A DNA stretch of 64,000 nt, taken from the NCBI GenBank assembly GCA_051294905.1, contig CM119376.1, positions 12,586,001 to 12,650,000 on the forward strand, given 5' to 3'. Origin of the DNA: Botryllus schlosseri (taxonomy: Eukaryota). Shown piece by piece: positions 1 through 64,000 of the stretch. The notes below the pieces were generated by a model that was not told the DNA's origin, did no database searches, and saw only the letters and a list, made by a program, of their open reading frames with translations. Within the stretch, counting starts at the first letter, position 1. Every line of letters begins with the position of its first letter. Both the position numbers and the translations under genes were made by a program.

Positions 1-1984
1 CTCTGTTTTGATATCTAAGCCAAGCTTTACTGTTATCTTCATTTGTCTTCCTGCAATTCACCACAAAGTCTCGCCATATCGACCAAGCTTTAGCGAGAGA
101 CTGTCGGTAACGATGAGTAGCAGCTCGGATGACGTGAAGCCGTTTCTGCCTACCCTGCAGTACCAACTTTTTCCAATTTCGCAAAGACTGTTTCAGTATC
201 ATTTCCCTGTAAAATAGGGTGGCGTATGATAACCTTCTCTCATCCGCCAGTCTGTCGCGAGTCTTCACTTTCCAATTGTGAAATGCTCGCCGAACTGTGA
301 CCTCACGGTCGTGCACAAAAGCGATTCTGCTCATCGTTCTGCACTCTCGCTGTTTGTCAAAGATTTCCCACCAAGAGTAGAAATATTTCATTTGCAGAGT
401 GTTTGTACGAAAACCATCAGCTTCTCCTTGAACACGTTTCTTGTATTTGGTGCGAGCAATGAAATGCTTCCATAGTTTGAAAAATATCGGCAATGCTTTT
501 GAACCGTAATGACGATCAGCGATACACTTCTTATTACGAGTTTCATGTCTCAGATCAACAAACAGCAGCCAATTTTCGAGCATTTGCTTCGCGATATTTG
601 TATTGTAATGCTGATAAGCTATATTTGACAGTTCAGACATATTCGCGTCTTCAACCTCTTCAAACCGACTTTGCCAACACTTGAACGAAATCATCAATGT
701 GTTCCGCAGGATAAAGCGATCGGCAGTCTGCTGCATCGTCTCTATATCATGACGTTTCTGTACAAATACCTGCCAGATTTTGATCGATTTCTGTAACACC
801 GTCTGTCGTAAGTGTTTTGATGCACGGCACTGGTTTCTTTCTGCCTGTACTCGCAAATCTCTGTATCGAATCCACTCCAGTAACGCACGTCTCGCGAGAC
901 ATCTTTTGGAAAGAATTTGAATACTTTCTTCTTTTTCAAAAATTTGAAAAGCATGATGTAGTCTTTGTTTCCAAACTGACAAACACCGTGACGCCAGCGC
1001 TCGATTTCTTACGCAGTTAGCAAATTGGTATTCTTTCTTTTTCTTTTTGCGAGACGTATTATACTTCATCCATGCAACAAAACTCTTCCTGATAATGACG
1101 CCACTGCGATGCGTGTCGGCACTCAAGAATAAATCCTTCTCGCGAATCTTACTCTCATATTGCGACATCCAGATTTTCCACGCATTTCTCAGTTTCAAAG
1201 TCATCCAATGTAACGCAGCTTTATCGCTGTTCATCTTTTGCTCTTTCACGGTAGCGAGACGTGAACACCATCTTTTCCAAACACTTTTCGTGACATTGTT
1301 TGCGTATAACTCCTCTGCTTTATCACGCAAGATATTTTCCTTACGGCTGACTTGAACATATTGTTTCCAACGATCGAAACTTGCTTGGGTGCTTTTTAAC
1401 ATCCAGTGAGATTCTGCAATGCCAAGTTTGAATCGTTTTTCCTTGCTCAAGATGGTGAATTGCCTCCACTGAAGCCATACAAGGCTGTATAGCGAATATC
1501 GGTGGTGATACTCTGCGCGAACCGATAATTTCCATTCCACTCTAGCCTCCCACCAAAAATTTTTCCATTCTGTGAAGGTAACTCGAAGGTGGCGATTTCG
1601 CTTGTGTTGATCGGCAGTTGATAAAACCACACGACCAAATGTTTTTCTTTTCCAAAGATTCAAAAACTTTCTGGCACGTGTACGAATACGAATTTCTTTC
1701 AATCTGCCTCCTCTGTTCCAAGTGTAACCTACAGGTCGTTTTATAACTTTCTTTTTAGTTCGGCGACCCGCCGTAGACACTGGTAACTTTGAAGGTGTTT
1801 TTGCTTTTGTGTTTAGTCCATTGCAGTTGCCTATTTCCTTCACTGGAGTTCCCATTGCTTGCAAGTTATCGCCGGAACCATTTCCTTTTTTCTTGGACAA
1901 ACGTAATCGCTGAGCTATGATTAACATGTCAGATTGTAGGTGTGCAAGTGGCGCTCCATTATGATCGGAATTCACTTTGGCCAT
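1..1984 (-). CDS. SFI1: SFI1 centrin-binding protein; 5' part, intronless in this window, 3' end beyond the left edge
   Basis: ATG at 1984-1982 with an in-frame upstream stop at 2021-2023. I checked all 661 codons down to position 2 and found no stop. The translation includes [33 protein letters not shown] and [27 protein letters not shown], matching the vertebrate SFI1 N-terminus as recalled, followed by recurrent Trp-containing Sfi1-type repeats. Absent from the ORF track, presumably because no stop falls inside the window. Confidence 0.92.
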
Positions 1985-3488
1985 AATGGGCTTGTTAGTC
2001 TTTGGTGCGGTGCATTCGTGTTACGCTAAAGCTGTGCGGTTCAAATCAAACTATGTACATGTGATTTGCAATATTTACAACTGTAAACAGTCATGAAATG
2101 TTGGCATGTTAAAAACAATAATACCGTTGTGGTCGAATCACAATAGTATTTTGATTCAATAAAAGTATAGCCTAAGTACCTATTATAGTTCAAACAGTAT
2201 AAAATCGGATTTATCCGAACAAAATTAAACCTTTGAACTCTAGAGTGGAATTAGTGGCAACCTCCCGCGCAACTTTCTGTTCAGTAACTTTATTATTCTA
2301 TTCAAAAAACCGTTCTGTTCTTGACGAAAACAACGACTGTTTCTAAGTCTGGTCTGAATTTTAACTTAGCTTTTACGGTACTTGATAGAAACATTGCTAA
2401 TAATCGTAATAATGCTAAACTGCTCTTTGATGAATTGCCACATGATTTCTTCGTTTAGAGAAGAATCTTCATCGAAACATATATCAACTTCTTACCCTGT
2501 CTTTGTCTGCATTCTCTGCAATGCTATAACATACGCCGAATACACGAGATACGGGGATGCGCGAATGCCGGAATGCCCATCGCAAGGTTATTACAGTACG
2601 GAAATCTATAGAGCTCATTTATACGGTTACGGCCCCCTATTGTAACTCAGACGTCAATAATTTACACACTCGACCTACATACCGAAGAAGAAATCACTAT
2701 ATATGCCGAAAGAATTGTGATAAGAAAACCATACAGCCGCAACGTTGGATAAACCAAAGTTTCTTCGAACATTACCGTTCATTTGCAGCTTGTCAATCAA
2801 CGGTCAGGTGACCCATGTGAATGACCAAACCATAGACTTTTCTTTTTATCATTGGTTTATTAGCAATTTTATCAGTTCAATACACCACAAAAAATGCGAT
2901 ACAATGAAAGAAAGGAAGATGTCGAAGCGACTAGGTTGTCTATTGAATCTGACACCCACCTTGGCCTAGGCGATGTAAAGAGGAGGCATGCACACTGAAT
3001 GAAAGTAAAGAATATAGTATAGAAAAAAGAAACGATTGATTGCTTTGATTGCTTTCCTCTAAATAGGGACAGTCTACTGTCGTCAGAAAGCAGAGTTGTC
3101 ATTTATGATTCCATGCAAAAGATACTTTACATTAAGTACACTTTGCATACAGTGACTGTTGCAACTTCCGACCTCTGAATCCGGACTCGACCATGCGGCT
3201 TTTAGATGTCCATATGGCTTAGGGATTCGAGGGATGTGTATTATTCATAATTCATTAAGTGTACAAGTTTTCGAAATATTTTGATTGTTCTCTGTGCGTT
3301 ATTCGTCATAGAGAAGGAAATACAGACCATCGTCTGGAGGATAAATACTTTCAAAATCGCCACAGCTCGGTGACTTGTGCGTCCAAGCGCGACTGCAACG
3401 TATTCATCAGGAGAGGCCACCGATATTGTATACATCACGATCCTAGCATTACTTTTGGAGCTTCGATATATACTTGCCGGACGTCAGA

Positions 3489-3854
3489 ATGGTAAGATTG
3501 TGATAGCGAATCTCTTTGACTAATTCTATTGAAATATTAATACCATTGCAGAGTGAAATGGATTTGTCTTTCATGAGCCGGTACGTCTCTCCTGTGAATC
3601 CGGCCGTGTATCCTCACTTGACTTTGGTGTTACTTGGAATTGGACTGTTTTTCACAATTTGGTTCTTCGTTTATGAAGTAAGTCAGATGTGATTTTCCGT
3701 AAAATGTGTCATATTAATCGATCATGTTTTTCAGGTTACATCAACCAAATATACTAGAGATTTTTACAAGGAAATAATCATGTCATTTGTTGCGTCGCTA
3801 TTCAACGGATTCGGCATACTCTTCCTGTTGCTTTGGGTCGGCATATACGTATAG
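3489..3854 (+). CDS. TMEM258: TMEM258 (oligosaccharyltransferase subunit), about 79-82 aa
   Basis: Exons 3558-3677 and 3735-3854 (GT-AG intron 3678-3734, 57 nt) give [40 protein letters not shown]|[39 protein letters not shown], very close to human TMEM258. An upstream exon ending in ATG|GTAAG (3489-3491, intron 3492-3551) splices in frame and adds MSE. Confidence 0.96.
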
Positions 3855-4224
3855 ACCTCTCATATAATACGACTGACGCATTACTGCATTCGAAGCTCTT
3901 GCATAACTGCTATTTTGTCTGCAATATCACCGAAGTAAATGAATTTTTTTATGAATGTGTATCAGTTTCATTTCAGAAATATTTCAGCGTGACTGTGTTA
4001 CAGTCTGCACAGGAAGCAGTTGATGGATGCCAAAGTGATAAATTGTGCGAATCTGTAAATCTTCCGGAGATAAATATTATTTCCAAATCTGAATTAGTAA
4101 ACATTTAGTTGACCTGGAAGGCTCTGAGGATTTAAATTCAACGGAAACAAGTGTGTTCATGCCTTATACAACAGTGATTTGGATTAGGTTACCATACGTC
4201 CTCCCTAAGAATCCTCGGATTATC

Positions 4225-4539
4225 CTTGATCGATGGATAATCCGCGATTTATCAACGAAAAACTCACATAAGTCCGCTTCTACTGGTCGGAATTGACTCA
4301 AATTTGTTTTGCAACGTCTTTGAAGACAGCTCAACAATTTCATGGGGTTGGCAGAAAAATTTGGAAATTTTTTTTTTCAATTTTCCATAATAAATTAAAA
4401 ATTTTAATTGGATCTGCGGAGTCCTATACTTGTTAGAATCGAACCAAATTTGGTGTGCAGCGTTTTTTTAGGGTAACCTGACAATTTAATCAGTGAATGG
4501 CTGGAATCCGGGGAAAAAAGTTATTTTTGAACAGCCCTA
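4225..4539. repeat. Dispersed repeat family A (probable non-autonomous DNA transposon)
   Basis: Clear similarity to 32839-33103 (shared TTATCAACGAAAAAC...CAACAATTTCATGGGGTTG...GGGTAACCTGACAAT...GAATGGCTGGAATC...TTATTTTTGAACA(G/A)CCC) and weaker similarity to about 24300-24541. A hairpin CGGATTATCC/GGATAATCCG lies at the left end. Confidence 0.7.
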
Positions 4540-5714
4540 ATGGACGTACGAGCGGGAAATTTGTGGTTCGATCGAAAGTGACGACCTTGTTTTTGTCAAA
4601 ACCACCACATTTTAGTAAAAACTATGTAAATCAGGAGTCGAACAAAAGTGATGACTTCTTTTTAGTCATCACACAAACTTTTGCTGCAAAAATGAGCGAA
4701 ATCGGCGGTCTTCACTCTGATCAACAAACTTTTCTTATTTGGTAAAAGTGTCCTCCTTTCCTAATTCCAAAATCTGGTAACCCTACCATACATTAATGGC
4801 CAGGGTAAAATGAAAATCGCCATAAATAATGAGAGTCGAGTATTTTTTTAGTCAACACCACAAGATTTCCAGTAATTATCTCAAAATCAGCTGTTGTTTT
4901 CAACTTTGGTAACGTACGTTAAGGATTTTGAAAAGGTGTCCTTTCCGGATTCCAAAATATAGTAACACTAGATTTGGGTGATAAACGACTAGTTGTTTTT
5001 CTTCCGAATCATAATATCATATAGCAAAAAAAGTGATTTTTCATGTATGCGGAACACATACAGGGTGGCGTGGAATAGTGCTAGATGAAGATGAAACATG
5101 GGAAAATATGTAGCCGTGAAGTGCAAAGGTGTTCACAAAAACATTTGGCAACAGTCACGGATCTCAGAGCCGGTCATGAAGGTTATTTGGCGAAGTTTTT
5201 ACATTGTCCGACACATCTGCTCAAGAGCGTGTAAATAAAATAAACCCCATGCTACAATTGCCAGGTGATTCGTTGTGAGTGAAGCTGGCGAGTGACACAG
5301 CCAAGTGTGCCTTCTCCACAGACAAAATAAATTATGCTCTAACCACACATTGTACAGCGAAATCAGTTCAAATGAAGGGCGTCCAGTCCATGTACCACAA
5401 TAATTCAATGTACGGGCAATTCAAGCTATGTCCCTACCGACAACTGCTTTGAATACATCCCAGCCAATGATATAAACGAAAAATCTTTATTCATCAACAG
5501 GCATAAGCACAATAGCAATACAAAAATATTCACATAGCAACAGAATTGGTGAAGATTGCTGAAACCCCAGTAAAAGTATTGGCGTGACATTTTTGAAATC
5601 CACCCATCGCTGAAAATGTTCCTCGTGTGGAGTCGGAACGGCACACAAATATACACCTCCCAGTTAACGGAACGAGACAGAATTCGAGAAAATACGGTGA
5701 TTAATAAGACTAAT

Positions 5715-6258
5715 TTGGGCTGGGCAAAATCGAGTAACTGGGTGATTTGATTCCGACTCGAGTATGAAGTATCGAGCATAAGCACCACATTACGATAAAA
5801 TAGTAAATCATGATTTTAACAGTTCAAATATCGATCTTTTTGCAGTGAAAAGGACAACGATACCAGTTACACCCCATTATTATAAATCCAGAATTCAGGA
5901 CCATGACGATTTTGCCAAGCTTTCAGTGACCTTTGCAAGATATGTCGTTCCATGAATATTTGTGACCTCGTGCAACATATTTTCAACCAACTGGCACTGT
6001 TGTTTTTTTCCGAAAAAACGATATATTACTTGTTAATTTTGCATCCTGTAAGGTCGTGTTTGACAGTTTTGAAAAGTGAAGAAAATTTTTCGGAAAAAGC
6101 CGCAGGTGCCAGTCGGTTAAGTATTGAGATCCTGGTAACAAAGGCTCTTATGGTGCGAATGAAGTTTTGAAACTATATTTTTCGTTACTGGAAAAAAACT
6201 ATCACTAGACGGCTCAATTCGGTAAAATTTATACTCAGAGTTGTCGTGCCCAGCCTTA
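5715..6258. mobile_element. Old hAT-type MITE related to 61245-61754
   Basis: Degenerate TIRs TTGGGCTGGGCA / TGCCCAGCCTTA and subterminal CTCGA/ATTCGA motifs. TSD is not well preserved. Confidence 0.45.
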
Positions 6259-6619
6259 GTAATAATGCCAACTTCAATTCGAAAACATAGCATCCAGTAA
6301 AAAAAGTACATTGTCACACATAATCTGAACAAGTAAAAAAGAAAAGCACGGTATTACGACCAACTCCAATAGAGACATGACTACGACGTCTCAACAAGTG
6401 GCGATCTAAATACGCTACGACAAGTACAAGTGTAAAGTAGAAACCACAAAACGGCAGCGTGTGTAAAAAAATAAACTAACATCGCCCGTGTCATAATGGA
6501 CTGCAACTCAATCGTCCGACACGGCACAAATACCCGTCCGCACATGATTCTTATCCGTCAACAGCAAAAACTCGCACTAGAAATACCATACTGCATCTTA
6601 TTCAACCTCGGCCGTATCT

Positions 6620-9600
6620 TCACATGAGCACGCTCTCGAATCTCGCCCCCTTTCTAATTGAGATATCGCTGAAGCTCTGAGACTGGTGCAACAGGCACGC
6701 CTCTTGCTTGGCCAGCACCAGGAGGGAATAGAATTTGGAGGCGGCTTGCTTTTTCGTGACTCCCTCCGTCATTTGGAAGTAGGAAAGCTCCTGCACGTGC
6801 TTGAACGATCTCTGCATATGAAAATTACATTGGGTTACGCCAGACAACTCCATTACCAGTTCGCTACCGTGAATATACACATATATAGCGTGCTCTGGAT
6901 GCCGAGCTACAACTAACCGAAGATTTGAGGCTCCCTCAGTGGGAGAAAAAGTTTAGAGATATATTTCTCATTACCAATACCCTACCCTTGCGCTAAAGGC
7001 AATAGTAGGCTACCACTTCATTAACAATATATATATACTAAGACACTCACATTAAACGTGTGAATCAGTTGCTGTGTTCTCTTATTCCACCGTAAGTCGT
7101 CCACGTCTTCGGCATAAGACTCGCTCTCTTCGATTTCTGAAAAGCGTATTTAATACATAAGCAGTCACTACTTCACAGAAATGTCATTGCCGCGAATGGC
7201 AAAGAGCCAAATAGCGGAAGTAACCAGCATTGCTACTCAAGTAGAAGTAGAAGTACCACCATACGTACAAGCCAAGTACAAGTAGCAATTTTCAAGACAA
7301 ATCAAAACTACATCGAATGGGAGTAGAATATGAAAGACCTGAAAATCAAAACTACTCTAGTAGTTTCATAAAGTTGATTTTGTCGAGGGTCGCTAGAAAA
7401 ATATCTACCTTGTTCAGGTTCTTGAACATCCTCCAGCGGTGGTATCCCCGATACGTCGCTGAGACCGAGGTTTTCCAGGGCTGATTCTTGATCCGGGGCT
7501 TTCGGCGGGCTCGGGGGCGGCATCATCCCGCCAGGACTCGAGCCGGGACTGGGAGGGCCGACGCTGTACGGCTCGTAATCGTCGTTGTCCGAATTGTAAG
7601 CGGCCTAAATCAACAAACTGTCTCGTTACCCGGCATGTCGGCAATGATTGGGAGTTGTCGTCAGTTGCAGTCAGTAGCGAAGTACTACTGGTTTTTCCGA
7701 GAACTCAAGTAGCTTTTGCTCATCTTTCTCTAATTACTCTAGGGGTTATATTTATAGACAGTTTCCACTTCTACCCGAGATTTTAAAAGTAGAAAGTAAA
7801 GTAAGTAAAGTAAAAGTAGAAAGTAGAATACGGAAAGTATTACATGACAATTGGGCGAAAGAGCCCTTGAATCACGATGATAACCGGTCATATTTTCGAA
7901 TATTGCACCTATTTGTAGTGGCATTTTGTGTTGGTCAAAGTGGTCACTTCTAATCAACTGCAAAAGTATGAGACACATCGATCGAAATATACTTCTTTTT
8001 GAACTAAATACGCGCGCAATTTTCAGATCTTCATTTCCTTCTTCTATGCTAAGTAGTTTTGACATGTCTTGAAAATCAGTAAAACATCTACTGAACTAGA
8101 AGCAATGTCGACTATTACGTTATTATATTGTCGCATACGTCGACAGTTACAGCTCTTAAAACTGGTTCTACAGAACTAAACAACAACTGTAATTTTCATC
8201 TATAACGCATTTCACGCTTGGAGAAAAGATCGTCATTCCTTCATCCCCTGAAACTTTAATTCAAACAGGCAATGGCCATGAATTCCTCCATATGAAAATT
8301 CTAGTGCAAAAAATTATCGAGACAACATATTTCGCATCTTTGGGAGAGGTCGTTCATTCTGTTATATCTGTGGCTAAAGTCAACCTTTTTCAAAATCCTT
8401 CAACCTAGAGCTTGTGTATGTATAATCTAAAACTGCATTTGAGTCTAAGGCATCTCTTCGCCTCAATTATTCGAATTGTTATGTCACTGACGGCATATTA
8501 GATGATACAACCGTTTTTGATTGCTTATTTCAATGCTAAGTTAATATAGCTTGAGCATCAAATGAAATTTCACACATTGTTCTCAGATATTGGTCATTGA
8601 ACTCGTCAATTGCTTCTAATTGTTAGAACCCGTTGGTGATAAAATTGTTACTATACAAAGTTCTTTCGTAATCTTGACCCGTTACTGACGATTACACCTG
8701 ATGAGCATCAGTCAAAACTATTTGCGTGTAACACAATATGAACACGTTATTTGATAGCACTAGAATAACCGCGTAGAAAACATACCGGCTGATGAAGGTC
8801 GACGTCGGAAATTTGCGGAACAAGGGTCGCGTCCAGTTGTTTGTTTTGAACCAAGCTCGATTCGTCCATGGCGGGGGGCGGAAAATTGTGCTCGGCCACG
8901 CTCAAATCACGAGCGGTATGCACGGACGACTCGTCGATCTCGCTAGGCGTCGGAGTCTGAAAACAAATCGGAAACAGATCACAAACGCAGATGATACGCC
9001 GTCTCGCATTCGACGCTACCTCGTCCAGTAAGCCGAACCGCTGATTCAGTTGCGTGGCGGACAGATCCTTGAGACTCTCCGGTATCTCGCAATGCAGGTT
9101 AGCGACAAACGCCTGGGAATAAACAAAGCCTGTCATGTCTAGATCCTAACTAGTATCGAATTTTTGAGGTGATACCCATAACTATCCCCGTCACCAATAA
9201 CCCCGGCTTCTTCAGTAAATGTTCAAAACATATAGCTTAGGGAGCATTTTTAAAACTTCAGAGCATCTATTTGAGCCACTTCACAGCCATCGCTATGCTT
9301 GGACATGAAATAAACTCTTCTGTTGCAATTACTCCAAACCCCTCCAGAGCACCTACGCAAAGCACACATTTCAAAGTATCTATCAACTCATCTACCCCCA
9401 CCTTGTTGAGCATGGGAGCGTAAATGCCGGTCGGTCCCGAGAACAGCTTATCCACACCGCCAATTTCCTTCCACTGCATCAGACGTTTCGTGGGCGGCGC
9501 CATGTCAAGCGAGGTGACGATATCCTCAAAGTTCTTCAACTGCTCGCGCATCGTCTGTCCGTCCAGTTCGATGACCGGGTCCACGATGAGCTTTCTCTTT

Positions 9601-12600
9601 CGGCGGATGCGAGTGTCTTTCACACCTGCGTCATGTCGTCAACAATAATAGTGACTTCAAGTATCCAAACCTTTCATGTGACCTAGAAGCAGGGTTGTAA
9701 TGACTCGAGTCACAATTTTTTGTCGACTCGACTCCACTCGATTTTTGTATTGACTCAACTTGCACTCGAGTCATTGCGCACGACTCAACCAAGTCTTAAC
9801 CAAGTCAAAACAATAAAAGTGAAATTGGCTTGCCACTCAGATCCTCGCAACTTGGTTACAGCCCTGTCTAGAAGTAAACAACATCACGGTTGCAGTTTGA
9901 GTTACAGAAATTATTTAAAATCTGCTAACAGTATTATATGTAATTGCAGTTTGACACAATACCGCAGGCCGATCACTACTCTACAGAATGTTGTTGCCGT
10001 GAATCACTAATCTCAATTCGAACGAGCTGGCCGGCAGAGTGGGAGTTTACATGGATTGCTACTCCTTCACGATTTCCCGGAGAGTAGAGACTAACAGAGA
10101 GCTTGACATTCCATTCCATTAGCAGGCACACGGCAAAAATGTGATCGACACCTTGATATAGTGGCTTAATATCAAATAACAAATGTAGGGTGATACAGGG
10201 CGGTGGAATAAGCGATGAGTTATGACATTGACACCAAGCTCGTCTTTATCATTGCAACAATTCAGCAATTACTACATGTTTTTATCGGATGATGAACAGC
10301 TCGCAAAAAATAATACGTGATCCCAAATACTGCAAGGAACAAAAGGAGCATGGATATCACCGAATTCAGCCATATCAAGGTAGCCTACGTTTTACTGAAA
10401 CTCATTGAAAAATGCATGATCAGAGATCAGCTTTTATCAAGAGAGAAACGCACCGGTGATATCCAACGGTTCCAGTGCAAATGCCTCTTCCTCGTTCGCA
10501 ATTAACGTCGTTTCATTCCGACCCACGGTAGTGTCGGCTTCTAACGGTTCCTGTTGCGGTTCCGGCACAACCCCGGTTTGGACAGGTTCCTCCAACTGAT
10601 TTTGATCTTGCAAAACCGATTGGTCTATGGTAGTAGGGGGCACGGGCTGGTCGAGGTTCAGCTGCCCCGTGTCTACCGTCTCTAACTGCGCCTACAAATA
10701 CAATAAAATAAAATCACTGACAGCCACATGATGAGTCATGCAAGTAAAGCAATATGAAAGCCTACTTCAGCACTAGGAAAAACGCAGCAATACTGCGGTC
10801 AACTCACTTGCTCCATCGGAACTGGTTCAACAGCTTGCTGCTGATTGGTCGGAGACATTGCCTGTTGCTCGGCGGCAGCTTCTGTTGTGTCCATGGCTGC
10901 AAAATCAAAAAGTGCAATAAAAGAAAGAGCTATTTTACACGGCAGCGACTCAACAACGGCCTAAAAACTTAAAAGCCAAAGCAATCATCACGGTTGCTTG
11001 AGTAACAAAATTCCAAATATTCACCGATATCAGAAAGTTCTTATTCGAAAATGACGGCCGATGACCATGAATTTTTCACAACTGGCATTACATTAGAAGA
11101 CAAATTGTGAGGTGATATGCCGGGTATTTTGAGATCACAACTTAATGAATCCAAGAAGAGCTAACATCAGTGCCAATCAGTTTGGTAGAGTGTGATCTAC
11201 CTTCCGGCTTTCGACAATACTGCCATAATTTTCAGTCGAGCTTTATAACCATACATGTTCCTAATACAAAAACAGCATACTCATGTCGTCAACTTTGTTC
11301 GCGGCTTCACCAAGGAAACTTTCACCTTCGCCAAACAATCCAGGACCTTGCATGAAGTTGTCATCTGTGAAATAAAGACGCTATAGACCACCGGCAACCA
11401 GACAACAAAGCAAACATTACCGAGAGCCCCTCCACCGCCGATACCCCCATCCAAGCCCCCGGCATCCATAGTGAACAGGCCATCCTTTGAGGTGCCGGGT
11501 AGTTCTGGAAACAATAACAAATGTATTTAGGATTACACAATATGCTTCATTAAAAACGTATTCGTGATTAAACAAAAAAGACAGGTGCCTCTTGAGTGCG
11601 ACTTCAGGGGCAAATGTGAGCATTGGAGCAACATTATTAAAACTGGGAACGACGTCATGGCACACTCCGAAATAAATGAATGAGATTAGAGTGGATGGCC
11701 AGCTATATATCTTACCCCCAGGGTCAGTTTAAGTTAGTCAAGATTGCAGGACTCTAATTACACGATGCATTAGAAATTGAACTCAAAAAGGTTATCCCTA
11801 TTTAGAGAATAATCCAATCCTTGCTATGTACTATGAGCACTGGCAGTGCAGCCTTATCTGTTTGACGGTGATTCAGAATGATCAACTGAGGCACAGAATG
11901 GCCGGCAAGCTGCTGCTTATGAGTAATGAGCAGACATGTCATTTTCCATGGCCATGGCCCAGAAGTATGGCTGAGATGATGCCAGGTAACAATTTGATAA
12001 CGGTACATTGAAAGTGACCCGACTATGAAAATTACACAAAATTATTCAACACGTGTGCGGTAAAAAATTTCAGTACAAAGTTGGCACATAACGCGCAGTA
12101 GGGTTGTTCAAAATTGACAGACTGTCACAAATTTGTTGTTTTCAATCAGATTTCTGTGCCTTACACCTTAAAAACATAGTGAAGGTGTTACTCATCCCCT
12201 GCATCTATTTGCATTTTGGGCCGCAAAAAGCTGGCGGTGAAATCCTCAAACCTACCTTATACTGATCATCATTCTGCAGGATTCAACATGTAGAACAATT
12301 TAAGTTCATAAATGTAAATGTAGAATCTACTATCACAGTCACATTACAAACGTGCAGTCCCAACATTAGCATTTAACTTTACAAACCATCGTTTCAATTC
12401 AACCCACAAAAAAATTCTAGTCCTGTACACTGAGGAAGCTACGACATTACATACTTCTGTTGTCTTCCTTGAAGAACATGTTCTCCAAATCCCCAGCCGA
12501 AAACTGGTCCACCTCTTTTCCGAAGCCCATCAGGCCACCGCCGAACCCTTCGTCCATTTGGAAAGTAGTCGGGACTTCGTCTCTCATTGTGATCTCTTCG

Positions 12601-14386
12601 AGTCTCGACTGGTTTGTTGTTAAATTCTGCGTCATGTTGATCTCACTGCGATACCATTTAAAACATGATTATCCGCTGCCTATTCACATCAGTTTCTTGC
12701 TGGAGTACATTACTAAAAGGAGTCTTTTATGTCTTTGAAATTATACTTGAGTAGAATGCTGACTGCTTTGGCCAACTCTTCTGGCCAGTAACATAGCACT
12801 AATTAGAGAAGTGGTTCTGCCCAACTTCTCAATTCTGTGAGCAAAATTACTAATTCCGACATTTTAGAGTTGCTCGAGTAGAAAATGGAATTTGGACACA
12901 TTTGCATCAATTTTTGGACTGTTTTTCACAACTGCCATTCCCGCTGGTACTTTTGACCAGCATTGCTATTTTTTGAATACCATACATCAGTAATTACTTG
13001 GACCGTCTATGAAATAGAAAACAAGCATATATTTATTACTGCACTATGGAATAGAACAGTGGTTCTCAATCTCTTCGACCTCGCGGACAGGTGAATACTC
13101 TATACAAATGTTGCGGACCGGTGAACCAATAAAAAATCAGAATTATCCTTGAATTTGAATACGACAAATGTAACATAAGAAACTTCATTCAATACTGCCT
13201 CTTTAGCATTAGATATTCATTTGTGGTTCTACTGAGTTTCTACAAAGCAAAGTCTATGTAGATTTCATATGTGATTTGTTTGTGCCAAGTCAATAGGCCT
13301 ACTTAATAACAGTTTCGTTCAATACTTGCACCTATTATGACACCATAAAGACAAACACGTACCACAATTCCGTATCAATTCAAGATTTGATGTTCAATTT
13401 CTCTAATTAATGGACAAGTATCCACCTTTTAGCATTTTCAAGTTGAGATACAAAATTCTAATAAATTTGGCAGACCAGCGGTTGAGACCACTGGAATAGA
13501 ATTCAAGCCCTTTGCAGCTATGTACCAACAGGGGACAAAACTTTGCATATTTAAATCAAAATCCTGCTAAGCTCGATAATAAGCAAATAATTCAGACCAG
13601 CACGGTGCATAGAATCCAAAAGATACCTGATATCGGGAAGCGGAGCATCAAAATCCTGAAATTCTTCAACCAGGTAAATTTGATTACGTGGAGCTTCGCG
13701 GCTGTCTTCAGGTAAATCCACAACACCCGGTCTACAGTTATCGAAACGAAAGATAAAACAGTTTTCACAATGTGAACAAAAAGCATAAGTACCTGAAGGC
13801 CATCTTTATTTTGACAAAGGCTTCATTGCAGTCGGCTAAGAGATATTTGGCTTTCCTGTTGTAAATTCGTACAACCCCCAATAACAGATGGCCTGATGTT
13901 CGAAGAGCCATTTTGACCTGCAAGTCACAACATTCTTCACATACACAATTACGGCAACAATGGGCCAAATGCAATGGATTTCTTTCAAATAAGGCAGGAT
14001 TTTACAAAAGTAATGACTCAAAACTTGCACGAATTTGATCGGAGGAATGCATATAACAGGGGTAACATCTGGACTGAAAATAAACAAGGCATCGAGAAAC
14101 AGTCAAAGGATTGAAATTGACGCAAAAATTTGTTTGCAACCAGCGATATCTCTGTAATATAACAGACTAACAAACTAGCTCAACTGTGGTTGAAAGTATT
14201 GATGTGCTGAAGATATATATATCGATCACAGCATCAATTCACCTGCGGGCTGATGATGGTTTCCACAGAAGCTTCCAGATTGGTCTCAAAAACGTGAGCC
14301 TTGGTCAGCTTTTTGTCCCAGTGAGCAGCCAGCCATATCCTAGCAAGCGGCCCGCGTTTGCTCAGCACAAAATGAGCGTAAAACAT
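6620..14386 (-). CDS. RAD21: Cohesin kleisin subunit RAD21/SCC1, about 673 aa, 14 coding exons
   Basis: Exons (minus): 14386-14243, 13917-13793, 13731-13627, 12645-12455, 11504-11421, 11364-11281, 10896-10808, 10691-10454, 9625-9402, 9112-9020, 8956-8786, 7604-7409, 7136-7051, 6811-6620. All introns are GT-AG with consistent phases; total 2022 nt. Motifs: [115 protein letters not shown]. Confidence 0.97.
7668..8093. repeat. AGTAGAAGTA-rich dispersed repeat family (probable hAT-type MITE remnants)
   Basis: Similar AGTA/TACT motif-rich tracts recur at about 7200-7290, 35400-35520, 35940-36030, 39150-39350, 52150-52420 and 63290-63400. Boundaries are approximate and no TSD was confirmed. Confidence 0.35.
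8681..8740 (+). ncRNA. Degenerate minimal type I hammerhead ribozyme (same family as 35746 and 48266)
   Basis: Stem I TTACAC(8692-97)/GTGTAA(8726-31); core CTGATGA 8698-8704; G8705/C8713 closing loop CATCAGT; GAAA mutated to AAAA; shared downstream CAATATGAA. Lies antisense within a RAD21 intron. Confidence 0.6.
9690..9866. mobile_element. hAT MITE (177 bp) in a RAD21 intron
   Basis: TIRs CAGGGTTGTAA / TTACAGCCCTG; 8-bp TSD CCTAGAAG / TCTAGAAG (7/8); GACTCGA subterminal motifs shared with the 5-kb element at 20275-25237. Confidence 0.85.
13057..13493. mobile_element. Charlie-like hAT MITE (437 bp) in RAD21 intron 3
   Basis: TIRs CAGTGGTTCTCAA / TTGAGACCACTG and perfect 8-bp TSD GAATAGAA. 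Internal similarity to about 16420-16730. Confidence 0.9.
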
Positions 14387-14393
14387 GATCGCT

Positions 14394-14410
14394 CTGGAAA
14401 GTTTTCTATT
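14394..14410 (-). promoter_or_regulatory. Splice acceptor (cis or trans) 7 nt upstream of the RAD21 ATG, preceded by an AATAGA poly(A)-signal variant
   Basis: Minus strand reads AATAGA-AAAC-TTTTCCAG|AGCGATC-ATG. Confidence 0.6.
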
Positions 14411-14643
14411 GGGATAAAAAGATGGCTACTACTACGGAGTACGTGGCATGAGTAAGGTTTGAAAAATCCCCTTTTAAATACAGAGAGAAATACATCATTG
14501 TTGATACAAAAAATTCAAATCCCAGACAGATTTCGTAGAGGCTTAAAACACCAAAATAGTACGGTACAGCCGTACACATGCAATTACACTCAAGGAATAA
14601 CTTCATCGCGGCTCAATATGCAAAGCACACCAGTCAGCTACGA

Positions 14644-14649
14644 TTTATT
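14644..14649 (-). promoter_or_regulatory. Candidate poly(A) signal of RBM8A
   Basis: AATAAA on the minus strand about 160 nt after the RBM8A stop. Confidence 0.5.
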
Positions 14650-14807
14650 TTCTTCAAAATCGACAGTTTGGAAAATTCAATACATTGCTACAGCTATGAC
14701 AATCAAGGACTTTTGAAATATGATCATGCAATTTCCAAAATTACCATGCCATAGTCCCCAAGACTTTCGAGTTTCGGACTTTGGATTTTGTCCAGAGTAC
14801 TAAAATT

Positions 14808-15296
14808 TCACCTACGCCGTCTACGGTCTCTGCGATTGTCTTTTGTGGGTGGTTTAACAAACGCCCAATCAACGGCTATATTCTGCCCAAGCAGGTCTGT
14901 GCCATTGAGCGCGTCAAGGGCCGATTGTGCTTCTTTTAACGTCTCATATTCAACAAGAGCATATCCTTTCAAATATCCCGTCCTTCTGTCGAGGTTAAGA
15001 TGGAGGTTTTTCAAATCACCGTATTCGCCAAACTTGTCATACAAGTCATCTTCGGAAGCTTCCTCGTGGACTCCGGTTACAAACAAAATCCAACCTTCCA
15101 CGGATCTCTGAGGACCGGGTCCACCATCTTCCGTGTCCATGGCTTCATACTTTATGTCGGATCTGCTTTGAGAATCACCGATGCCGCGGCCCTTCCTTCT
15201 TTTTGCGCGATCCTTCAGTCTTTCGATTCCGACGTCACCATCTTCGTCTGCCGCAAACTCTTCCCCTCCTTCGTGAATGTCAAGGACATCGGCCAT
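14808..15296 (-). CDS. RBM8A: RNA-binding protein 8A (Y14, exon junction complex core), 162 aa, intronless CDS
   Basis: Single [12 protein letters not shown]...[61 protein letters not shown]...IAVDWAFV; a classic Y14 RRM. Confidence 0.97.
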
Positions 15297-16396
15297 TATT
15301 AGGATTTTATAGGATTTCTAACAAATGCATAACATATTTAATTCAATAAGATTATAGAAGATGACAAAATTCCCGGTGGAATCGAATCTCTGGTAAGTTT
15401 TCCACTATTATTTGTGGGTGATGGGAATTAGAAAGCCTACATTTTGCAGTGTGTCAGGACGCCAGTGCAGTGCATTTTTCAATGCAACATGTCAACCTAG
15501 TCTCAATATACACACAAAACTAAACGGTCAACGGAAGTCTATAGTGACAGTAGCACTATAAACAAATTGATAGCATCTGTGATGACTGATGAGGTAAACC
15601 ACCGAAAGGAGGCGAAGTTTGGAAATATATCTTTCCAAACTTTGCAAGGCGATATGATTTCATTCATATCACTGATAGGTCCCAGTAAGGCACCGTAATA
15701 GTGACAGTACCACGATGCCCAGTAAGAGATTGCCGTCACACGTCACTCCACCGTAAGACGTCAATGTCGTCAGTCATAGAAGACCATGTCATACCAGCCA
15801 TATCTAAGCTGATAACTCGTATCAGAATACTGAAATCTCGGGTCAAGTGTAGAATACGGGTTAGCTACCTGACTAACCTAAAAACACGCAATATCACACA
15901 ACGTACACGAGTTAACTATATCATATACAGGTATAATTCATCCCGCATTACCACACAATCCGTGCGCGCCACTAAAAACAAGGCTGGCGGCTCCGAAGCC
16001 GGGACGCTGTTTAAAATCACGCCCTCATGCGGAAGAGCGTATACATAATCAGCACCATTCCCGCGTGCATTCAAAATACCTCGATAAGACAATGTGGAAA
16101 TAGTATCGATGACGTACGATCACATTCGACAAAAGCAGTGTAGTAGTTCCCAAACTTCTTATCTTATTTGGGTTATATTTTTTCATCTGATCATGTCACA
16201 CACAATATACAATGCCATAAGACACAATGTGATGTCATGAACAGATAGGAGGATATCGAACGACACACATCGCAGACTAGATGACCTTCACGGTCTTATC
16301 GATCATTCCTATCTAATACCGAATACTGTGCACGCATATTTTCTGTACCACCATCACTGCCGTTTGTTATGTATTTTGGTTCGATGAAAATAAAGA

Positions 16397-16415
16397 CTCT
16401 CTCTCTCTCTCTCTC
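16397..16415. repeat. (CT)n microsatellite
   Basis: Direct reading. Confidence 0.9.
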
Positions 16416-16726
16416 ACATCGCAGCCCGTCAAAGCTTCAAACCAAATGTTGCGGACGGTCAATCTTCAAAACTCAAAATTCCCACTCATTTTAATTACGA
16501 CAAATGTATCCAATTCGAAAGTAATATCGTAAACTTCATTTAATGCTGCCTTCTTCAGTGGCGTCCTTCATGTCCCCCGTCGTCTCCCAATCCATACCAA
16601 TTTACATGTTGAGTGTGTTCTGTGTTGGTGAGATGATTGAAACATACTGACTGATACTAGATATTTATTCGTGGTTCTATTGAAGTTTCTGCAGAACTAA
16701 GTTCGCGAAGTATTTCATCATTATAG

Positions 16727-16765
16727 TCATCATCATCATCATCATCATCATTATCATCATCATCA
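16727..16765. repeat. (CAT)n microsatellite
   Basis: Direct reading, one interruption. Confidence 0.9.
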
Positions 16766-16912
16766 CCAAACCCACAGGAGAAAATGGATTTTGTGGCCAG
16801 GTTTCAATTCCTTCATTGGGACAGGGTAGGATGAAAATTCAGGAATTTATATTTCAAACGACTGTTAACTAATTTGCTGAGACTGATAACTCCAAATCCC
16901 GTATGTTTTGCA

Positions 16913-16943
16913 CAGGGATATCTAGAACTTCTAGATATCCCTG
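16913..16943. mobile_element. 31-bp palindromic TIR-only hAT-like micro-element
   Basis: CAGGGATATCTAGAA-C-TTCTAGATATCCCTG flanked by a perfect 8-bp direct repeat GTTTTGCA (16905-16912 and 16944-16951). Confidence 0.8.
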
Positions 16944-17889
16944 GTTTTGCATTTCGAAGTCGCCCTGATTGACCTTGCTATCTCCGACATCTCATTTTCC
17001 AAAAAAAAAACATCTCTAAACAGCAATATGTTTGGATCGGCAGTCTATTGGCAATTTGACAACAAAATGAGTTTACACAGTCGGATATTTCATCTCAGGC
17101 GACCATTTTGATGTAATAAAGTCCTAATAAAGCTTTTAAAGCAATTATGTTGTGCATCAGGGCTGACGAAGTGCTGTTACGGCCCTCCCTCTTACCCATT
17201 GTCTTTATTGCAGTCCTTACAATATGAGGTGGAGGGTGCTAGAGCACGTTAATTTTTGAAAGGGGGCGGTGGAGGGGAAAAGGTTAAGAACGACTGCGAT
17301 AGAGCAACGCCGTGCTGACTAACATGGGCGATGCTCATGGTTACCACTAAAGCAGTAGGCCAAAATTTTATTGAAGTAGTAGGCTACAAATACAACAAGA
17401 AATATCACGATCATAAACAAACGTCATTTTATTGAAACGATATTGCGGCTAGCCAGACATGTTATAGCTGAAAGACTATCTCATCCTAAGATTGATCTTG
17501 TGGCGATGTCCTATGCCATTTTCTAAGCGTTTCTGTCTTGGCAATGTCTGGGCCACAGCATGTCAAAACAATATGCTTGATATCAGCTGACTCTTCATCG
17601 ATGGAATGCTGTTGCCATCGCCGAAGCCGTTTCAGCTATTGTTGAATAGTGTTGTTTGTTGGGCACAGGCGAATAGCGTATCTTGGAACAACAATAATAA
17701 TCTGGATCTGAAATCAATTGTAGCATTACAAAATGCTATATTTCGCGCATTTCCAAAATCGCAAATCAGATCGCCGGCCGCGATTGCGGTGACCCCTCGT
17801 ATAGTACAAAACGAGTCAAGCTTGGTGTACAGACGTTAACCATTCTCGTGGTTACGGCAATGGGAATGCACTGTGATTCGATATGAACT

Positions 17890-18060
17890 GATTTTTGCTG
17901 TATTCATTTCCCATTCGCAATTTCATTCAATTTCCAAGTTTTTGCGAATTCAGTAATTCTAATCTAATTTGGAAAAACCTGAGTATCTCTAATTCTAATT
18001 CTAATCTAATTTGGAAAAAACTATGTAGCTCTAATTCTAATGTATGTATAAACAAGAATT
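17890..18060. repeat. Dispersed repeat family C (CTAATT/AATTAG-rich), partial copy
   Basis: Shares TTTT(C)GCGAATTCAG(T)AAT and TCTAATTCTAATCTAATTT motifs with 45846-46205 and, inverted, 34230-34505. Confidence 0.6.
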
Positions 18061-18148
18061 ATTTGAAATTAATGTTACGCATGACTGATTTGACTATTCG
18101 TTGCTAAACTCCAGATCCCATTTGATTTGGAGAAAGATCAAGAGCATT

Positions 18149-18302
18149 TTAGAAAGTCTTGAAAGGCTATCTGGACCTTCCTTGCCCAGCGGCATATGCA
18201 TCTTGCTCTAATGGTGTTCTTGCACAGATCGTGTGTATGTATATCAAGAGTCGTTGTATATGACGCAAAATAAAAGACAAAAATATACCACGTCCTATTC
18301 CT
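18149..18302 (+). mobile_element. 5'-truncated copy of the SINE at 19823
   Basis: Aligns with the SINE 3' half (TTAGAAAG..AAAGGCTAT..CCTTG(C/T)CCAGCGGCATATGCA..GCACAGATCGTGTGTATGT..CGTCCT). Confidence 0.8.
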
Positions 18303-19763
18303 AACTCTTCTCAATACTCAAATGCAGTTTTCTTCAACTGTTTCCTCGCGGTACACCCTTTTAACGTTTACTCGAAACTCGTACACCCCTGACCACATAA
18401 CACACTGATTCCATAGTAAGACCGATCCAGGGTCTGTCAAGTCTTTTTGGTATACACGGCTGCATTTCGATTACATGTCTAGAAAACGGCCGCACTCCAG
18501 CGGAGAGTCGTCATGGCCCATATGGACGACATATACTCATATAGGGAACTCCGCACGGCCGAGAGCATTTGTGGTATTATGTGACATCTCTGAATTCTTG
18601 AGACATAGCTTGCGTATAAAATATGCTCTGACTTATAGAAGGAAAACATCCCGGTGGGCTAACTGCTTGTGCTTGTGCACCAAATCGCGAGTATAGAAGT
18701 GAAGAAAAGTTATTGGGATTCAGTCACTATAGTCGCGAGGAGCGCCGAAACTTTCTCCACCTCTGAATTTCGTCGGTAGTTTCGCATATTACACTACGGT
18801 TGGCTATTTATCCATTCACAGCCCACGTGATCAGATTCACCGGTAGGCATGATGGAAGAGATGTCTTCGAAAATTTTGGAACAAAATTAATGATGATTCA
18901 TCTTCCGCTTACTAATATTCACTTTGTTGCATATTGTTATTTCTTGACCTCCCATCAAGATACCTGTATAGTCAAAATATATCAAAAATCGCGCAAACGT
19001 ACCAGGTAAACCTTCATTTGTGAAACTCACACGATTCCAACTGAGAATTTTTTCATACGGCGCATTATTCTCCTCTGTGGTTCACATTGTACGATGGATG
19101 AATATCCAGGTCACCCTGAATAGCGCTAAGCGTAAAGAATATTTTTGATTTGAGTTAAGATCTCTCAAAGATTTTGGAACGAATTTGTTAACTCACATTG
19201 CATATTGACGGCCACATACACACGCTAATTAATTAATTATTTTACGGCTGTATGTGGCTACACGTCCGTAGGTTGGCCACTCTAGGCCTGATCGAAAGAA
19301 GGCAGCAATAAATAGCAAATGCTAAATACCATTCATGGCTCCACTATCTAACACAGTGGCTCATCCCTTAAACCTCCTGGCTATACGCTCCGGCAGCTGT
19401 GTGCACTGCGCTATATTTACGAGGATCTCGCTGGAGTACCGATTCAAAATGTTTGAGCTATCGCTGCGGTTTCCTCGCAAGCTGAACATATTTTAACTCT
19501 ACGGTGTCCTGCTCGAAAACGAACCAATAGGTCCATAGGCCTACCCACTGTTGAATGATGAGCAGAAACATTTGCTCATGATATCTCAAATGGAATGGAA
19601 TTTAGCACCGGAGTACATTAGAAATGCATTTAACATAACATGGTATGATATTGCACATGCACATTGCACACCCTGTCAGCCTGTTTTGAAGCATAAACTT
19701 GTGTAGGCCTATTTATTGTGATAGCTAGTCATCAGTCCATTGTAATGCGGATCTGGTACACCA

Positions 19764-19820
19764 CAGTATACAGTATACAGTATACAGTATACACTCAGTG
19801 TTATACAGTATACAGTATAC
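19764..19820. repeat. (CAGTATA)n short tandem repeat
   Basis: Direct reading; abuts the SINE 5' end. Confidence 0.85.
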
Positions 19821-19822
19821 AA

Positions 19823-20154
19823 CCGACAAGATAGCGTAATGGTGAAGCGTCCGGCTTCTTGATCGGTAGGTCGTGGGTTCGATCCCGGCCGGGTCAGACC
19901 AAAGACCTGATTAGTAACACTGGTATCCATGACTCCCCTGCTTGGCGCTCATGCATTACTGGGATAGCATGGAGGGGTGGTGCATGACTTAGAAAGCCGT
20001 AAAGGCTATATCTGCACTTCCTTGTCCAGCGGCATATGCACATCATGCACTCATGGTATGCATATGCACAGATCGTGTGTATGTGTATCATGAGTCGGTG
20101 TATATGCCGCAAAAAACATCAAGGACAAAAATAAACTACGTCCTTCCTTCCTTC
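19823..20154 (+). mobile_element. tRNA-derived SINE, central domain resembling MetaSINEs
   Basis: Pol III A box TAGCGTAATGG (19832-42), B box GGTTCGATCCC (19876-86), then CCGGCCGGGTCAGACCAAAGAC...CTCCCCTGCTTGGCGCTCA-GCATTA and a (CTTC)n tail. Confidence 0.85.
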
Positions 20155-21251
20155 CCATCCCAGTGGTACACCCTCGAAAGCCTCGAAACCCTCCTACTCA
20201 AAACGGGTTGCGGGTCACTTTTCAAATTTCGTAGAGGCCGCGGGCCGCAAGAATGCGATATGGAGACAAAATAGCAGGGTTGTAATGACTTGAGTCATGA
20301 CTCGACTCGAGTCACGATTATTTTGTGACTCGACTTGACTCGAGTCATTTTCTTGAAATGGGAAAATGACTCGACTCGACTCGACCCAAGTCAATGACTC
20401 GGCTTATTTTATATGACTTGAAGATGAATAAATTAGCGAATCGTAACGGCTAGTTCAACACATCTGACGAATTCTGCCGACATCGCTATTTGTCACCACT
20501 GCTTTCGTTGCACTCGTCTGATATCAGATATACCGCCGCAAAAACAACATAGTGTCCTATAAGGTGACGACACAACCAAATCTCACGCCTCAGAAATTGA
20601 TTCACGTCACAATTTCCATTTAGCTACAGGCAATTTGAAGGTCATTTTTGACCGGCTTACCGAGCATTAAATTTGGTAAAACGAGTATCAGTCGAAAGCT
20701 GACTCTGCACTGATTATTCCGCTCGTGGCCCTGGAACCGCCACAATCAGCCTCGGATTTTTCGTCGTTATGGATATCGGCATTGGGACGCAACAATGCTG
20801 TTTGGCTGTTTTGCTCTTGAGCTACTCTCTCGTTTCGCCAGACAGCATTGTTGCATCCCAATGCCAATCAGTGTCGTACCAACCCTGCTCTCACTCTACA
20901 ACCATGTAATTAGGCACGCTCTCACTGTCAATTACTTGCGCGCATTACTGGAAGCATTGAAAAATTTTCTTTTAAAGCGTTTTGCAGGAGTGTTTGTAAA
21001 TGTGAACATGATCACAACTGATGGATTGGCCTATCGGTAATCCCAAACCGTTTGGTGAAACCATCTTCTTCACATCATGCGTGTTCGATCCGAAATTTGC
21101 TTTCCATTGGCTTATGGATCTAAATTGCTCAGAACAATCCCGAATTGCACTGCGGCAGAAAATAATCGAGTTGATGATGACTGAGGCTGACACTCATTCA
21201 TACAATATGACCAGTCAAGGTACAAAATAATCTGACGAAGAGGTACTAGAC

Positions 21252-23592
21252 CAGTGGTTCCCAACCTTTTTGTCTTCATTCTCCACTTCAGATTTATTCC
21301 GAGCCTTCATTCCCCACCAGGACCGTAAACGCGCGAAGCGCGAAAAATTTATATAATTCATGTTTGAATCGGTCAATATGATCGGGAATTGCATATATTT
21401 TGCTATCAATTTTTTATCCACTCTCTGCTCACGTAATCAGATTTACAGGTAGAACTGAGTGAGGTGTGTTGGAAAAGGTAAGACCCCTAAATATGAATTT
21501 AACGTCTTCGGGCAGACCCGTGGATATATTGACTATATTACATGATGCTATTTCGTGACCTCCAATATCTGCTATGTCAAAAGATATGGAAATCGCCAAA
21601 ACTAAAAGGCACGCGTGATTTCAAATTGGTATTGCTTTACTGGCGAATAAATTTTTCCCTGCTGGATGGCATTTGTCCTGGGGGTTCAGATCGCCAGGCC
21701 AGAAACATTCGGCGCCAGCCATTTAGCCGCCTATGGATGATTAAACGTATATGTATAATGTATATTGTATAATATATATATCGAGGTTTTCGGTCACCAC
21801 AAGGGCATTCCTTCTCGGCCAAGGTCTTCCCGCTGGTAATCGTTCTAGCACACTTCTCGTAGTCCCATGTTACATGGCCTATTCTATAACTTAATATGTC
21901 TTGGTGCGTCGTGGCGCAGTAATGGCCGACACCGAAGTCTCCATTTCTATAAATTCTACGTATTTTCGTGGGGGAAGGGTACCCAATAATCAAAATATTA
22001 GGCAATATTAAATCGCGCGCCCAGCGCAACAAAAATTTTGAATAAGTGACCTAAATTTCCAAAAAAATACTCTATAGTTTATGTTAATTCATGAAATCGT
22101 TTTGGACCCCTTCGAGCTCGCCCCTGCAGTTACGGTCCTGTTCCCCACTGCCACTACCCAACATTTTTGTCATCACAGAGCAGCTATTTGCTGGTTTGAC
22201 TACAGAAGACACACAACCACACCAGTACGCAAGACAATCGCCTATAACTGCAACGTAAAACGTATTGTGAGCCGATGTCAGTAAAGGGTAGGTCACACGG
22301 TACCGAAATTCACTAGCGACTTCGTTTCTTTCTTTGCTCCACTCCTTCGCTAGCGAGCGCTTGCGGGGTCGCTAGCAAGGTCGCTAGTCAAGACGCTACC
22401 GACGCGTTTCACTCGCGAGCTCGCTAGTGAATCTTGTTGTGACAGTATTACGTCACAGCGGAGAAAAAGTTATTGTGAAATTGAGGGATCAGTTGTTCGG
22501 AAACCTCCGTCGTGTACGGACCTAGCCTAGTAGGTGATACATTGTTGCATACGGACCTGTATGGCATTTGTAATAACAAAAACAAATCTTATGACATTCA
22601 AATAGGTGAAAATGTTGGCTCTTATTGCAACAACAAGAACTCAAATGTTTAATTTAGAACACAAGGTATGTAAATTGATAACGACAAGGGCTATGCAATG
22701 ATGGACGAGGAGATTACAAAATCTGACCCAACTCATGCTTGATATGAAGGGATCCGGGCTTTCACTGGATATTTTATCACGCCGATCTCTGATTTGATCA
22801 TCGTGGTCACTTCGTTCATCAAGCAGCCGTTGTGCCCTACAAAGCTCTCCGCAACTGACCAAAACCAAGCCAATCGCAGTTGAATAAATCACTATGATAC
22901 CGCATTTGACTGCTGAAATATGTGTTCTGAATGCCACTTCCAATGAAAGTACACTATTGCCTCCGCAAATAGCTGTCAGTAATGCTTTGAACTGTGTGTG
23001 CAATGTGCATATAGCATTTTATTGTTGTTTTCAACTTCTACCATATCACCCGGTCAGCTAACATATCTTGGTTGTACGCGGAATACCTTTTCGTATGATG
23101 GCCAATGTTAAACCTTTGTAATAAATAATAAGTACCGTACCGGCGCAGTTTCTCGCTCCGAGAAATACGTACTGTACTCGGTTAACCTTTTCCCATCCCA
23201 TCATGACGTAACACTCGTCTTAGTGAAAAAGTGAGATTATCGCGAGTGATGTCGTTAGTGAATATTGTACGTGTGGCCTACGCTTAACGCTCAAAATTTC
23301 CAGAAAGCATTATTTCACGTCAAACTAGTTGTGCTGGATGCGTTTGTGACGCCATTATTGGCAATTCAGAGGTGAAAATGAGGTTTTGTGAACACCGCGC
23401 AATATAATTTTCGATACAAACATTCCAGAGCGGTTAACTGGTAGCGGTAATTGCGCAATGCGCAATTGCGCATGTGTCTCCGTGAATATGAAGACTGTCC
23501 TGTTGATAATTTTGAGCAAACGCGTCTATTCCCCACCAGAAACCACTGAATTCCCCACCAGTGGGGAATTCCCCACCGTTTGGGAACCACTG
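21252..23592. mobile_element. Charlie-like non-autonomous hAT element (2341 bp) nested in the transposase gene
   Basis: TIRs CAGTGGTTCCCA / TGGGAACCACTG and perfect 8-bp TSD TACTAGAC (21244-51, 23593-600). Confidence 0.92.
22285..23284. mobile_element. PIF/Harbinger-type non-autonomous element (1000 bp), innermost layer of the nest
   Basis: TIRs AGGGTAGGTCACACG / CGTGTGGCCTACGCT (13/15) and 3-bp TAA TSD (22282-84, 23285-87). Confidence 0.8.
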
Positions 23593-25744
23593 TACTAGAC
23601 CCTCCGCGATAAAAGTATTTAAGACTTTTCAATTATACAAGCAAACAATCGAAACAAAGTTCAATTAGAGCCACTGCAATGACTCAGATACTCAAGTACT
23701 TGGAAGAGACTTATAAGCTCATGTGGAGATTTGAAAGCGATGATTCTTTGCATTTTTGGGCGACTCGAAAGAATGAGTATCCTGTGCTCTTCAGTGTGGT
23801 TCAAAAATGGTTGTCAGTTCCTGCATCTAGTGCACCAGTGGAACGTGTATTCAGTAGAGGTGGATTTATTCTAAGGCCATGCCACTCTAATATATCTGAG
23901 GATCTCCTTTCCACTTTGGTAGTTTTAAAGTGTAACTCATCATTGATTTGATCTGCTGTCTGTGACAACACACAATACCCTCTGTCAATTTGAGGTTTTG
24001 TTAGGTATGTGAATTGTGCACGTGAGTAATAATGAATGGCTAATGTTGCGTGATGTTTGTACAATAGGACTGTTCAAAAGTAACTTCCTTTTTATTTTAC
24101 TGGGTGGCTACTTGATGAAATTGTTACGTTGCATAAAAAGAACATTGAATCTGGCTCAATTTTAAAAAGTAGAATCAATGATATGAGAGGAGAAAATTTA
24201 GGATTTGAAATTAAATGAAGTATTTTTAGTGAGAAATTCTTTCATATAATATAATTACATACTAGTAGTAAGCCGACTATTTTTTCATATCCAGAATATT
24301 CTACTCTAATAACTTCATTTCTTCTAGTTGGAATTTGCTATGAATCATATTTTTACACAATGTAACAATATCATGAGATAGCCGGTAAAATTCGAAAATC
24401 TCTTTCTGTAATTAGTCTAAAATTTTCTTTCATAGCATTGCTTTCTACTGGTTGGAATTGAGAAAAATTTGATTTTTTTTAGGCAATCTGACAATTTTAA
24501 GAAGTAGCCGGAAAATTTGAAAAAATGTTTTTGAACAGCCCCATTGTACAATTATTTCTCCAATGCTGTAACTGCGATGTAGTCTGTAATACAATTGGGA
24601 AAACCTTAAGTAATATCAAAAAGTATCTGTTTTTTGTCACTGCACAATGCACATAGCTGCATGCACGCTTTTACAGCATGCTGGCTTGGTGTAAATACCT
24701 CTGCATAAACATGCATTTGTTGATTCTGCTGGTATCAGCTGGTATCTTGACGTGAATTCGTTGGTTCTTTATCAGCTGTTTATGAGCTATCGTCGATGTG
24801 CTGATTGTGCTCATCATAAAAACTGAATGTTTGAATTGGTGATGTATCAGACTGACAAGACAGATATTTGATTTTACGTTCTAACTTAGTGAAGTTATCT
24901 GGAGCATCGGTAAATGAGGCCAGGACCGGTCCGTTAACTACCTAAATAAACACGTGCCAAGACTCTGATAGGGACAAAATGAGCATGTTTGGCAAGCTAG
25001 GAATTCGATATCACCCAAGCAGGATTGAAAACATGAGTTGAACATTACTTCAATATACTGTGACTTGGACTCGACTCGAGTCATAACACTATGACTCGGA
25101 CTTGGCCCTTTAAACGGTGACTTGGACTCGGACTCGAGTCGGTGATGAATTGAAAATGACTCGACTTGACTCGAGTCAAAACCACAAAAGAAAGATTGAC
25201 TCGTGACTCGGAACCATGTGACTAGGTTACCATCCTGCAAAATAGGCCGCACAGTTCGCAACCACGTTTTTAAAAATATGACCTCGAGGGCTGCATGTGG
25301 CCCGCGGGACGCGTGTTTGGGTGACCCGTGCTCTAAAGGTTATGGTGCACCTTTGAACAGCGGTTCTCAACTTGCCAAGTGCAATGGGCCGCATTTTTAC
25401 GTCAAAAAGTGCTTCGCGCCACTGCACATTATGACCATATAATCGTATTAGTCTACTATTAAATTCGCTGTATTTACCAGTTCCTAAAGGACGACGTTAT
25501 GTTTTTTATGCATTCTAAAGCATTAACGGTCAGAGCTCGCAAGTTGCTGTTTTGTGAATATGTTATCTTCCGGTGGCGTAAGTAAATCACGCTGATTTTT
25601 CTCTCAAAAATATACTTTCTACTATGATAGCAACTTCATGGAGCATGCGTTGCATGCATGGCCAAAAAACCAAGTACGTATTTCCACCTCCCAACCCTTC
25701 CTCCCCGCAACTCTCTGTTAGAATGCGTGAGAAGCTAGAAAGTA

Positions 25745-26330
25745 TCAAATTACGGTAACTGTTTTCCTCGCAGATGCCGTTGTGACATTGAGCTCTCCAC
25801 CTCTAATGCAAAATACAGTGATATGAGAACTGAGAAGCAGTCTGTGGTTTCGAGATCTTCTTTGAGAAAACCAATCAACCCTTTTTTCCTTTCCTATCAT
25901 GACTGGAGCCCAATCAATAATGACAGAAGTCAGCTTTGTCAAGTTGATGTTTCGGGTGGTCTTCGATAAAAGCTCGTCATTGCAGAAAAGTTGTCCCCTA
26001 CTCACGTTTGCCTTGCCAGCATTTACTCTGCAAATGTGCAGATCATGAGAAAGGGCACCCAGATTATTATAGCTATACAATGTCCGTGGAGTCTGTGGAT
26101 TCGTCCGATGCTAGGCTAAAGTAGCTTGCGCGGCAACTTGCTTCAGAGACTGCGATAAAAGATCGACTGACATTGCGGTTACTCATTTGGACACGGTTTA
26201 ATCAGAGTGTAGCTTCAAGATGTACCAGGCGATGCTGTCCTTGTGGCCAACTCCCGGAAACAGGAAATGCGCACCGTCTGCTAAATTTTTCTCGTATCTC
26301 ACCTCCTCAAGCTGACTTCTTGGCTTAGCA
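25745..26330 (-). pseudogene. SPIN/Charlie (GTF2IRD2-like) hAT transposase remnant
   Basis: Degenerate signatures FSLASDESTDSTDIV*L (about 26120-26070) and LTKLTSVIIDWAPVMIGKEK (DGAPAM motif). Candidate left TIR CAGCGGTTCTCAAC at 25358. Confidence 0.75.
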
Positions 26331-26630
26331 GTATTACAAGCAATTTTGAACTATGCTTCTGCAACGTTGTCGGCAATTTTAACAATGCCTCGAAATATGG
26401 ATTGCGGGGTTTGACACTAAGTTAACTACTTTTTTTTTTCTAAGAAGAGGTGAATATAAATTTTTGAACTACGAATGAAACTGTCAGTTATTCCGTTTTC
26501 AACTGCCTCGCTTCGTTACGACAACTATTTTCGACACATATCTCCATTCTCCATGTATCTCTGAAAACACAGTTTTCGCGGTTCTATTTCCCTTTCCTTG
26601 TCGAGATCTGTTCAAGTCAGTGGTGTTGAG

Positions 26631-28858
26631 TAGGGATGGTGTGAACGTGAGGTTCACGTTCGCGTTCTGTGTGTGAACCTCGGAAATTTAGAGGTTCACG
26701 TTCACAAACGAACCTTGGTAGGTTCTGCACTGTGAACCTTTTTCATATATTACAACTTTCACTTCATTATGACAACTTTGGTTGAAATTTATTGCATTTC
26801 AACTGCGGACAACTCTATGCATGGCGCTGTCAGCATAAATAAAATCAACACTAAACGAGTTTGCACCTTGACAATCTCAAAAATTGCTTTGTTACAAATG
26901 TTTGCTCCAAATATTCAACTCTCCGTTCGTGAATATTTATTCTGCTGTGAGCTTGACCCACAATCACACAACATCAATAGCGAAATACACTGCATGTAAG
27001 ACGGAGGTTGTGAGCGAATGATGCTTATTCAACCAATCAATGACATTGATATCGTTGTCTAATGTAAAAAACCTAGCAGGCGTACGGGACAATCTTGACT
27101 TCATATGTTTATTGTATCATAAAAACCAAATCCGTGCGATTGGGGTGATGGCTACTGCTGTATAACTTGTTGATGGGGTAATATCGGTAACAAGTATAGG
27201 CTATTACAGGGGTTCTCAAAGGGTGGGCCATGGCCCACTGGTGGGCCACAGAGCATTTTGAGGTGGGCCACAGAGCCATTTGGAAAATTTCAGAATTAAG
27301 GTAACTTTAGTTATATTTCTTATGTTATTCGCTAAAAATATATTCGTATTATCTAATTATACGTAGGCTACAAAAAGCTTTTCATCCGACTTTGATTAGA
27401 CGTAGTGGCACGTATGAAGTCAGCATGTACAAATCGAAAACGTTAGGAAGAAACGGTGGCTTTTTCTACTGGCTATGACAACCTACGGCTAACAGCAACT
27501 AAAATAATTTCAAGTGTATAAAAACTGAAAGATAATGCTGAAGTAACCAAGTATTCCGGCAGGGTCATGTCGTATTCCGTTGAAAGGGGTATGCAATGAA
27601 CTCGCAATGAAGTGCAATTGATGTACCGATTTACTGTACTTAGGCAGGCCGTATTATTGCAATCTAAACATAGCCATAATTGCAAATTATTAGCAACTTC
27701 TGGCGGAGGTATACTGCACCACCGCAACAACGAATGTTAATGGATCGAGGATTTATCGGAGCGCATTAATCTTTGAAGTCGGTCTAAAATGTCCGGCCTG
27801 GAAATCCCTGTACTTACTGAAAGAGTCACAGGAATTGATTGTATCATTGGATTGAATATTCTGACATCGCAACTTCAGTTGTTTTGGTACAAGACACGCA
27901 AAAGTAGATCATGCATATTGAAAAATCTTTCTCCATTTCTCTGTAGTACCCCATTCACCAATGAATTGTTCGATGCTGGCCCAGAATGAATATAATATTC
28001 CCCACAATAGTATCACTAAAGTCCCAATCACACAGTGCGGAGATCTGATCATTGTGTTTCGCGACGGGAATGGAGCAGCGGACGAAAATAATACACTTAG
28101 AAGTTTTAGCTTAGGATCTACCAGGGCCGTAACTGCCGCACCCAGATCCCCAATTGGGGGAGCTCGAAGGGGCCCAAGATTATTTCGTTGGTCGTTTTTT
28201 GGAGGATATTTATTCAACTTGAATTTATTTTCGCGCTTCGCGCGATTTCTTATTCCGGGAGATCGAGATTTAAATGTCATCAGTTAGAGAAAAATGCGCA
28301 TCTTTTAGAGAAATAGGCATTCGGCGCTGTCCGTGACCACGAATTAAACAGGATTAAGACTCAAAGATGTCAGGTGGGCCACAGCACATTTTTAAATCGG
28401 AAAATGGGCCACGGCCAAGAAAGGGCTGAGAACCCCTGGGCTATAGAAACCCGTTTTATACTCTGCTAAATATCAACGTAGCAATGCTCGGACGCCGAAT
28501 ACATTGTCCGGTCTGGCCTAGACCGTTCCCTCGCAAGTCATCGTCAAAATTGCTGGCAAAACGACGGAAGATATTGATTTTATGGTATCATTATATCATT
28601 TGATTGCCCCAATTTGATACATTTGGCGTCGTTTAAACTTCAATATGTACTTTAGCATTGTGGCCCGAGTCGTCGTTAGATATCGTGTGCATTGTACAGT
28701 AATATAGATAGGCTATCACTTCACTGAAATGTAGGGTTGGAATTTGCAATATGACGTCACGAGACGTCATGAGGTTCACGTTCGTGTTCACACAGAACCT
28801 TTCAAAAAGGTTCGCGTTCACACGAACCTGAACCTTTCAGAGGTTCACACCATCCCTA
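26631..28858. mobile_element. Non-autonomous hAT element (2228 bp)
   Basis: Perfect 16-bp TIR TAGGGATGGTGTGAAC, perfect 8-bp TSD GTGTTGAG, GTTCAC/GTGAAC subterminal motifs. Confidence 0.92.
27207..28438. mobile_element. Charlie-like hAT element nested in 26631-28858
   Basis: TIRs CAGGGGTTCTCA / TGAGAACCCCTG; TSD GGCTATTA / GGCTATAG (6/8); GTGGGCCAC subterminal motifs. Confidence 0.8.
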
Positions 28859-28883
28859 GTGTTGAGTGTAATACTATCCAATG

Positions 28884-29589
28884 CAGTGGTTCTCAGCCTT
28901 TTTGTCTTCGCAGACCCCTTTTGAACCGACACGGATCCCCGCAGGCCCCCTCAAGTTTTTGTCCAAAATTAGCTCAATGATCGTGCTGGTTCCATACTAT
29001 TACCGAGAATGCTATTACCGAGAATGGACATTACCGAGAACGGACATTACCGAGAATGGCCAATGCCAAGAATCTAGCTTAATGTAACGGATGTTGTCGA
29101 GAAATTTACACCAGAGAATCGATACCGAAAGTGGCAACACCATGATGCACACACACGACTTGTTCATAAGCATAACATGCCTGCATTGCATATATTGCAT
29201 TCTCGGTAATGTCCAATCTCGGTGGTGTCCATTCTCGGTAATGTCCATTCTCGGTATCGTCCTTCTCGGTATTGATCGGACACCGAAATATCCGTCCGTG
29301 CAAACTCATTTGAATTGTCAAATTGCCAATAGCCTGCCGAGTGCCGATGCAAACACATTGCTGGTTAGAGATGTTTTGTTGGAGTTCGCGGGAAATGAAA
29401 CGTTAGAGATAGCAAGGTCAAACAAGGTGACTTCGAAATGTTTGCAAATCATTTTGGATTTGGTGTCCTCATGCTTTTCCTAATGAGGAAAAATAAAAAT
29501 TAGGTGATCACTGATCAATCATTTTAAAAATTTAGAGGTTTCGTGGACTCCCTGAAAATGCTTCGCGGATCCCCGGTTGAGGACCACTG
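28884..29589. mobile_element. Charlie-like hAT MITE
   Basis: TIRs CAGTGGTTCTCA / TGAGGACCACTG; TSD ATCCAATG / CTCTAATG (6/8). Confidence 0.7.
28988..29284. repeat. Fold-back element with inverted arrays of a 15-bp unit
   Basis: (ATTACCGAGAATGGAC)-type units x4 on the left and their reverse complements x5 on the right; no TSD found. Confidence 0.65.
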
Positions 29590-30692
29590 CTCTAATGCAT
29601 TATCAAGTCAGTACCGATTCCAAATCAAGCATATCAAGAAACCAAAACAAGTCGTTAATAAACCAAACAGAGACGGTGCGATGAGAGAGCTAAGTAGCTA
29701 AATGAATATGCAACAATAAGATATTAGCATTAGCCTAATTGCTTCCGTAATTGAAGATTTTACGTGCCACAAAATAAGTGTGTGGAGAACCCCTTCCCTA
29801 CGGTTTACGATACACCCGGTTGAAGAGCCCTGCTTTGATGTGCTCTTGTGTTGCTCAGTACAGATCCAAAACTATAATATAGCTCTTAACCTCTCTCAAC
29901 CCAAAAGGGTGATACACACACCGCCAGTGGCTTGGACAGATGGCGACAAAGTAAACTATGTAACGAGGGTTTTACACTCTGGGCGGAACAGCAATAATTC
30001 GCTTTCGTAGACAACACCAATCCAATGTGTCTTAGTCGTCACAGAAAAGTTGTAAGTGACGAAGCGATAAAAATGACACCACGGCGACGCTGAAAGCCAC
30101 TACAACCGCCGTCCTGTCCTGGTTTAGCACCTCAATCCTGACCAATTCTGATATTCTGCGGACACTGAAACGCCACACAAACGCCCAACGCATACGCATT
30201 GTCACATTTTTATTCAAATGAGCTTTGAAGGATATAAAAATATTCAACGCAACAACATTCTCTCGTCCGCGGCGACGAAATAACAGACGCGCACACAGAC
30301 TCAAAACAAGCGTCAGACGAGAAACGCGCCCGACGCACAGAACTGGTTGACGGAGGCTCTCGGGTCGCGATCCGCACGGTAGGATTTCATTGCAAACTTT
30401 CGACGTCCGGCCCCCCCGCATAAAGCAAATCGAGTAAAATCGGGGCGGAAGAAAACACGAAAATACGATCGGACGAGTAACAATCATAGGGAATTATCGA
30501 GACTTCATGCATAAACACAGAGATAAAAATAGCGAAAAAGCACGTTCCAGTGACGTAACTTCCTATCCGGCTGATTCGATAGTTGAGTATAATAATAATC
30601 AAGTACAGCTCGACGCGCGCGAGTTGATCATATACTCTATTTGCGGGTAGATCAAATAATGAAAAAAATTTGGGCGGTTCTCGCGACAAAAA

Positions 30693-33600
30693 TCACGTGG
30701 CAGTCCGCGCATTACAGTTAACAGGGACGACGCTTTCCCCTACAATTTGTTGCGAAGCGCGTCCGTTTCCTAAATCCGTACCGGGGTTCGTATCGTGATT
30801 CTGTACCGTGATTTCGATCAAATCGCATACGCACAGTTCAATGTCGCGATTGGCATCGTCACCTATAGAAAACGCGTGCGAACCAGAGGAAACGCGCGCG
30901 TCAGATGAGACGCACGCATCATCGCCTATCGCCGGCTGCAATGAAAACGCGTCTGATGAAACACAAGCGTCCGAGGAAACGCACGCGTCGCCCTCTATGG
31001 TAGGCTGTGATGAAGACGCGTCGGATGAAACACAAGGTTCGCTGCCTATCACGGGCTGTAATGAAGACGCCTGCGTAACGGATGGGATGTTGGACGAAAC
31101 GCATGCATCGGATGAAACGCACGCGTCTGAATCAAAGCCTTCCACGCTGATTTTTCCAAAGGATATTATATTGTCATTGTGGTCGCTACCGGTAGCAGGC
31201 GATATCGCACCAGGCGACGATGCGTTATTCGCGCCGTTACGTTCAGGCTCGCTGAGCACGACCCGCATAACCAACCCGTCCGAGTCGCCGTCGTCCGGCA
31301 AGCTCGTATCAGTAACGGAGATAGCGACGGGCGACGTGACCGATTCGCACTCACTCGCCGCTTTGCTTATAGTCCGAATCGCGATCGGGGCGCGATTCTC
31401 GGCGAGTCCGTCGCGCAAATTGCCGACGCTGCTGCGATCGCTTTTGACCGCGACCGACGCGTCGCAACGAGCCGCCAAATCGGGCGTGGAGTGCGCGTGC
31501 GACAATTCGCACGCCAAAAAGCCGGGATTACGACGGTCTGAATACGGCGACGGAGGGGCAATCGGGGGTTTTCCCGCGCCGGGCGCGAAACCGCGTCCAG
31601 TCGATTTTCGCGACAGCAACCGCGCGGATATCGATTTCGCGGTTTGCGGCGAAGTAGTAAGGCTCTTGCTTCTCTGGCATTTGTTTCTCTCTTTCTCCAA
31701 AGTGTCGATTTTCACAGGTGATGCGACCTTGGCCTTATTATCGCCTTTACCAAGGCTGAAATGCCTCGAAATCGACTTTCTCCTCAAGCTGCTACGTAGC
31801 GACGAGGCAGTTCCCTTATCAAGATCCAGCCTCAACCCTTCCTGTGTCTTTTCAGCGGTTTTCTTGCACAAATCCGCGCTTTTGGTCGAAGACCCCGACA
31901 AATTACGCGTCACAGACGCAGAACTAGCCGATTTCAGCCCATGCACCGTCTGGCTGCGCGTGCGCCGCCACGAAGTCACGTCCTCGGACGTTACGGACGC
32001 GTCGTCGTCTAATGATTCGTCGATGGTTGAGCTCTTGTCGGACGAGCTGGCTGCGCTTCCGTTGCTTTTATCGGACGACGATCTGTTCACGGACTTATTG
32101 CTAGTTTTCCGTCGCCCGTTGTCGTGCGCGGACCGACGCTTGCCGTGCGCGGGCGGTTCGAACCGGTCGACGGCCGCCGCGTCCGGGTATTTGGCGCGGT
32201 ATTTTGCGAGCGCGTCTTGGATGGAGTTGATCCACTGTTTCTTGTCGTGCTCTTCGGAAGCCTGCAGCGTGTAGGCCACGTTTAGCTCCTCGCAGCGTAC
32301 GCGGAAGGAATGTTTCACTGCAAAATAACGAAGACGCGTCAGTTGGGCTTCGCGCGAAGAGCCGTTCAATGACGGAAACATTTATACTTTCGCAGAGTAG
32401 TCAAGTAGGTTTCGTCCGTTTGTGCTACCCACTCAACTTGAAGTACTTACATACACTACCTGTACTTGGATTTTTTGACAAAACTAGCCCTAGAATACTC
32501 TATTATTTACTGGAAAATCGCTACTTATACCGACCCGACCAAATGCTAGAGATCTGCATGGGTTTGAATTTGAAAAAATAATCCCATTCGAAAGCGGCTT
32601 TTCGAATCATTTCCGATTACCAAATAGAATTTCGCGCGGATTCTAGTACACTCATAGCGGAAGGACTGTATTTCCACCCGTGAACCACCTGATATACGGG
32701 CGTGAATACACAGTTACACACCCATGATACACGAAGCCTGAGCGTACCTCAAGACGTATACCGCGGTATAAATCGAGGATACGATTTTAATCCAAATTAT
32801 GCATGTACGTACGTAGGATTCACGACCGAGATATAATGTCCTTGATTGGTGAGTAGTCCGAGAATTATCAACGAAAAACCCAAATAACTCCGCTTCTACT
32901 AGTTGGAATTGAGTCAAATTAGTTTAGCATCGTTCATCAAGACTACTCAACAATTTCATGGGGTTGACGGAAAAATTCGAATTCTTGTTTTAATTTTTCT
33001 TAATAAATTGAAAGTTTGGCTCTGCAGCGGCTTCTACGGGTAACCTGACAATGTGATCAGTGAATGGCTGGAATCTGAAAAAAAGTTATTTTTGAACAAC
33101 CCGAGTACAGTGTACAGTACACAGTGTACACGCCAAACAAGGCTAGAACTACGCCTAAAATCGTTAAGCTTACATGCCAGCGACTCCAAATACCTACGTC
33201 CCACATAGATTTTTTAGAAGTACTAAATCTACACCCCGCCTAGGAAAGCGCAAACAAAAGCCACCATACCTTTGTCGGAGCTCAATATCCCGCCTCTAAA
33301 CGAGCCGCTCAGCTTCTCGCCCTCGTTCACGTCGACCGCCAGCGACCGCAGGGGCAACGGATGCCTGTAAACTTGGTACGAGACTTTGTTGCTGCGCGTG
33401 GTTTGCCGCGTCAGGACCAGCGCTTCCTCGAACAGGAACACGTGCATTTTCTGAACGGAAAATCAGCGGGGATTAGAAAAGGCTCGGCGCGTTTTCAAAG
33501 CTAAAACACACAGCCGAATCATACAATCTCATATAATTGGAGCGGGGCCTACGATAAGTTGGGCCCCGATTGGAGGTATACAACTTCAATTGATATTAAA

Positions 33601-36600
33601 ATAAGCCGTATGTTTTCGGCTGGCACTCGCCAGGGGAAATCATCAGCGACTAGCAGAGTACTGTGTATATTAACGGTATAGCATTACCTAATATGACGTC
33701 ATATTATTCGAAATCTCGCGACCGCGCTTTGAATGTACAACAGACCCGTATTACCCACTATGTGCGGCGTCATGAAAAACAAACCAATCGATTCAGTAGT
33801 GCATTCAATTTCGTCACAGTCACATATGCATTCATAACACACTCGTATATTCACTTCATGCGTAGCAGAATTGATCAAGACGACCTTCGAGACGACGCCG
33901 ACAAAAAAACTGAATAATTTACAGCGTACCGACTTCGTTCTATTACATCAGTCGGCCGACACCTGCTCAACAATGCAGGTGCGCGTTAAACAGTCGCACG
34001 CGGTACGCAAAATATCCGAACACGTCACCGCATTCCCAAGTCGACAATTGCGCTGTTACGTCACACGCGGGAAATGAGCGACGCGGGACTTGTCCAGATC
34101 CGTTCCACGGGTGAGAATGCGATTTGGCCTAGATACCATGATACCAATATCATCCATCGCAAGAGTTCTGTTGTTAGAACCTAGTTTCGTGGAAGTACGT
34201 TGTCGTAGTTGCCTTACGCGCTGCTATTATTATAACGTGAATTTCCAAATTGGATTAGGATTGCTGAATTCGCGAAAACTTGGGAATGTAATTAAATTAG
34301 AGTTCATTTTCATAAGCATGAGAATGGCAGAAGTCTGCAGAGCAAGCTATGCTCGTTTCGCAATACACAGTTCTCCTGTAGAATATTGAGAAAAAAACAC
34401 AAATTAGATTAGAATTAAAATTAGAGCATAGAAACATTTCCACAAATTGAATTAGATTTCGCTCGAATTACTCTTAAACAAATAGAACAATCTCGTTGTC
34501 CAAGTGCGGTTTGTTGTTGTCGTTGGTACAATCCCGAGTTTCCTGGTTCGTCATACTACTTGTGACGTCATACTTTCCGTAATGGTTTTAATTTCGATTC
34601 TGTTTGAATCCGTTTCGCGTGCCGATAAGTATCGATGAGAAGCCCCCCTGAACAGTATTCGCGTTATCGTAAATGAAGTGTTGAATATAGCTTTCATTAC
34701 ATCTACTACAACACTATATTTATGATAACTCGGATGCCGTTGTGTACAGCACATCTACCGCAAGGTATGTATGTACCACGAGCTATTTAAGAGTCGATAT
34801 TAGATCTCCTAATCCGTGCCATTCATCAACGCGGGTGCCCTTTTTCCGTTCTCAGCCGAACGCATCAAGCCAGATACGTTCAATTTAGAAAAGCTCGCAA
34901 CGGGACGCATTACCACCGACTTCAACACAAACAAAGACCGCGAACCGCATTCGCATTCTCTCCCACCGGGATCACAAAATCGGGCGGGCGTATGTCGCAG
35001 GGGGCCGTAACTGTCCAGCAATCGATTCCGACATATGGGTCGCCGGCCGATCAGCACGCAAATCCGTCGGCTATTTAGCGAAATTGGCGAGATTAAGATC
35101 TCTTAATGGCGTCGACACTTCCAATACAAAGCGTCGGGCGCCGGCGACATCTGGACGACGCGATTTTCATAGGGCGTGATTTGATAGAAGCGATGTTGAC
35201 AGATTAGGTTCCGTGTCCGAGGCCGTTAGCGCTAAATCGAAAATCATCCGAGACACATCGGGCGTTTTCATCAAAAACGCGTTACGCCAAGGGAACGCTT
35301 CCCCGATAGAAAAAGAAAAAAAACACGAAAAATCTAATCGACATATAACGCCGGTTCAAATGTCAATGGCGATGCTCAAACAAAAAAATAATCTAGCGCT
35401 GACAGAGGTCGCCAGTAACGAAGTACTTTACTTTTCTGAGTGCTCAACTAAGTTTTAACTACAAGTGGTTGTGGTTTTACACTAGTTCCGCTTCTACCTG
35501 AGCAGTTTTTAGGCGATTTACTTAACTTTTTGGATTTCGAACAGTACATTCATATTGCAATGAACCCGATTATTTTCGGCCGACACTTGTCCGTGGTAAT
35601 CATCAACAACTAGTACAGAAATGGAAAGAACATTGAACATCAACCATCGTATCACAAGATATGACGTCGCCGGCACGAAATTTCGAATAAGCTCAAAATG
35701 CACTATTTTTAGATGGTACACGATCTCTTTCTGTAGGCTACTCCACTAGTTGCTGACGATCACCCCTGACGAGTGTCAGCCGAAAATATTCGGGTTCGTC
35801 TCAATATGAATATACTATTACGCGAAGTTCTGCACCTCAAAGAAGCACTTTGGACCTTGATAAGCCGAGATTAGTTTTGGTAGATTGCATTCCTTTCACG
35901 AGTAAAATTGTCGTGATTGCCGCACGAAAGATCTTGCCCACTTGCAGCACTTACTTAACTGGTTGCAATTTAGTTAGACTGCTACCACTTCTACTCAACA
36001 GTTTTGCGTGTTTCAGCTAAACTAGGCCCCCAACACTTACAGTTTCATATACCAGGAATTCATTAATTCTATTTCTACACGAGTAACAACATAGATAGGA
36101 AGCGTACAGTTGTAAGGCATCACGGATGTTTCGACGCCGGTCGAGGTACCGAGGATTATTTCTGCATCGTCTGATGCGAAATCATATCAAATACGAATAC
36201 TCCTCTTACCGTTCCCCTGTTGTTCTTCAGCTGCCCCGAGCAGAGCATCAAGCGACTATTTTCCACGAAAGGCGACTTTTGCTTCTCGTCGAGGTATTCC
36301 AGCTTGGATCGGATGTAGCGGCACTGCTGCTCGCCGGTCGTCTCGTCCACTTTCTCGATAATGTTACCGATGATCTCCATCTGAAAATTTAAAATGGAAT
36401 CATTTGATGGTATCGTATCAGAGTTAGAACTCGAGTGTGAGTGCCGCAACTCAGAATGGTACACTACACTATGGACAATGAACTGGCTACGACACGGCGG
36501 CCCATGTATGCTGGGTAGATAGGTCACGGAATACGCGTACGCCTGCGATATGGGTATATCGCTTCCAAATTCTCATTGGGGCAATGCCGCTGGCCAAGCC

Positions 36601-39600
36601 ACGCTGTAGTAGTAATCAGTATAGTATGCTTGACCGATACGCTGAATTTCGGCTACCAACACCGCCACCACCGCAATCGATCACTAATACGGTGATACAA
36701 TCATGATTCATAATAGCAGGAAGTCGCCTTATTCACGGTGGGAAGAACGACACACCACGCCAGAAATGCCTGCGAAAACAATTCTGATACGTACTGTAAC
36801 CACGATTCCGAGACCAAAGGATTCAATTCGGCTAGCGTTCGATGGTCGCGGGTCTGGTTTACAAAAGGACGAAATGACAACAATATGGAATAAATAGACG
36901 TGACCGAAATCTACTAAAGTCGCAGAATTTAGATCCCCGCTACCACTAATTCAAGTTACTCGAAATTCGACTGTTTTTGATGGGGTAGGTCTCAGAATGT
37001 TAAACTGCAAGGTTTTCCCTCAATTTCTCCATCTGGATCGCCGATATGACAATAAGTCTGAGCACCATTCGATTTTATGGAAGGCTAACAAAGTAACAAT
37101 CTTTTGATTGATATGATAGAAAATTTATAGATAGTAGAATATTAATGATCTTACGTGTGGAGGTCGGCCGAAAATAGGTTCACCTCAATTTCAGAAAATA
37201 ATCACAATGCGAGCCATAAACTAACCCTAGATTAAACTCCCACCCACATGCTCAAGTGTCGTATTTCATGTGTCACATCGCACATAGCTATTAATGGCCA
37301 GTCCACGAACCTCCTATTCATGGCTATGGACGTAAAATTTAGGCACTCGAACACATCGACCGAGATACTCAACATTGATATCCTATTCGTAACCAGAAAA
37401 TTGCGGAATTGTGAATTTTGCACAAACATATCAAAATCGAGTAATGATGCCACTCGACGGGCAGGCAAAGGTCGTCATTAGCGATCTATATTTAACTCAT
37501 CCGCGCCATCGCCCGAAAACACGACATTTCGCCAGGCTGATTACCGCCTCGCACGCATTCCTAATAAATTGCCCAATGCCCACGTCTCCGGCATTCAATT
37601 ACCGACCAACTGCGACGAACGCAAATTGGAAAGGTGCATGTTCAATACCGCGAAATAGCGGAGTGAAACACTATGAAATCATGTTGTGCTGTCATGTCCC
37701 GTGACGAAGCAAAGTTGATCTAGGAATTTCGTAATGTATAAGCATAAGATCAGGCGTTCAACGCGTTCCGTGCGTAACATGACAGCGGTAAACCAGCCCC
37801 CAATGCGCACACCGTTGACTACAGTTGGGTGGAGTATTCGAATAGCACACATTGTGACGTTATAACATTATGTAGGATGCGGATATTTCAATTATGCATC
37901 CTAATTGTTATGCAACAACAAAGAAAAATAACGCCAGTACTAGTGTACTACACAACATTGAAGATAGCTTTGTATATTTTCGACCATGTCAATTTGTTTG
38001 CACGATGCACATCATGACAATGCAATGGCTTGATCATGATTCTGTGCTCACGACTCCACAAAAAAGTCTTTCTAATAACGTGCGCAGCATTATACATCGT
38101 ATTACATGTTTCGCATGCTGTGACGCGACCAATGGAGATCTCTATTAGAATTCTCACAAATAATATTCGATTCGGATTCGAACTACTCGAACTCGTTATT
38201 AACCCCACTATCAAAAAGCAACACACGCAGTCCTCTCGAAAGGACAGCGGTGTCAAATTTCGCCATTCTTCACAAAAGGCGTCGATCGCCGTTGTAGCCT
38301 CGTCGGGATATCGGCCAGATGTCGTAGCGATACGAAGAACAGGGCTCGGGTAGCATTACAAAACAACAGTAGGCACCCACCATACTCGCTTGGTGAACAC
38401 ATCCGAAATGAAAAAGGCATCCTTATTTAAAGTCGACACACTAACAATAGCCAGAAATCCAGTCACCTAATGACCGCGGCGTATGGCGAATACGAACGTA
38501 AACACAGCACAGCCTGGCCCGAGCGCTTGCGATCCGCTGGGAGACGCAGCCAGATGCACCGGCACGAATCCGTGTCACCGATACGGCCGCTAGCAGGTGA
38601 CGTAACGAAAACGACACTATTCAACGGCGCAGGAACACGCGCATTGTGACATTCCCACGTGTACGAGCGACGCACCGTGAAAAGAATATCGTACATCCCG
38701 TAATCTCGCTTTTCCTATGTGTTCTGCGACTGATACGCGCGCGGATCAAAGCAAAATCAAGATTACAACGCTAAAATTATGTTTCGACCTCCACAAGTGC
38801 AGAATACAAGGGAAAAAAATTAAGATTTCCGCGAGGAAAACCCAAAGGACTTGTACCATGTAGCTGACACAGATTAACGACCTATTCTAGAATGATTAGA
38901 ATCATAAACAGTCTGAAATCTCGGCAAAGTGGATCCGAAACCGTAGTCATTATGGATAGCGGACCTTTCAAGAACGAAGGCGAGCAATAAATTGTGAGAC
39001 AGAATTGTGAATTTATAGGGGCCTTTAATACCACATTCATCAAGCGTTACTTGCAGCCCTCTTCGTGGGCTTCCCATCCGAGACAAAATGTAATCAACGA
39101 CGCATATTCAGACGCGCCGGCCGCGGCACATTCTACGAAATCTAGATCGGCCACTACCAGCATCAGAAACCTACATAAACTACTTCTACTTTACAAGATA
39201 AAAAGTGTTAGTGGTTTTGCCCAAAATTCGTTTTAGGCATACCTGGAAGGTGGAAGTATAGTTCCCATACATAACCCTCTGAGTAAGTGGTACAAATCAG
39301 CAAAACCTACTTGGGTGCTGTAAAAAAGTTACAGCACTTCGTTACAGACCACTTCTAAGGTATACAATACATACAATCAGAACCTCAAGATTATATTCTA
39401 TATTCTACAAGGGAACATGTCATCACGCAGACATGCCAACGAGATAAAGCACTCACCACTTTGTTCAGATCCTTCTGTTCGGCGACTAGCTCCTTGGGCG
39501 TTCTTTTAAGAATGTTTTGAAGCAGCAGAGGGTACTTGACCAGGCGAGTGCGGGGAAGGTCGAGGTATGACCACAGGTCCAGTTTGCGGCTGAAGGGCGA

Positions 39601-42600
39601 TTCTAGACACCGCTGCAAAAAGTCTCGCACGCGCGTGTCCCGCTCGACCGCCGCGTCCAGCGCGTATTTGGCGTCCGACTGGTTGGCGCAGTACTCCTGG
39701 TAAGCGGATGATATGCGAGGAAACTGAAAACGAAATGAATCGGTCAGAGCTGGATTAAGTCTCTTTCCGTAAAGCCGGATTTGGTCCGAAGTTACGCGTT
39801 TAGCAAGACAATATGAATTGGTATATGATAAGAAATAACTTCAAGATTTGGGTTCAAAAATTTTATCAACTAATTTTGCTATCCAAATATCGACCGTTCA
39901 AACAGAAGGGCGTAAGACCACACCATATATTGCCGGCATATATACACGGAAACGTGCTCAACTGCCGGTAAGAACGAGTGATCGGTTATGATCAAACAAT
40001 TTCTGGCATGATCACGAGAAACAGTCGTCTTTTGCAGCTATGGACATACACCACGCCATACTCGCAGCTACTTGGCTACTTATTACCATAAAAATTTAAT
40101 TTCATATTGAACTGACCACACCATGGGAGATCTCGCCGACTTCCCGGTGCGCAGCGTGAATAAACGCACGCGATTTATGTGGTCGATTATCAGAATTGAA
40201 CGTTGGAAAATCGATTTCAACCATTGGAAGAAAATCACGATTCGAAACAATGTTTGTGATCTACGTGACACTATGCTGTGCACACGTCACAAAGGGCTTT
40301 GCGTGACGTAGGTCTATAACGGTTAGGTGTATTCACTGTAGTTGTAAATCGCGGATTTTGACGGATTATGATGTAGAAGCTCGGGAAACAGTCTAGATAT
40401 ATATTCACCAATAACAAATCCTCTCGTACACGATTTCGTTGCTGAATATTTTCGCAGGGTGAGCCTCGATTGTCACAGGCAGCGGTTCGCGGAGTTTGTG
40501 CCTAATAGAGTTGATGCTACGACTGACTGATGCGTAATTACATGCCAGGCTAAGCAAAGCTAAAACAGTTGCCTTTTTCACAGAAATGCTTCAAAGTGTC
40601 GCTGTTACTGCCACCTACATTATTCTTATTTCCGAACACCAGCACACGAAAAATCAGGGTTGGGATTGCAATGATTCTGATTCCAATACAAATCGATGTT
40701 TCGATTTCAAGGATGAGCATGAACAATGAGCAACAGACCGAATACCCTCCAGTGTGTTGCGATCGATACAGGTTTACACACTAGACCGATAAAGCGTGTT
40801 AAGCGCCTCACATCAAGTAAATCGCCTCGAACACTTAACGAAATTGCGTACACACACTTCACATTTGAGAAATCCAATCGATTTTTCAGCCGCCTCAATT
40901 ATCACCACTTTTCCGTAAAGGTCATTACGGCAAATTGACTCCTACACACGCGATCGCGAACAATTTCATCCAATCAATTCGCGGCCAGCCAATGACCACA
41001 AACAGTCAGGTTCAAGCCTTGACCTTGACCTCTTGACCGGACACGACCGATTGTGACATCGGACGATCAGTCACGTAACCGGGTGACGATATGCATTGTA
41101 TTGAGACGCGTAAACACAGTCGAACAATCGCAGCTCAATTGATGACATCAACCATGGCCGGGGCAGCGGCTTCGGTGAGCATGTGATGCATATTCTTGTT
41201 TACTGGGTATGATTCACGCGCAGAACAAAGCTAATTTTCGAGGCATCTTAGACATTTGTCATGCCTCTTTTCGAGGCAAAATTCAGTGATCTGTGGCCGA
41301 GTGGCCAATGATATTCGTCTCCGATCAGGGTCCCTCACCAATAGTCATATAGCAAGAGCCAACGACAATTTCTGTTTAGGCCCAAGGGAACGACTGCCAA
41401 TATAATAAACTCGACACACACGGAGCAATATTATCAGCATAGCGAATGGCTAAAAGCGGTGCATATTGATCATGAATCAAAAGCTCCAAATACCTAGTGC
41501 ACAGGATATCTCTATACAAATACAATGCAAGGACTCGGCGTTACGCCGAAAGTGTTGCAACAGCACACAAACAGAATATGATACTATACTGAGAAAAACA
41601 TGTATTCGCATCACGTCGACACGTGCGACAGTCTACTATACATGGGGTGGCATATACCATATTAGTAGCAAAGATCAATAAAGCAGCGGTGTTGCGAACC
41701 AGAAAAAACTGTGCGCAGTTACGCATTGACGCTAGGACGGATACCAAAAGCTAAGCGGATCAGCGCTGTTATGACGCCATAGATCGCCTGAGGTTACGTT
41801 GACATTATGTCAAGTGAATGTTTCTGGCGTCGCAGGAATGTCGACTCAATCGCGCAATAATCACCATCTCACATTAAAAACGCGCACTCACCCATTCCAC
41901 GAAAACATATCCGATCGCTAGCGTCCGGCCTTCTTCGCCGCGCGCCTGTTCCAATTTGGCGAGCAGTTCCTCGTGCAGCGGCAGCAGACAGCCCAATTTG
42001 CCGAAGATCAAAGACACTTCTTCGTCCGAGAGCATTTTCAGCGTCACCATCGAGTCGCGGTATGTCTGCGCGCAAAGACATGTTTCAGAACGATTGTATA
42101 CTGTCAATATCGTCATCACCCGGAGAAACGCCGCTAAACGCTTGCACAATGTCAGATTGTCAGATATGGGGTTATCGCGCCAAATATTGCGTATTACTAC
42201 TGAATTAAGTTATATTACTTTGCTGTGGCCATCGGTTGCATAGGCCTTGCACTGTATGCGTCGGGTGTCCGACATTTGAGCATGCGATACAATGACAAAA
42301 AACAAGTTGAGCCAGGCCGATAACGGATTGTTTAGCCTATGCCGATTAACTAGCATATTCACCGAAGACCTGATCTATTAAATTCAGCGGATATTCAAAA
42401 CATAAGGCACCTAGCTTTGAAGCGGATTTCCAAACCTTCGGGGCATTTATTTGATCAGCTTACAGCTGACGCTTGCCGACATGAAATATATTAGAATGGC
42501 TGCGACTGTGATATCGAACTGAACTGTCCGGGCTTAACACTTGAGTCTACTTTATAATCATAATATCAATTCTAACTAAAAAAATTGACTCCAACCGGGG

Positions 42601-45600
42601 CCTACGATAACCCAACACCCACCCCGACTACAAGTCACACGATGAAATGTCGCATGTTCATTGCATATATATCCAGATTGTCAAATGTCCACGGACTGAA
42701 CGCGATATAGTTCGTATGGAACGAATATTTTTAAAAGGAACATGGAAAATCCATGTCGCTGAAACATCAGTCATATTTAGGCGAGGAATCGTTCCGTGCT
42801 GCAAATACCACACGGTCCAAAGGACTCCGTATAGTCAGAATTGCATGTGATACTAAAGACCGCCTTCGGTGAATAACGCGGAGAGAAAAACACCAGAATC
42901 GCGTCAGAAATAACCGCGATTCCACGATTTGCGAAGTCCATCGCACACTCATCCGTAATTATAAACGCAACGAAGGAATTATAATTTACAAACTATACGG
43001 CCAAGAGGACGAATATCAGTCTCGAAAACAAATCGGAACAATCGCAGACGATTGCGTTACGGCATCAGCGCAAACACGCCTTCTGTTTCTCGAAGGGAAT
43101 GTTGTTTGATCAACCACACAAAGATGATTTCATATGGCAAATCTGCCAACACCAATCAACGAAAACAGGGAGACATATTCACACACAGCCACCTTGTCGC
43201 AATCCACGGCGATATTAATATTCTTTTGTCGAAAAGCTAAGCACAAAGTGTGCATCAATAACACGAATTCGATCTCGCTCAATAAAGCCATAAAAATATT
43301 CCAAGTCTTTGTAAGCAGCGCGATCATAAAGAAATCTTTCGAATTCAATAAATTCATCGCCAGTCGCGACAAAGATGGAAGACCGTTTTCGTCTCGCCCG
43401 CATGGGCGAGCCGCTGTTGTTCTTTGATCTCGCGTGTTGCAAAAACGGCACCGTAATTGCGCTCGGTTATCGAAAAGGTTAATAGCCCGCGCGTCGCTAC
43501 GCATAACAGATACAAAGACGGAATTAGCCGGGCCCAGTTGTCAAAACAGCACTGAAAAAACGTCATTGGGACCGTAAACAAAATGTTTATGGTCGCAGGG
43601 GTATCCCTTGGTAGATGGTAGATAGGTGGACATTCGCGCATTCTGTCAGCGCTTAAACCACACCATTTCTTGGAAAGGAGTAGAAGATGCCACCGCACGG
43701 AATCATTAGGAAACAGCTAACAACCACAACAAATATTATCGAAATAACTGAGGCGTTGCCATAACAAAAATACAATACGAGTTATTTACAAACGATAAAT
43801 GAGCAGGTTCATTGAGCGCCGTCTCAACAGCGTCTAACGCGCGTAAGCTATCGGGCTATTGGTACAGGGATTACGAGCAGAGGCGAATGTTCATTGTTCA
43901 ATTGTTCAGAAGGAGTATTCCTTCTACTAAAGAGTTGTCAGATTTTCACGCAAATCCATACCGCCGTATTCCACGTAAAAATCCCCAGGCACGCTCCGAC
44001 GACACATAACTAAAAAACCCTGCGTACTGAGGCTGAGGCCTATCTCAGCACTGAAATCTCTTGCCAACTCTCACCTGCTTCGCCATGGTGAGATCCTCAA
44101 CCAAATCCCTTTCGCCTTGGAAAAGCTCGAAGATCGCCTCCTGCCACTTGACTTCGCCCTCCGTGAGTCCCGTGTGGTCGAACGTCTCGCACCATAGCTT
44201 GCTTCTGCGGTTCACCTTCTTCTTGTTGGGGGTGTTGGAGGGAGGTCGGTACGGTTTGAAGGAGCGCGCGGCCGCCGCGGCCACCGGCGGCGCCGTAGAG
44301 CCCGACTCTTTGAAACTGGAGGACCGCTGCCGAAGAAAGAGCACACTGTGACTCGGATGACACATGCGCGGAATTTGGACAGCGATTTGCAAGATACATC
44401 ATAACTACCAGCACCAGAATATCAATTGCTTTTTGGAACAATTAATCGCGGCAGAGAAACGCTAAATAACTCGGCTTCGGTACCGGCAGTAAAAAAGAAA
44501 TACCACGCAAGTATCGCAATGAGGCTGAGCCAATATCACTATTCTAAAAATATGGTATGTACAATTGTACAATGTACATCGCTACTGACCCACTTTGAAC
44601 GCACCATTATTTTCAAAATATCAAGCTTCGGGTGATACAACTCCCGTGGAAAAGCCTCGTTCGCGCATCCTTACATTGTGACCAGAGGACTTCGGATTGT
44701 TTAGCGTGTAAGTGATTTTAATGCGTCGTTTTACGAGTTAGATTGTCATGACTACCAAGCGATCATGGCAACTGAATGTATTTGTAACTGTCAGCCCTAA
44801 TTACGCATTATAGAATTTTGTAAGTTGACACACCTCCGATTGACTGCGGAAATTATGCCACGCCTAGACCTCTCACTTTGAACTTCTGCTTGGAAGTACT
44901 TTTGACATATTTTTGGAATAGTTATTTCAAATTGTAAATATACAGAAATTTACAGCCTTGCTTCAATTTCTACTTGAGCCATATAAAGACGAGTTTGACC
45001 ACCTGTTTGTGACATCACACCTCTACCAAGAGATGGGCGGACGACGTTCGCCTCCGTCAGACGTTTAATGGAAAGGAAGCGATTATCTGTATCGAGATTA
45101 TCGAGAGGGTAGCCTACCGTCAAAGCAAGCGATTCATATTCCGATCAGCAGTCCGGGCTACCCCTTTTATTATTGCACTTAGAACCCGGAAATCCATATT
45201 TTTATCACCGGTTATTTAAGAAACACGAAATGCGTAACGCGATTTAGCATTACAATAAGCCGGTAGCCGACAAATCCTGTTGAACCGTCGAACCGACGCT
45301 AGAAAGCATCTCATTTCAGGTCAAGCACTACGTATTCATGGCGATTGCTTACTAATAGTATAGGTGACCATTGCGAGATCATTCAACAGCAAAAAGTAAA
45401 TGTAATCGAGGCCGATTCTACATCACAGCAGAAAGTCAATGAATACTCTGAACGGCAAGCGCTCTAAAATGGATTAGAATCAGGTTACGGGAAAACAATC
45501 TACTCGACTGGATATCTCCTTTCAATGGAAATCGATAAAGCGTATTCGACAACACAATTGGCATCGGGACCGTCTCAAAATCTGGGGAAAGCCGTTTCCG

Positions 45601-48600
45601 AGCGTTAGTTCGAACATGGAATGTTGTACATTTGTTTGAAAAGTTAACGAGAATAGAACAGGACGTTCTAGCTAGAACTTTAATGCTCTAAGAGGCCAAG
45701 AAAGACATAGCGGGCAAACACGAAAAAATCAATGGCACACGCTTTCCACTGTCCATAAGAGTGAGCAGCAAGTTCACAACGACAATCCGGTCTACAAACG
45801 GCTAATTACGAACGTTAAGAACATCTATTGCGATCTTCAAAGCAGACTTGGACAACAAGATAAGTCTAGTAGTGTAACCAGACTAATTAGGGCGAAACGC
45901 AGGTAATTTAATTCCCATCTCATATGTGAAATGCTCTAATTTTAGTTTTAATCTAATTTTTGGTTTTCCTCAGAATACTGCAGGAGAACAGTGCAGTGCG
46001 AAACGAGACGAGCTTGCTGTAAAGACACTTGCTCTTCTCACGCTTATGGGAATGAGCTCTGATGATATTATCTCGATTAGATTTCCAATTTTTCGCGAAT
46101 TCAGTAATTTTAATTCTGATCCAATATGAAAAAAACGAGTAGCTACAATTCTAATTCTGATCTAATTCAGAAAAGCTGCAAATTTTCTAGTTGTCCAAGC
46201 AAGTCTGCTCCAAAGATACGAGTAAATATGAGCGTCGCTACCTATGATTGGAAGTATTGAAACGTCCGCGGCAACTGGTAAATCGCCAGCCAATCACTCA
46301 TAAAAAATCCATGTATAACGTAAATAACTTCGGGACACAATAAATATCCTCTAGCTGTGATACGTTTCAGCAACCATTTCGCACAGGGATGTTAACAGGT
46401 ATATTACGTACCCTTAAAACATCTGAAGGCATATACGCCATACGCAATGCATCAATACTAGACTTGCAAGCGCATTGACATGTCCTTACAATTACAGGTT
46501 CAATTGATCAAGACAACACTTGTCGAGGCGTTAACCACTGATTTGTTACGAAAGAAGTGATAATTCCAGCACTTAACTGACCAGGGGCCATTAATGGCTG
46601 ACAGCGCGCTATCACAGAGCAGCCGACAGTGAACTTTCAAATAAATTTATCAGGAACATCAGTCATATTGAATCACTATCATTCAGCGTTAAGCTTACGC
46701 TGAGTGACATCTCGGTCAACAAAAGTTGAGAAAACAAAAATAAATTGAAGTGATCAATATCATAGATGACGTGGACATCGCCAACGCACCGCACAAAAGA
46801 GTCCGCTACGACGTAACAAGATTACGAATAGCGTGCAGAAAAGTGCGCGAAAGCATCAACATTCGGAAATTACAAATAATGATATTACCTGCAGCTTGCC
46901 TTTCTGGTTTGGCTTCCCAGGAGATATGAGGTTGGCCAACGACACAACAGACTTTCGAATGGCCTTCGCCCTTTTAGAACTGGGCTCCTGCAACAAAAAG
47001 CGGGCGATCGCATAAACTTCAAAAGCGGGGAAACGGCGATTTCGGTCGGAGCAGAGGAGTCCGCTGGGATTCAAAATAGAAAACCGTTTATTCGTCCCTT
47101 TGCTCCGATGGGAGATGCTTTTAACCAAATAAGCCCAAAGTCAAAGCCAAAACGCACCTGTTAAGATTCTTACTACATTATTTTCATTATCTCGAGCTAA
47201 CTGCACGAATGATGGAACAAGGTCGTAGCGATAGCGCTTGATGCGACAGATAACAAATATCCTATGGACTCCCTGAACAAAACGATATATATAGCGAACT
47301 ACAGTAGTGTACTGTACATACAATAATGTCTATCGCAATAGCACTGCGTTCAGCAACAAGCATGTCACTGGTGGTAAATTTATTTTCTATTTAGAAACGA
47401 TGCATGTCCATTGTCCATTGGCCATGGCATGTCATATTTTGCCATAATTTTACATCGAACATCCATAGAAGGGGAACATCGAACACTACGGGATGCGTAC
47501 CTGTTTCACAGGCACCCGGCACAATTCACGGTCCTACAGTAGAGATTCGCAATTTTCCGAAGTTCGCATTATATTGCGTCATTCTTACAGTGTCTATTAA
47601 TACGCCAGCATACTGTTTCAGATCAAAGTCCGTGACAGAAACCACCACATCATTCGTTATGTAACTCGTTTATGAGGCGAATAAAGAACATACGTTCCCC
47701 AGCGCCGCCAAATGTAATCGATATACACAGAGTGTATTTCCTCAAAAGTTACAGAGAATCGGCGGTTTATGACGAATTGATCGGTGACCGACTACTTCAT
47801 TGTGATGTGACAAACTGAATCGAACCAGCCGATTTTTCATGAATCAAATCCCTTAATATTAAATATACTTCCTGGTTGGCGGACAATGTCCTCAGTGGGG
47901 TGTACAGACAGCCAAACCTGCCGCTGAGATATTTGAATAAAACCTAGGTGGGTGGCCTTTTCAACCAGCTAAATTATGTGCCACATCCCATGCTAAAAGT
48001 ACAGTGTCCTGCTGCAGGTCAGTAAAGCGAAACAGTGCCTGTATTTCAATAAATAATCTCGAAATACAACTTGGCAAGTCCACTGGCCACCACACTGTAC
48101 GGTGTACGTGTACAGCGTACGCGTACGTACGTCGTACAGTCGTACATAAAAATTTATATCGACAGGCGAATCCCTATTGCGATGATGAGGTAATTACGAA
48201 AACAAGCCAATGCACAAAACTGATTCCCGTACGATTGTTGATATACAATGCTCTTTATAATTCTCTACTAGTTGCTGACGATTACCCCTGACGAGTGTCA
48301 GCCGAAAATATTTGGGTTCATTTCAATATAAATATACCATTGTATTATTGAAGTTATGTACCTCCAAGAAACTCTTCAAAACTGATACACCACGGCAAAC
48401 ATTACACCCTCAGCCAGTGGTACTGGACGGCTAACGGACAAGGCCACAGGCTACACTCGTCAGAATCAGTTGGCTCTAACCTACTAGAATATTATCGTCC
48501 AAATTAGCGGCTGGAATAAACAAGAAACGAAGCGTTGAAACCTACAATTGTAAAGCACTTCTATCCCATGAAACATCCTCTCCAACACTGTCGCTACATA

Positions 48601-51600
48601 GCAGCAGCCGCTAAATGGGACAATGGCCGCATTATAAACGGAACTTGCACAACTGCAGCCTTCCTTCATTAAACAATAAAGCGCACCGCGCAATGTGCTG
48701 TTCCTACTTCGCGTATTATAATTCGTGGTAATTTAAACGACCTCGTCTCCTAACTACCTACCACTCTGAGTGTTGGTACAATACTACGCATGCATAGTCG
48801 CGAATTACGCAGTACCGAGGTTAGACTTTGCTGACAGCGATTGAATTGAATACCGTAATCCTCACACCAACATATCATCAATCGATACAATCAACCCGAT
48901 TTCAATCAATGGAAACTTACTTTCCCAACACATCAGCTGATGTGGCCGACACATTACAATTTCACTAAAGTGAAAAGGAACTTCCCATCAGAACACGGAA
49001 CACAAACTGCAGAGTTGGCTAAACTGCCAACGCTCTGTCACCTCAACTCAGTAAGAGAGAATAACAGAGGAAATGGTTAGCAATCGCATATAGTGTTAGT
49101 CACGTGCCAGCGAGGTCACGGCCGAATAGATTTTAATTGCAATTCGTTATGTGCATTACGCGGGCTCGGGGGCCTGCGCTTGACGCAGGACCTGGTAACT
49201 ACGCTGCTCTCGAAAGCGCTACATTCCCTGCCCAGGAGAACAAAGTGGGTTATCTATTTTAGTCAATGTCGTCAATCGACAATGTAACTATTCCACTTCA
49301 GTAACATCAATGTCGGCAACCACTTCGACTCTAGTCATGATAAAATTTCCTTGCTCTACTTGAATAGCATCAATATCGCGATTCTGCCAGGAAACAACCC
49401 AACATTTTTAGCCTTTCAAAACCGTTCTATCTAGGCCTCCACTTATGCGACAACGCAAAATAACTATCATCATCTTCATCGCGCACGGCCCACAGGCGAG
49501 TACCTTTCATACGATCGCTACGAAAATACTGCCACTTACAATTGGCAAAAGAAATGTCCTATTTGTTAAGCACGACCATAATTATGGCACACGCAATGAG
49601 ACCATCCTCTGGGTTGTTCACTCCTCAAAAATATCGCGTCCCCGCGAACACGCTCAGCTTCCTCACGCTACATGTTTTGGACGCCATCATAAAAGCCAAA
49701 CGTACTTCCATTCAACTTCCATGAGATAGATAGCCGTCCTATACCCTCTCCACAGATACTAGCCATACTTTTAGATGTTTAATAAAATAAGGTAAACATA
49801 CTGAACACAGACGCTTGCTTATGACTAGTATCTAAACTTTTAAGATGCGTATTCAAGTTTTGTATCACAGAAATTGTCTTCAGTAGTACCTTAATACAAC
49901 CAAATACTCAATGGTGGGAAGATGGTATCGAAACAGTAATTTCAGCCGTTAAAATAGTTAATTGTCGATAGGGGACTGGGGAGCATTATTTTTTAGTATA
50001 ATCAATAGTCAAACCGTGGTGCCCGGCCCGACCCTAGCAACGCCCAATCGCACGTACCTGCATTCGTAGATTACTAGCGGAAGTGCGCGTATTCGCGTTC
50101 GCCTTCGCCAGCATGTTATTCAATATCTCATCGTCGTCCAACAGAGACTGCTTAGAGCCGTAACTACTGCCCGACATCGAATTCAGACCCTCCACGCTCA
50201 CGGCGTTTGTAAAACCGGCCGACCTGCGAAGCCCGTGCGTCGACATCGTAGCTCCCCTGCGCCTGGCGCGACCGCCGGCGGTCCCGCTGAAATGAGACCC
50301 TGAACTACGCTTTGAGGAAGACCGGGATTCCGCCAGAATATCCTCGCAAGACGGAAAAGTGCTCACGCGAGATTGCTCGAATTTCATCCCAGAATTGTAA
50401 GTGGGCAAGTCTTCCACGTTGAGAGACATCACAAGTTTAGCTCTTTGGTCAGAGGCAGGCCTATGCCTGCCTGCGTTTTTATCTCGCCTCAAAACAACCC
50501 CAGGATATCCGATAGCTCTCAAAACCGGAGACGGAGGCGTTGCATAATCGCTGCGCCTGTTTTGTAACACCGCGTGTTTCGATTCGTAACCAGACCTCGG
50601 TAACGACAAGGTGGAATCGTTACGAAGCGACGTAAGATTCGACACGCTGCGACTGTCCGCCCGCGACACGCACCCAACGCTCGCGGCGTCATTAGAATGC
50701 GTTCTCTGTATCCTGTGATCTTGAACTTTATTCGGTATGTGCGGGACTGATCCCGCGTAATGCAAAGCACGATGCCTCTGTCCTATATAAGCCGAACTGT
50801 CGAACGTGGCTATCGAATCTTCGGGTAAAGGCGGTTCGCACACGGCGCTCGACCTTCTAGAAGCGGCGTCGGTCGAATCCGAAGCCGAACTGCCTCCAGC
50901 TCGAGTCAAAGTGCTATTTTCTGAGAATGGAACGCGCGATATTTTCTGCCCGTGAGTCGGGTCTGATCTTCTCTGATGCTTTCTCACCGATATATTATAC
51001 TCGTTAGGCAGGGACGGGCATGAATTTCGGGCAGAGGACGCGAATTCGACCGCCGGCTGTCCGTTTTCCGGCACCCGCCTGTCAGTAGAGCCGCTGTCGA
51101 CAGGTTCAGGCTGTTCGTCCAAAGTGTTTAACAAGTTACTATCGCTGTCGTACAAGCCAGGCGGCGGGATCTGTACAATATCTTCGTCGTAAGGCGTTAA
51201 AGAAGGCGTGGGCGTAGTTTCACCAGAACTACGCGCTTCGTGCGTAGAATTACGCGCGGATTTAGACTCTGAAGTGTCTTTTTTCTTTTTACTGCCTTGT
51301 TTTTTCTTCCCTTTACCCTTGCGTAGCGAAGACCTGTGAGCATTACCCAGCGCGCTGCCGTTCGAAATATCCGAATACGATGCGTCTCCAGAACGTTTGA
51401 AGAAATTAAAAAAACGAAAGTCTATAGTGCGCCGTTTGGACACTTGATAATCGCGCGCGCCTGAACTTTGGAACGCTTCAGGCGTGAGAGACCGCGGCAG
51501 TGTCAACGCCGTGTTAGCCCTCTCGCGTTGCACCGGGCCTGCGTCCGTTAAGACAGTGTCGTCGTATCCGGGAGGCGGGGAGCAAGAAGCCAAGTCTTCA

Positions 51601-51995
51601 GCGATTTGACTGGCACGCAATGAAGAAGTGGAGGAATAAGCGCTTTCGCGACTGTCTTGTCGCCTAATTTGGTCTATAAAAGACCACGGCCGCCGAGCTT
51701 TGCCCTTTCCGGAGCCGGTGGACGACGTAGAGGACGCTCTCGGCTTCGTTAAGTCAGAGTCTGGAGTTAAAGTCATTCGCGCTTTATTTCTGAGAATAAC
51801 AGCAGGCGGGCTTTCGCGGTAGGCCTCGACTACTGCGTCATTCTCTTTCGCGGAAGCGTCGCCGCTTTTACAGTCGGCCGTTGGTATGATCAGTTTGTCA
51901 TTTTGAGAGGCGGAGCCGCTCGCTTCGGGCGCCGGGGTCTGGTTCTTTTTCTTCTTCGTCCTCCTACTGGAGAAGATGTTTTTGACTTTCATCAT
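30693..51995 (-). CDS. NET1: RhoA GEF of the NET1/ARHGEF3 family (DH-PH), about 1568 aa if the large first exon is used
   Basis: Exons (minus): 51995-50058, 46987-46889, 44326-44075, 42065-41892, 39723-39457, 36380-36210, 33450-33270, 32317-30693; GT-AG with consistent phases; 4707 nt. Motifs: EPSSKR..SLANLISP, WQEAIFELFQGERDLVEDL, RDFLQRCLESPFSRKLDLWSYLDLPRTRLVKYPLLL, KLEYLDEKQ, SYQVYRHPLP, YTLQASEEHDKKQW. Likely co-orthologue of NET1 and ARHGEF3. Linkage of the first exon is inferred from strand, phase and its CAG|GTACGT donor. Confidence 0.9.
30853..31127 (-). repeat. Coding tandem repeat (DACVSS units) in the RhoGEF C-terminal exon
   Basis: Five exact DACVSS plus EPCVSS and DARVSS, interleaved with S(S/L)QPxI(G/E) units. 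Confidence 0.85.
32839..33103. repeat. Dispersed repeat family A, second copy
   Basis: See 4225-4539. Confidence 0.7.
33543..33568. mobile_element. 26-bp TIR micro-element with 7-bp TSD
   Basis: CGGGGCCTACGATAAGTTGGGCCCCG flanked by ATTGGAG on both sides (33536-42, 33569-75). Confidence 0.75.
34230..34505. repeat. Dispersed repeat family C, inverted copy
   Basis: Reverse-complement similarity to 45846-46205, ending in GTTGTCCAAG. Confidence 0.6.
35746..35870 (+). ncRNA. Minimal type I hammerhead ribozyme within a ~125-bp Penelope-type repeat (best-preserved copy)
   Basis: Stem I ACCC(35762-65)/GGGT(35792-95); CTGACGA 35766-72; G35773-C35781 stem II with loop TGTCAGC; GAAA 35782-85; palindromic stem III AATATT 35785-90; cleavage triplet TTC, cutting after C35791. 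Confidence 0.75.
42596..42626. mobile_element. 31-bp micro-element, CGGGGCCTACGATAA family
   Basis: Same 15-nt left end as 33543; ends in ACCCCG; flanks ACTCCAA(C) / ACTACAA. Confidence 0.55.
45846..46205. mobile_element. Repeat family C, most complete copy (MITE-like)
   Basis: Inverted termini (GCAG)ACTTGGACAAC / GTTGTCCAAG(CAAGTCTGC). Confidence 0.6.
48266..48388 (+). ncRNA. Minimal type I hammerhead, second full copy
   Basis: Core identical to 35746 (CTGACGA 48288-94, loop TGTCAGC, GAAA 48304-07, AATATT), but the triplet is TTT; flanks homologous. Confidence 0.7.
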
Positions 51996-54860
51996 TTATT
52001 CCGCCGTATAGGTGTCATTGAACAATATAATCCGCGGTGGTTTTACATTAAAACTACCTGCCTGGAACACGCAGAAAATCGATTAAGAACAGCCTGGTTG
52101 ACACGGTCGTCCAATCTCCACCCAATAACGTCACTATGTACCTAGAGCTAGAGATGATCAAAGTAGCAGTAACGTCGTGCATTTCCACTCCAGTAGAAAT
52201 TGAAGTAGCGATTTCAAAGAAAATTGAAAAGTAAGTCTTCTACGTTCTACCCCTGTTTTTGTCTAAAAATCTGAAAGCTGTCAAGTACACAAGTATTAGT
52301 AACCTAAAATTAAAAGCCACTGAGTCGTAGGAAAAACCAACTTGAGATCTCCGAAAAATAGTAGTACAGTAGGCTAGTTCCTTTACTGAGCAGCTCTGTC
52401 ACATACTGGCGACCTGTTCCAATAATTACGTCGAGTAGACCAATTCTAACGTTGTCGCATATCAAGTACACAATTTTAAAACCGACTCACCCCATCATTA
52501 AGCCAGCACACTTCCTTATGGGACGCGCAACATAGCGAGCGTTTTCAAATCGCCTATCCGCTCAGAACAGCGCGTTTTCACAAAGCGGAAATGACCACAC
52601 GCCACGAATATACCAACCGAATTGTCACACCAAAAGACACGTAATAAGAAAGACCTTTCCTGTGTCACGGATTAAGCGTTACTCCAACAAACGTGCAAAT
52701 TACACATCGATACCTCCTCCCTTGTATCACAACTGATACGAATCATATCCAAGCGGGAACGTGCCTAGTTTTCGGGTGCATTAGTTATGGATGAATTCAC
52801 CAGTTAATCGGCCTATTTTTATCCGCATTGGCACTCTACTGATATTACGCGCACAATCACTGCCAACCTGCCACAACATACCGATTAATGACGATGCATG
52901 CGCGCTACGATGTTATATCATCAAGCATCGAATACATAATACACTGTCACGCTATGACTGCGATACGGCATCAGTTGACCACATGAGGTTTATCACAACA
53001 ATACAACGCAACATAGCATCAGGTGAGTAAGAAGAATTTTGCATTAGGGCGGAACTGACTGGGAGACGATCACGCCTTCTCAAAACAACTCTCACAACTC
53101 GACTGCCGACAGATCTACGTATCATGGAAACACAATTTCTGAATGTGATTACGTAGAGCAGAGCGCGGATATAATAGACGCTAAGCCGCCAACGCTTTCA
53201 ATCGACACAGCGCTCACTAACAAAATCATCAGAGTATGAAACGATATTTGTCTGTGCTCAACCCGCGAAACACCACATCCCTTTGCAAGGTAGATTCAAC
53301 GATTCTAGATGATAAACGACCACACCACCACAGCTACATAGTATCTCAAGTGCCTGCACTGATGTTATTAGGTCAACCCGATCTCACTACGACAACAATA
53401 AGCGACTAAAACAATAGAGAAAGGGGGAGAGGAAATCACGCCACCGGGAGTTGCGGGCAACGTAAATACTGCCAACATCCAGCATTTATATAGATTGGAT
53501 TTAGTCAAGCTGCTCGGTGTTAAATGTTGAAGCTGCTACATATCGTATTAAAGTCACGTTGTGAACGGCTGCAGATGGCGCACGCAATCCTAACCGTGCA
53601 GAACTGATTGCGTTTGCGAGGAAATCGGTTTTGATGCAACTGCGCCGTACGTGAAATATTCTTTAGCCTCGAAACTGTGCTCGCTACATTATGACGATCG
53701 ATCACAATTACACATAATAAGTGGGCTACGTATTGTAACGGCGAGCTATTCACGTATAATGTATATATTCAGTTGAATAACAGATTTGCGGGACATAGCC
53801 TACATTAAGAAAGCTTCTGTAGCAACGTAAGTAATAATGAAAGTATTTTTGAAAGTGATACATTATCCATCGCATGTAAATTAATGAATAATTCAACTGC
53901 AGCTATGTAACACAGCCGAAAAGGACTATGCAACACCTATTTTCCCCCACGACTTTTTCTAATACGAGAGTTCAGCTGCGATATAAAGGTAATTTGCCCT
54001 GTACACAACATTCTACTTGGGAGCAAAACATCTTGTGTCTTGTTGCAGATGCAACAACTTATTCATTACCTTTCGAAGTTACTGTAGATTCTATTCTCCA
54101 AGCAAAACGCTCATTTTCTAAACTTCACTGATAGCTCAAACCAGCAAGACTATTGCACCATTGCTACCTTCGACAGATTCTGAGCGCACACCTCGAAGGT
54201 ATACTGCGACAAGGTCGAACAGTAAATAGCGATAATACCAAACGCGGCCAGTTTTCTATAACTAAAATTGCACAACACCATTACGTATAGACTCGTTTTG
54301 ATTATCTCGTAACATAAATCTAGTCACGGCACAAAGAGACCAGCTCCGAGCAAATATCGGGTAGTGTTACAAAGCAGGTGGTGATGCTAGGGGCTTTTGA
54401 TTTTAATCGTGTTCAAAGCTGAGTGTATCAAGTGCCAACAGCATCGATACCAACAGCCAACACGTAAGGGGTTCGGAAAGGCAGATTGTCGGCGTGAGTC
54501 GCAGACCGGCCGACGCCGTATTTCACACTAAGCAATCGAAAGATCCCGAGAGCATTTGCGCGTCCGTGAAATGTGATAAACACCAAGTAAATCCGATCGG
54601 TTACACATACTTATTTGGTGATTATTAATTATACTACAACACCATCCAATTATTCTCTCCCTTAAACTAGCCTTGCAGTCACAACTCAACAAGAACTACA
54701 TGCAGTTAGACAACGACTATACGACCTCCGGATATGTACCTGTACCTGTTGTACAATACAACACACTTAATTAGCATACATGAGGTTGAGCATGACCAAT
54801 GACAATTGAATTGGATTTGAAGAATTTGGATATATTTATACTTGTATCTGAATCTGCAAC

Positions 54861-54914
54861 CGGGGGCCTACGATAACTTATCGTAATAGTTATATCAAGT
54901 TATCGTAGACCCCG
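54861..54914. mobile_element. 54-bp hairpin micro-element, CGGGGCCTACGATAA family
   Basis: TIRs CGGGG(G)CCTACGATAACT / AGTTATCGTAGACCCCG; 7-bp TSD CTGCAAC / ATGCAAC. Confidence 0.7.
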
Positions 54915-56503
54915 ATGCAACTTATATTTATAAATATTCGATTCCCCTTATATCTGCTCATCATTGACAGTGCGACTGCATTGCAAACTAGATCTTTTTC
55001 ACTCCTTTTCCATGACAGGTACTCAAGAGAGCATTAATCACTCGTTTCAAAATCGACAATATCTAGCGCTTACTCCGTCCAATGAATTCCGTTGATATTA
55101 TCATCATAGCAGGCGTTGCATTGAAGATACGGACTGCGCAGTTCTAATATGTAATACTGACAATTTGGATATTTAACCGACTTGGATGTTACAGTAATGC
55201 TCACAAAAATCCTGTCCTATATCGCCAAGCTGTCCGGTCTTCATGCTGTTTACAGATATTTTATGAATATCATATACTAGCGACCATAAAACTTTATACA
55301 ACGCGATATCGTCAGCGTCCAGCGCTTAGTAATCCAGTATTGATAACCGATCGACAAACAAGGAAACCTAATTACGTCACCAACACTAAGATACCACAAA
55401 TGAGATAATACATGGATTGTTGCCGTTACGATGCAGCCCAATTGCCTTCAGTATGGCGAGTTACAAATCACAGGTACAAAGCTTTCGTCTCATGCTAAAA
55501 CGATGGGGATATGTATGATTACCAAATACGGAGGATACGCGGAGAAAAGGCGAAATTATGACGTGGTTGAGGTTGGGGCCACAGTGCCTGGTATTGCATA
55601 TGCCTGCTACGATACGGCTTGGCTACGCCGTACGCTGTTACATTACTTATTCATTATACAGACATTGCGCTATCCTGATATATGCGAACTGCTATCTTAT
55701 TTCATAAACCAACGCAGTCTACAGTCGCTATTGCAGTAATGTTCCTCGCACGGCAGCCAACGAAACTTAGCGCATCATGAAACGTGATATGATTCGTTAT
55801 CGGGACTTACGAAGGAATAATCTCGTGAAACGCACACACGAGACATAGTGACAAATCCGCCAGTTTATAAACGGCGAGAGACCGTGCAGTATGGACACCA
55901 GAACGATCAATAAAGCAATCAATCATGAAATCAATACCTTTAAATCAATCATGCAAACTGATAATTAATTGCAAAGCCGGTTAATACGACTCTCAACGCA
56001 CTAAATATGATATTACTTAAACTACATGCTGCTAGATCGAATCCAAGGAGATAGATGATCCCAATGCCTTGTACTCTTCGAATGAGTTTGATAAGGAGTT
56101 GAATTACTATACTAACGAGACGGATAGGACATTCTATATGACATTTGTTGTACTGCATTTGTTCCGCTGATAGTAAAAATGATTCTTGCACAGAATAATG
56201 TCACGAGTTTACTACTCGCCTTCATAGAGCGGAGGACCGGTGGATACTACACAATTCATGCAAGCGTTTACAGGGCAAGGCATGGAAAATTAGTATCAGT
56301 ATAGTAAAAATTGTGCTCAATAACGAGTCGTCGCTGTGTGGTGATGGGTATTTTGCATGTCTAGACAGTAGAAATTATGAAGTAGCTATACATTGTATGC
56401 AACCTACTCGGTGATTCAACGTCGTGAAAGAGTGGAATGGACGAAAAGACTAGGAAGTTTCTGATAAATAGTTATCACGGTATGAAATCACGACATATTG
56501 AAG

Positions 56504-56539
56504 TATAGATAACTAACCTACGTAGGTTAGTTATCTATA
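56504..56539. mobile_element. Perfect 36-bp palindrome with 7-bp TSD
   Basis: TATAGATAACTAACCTAC|GTAGGTTAGTTATCTATA flanked by ATTGAAG (56497-503, 56540-46). Confidence 0.7.
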
Positions 56540-59500
56540 ATTGAAGAGTCGTAGACTCTAGTTGAAAGTGTTATAGACTTGTCTGTTATCTTTGCTACAC
56601 AAATCCGATTTTCAAGAAACACAGTATAAAGGCAAAACACCAGCCTAAATTATTCTACTTGAAAGCGGTATGCGACGCTTCGAAACTTATTAGAAAACCA
56701 TCGCGCTACGTAACAGCAAATCGAGCAACGCTTTCTGGATTCGGATTGATTACGTGATTGTCCCACATCTTCTCAGCGTTGGTTCGTGAATACTCTAATG
56801 GCAGCAGTTACGAGGAATTATACCCGGTAATAACACGGGAAGGTGCTTCGGGCTACCCAAAAACGATGCTACACCAGTTCGTCACATCGAAATGACGGGA
56901 GAAACGATACTGGGAAGGTGACCTAAACCAGCTACAATTCGACGCACGCGCTAAATACATCTGAACCGGCGAGGTTCTAATGTCGGCCCTCTCCACACAA
57001 GTTACACATTACACAAACGTAAACCGGTTGGGTTGACGCGATCCTAGTCACTTGTCGTCCTTAGTCTTCACAGCGAATGATTTGCAGACTACCAGCACCA
57101 CCATTTCTGGAAACTATGGTTATAACAAGTTCGATATAGCATTATAGATAATTAAGCTACTAACCTATTGCAGGTCATTTATCTATAATAGGATACTTTG
57201 GTACCACTAGTCAATTTGCAACGAATACGACGGGGAGTAATCTAGGATCACGTCTGATGTTAATATCAGTGGAAGTGTTGAAACGGTATTGTCAAATGTC
57301 AATATGCTAACTGCATGATCAATTGCCCTTGATCGGAAACCGTTGCACTGCAGAAGTGAAATTTGAACCCGCTTGGGACGACCGTCTTACGGAAAATACA
57401 GTTGGGTGAAGAATGAACCGAACAAAATGTACTAGCACCTAATAATTCGATCAGATAAAGTTGCAGACCCACACAATCCAAAAGAGAATTAGGAATGTCC
57501 CCAATAAATCGGGATATTGGTGAAACAGTCCGTTCAATTCGTTAACCGTGTAAAGACATACTCCACCAAAAACAGATTCACGAACGTAACATAACCTACC
57601 AATAACAATGCGGATGAAGGATCATGTACCAATTCTGTCCAAAATATGTCATTATGTAACACAACGCCAGTCAGGATACGCGCAGACGCGGTGAACATCG
57701 CGCCATTTCCTCGATTTAGGTGAAATCAAGTACAGTACATCATTCCCTTTTACTTAACATAGGTCGTACCTGTTACCACAGAGCCTTTGAAGTGCACTTT
57801 ACTTATGCGGCGACAATTCGTTACTGCGGCTTTAGTGTGATGGTTATATTACTTACCTAGCGACTTTTGAACCACGAATCAGGAAGATAAGGCGACAGTG
57901 ACGAAATAACTGAAGTTTGCCCAAGTCATTGGTGTGGGCATTCCAACACTGTCACATCATTCGTCATCAAACCCAGTATTTTCGAAATTTTCGAAACCGT
58001 TTACGCACCCAATTAACGAAACAGTGGCCTTCTCCTTTTTAATGCTAGACCTAGAAGATCACACATATTACATATAGCCACATTATGCCAATGTGAAGAA
58101 TTCGGAATTGTTTTACGTCTGATATCATCATAATTCGGAAAGAATTTTGTTTAGCAACACGTACGGTTTCTTACGCCAAGATTCATATCACACGAAACAC
58201 AAGTGAGAGCAAGATACCACGATCATGTTAGCAGCAAAAAACGCTTTAGAACAAGTAAGGAAATTATCGAGTTGAAATCATATTTTGCAACAAGACTTCC
58301 CCGCCACGATCGCAGTGCATACGCACTTACGCAACACTTGTTGACGGTACCGTAGTTGACGGTACCGTATTTATGTTAACGTAACGTTTTTGCTGTAACG
58401 ACCCTCGCCACGTTTAATGGAACAATTCCACCAATATTTTCAATAAGCACGGATCGCCTAATCTTCGCAGCGGGATAAATTCCGACAACTGGCGAGCGAA
58501 GTTGATCGCCATACGTATTTGGCAACTCAGCATGGAGCAAACGATTAGGGCAGTGGACCAAGTAAATAAAGTCGGCTTAGCCCCTGCAACGTATTCGCAT
58601 TCGTTAACAAGCAGGTTTCCGTTCCTAAATCGCAATAAGCACCCGCGGACTCAGATCGTGGAAAAATCCCCAAGCACCATTACCGCCGGATTATTATACC
58701 ATGTTTCGAGTTTCGAGCCACAATACAGACTATTATCTCGCATTCAAGACCAATCACGGTGTTATTACATCTTGCCGTCTCGGTATCATGTGCGTGTTCA
58801 AGAAGTGGTCGGACGTTCGATCGACGATATGGTAGAAAATGTGTAATTAGCAGGATTATCTAATTGCACAAGAGCAACTACGAGAAAACGTTCGGCACCG
58901 ACTGAAAAGAGGATGTCGCAATCATAGGGTGCGTGTTATTTCATGTAGGCTACTCTACAGGCAGCGCCGAAAATTACCACAATAAATTCCTGTGGCTGCG
59001 GATTAACTACCATTTCTCAATCTCACGTCAGAATACCTAACCATGCAAATATCACGGACTACTACGAGCATTGCGAGGGAAAACACATGCGGACGCCCCA
59101 ACCTGCACCCAAATTCATGCGCCAAACTGTTAAAAATGGACTCGGATATTTTGCATTTTTAAAATACCCCGCGTAAGCACAAGGAGTAGCGCCAACGCAA
59201 ATAGATTTTTTACGACATCTTTAACATGAGAACGACACTGTTTCAGATTCTCGAACGCCGATTGCTCACACATACGTAGTGTGAATCAGAGTGGAATACT
59301 CACGCAAAGGAAACAGGAAACAAACCATAAAAGTTCGATAAAAACTTCACTCGGTGACAACACCGCACAGAGCCGTCTGTCTCACACATAATTCCCACAG
59401 ACTCGTTAAACTCGGGATATCGGTTCAGCGAAGTGCAAAGCCGTCTCACACAATACACTGCAGGGTACTTCGCCACTTGACAACACCGAGGTTGTAAAAT

Positions 59501-61134
59501 ATCGCCGTTCCAGCGACACAGCTGTTGACATTCGGATCAGCGATTTGCTTTATCTACAATCGTGTGTGTGTGTTAATTTCTAATTAGTTTGCACTGCTGC
59601 GTTATGAGTTCCATCTAATCGGATATTAGGATCCTACCTGTGTCTCGGCAAATATCCGACACTGCCCATCATTTCTTAGTACCGTATTGAATATTCCCAG
59701 CATATCTACGCAGGATATCAAACATCAGCAATCATGTCTACGGTCTAACAAGTTACATCAAATCAACTAACAATACAAGCTCCCTGGAGCGGGCGTACAT
59801 CCGAAAGTTGCGCACCGAATCTCGCGACAGATCATCAATATCAAGAGGAGTCTTTCCTGCGACATCCGGTGCCGAGACATGAAAGCAGTACAATAGGCGG
59901 AAACCGGCTATATAATTTCATACTGCCATGACACATACCGAGGAGGTTAATAAACGCAGGCGCCAGATAAATGCCAACAGCAAGTGTCAGTTAACGGATG
60001 CCAAACCAACCGCAAGTGACTATACGATACTACAACGTAGGTTACAATATAACAGAAACTAGCTCTCCAAAATCTACGTCGAATAGAAATGCATAAGATA
60101 AAAAAAAATGCAGGATGATAAGAAATAAACAATATGTATGGGATAATAATCAATGAGTTCACATTAACGACTACAGTTATTTTGATGTTGAACAGAACAG
60201 GTCAACTGCGTGTGCAGATCTAGCAAATAGCAAATAATGGCCATCCAGTTAAGCTAATCAATCAATAGTTCGTTACTTAAGTTACCCGCACGGCGCCTTT
60301 ACAGCATGACTTACAAGCGAACCCTCACTCAACATCCTTATAACCTATCCGACAACGCGCCACACAGTATCAACGAGTGGTAAAACAATAAACACCTACT
60401 TCTGCGTTGCTACATAGACAAGTTATGCTGTCTGAAAACGTACGCCACATTAATTTACATATAGACGACTCGTCTTGAAACTAGCAGCTTATTCAAATAC
60501 AGCGTTACGGCGACAACACTAATTGTATATTACCAAGAATTAACGTTCAAAGAGCTATAGTTACAGGTCATGTACGTGATAACTACGGCTTGTCGGCATG
60601 ATGTCGGTTACCCCTATATGCGTAACCGCTGAAAAATTTATATACATTTCCAGATCATGTCGCAAAACACAAAATATCTGACTCTCTACTGACAAACGCA
60701 GTTCAAGCATGTGTCCTGCCACTAACCAGTAACCAGTAACTGCACAAAGCCGCTACCTACAACAACTCAACATCGATGTAATATGAATCACCGCTGCGTT
60801 ATCCCCTATTATATATTCGCAATGGTTAACTTTTCACCGCAGCTACGTCCTTCCTGTTACACATGCGAACATCCAGCACCGCGCTTCGGGGTCGTGCTAA
60901 CGCGACGGCGCCCTGCTCACGAGTGAGGTGCGGAAGCCTGGAGGCTATGCGATCGAGAGACGATTTAATTGAGGTCGTCTCTCTCGCATGAGTAGAGACG
61001 GCCTGTATTCGGTGTAGGCATAGATCAGCGCCACGGGTTATGCTCTCTCACCTTTCGAGCAGATATGGAAGCGAGTCTACTCGACAATGCCGCACACGGT
61101 TAACATGTATCAGTGAAAAAATGTGTGCCAAATG

Positions 61135-61189
61135 ACGAGTGTCAGCCGAAAATATTCGGGTTCATTTCAATATGAATATACTATTTAAT
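61135..61189 (+). mobile_element. 5'-truncated hammerhead-family fragment with 11-bp flanking direct repeat
   Basis: (TG)ACGAGTGTCAGCCGAAAATATTCGGGTTCATTTCAATATGAATATACTATT between TGTGCCAAATG copies (61124-34, 61190-200). Confidence 0.75.
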
Positions 61190-61244
61190 TGTGCCAAATG
61201 TCTTCAACGAGTCTAAAACCCCGTGTGGAAATGTGTGTTATGAT

Positions 61245-61754
61245 TAGGGCTGGGCACAATGATTCGAGTACTCGAATCTGAATCGACTATTTATTTTAAT
61301 GATTCGAGTCGAGTAGTAAAAGACGATCTTTTCGAGTACTAAAATGTTACGCTCCTCGCCACTGGATGTTTATATGCTAACGATGATTACAGTTTTGATA
61401 CTATTTTCCACTGAGGAAGCTTCGAAACCTTGATTGGCTGTGTCGCAGCATACGGAACATAGTACAAAGCTACGAACGTTACTGGAATTCACACATCTCT
61501 GAATTCATGGTCACCCCACAACATTGTCAAGAAGTGCAACGACATCGGTATGGTCGAAAAAATACCAAGGTATCTTTAATGGGACGGATAACAGGCATAA
61601 TGTTCTTTGTGGTGGCCTAAAATGGACGTATTTGAACTTTGACATAGTACATTCGGTTGTGACGTCATAATACGTGATACTCGATTACTCGACTCGAAGC
61701 GTAATACGTGATTCAGAATCGAATCACTCTGGTACTCGATTTTGCCCAGCCCTA
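61245..61754. mobile_element. hAT MITE (510 bp)
   Basis: TIRs TAGGGCTGGGCA / TGCCCAGCCCTA and perfect 8-bp TSD GTTATGAT. Confidence 0.92.
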
Positions 61755-63512
61755 GTTATGATCGTTTGTGAAAAGGCAGTCGATTGCTCTTTGCTCAAGT
61801 TTGACAGACAGTATCACTGACCATTTGTACTCAAAGCTCATTCTACTGAATCCGTCATATCGTGACAGAATCTCTCTGCGTTGACAAACGATGGAAATTT
61901 GTTAGAAAACCACCAACTTGCCACATCGTACATTACCGATTTTACTGAGTCACATCAAGCGCAACGCTACTGCACGTTGTCTACGATTTCGAACTCGACG
62001 CAAGCCAACCGAAAACAATGTATGACGAATCTATGACATATGTCATGTGATCACGCTCAAACGTGACTCAAATTTTAAAACATGTACGCGCCCGCATCGT
62101 CCAGCAGCAACTATAACGTACAAGTTTGAAATTGAGGCTGTTCACAACGCCGCCATGTCCGACCGCGGTAGCATTAAGATGCGTCAAAATAGAAGACGAA
62201 TGCACTGAATGAAGGGGATTACGATAACCGCTATTGTTGCTGTATTGTGGCGAAAATTGCAGCAAAATACTTGACAGCTGCAAGATGATTGACCTCGTCA
62301 GGATGCGTAGCAAGCGGTGCAGTAACGACGGCTACTGAGTGAGTAGGTCAATGGCGTGAGCACAGACTCAAAAGCCGTCTCGGCCAACAATTTGGTACTT
62401 CATACATTTACAGTTAGCGCGATTTGTACCATCATTGCCAAAACCTGGACAAAACCTAGTACGTACTATACTGACGTCATAAGAGTTACATTCTTTAAAC
62501 AGTTATAACATCCTGCTTTTCGATAGTCCACATTCAAAACTGAATTAATCGATCCGCCGGGTGATGAAAATAACAAAAATTAATCACCGCATAATCGCAA
62601 ACATGAAATCGGAGATTATATCAGGCAGCATGATATTATAAGACATTGACCAACACGGGGATGTACGAACGCAAAGCGATGCGCTGGCGGTGACGCTTTG
62701 TGTCACCGCGGTTGTTGCAACACAATCAATCGAGGACACGCGAAAACGAAGACTTCCGAAATCGAACGCAGCCGGCTACAAATCGCGGCGAGTCACCGAA
62801 TAATTCGTTTATCGCGCGCGGACGCAAATTGTTTTCCGACAATTTTACGACACCGACCATAATTTATATTAGCGATGCTGTGCGAGGTCGCGGTTATTTT
62901 CTAAAATCTGTAACAATTACGTGATAGTATACGTACGCTGTGGAACAAACAAGTTCCTGGACGTGGGACGTTTATCGCGCACCCGCAAATACCAGAGTCC
63001 ATTTGCGGCACGTGACCAATATTTATTCGCAAATAAAACGACGCTTTAACGCGCGCTGCGCCCCCATTCCGGAATGACATCATTTTTGCTTGCATAAGGC
63101 GTGCTTGGCGTGCAACAACTGGCAAAAATCGCAAACCGGTGCGAGTCAATGGAACAATATGATGTGCGTCCACGCAAAACCCTCCTCCCGTATGTTTACT
63201 GTGAGGTTCAGGTTGGAATTCACCTTATGTCCAAGTGACTATCGGAAGCGGTAAAATTAGACATCGTTGGCACTCAAGAGGCAGTACTAGAAGTAAAGTC
63301 GCGACTTTCTACTCAATTACAAGGGCGGTTTCTAAGACATGTCAAAACTACTCCAACTGGAAATAGAAAAGGAGATTTGAAAAGTACTCATGTATTTTCT
63401 CAAAGTATATTATGTCGACACGTTGCATACGTTTAGTGGACGATCGAAGATGGTTACTTTTGAAAGCGCAGTTTTCCCTGCTAATATTCGTTAAAAAACC
63501 TTGCGTGATAAG

Positions 63513-63930
63513 TAGGGCAAGTTTTTGTTGCACTAAAAACCTGAGAAAGTTGCATTTATTTTTTTAATTTTAACAAAAGTTGCAGAAGTTGCATTTTGAC
63601 CCCATTTTGCTCGGTTGACTATAAAAAAAGGCAATTTTCCAGCTCAGCTCCCGAAATACCCGTGGAAGCGTTATTTCGGTGCTAATTTACGGTGTTTCAG
63701 TCGAATTTGGCCGTGTATTTCACCAAAATCGAAAATACTTTCATGAAAAATCGAAATAGTTGCAAAAATTTGCAAAAAGTTGCATGAAAAAAATGGACAA
63801 AAGTTGCAAAAAGTTGCACTATAAGATTCCTTCAACGGGCTTAAAACAGAATTTTACATATCTTACGAGTATTTAGGAAGCTGCCGGAAGCTGTAAAAAA
63901 AAGTTGCAAAAGTTGCAAAAACTTGCCCTA
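63513..63930. mobile_element. hAT-like MITE (418 bp) with AAAGTTGC arrays
   Basis: TIRs TAGGGCAAGTTTTT / AAAAACTTGCCCTA; flanking direct repeat TGATAAG (7 bp exact). Confidence 0.8.
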
Positions 63931-64000
63931 TGATAAGTATTCACGATATTAACCCTACAAGATCGCTGGAACGTGTTAATGATATGCATAATGATAATAT

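What the first reader, a model, noticed from the sequence alone, without database searches (positions are those of the whole stretch)
35746..35800. Hammerhead ribozyme with a built-in decoy: loop II pairs with either the catalytic core or an upstream duplicate of the core
Seen: the copy reads GCTGACG-AT-C-ACCC-CTGACGA-G-TGTCAGC-C-GAAA-ATAT-T-C-GGGT. The catalytic CTGACGA occurs twice (35753-59 and 35766-72). Loop II (35774-80) can fold back on the real core as CTGAC-GAGT-GTCAG, which would be inactive. It can instead pair over 7 bp with the upstream GCTGACG, forming a pseudoknot that frees the core. Established: minimal type I hammerheads with a very short stem II and palindromic stem III (here AATATT) are associated with Penelope-like retroelements and cleave as dimers. 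Inference: this family encodes a conformational ON/OFF switch, or a pseudoknot replacing the usual loop I-loop II contact. I do not recognise this arrangement from described minimal hammerheads.
Basis: partly seen in the sequence, partly recalled or inferred. Interest (0 to 1): 0.85.

Follow-up and report, generated by a model that had tools for sequence, protein, structure and literature searches.

The report
Penelope retroelement hammerhead with pseudoknot
This is the small self-cleaving "hammerhead" RNA motif carried in the tail of a dead, truncated Penelope-like jumping gene; its unusual point is that its second helix is made by pairing with a short box just upstream (a pseudoknot), while the proposed on/off "decoy" switch is not supported.

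Summary
The sequence is as described. Window 35752-35795 holds a complete type I minimal hammerhead: stem I ACCC/GGGU, core CUGACGA, G10.1-C11.1 closing a 7-nt loop II, GAA, palindrome AAUAUU and C17 at 35791. A second CUGACGA lies 13 nt upstream.

It sits in a 110-nt, 5'-truncated tail of a Penelope-like retroelement (RT plus GIY-YIG). An inverted truncated copy abuts it. The host genome has over 1,600 candidate copies and full-length tandem units of about 2.7 kb.

The upstream box pairs with loop II over 7 bp. This pairing is kept in at least five sequence-distinct forms in related elements from this and other assemblies:
- GCUGACG/UGUCAGC
- UCUGACG/UGUCAGA
- UCCGACG/UGUCGGA
- UGACGCG/UGCGUCA
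- CGUGCC/GGCACG
- a 5-bp GCAUU/AAUGC form in one more distant lineage

The pseudoknot is therefore real and selected. It marks one Penelope subgroup, separated from hairpin-helix-II relatives by a 100/100 branch.

The loop II:core "OFF" hairpin is not conserved. N7 varies freely, and the hairpin is absent from three lineages. It loses by 3-5 kcal/mol, with equilibrium share at or below 0.005.

Pseudoknot contacts are already known in other hammerheads (Perreault 2011). They are not described for Penelope hammerheads in the papers I could read. Other agents of this scan reached the same reading on other copies of this genome. I rate it a new variant of a known kind, of moderate interest.

The parts
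35741..35850 (+). 5'-truncated tail (pseudo-LTR fragment) of a Penelope-like retroelement. It matches unit positions 2664-2781 of a full-length tandem copy (L156) at 85% identity.
35752..35758 (+). 5' box GCUGACG, the 5' strand of the pseudoknot.
35762..35765 (+). Stem I, 5' strand ACCC. The linker from the box is AUC, 35759-35761.
35766..35772 (+). Catalytic core box C3-A9 (CUGACGA).
35773..35781 (+). G10.1 (35773) and C11.1 (35781) close the 7-nt loop II UGUCAGC (35774-35780). Loop II is the 3' strand of the pseudoknot.
35782..35791 (+). G12 A13 A14 (35782-35784), palindromic helix III AAUAUU (35785-35790) and C17 (35791). The predicted cleavage is 3' of 35791.
35792..35795 (+). Stem I, 3' strand GGGU.
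35806..35808 (+). Remnant of the element's start codon ATG, 14 nt after the cleavage site. In full-length copies the ~860-aa frame starts here.
35540..35734 (-). Inverted, decayed, 5'-truncated partner copy (83% identity), abutting the + copy head to head. Its hammerhead lies at 35562-35607 and has core mutations.
48230..48380 (+). Second tail copy (91% identity). Its motif at 48274-48319 is intact, with U17.
33589..33738 (-). Older decayed tail copy (71% identity). Its motif at 33602-33647 has core A6 changed to G.
8633..8755 (+). Older decayed copy (73% identity). Its motif at 8684-8729 has G12 changed to A.
61133..61192 (+). 60-nt fragment 100% identical to the unit. It begins inside the core and lacks the box and the stem I 5' strand.

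Best explanation
[quoted passage not shown] At this locus it survives in a dead, 5'-truncated tail insertion. In this PLE subgroup the usual hairpin helix II is reduced to the single G10.1-C11.1 pair closing a 7-nt loop. All of that loop pairs with a box 6-10 nt upstream of the core, just 5' of stem I. This H-type pseudoknot supplies a 6-8-bp helix II and ties its far end to the far end of stem I through a 1-4-nt linker. That does the job of the stem I/stem II tertiary contact (inferred from hammerhead geometry). The palindromic helix III implies that two copies pair to form the active double hammerhead (inferred from the literature). In full-length tandem units the motif lies about 105 nt after one ORF's stop and 14 nt before the next ORF's ATG. 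Cleavage would therefore trim the RNA to a short leader (inferred). That the box looks like the catalytic core is real and widely conserved, but it is not needed for the pseudoknot. The competing loop II:core hairpin is at most a weak, lineage-specific kinetic side product.
For: Sequence and core. PLE context: an RT YVDD plus GIY-YIG ORF ends about 100 nt upstream of the motif. Full-length tandem units of ~2.7 kb carry 856-860-aa frames, with the motif in each spacer. Head-to-head truncated copies occur in the window. Same architecture in relatives at 43-67% aa identity from other assemblies and metagenome contigs. Compensatory forms of the box:loop II helix: G-C or U-A at the outer pair; U-A changed to C-G at pair 3 (L038, L160); G.U changed to A-U (L064); a shifted helix UGACGCG/UGCGUCA (L043, L161); a wholly different CGUGCC/GGCACG (L159); GCAUU/AAUGC (L048). 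Per-lineage shuffle p is 0.0006-0.04, and the distance from box to core is a constant 6-10 nt. On a model-fitted alignment of 38 distinct motifs, 93.4% of pseudoknot cells pair against 88.2 +/- 1.0 shuffled (0 of 500 shuffles as high) and 19-51% when slid. For the whole structure the figures are 90.3% against 82.9%, with covariation score 0.168 against 0.079. The helix alone is worth -6 to -9 kcal/mol in all lineages and has p >= 0.99 at equilibrium. On the protein tree, pseudoknot-type and hairpin-type elements are split by a 100/100 branch. Precedent: pseudoknots joining stems I and II are needed for fast cleavage in many hammerheads, including one with a 1-bp stem II (PMC3088659).
Against: No cleavage data exist for this motif. 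In bulk RNA-seq, depth runs on across the predicted site (214 against 181) and no pile-up of read ends is seen. Those reads come almost wholly from solo copies inside other transcripts, on both strands, and the ORF body is unexpressed. PLE hammerheads cleave poorly in vitro, and one needs its protein (PMC4209133, PMC11167929). Most type A motifs have U3.G8 instead of C3-G8, which may lower activity. The model-fitted alignment leans towards the structure and placed L043 by sequence rather than by pairing. The strongest covariation (L043, L159, L048) rests on my own register assignment. Full pairing of a 7-nt loop closed by one base pair is sterically tight, and no 3D model was made. Pairing does not explain why the box keeps the exact core sequence.
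Confidence: 0.72

Rival explanations
1. Decoy switch. Loop II alternates between an OFF hairpin with the real core and an ON pairing with the core look-alike box. This would gate self-cleavage co-transcriptionally or through a bound factor.
For: In this genome's families 1 and 2, N7 = C gives a 5-bp OFF hairpin of -5.4 kcal/mol. In the full monomer, the nested MFE of the commonest form combines it with a CCGAA/UUCGG hairpin at -10.5 kcal/mol. The box is a perfect CUGACGA in most lineages, even where the real core has drifted. Its last A is not needed for pairing. Two decayed window copies keep core:loop II complementarity rather than box:loop II. The local hairpin would form first during transcription (inference).
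Against: N7 varies (A 22, C 8, G 3, U 1) without any change at loop position 2. The OFF hairpin is -0.5 to -3.5 kcal/mol in most lineages and absent in L043, L159 and L048, where the pseudoknot persists. At equilibrium the OFF form has p <= 0.005 in every lineage, including the window copy. C3-A6 are fixed by catalysis, so complementarity to them cannot show covariation. The two decayed copies are anecdotal; about 60 other copies show nothing similar.
Confidence: 0.12
2. The motif is a hammerhead-derived structured RNA that no longer cleaves. The pseudoknotted fold would instead serve as a recognition or positioning element for the element's RT/EN protein or for translation start.
For: No read ends are seen at the site. 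The U3.G8 core occurs in 20 of 34 distinct motifs. PLE hammerheads show low or protein-dependent activity, and catalytic mutants did not affect insertion in vitro (PMC4209133, PMC11167929). The motif sits 14 nt before the ATG.
Against: All other core positions, G10.1-C11.1, H17 and the palindromic helix III are kept across lineages at 43-67% protein identity. C3-G8 / U3-A8 covariation is present. That pattern is what selection for catalysis predicts.
Confidence: 0.1
3. The box is conserved for a DNA-level reason, such as a promoter or initiator-proximal element (TGACG is a CRE half-site), or is a relic of a local duplication of the core. Its match to loop II would then be incidental.
For: A full CRE palindrome TGACGTCA lies about 75 nt upstream in this genome's families 1-3. 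In type A elements, CCAAT and TATA-like boxes precede an initiator-like TCATTC just before the box. The box sequence is more constant than the real core.
Against: When the box does change, loop II changes with it (L038/L160, L043/L161, L159, L048, L064). A DNA-only constraint would not produce this.
Confidence: 0.06

Closest known systems
Minimal type I hammerheads of Penelope-like elements (Cervera & de la Pena 2014, PMC4209133; Lunse, Weinberg & Breaker 2017, not readable here)
   Same: They share the location in the pseudo-LTR of an RT + GIY-YIG element. They also share a type I topology, a short open stem I, G10.1-C11.1 and a 4-10-nt palindromic helix III implying dimers. Both occur as thousands of dispersed truncated copies, in tandem and in inverted arrangements.
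   Different: The described motifs have a hairpin helix II of 6-8 bp with an extra nucleotide after A9. Reviews describe them as lacking tertiary stem I/II contacts (PMC6155905, PMC7761336). Here helix II is 1 bp and its loop pairs with a 5' box. The more distant PLEs I fetched (31-37% aa identity) do have the described hairpin form.
Pseudoknot-stabilised hammerheads (Perreault et al. 2011, PMC3088659)
   Same: A Watson-Crick helix of 4-7 bp links the stem I side to the stem II side and replaces loop-loop contacts. One tested example has a 1-bp stem II and a 6-bp pseudoknot that is essential for speed.
   Different: The tested cases are mostly bacterial or phage type II motifs (loop I with the 3' tail), plus a few type I/III and a human intronic one. 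None is a dimer-dependent PLE motif. None is reported with a pseudoknot strand that copies the catalytic box.
Non-circularly permuted hammerheads, types SGC/CSG/GCS (Eckert et al. 2023, PMC10085705)
   Same: The core helices are built through pseudoknots, and a ~3-nt linker joins one side of stem I directly to one side of stem II.
   Different: There the three conserved blocks are reordered. Here the block order is the ordinary type I order (CUGANGA, GAAA, cleavage site), and only the 5' strand of helix II has moved upstream.

Membership tests
Hammerhead ribozyme, type I | Conserved core: C3 U4 G5 A6 N7 G8 A9, G12 A13 A14, A15.1-U16.1, H17 | tested here: met
   All positions are canonical at 35766-35772, 35782-35785, 35790 and 35791. 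They are kept in relatives, with C3-G8, U3-A8 or U3.G8.
Hammerhead ribozyme, type I | Stems I and III flank the core and are supported by covariation | tested here: met
   In stem I, 4 of 6 pairs change on both sides and 85% of cells pair. The helix III palindrome varies as GC/UA at its centre and 91% of cells pair.
Hammerhead ribozyme, type I | Hairpin stem II between A9 and G12 | tested here: not met
   Only G10.1-C11.1 is present (92% paired). The 7 loop nucleotides cannot pair among themselves.
Hammerhead ribozyme, type I | Match to the Rfam hammerhead covariance models | tested here: not met
   No hit at gathering score in the window. No hammerhead hit at E up to 10 in 35600-35950.
Hammerhead ribozyme, type I | Site-specific self-cleavage 3' of H17 | tested here: inconclusive
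   RNA-seq shows no pile-up of read ends and continuous depth across the site. The reads are from solo copies in other transcripts.
Penelope-like-element minimal hammerhead | Lies in the pseudo-LTR of an element encoding RT plus GIY-YIG endonuclease | tested here: met
   An ORF with YVDD and GIY-YIG lies upstream (Pfam RVT_1 and GIY-YIG below their cut-offs; homologues carry PF00078, PF26215 and PF01541). Tandem 2.7-kb units occur.
Penelope-like-element minimal hammerhead | Very short palindromic helix III (dimer-dependent) | tested here: met
   The forms are AAUAUU, AAGCUU, AAAGCUUU, AAAAGCUUUU, AAGUUCUU and AACUUGUU.
Penelope-like-element minimal hammerhead | Extra nucleotide after A9 and a 6-8-bp hairpin helix II; no tertiary contact | tested here: not met
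   Helix II is replaced by a 1-bp stem plus a pseudoknot. The hairpin form is seen only in the more distant PLEs.
Pseudoknot-stabilised hammerhead (Perreault 2011) | Watson-Crick helix of 4 bp or more joining the stem I side to the stem II side, supported by covariation | tested here: met
   Helices are 5-7 bp in at least five sequence-distinct forms at constant spacing.
Pseudoknot-stabilised hammerhead (Perreault 2011) | The pseudoknot is required for fast cleavage | not testable with these tools
   This needs cleavage assays with deletion and compensatory mutants.
Conformational-switch (bistable) ribozyme | Two mutually exclusive folds of comparable stability | tested here: not met
   Box:loop II has p >= 0.99 and core:loop II p <= 0.005. 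The difference is 3.4-4.8 kcal/mol in the window family. This is a nearest-neighbour model only.
Conformational-switch (bistable) ribozyme | Both alternative pairings are conserved | tested here: not met
   The OFF hairpin's variable pair (N7:loop position 2) does not covary. The OFF hairpin is absent in L043, L159 and L048.

The most novel reading that the evidence does not exclude
The 5' box is kept as an exact copy of the catalytic box because it really does act as a decoy. During transcription loop II would first trap the true core in a local hairpin. The box, or the element's protein acting on it, would then strip loop II away. Cleavage would so be timed to a later step, such as dimer formation or RNP assembly. 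That would make it a natural hammerhead with a built-in strand-displacement switch.
Probability: 0.12. Interest if true: 0.75.

Novelty: new variant of a known kind. Interest (0 to 1): 0.5.

Why it matters
Penelope-like elements are widespread in animals, and the role of their hammerheads is still unclear. These motifs are described as minimal, without tertiary contacts and barely active in vitro.

A whole PLE subgroup whose hammerhead needs a box outside the textbook motif has two consequences. Descriptor and Rfam searches miss it. Constructs cut at stem I would wrongly look dead.

It also offers a compact natural design: a 1-bp stem II plus a 7-bp pseudoknot with a 1-4-nt tether. The motif sits 14 nt before the start codon, which links ribozyme processing to the start of translation and can be tested. 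The locus in the window itself is a dead insertion with no expected function.

Tried and rejected
- **Rfam:** the gathering-score and permissive scans found no hammerhead.
- **Upstream CUGACGA as the true core:** rejected. Nothing 5' of it pairs with the sequence after C17. Its helix II would be separated from the core by a 6 x 2 internal loop. Stem I covariation fits the downstream core.
- **Non-circular permutation (SGC/CSG/GCS):** rejected, because the block order is the normal type I order (PMC10085705).
- **Local tandem duplication as a full explanation:** only the heptamer is shared between the two 13-nt periods.
- **MAFFT and covariance-model alignments:** both placed L043 by sequence, 2 nt out of the pairing register. 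The tool counts therefore understate covariation. L159 fell below the E cut-off. I assigned registers in a script instead.
- **The 8684 copy:** its 'compensatory' changes belong to a unique decayed copy, not to a subfamily.
- **RNA-seq:** gave no ends at the cleavage site, but the element body was not expressed, so this says little.
- **Literature gaps:** Lunse et al. 2017 and the supplements of Cervera 2014 are not held. A full-text search for the loop sequence together with 'hammerhead' found nothing.

Full report
**Observation.** Window 35752-35795 reads GCTGACGA TC ACCC CTGACGA G TGTCAGC C GAA AATATT C GGGT. This is a complete type I hammerhead.
- Stem I is ACCC/GGGU.
- The core C3-A9 is CUGACGA (35766-35772).
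- G10.1 (35773) and C11.1 (35781) close a 7-nt loop.
- G12 A13 A14 follow, then the palindromic helix III AAUAUU and C17 at 35791.
- The heptamer CTGACGA recurs at 35753-35759.
- Loop II can pair with the real core (5 bp) or with GCUGACG at 35752-35758 (7 bp, one G.U).

The 44-mer is not expected by chance and recurs at 48274. Rfam reports no hammerhead at any threshold.

**What it belongs to.** The genome is a 495-Mb eukaryote assembly with more than 1,600 candidate copies of the surrounding ~110-nt repeat.
- The copies are 3' tails of 5'-truncated elements. Coverage falls off towards the 5' side, and an ORF with RT YVDD and GIY-YIG motifs ends about 100 nt before the motif.
- Full-length copies form head-to-tail arrays of ~2.7-kb units with 856-860-aa open frames.
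- In each spacer the motif lies ~105 nt after one ORF's stop and 14 nt before the next ATG. A CRE palindrome lies ~75 nt upstream.
- The finding's copy spans 35741-35850 at 85% identity to a unit. It abuts an inverted, decayed partner at 35540-35734.
- Further copies lie at 48230-48380, 33589-33738, 8633-8755 and 61133-61192.

This is the known complex tandem/inverted insertion pattern of Penelope-like elements (PMC8557442).

**The pseudoknot is conserved and covaries.** Relatives of the ORF at 43-67% identity were fetched without regard to the RNA, from ENA assemblies and metagenome contigs. They carry the same layout after the stop codon: box, 1-4-nt linker, stem I, core, G, 7-nt loop, C/U, GAA, palindrome, H, stem I.

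| Box / loop II | Where seen |
|---|---|
| GCUGACG / UGUCAGC | this genome, families 1 and 3 |
| GCUGAC / GUCAGC | this genome, family 2 |
| UCUGACG / UGUCAGA | many lineages (type A) |
| UCUGACA / UGUCAGA | L064 (G.U becomes A-U) |
| UCCGACG / UGUCGGA | L038, L160 |
| UGACGCG / UGCGUCA and UGACGC / GCGUCA | L043, L161 |
| CGUGCC / GGCACG | this genome, family 4 (L159) |
| GCAUU / AAUGC | L048 |

- The box ends 6-10 nt before the core in every case.
- Per-lineage shuffle p values are 0.0006-0.04.
- On a model-fitted alignment of 38 distinct motifs, 93.4% of pseudoknot cells pair. Shuffles give 88.2 +/- 1.0 (0 of 500 as high) and slid controls give 19-51%.
- With stems I and III and the 10.1-11.1 pair added, the figures are 90.3% against 82.9%, with covariation score 0.168 against 0.079.
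- Those counts understate the signal. L043 was aligned by sequence and L159 was not included.

More distant elements (31-37% identity) have the ordinary PLE motif instead: a bulged U, a 4-6-bp hairpin helix II and an ACGU or ACAUGU palindrome. On a protein tree, pseudoknot-type (12 rows) and hairpin-type (9 rows) elements are separated by a 100/100 branch. L064 was left out because only 137 aa were available.

**The switch is not conserved.**
- The OFF hairpin needs N7 = C for its fifth pair. Among 34 distinct intact motifs N7 is A 22, C 8, G 3 and U 1. Loop position 2 is G in 30 and its box partner is C in 32.
- The hairpin is worth -5.4 kcal/mol in the window family, -3.5 in L038, -3.0 in L032, -0.5 in type A and +0.5 in L043. 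It does not exist in L159 or L048.
- The box:loop II helix is worth -6 to -9 kcal/mol everywhere.
- In the 5' segment the box:loop II helix has p >= 0.99 and the OFF hairpin p <= 0.005 in all lineages.
- The 30-nt window segment folds into that helix at -10 kcal/mol, z = -3.0.

C3-A6 are fixed by catalysis, so complementarity of loop II to them cannot be tested by covariation. A transient kinetic OFF state in families with N7 = C is not excluded.

**Mechanism (inferred).** The loop closed by G10.1-C11.1 pairs fully with the 5' box. This gives a 6-8-bp helix stacked on that pair, in the manner of an H-type pseudoknot or a kissing loop. The short linker then holds the distal end of stem I beside it. 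Loop-loop contacts or pseudoknots do the same job in other hammerheads (PMC3088659). The palindromic helix III implies dimers (PMC4209133, PMC6765202). Cleavage would leave a 5'-OH RNA with a 14-nt leader before the ATG.

**Expression.** Bulk RNA-seq reads cover only the tail repeat, equally on both strands. Of these reads, 96% run on into unlike flanks. Depth is continuous over the site and no read ends accumulate there. The ORF body has no reads. This shows solo copies inside other transcripts that are not detectably cut. It says nothing about tandem units.

**What is known.** PLE hammerheads are described as minimal, dimeric and lacking tertiary contacts (PMC4209133, PMC6155905, PMC7761336). 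Pseudoknot contacts are well established in other hammerheads, including one with a 1-bp stem II (PMC3088659). Permuted hammerheads with pseudoknotted cores exist but differ in block order (PMC10085705). I found no description of a pseudoknot in PLE hammerheads, but I could not read Lunse et al. 2017. Notes from this scan show that other agents reached the same pseudoknot reading on other copies in this genome. I treated those as leads only.

**Unexplained.** The box stays a perfect CUGACGA even where the real core has drifted, and its last A is unpaired. Two decayed window copies keep core:loop II rather than box:loop II complementarity.

**Verdict.** The pseudoknot reading is supported and the decoy-switch reading is not. 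This is a new variant of a known kind, of moderate interest.

Noticed in passing
window 61133-61192: A 60-nt fragment is 100% identical to a full-length unit (L156 3317-3376). It begins at the second base of the hammerhead core and so lacks the box and the stem I 5' strand. It is either a very young or an oddly truncated insertion.
   Followed up: partly
window 8684-8729 and 33602-33647 (-): Two decayed copies carry paired changes that keep loop II complementary to the core rather than to the box: N7 C to U with loop G to A, and A6 to G with loop U to C. Both have lethal core mutations. About 60 other copies in the genome show nothing similar.
   Followed up: partly
L156 3210-3360; L157 2778-2960; L158 2611-2770: In full-length tandem units the spacer between ORFs is only ~110-140 nt. 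It holds a perfect CRE palindrome TGACGTCA ~75 nt before the hammerhead. The start codon lies 14 nt (L156) to about 10 nt after the cleavage site. Type A relatives have CCAAT and TATA-like boxes and an initiator-like TCATTC just before the box.
   Followed up: no
L035, L041, L051-L054, L071, L108 and others: Most type A motifs have a U3.G8 wobble in the core (20 of 34 distinct motifs). C3-G8 occurs in 10 and U3-A8 in 4. Whether U3.G8 motifs cleave is unknown.
   Followed up: no
L120, L123, L130-L132, L135-L137, L142, L143 (own genome): A common subfamily has the box ACUGACG with loop UGUCAGC (outer A.C mismatch). Rarer copies have UGUCAGU (A-U or G.U). The outermost pseudoknot pair is therefore loosely held in this genome.
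   Followed up: partly
window 35780-35794: CCGAA-AAUA-UUCGG can form a 5-bp hairpin that locks up G12-A14, C17 and the first stem I bases. This is a second inactive monomer fold, typical of dimer-dependent hammerheads.
   Followed up: partly
window 30693-32381 (-): A 562-aa ORF has only a weak PH-domain match, below the Pfam cut-off. It is unrelated to the finding.
   Followed up: no
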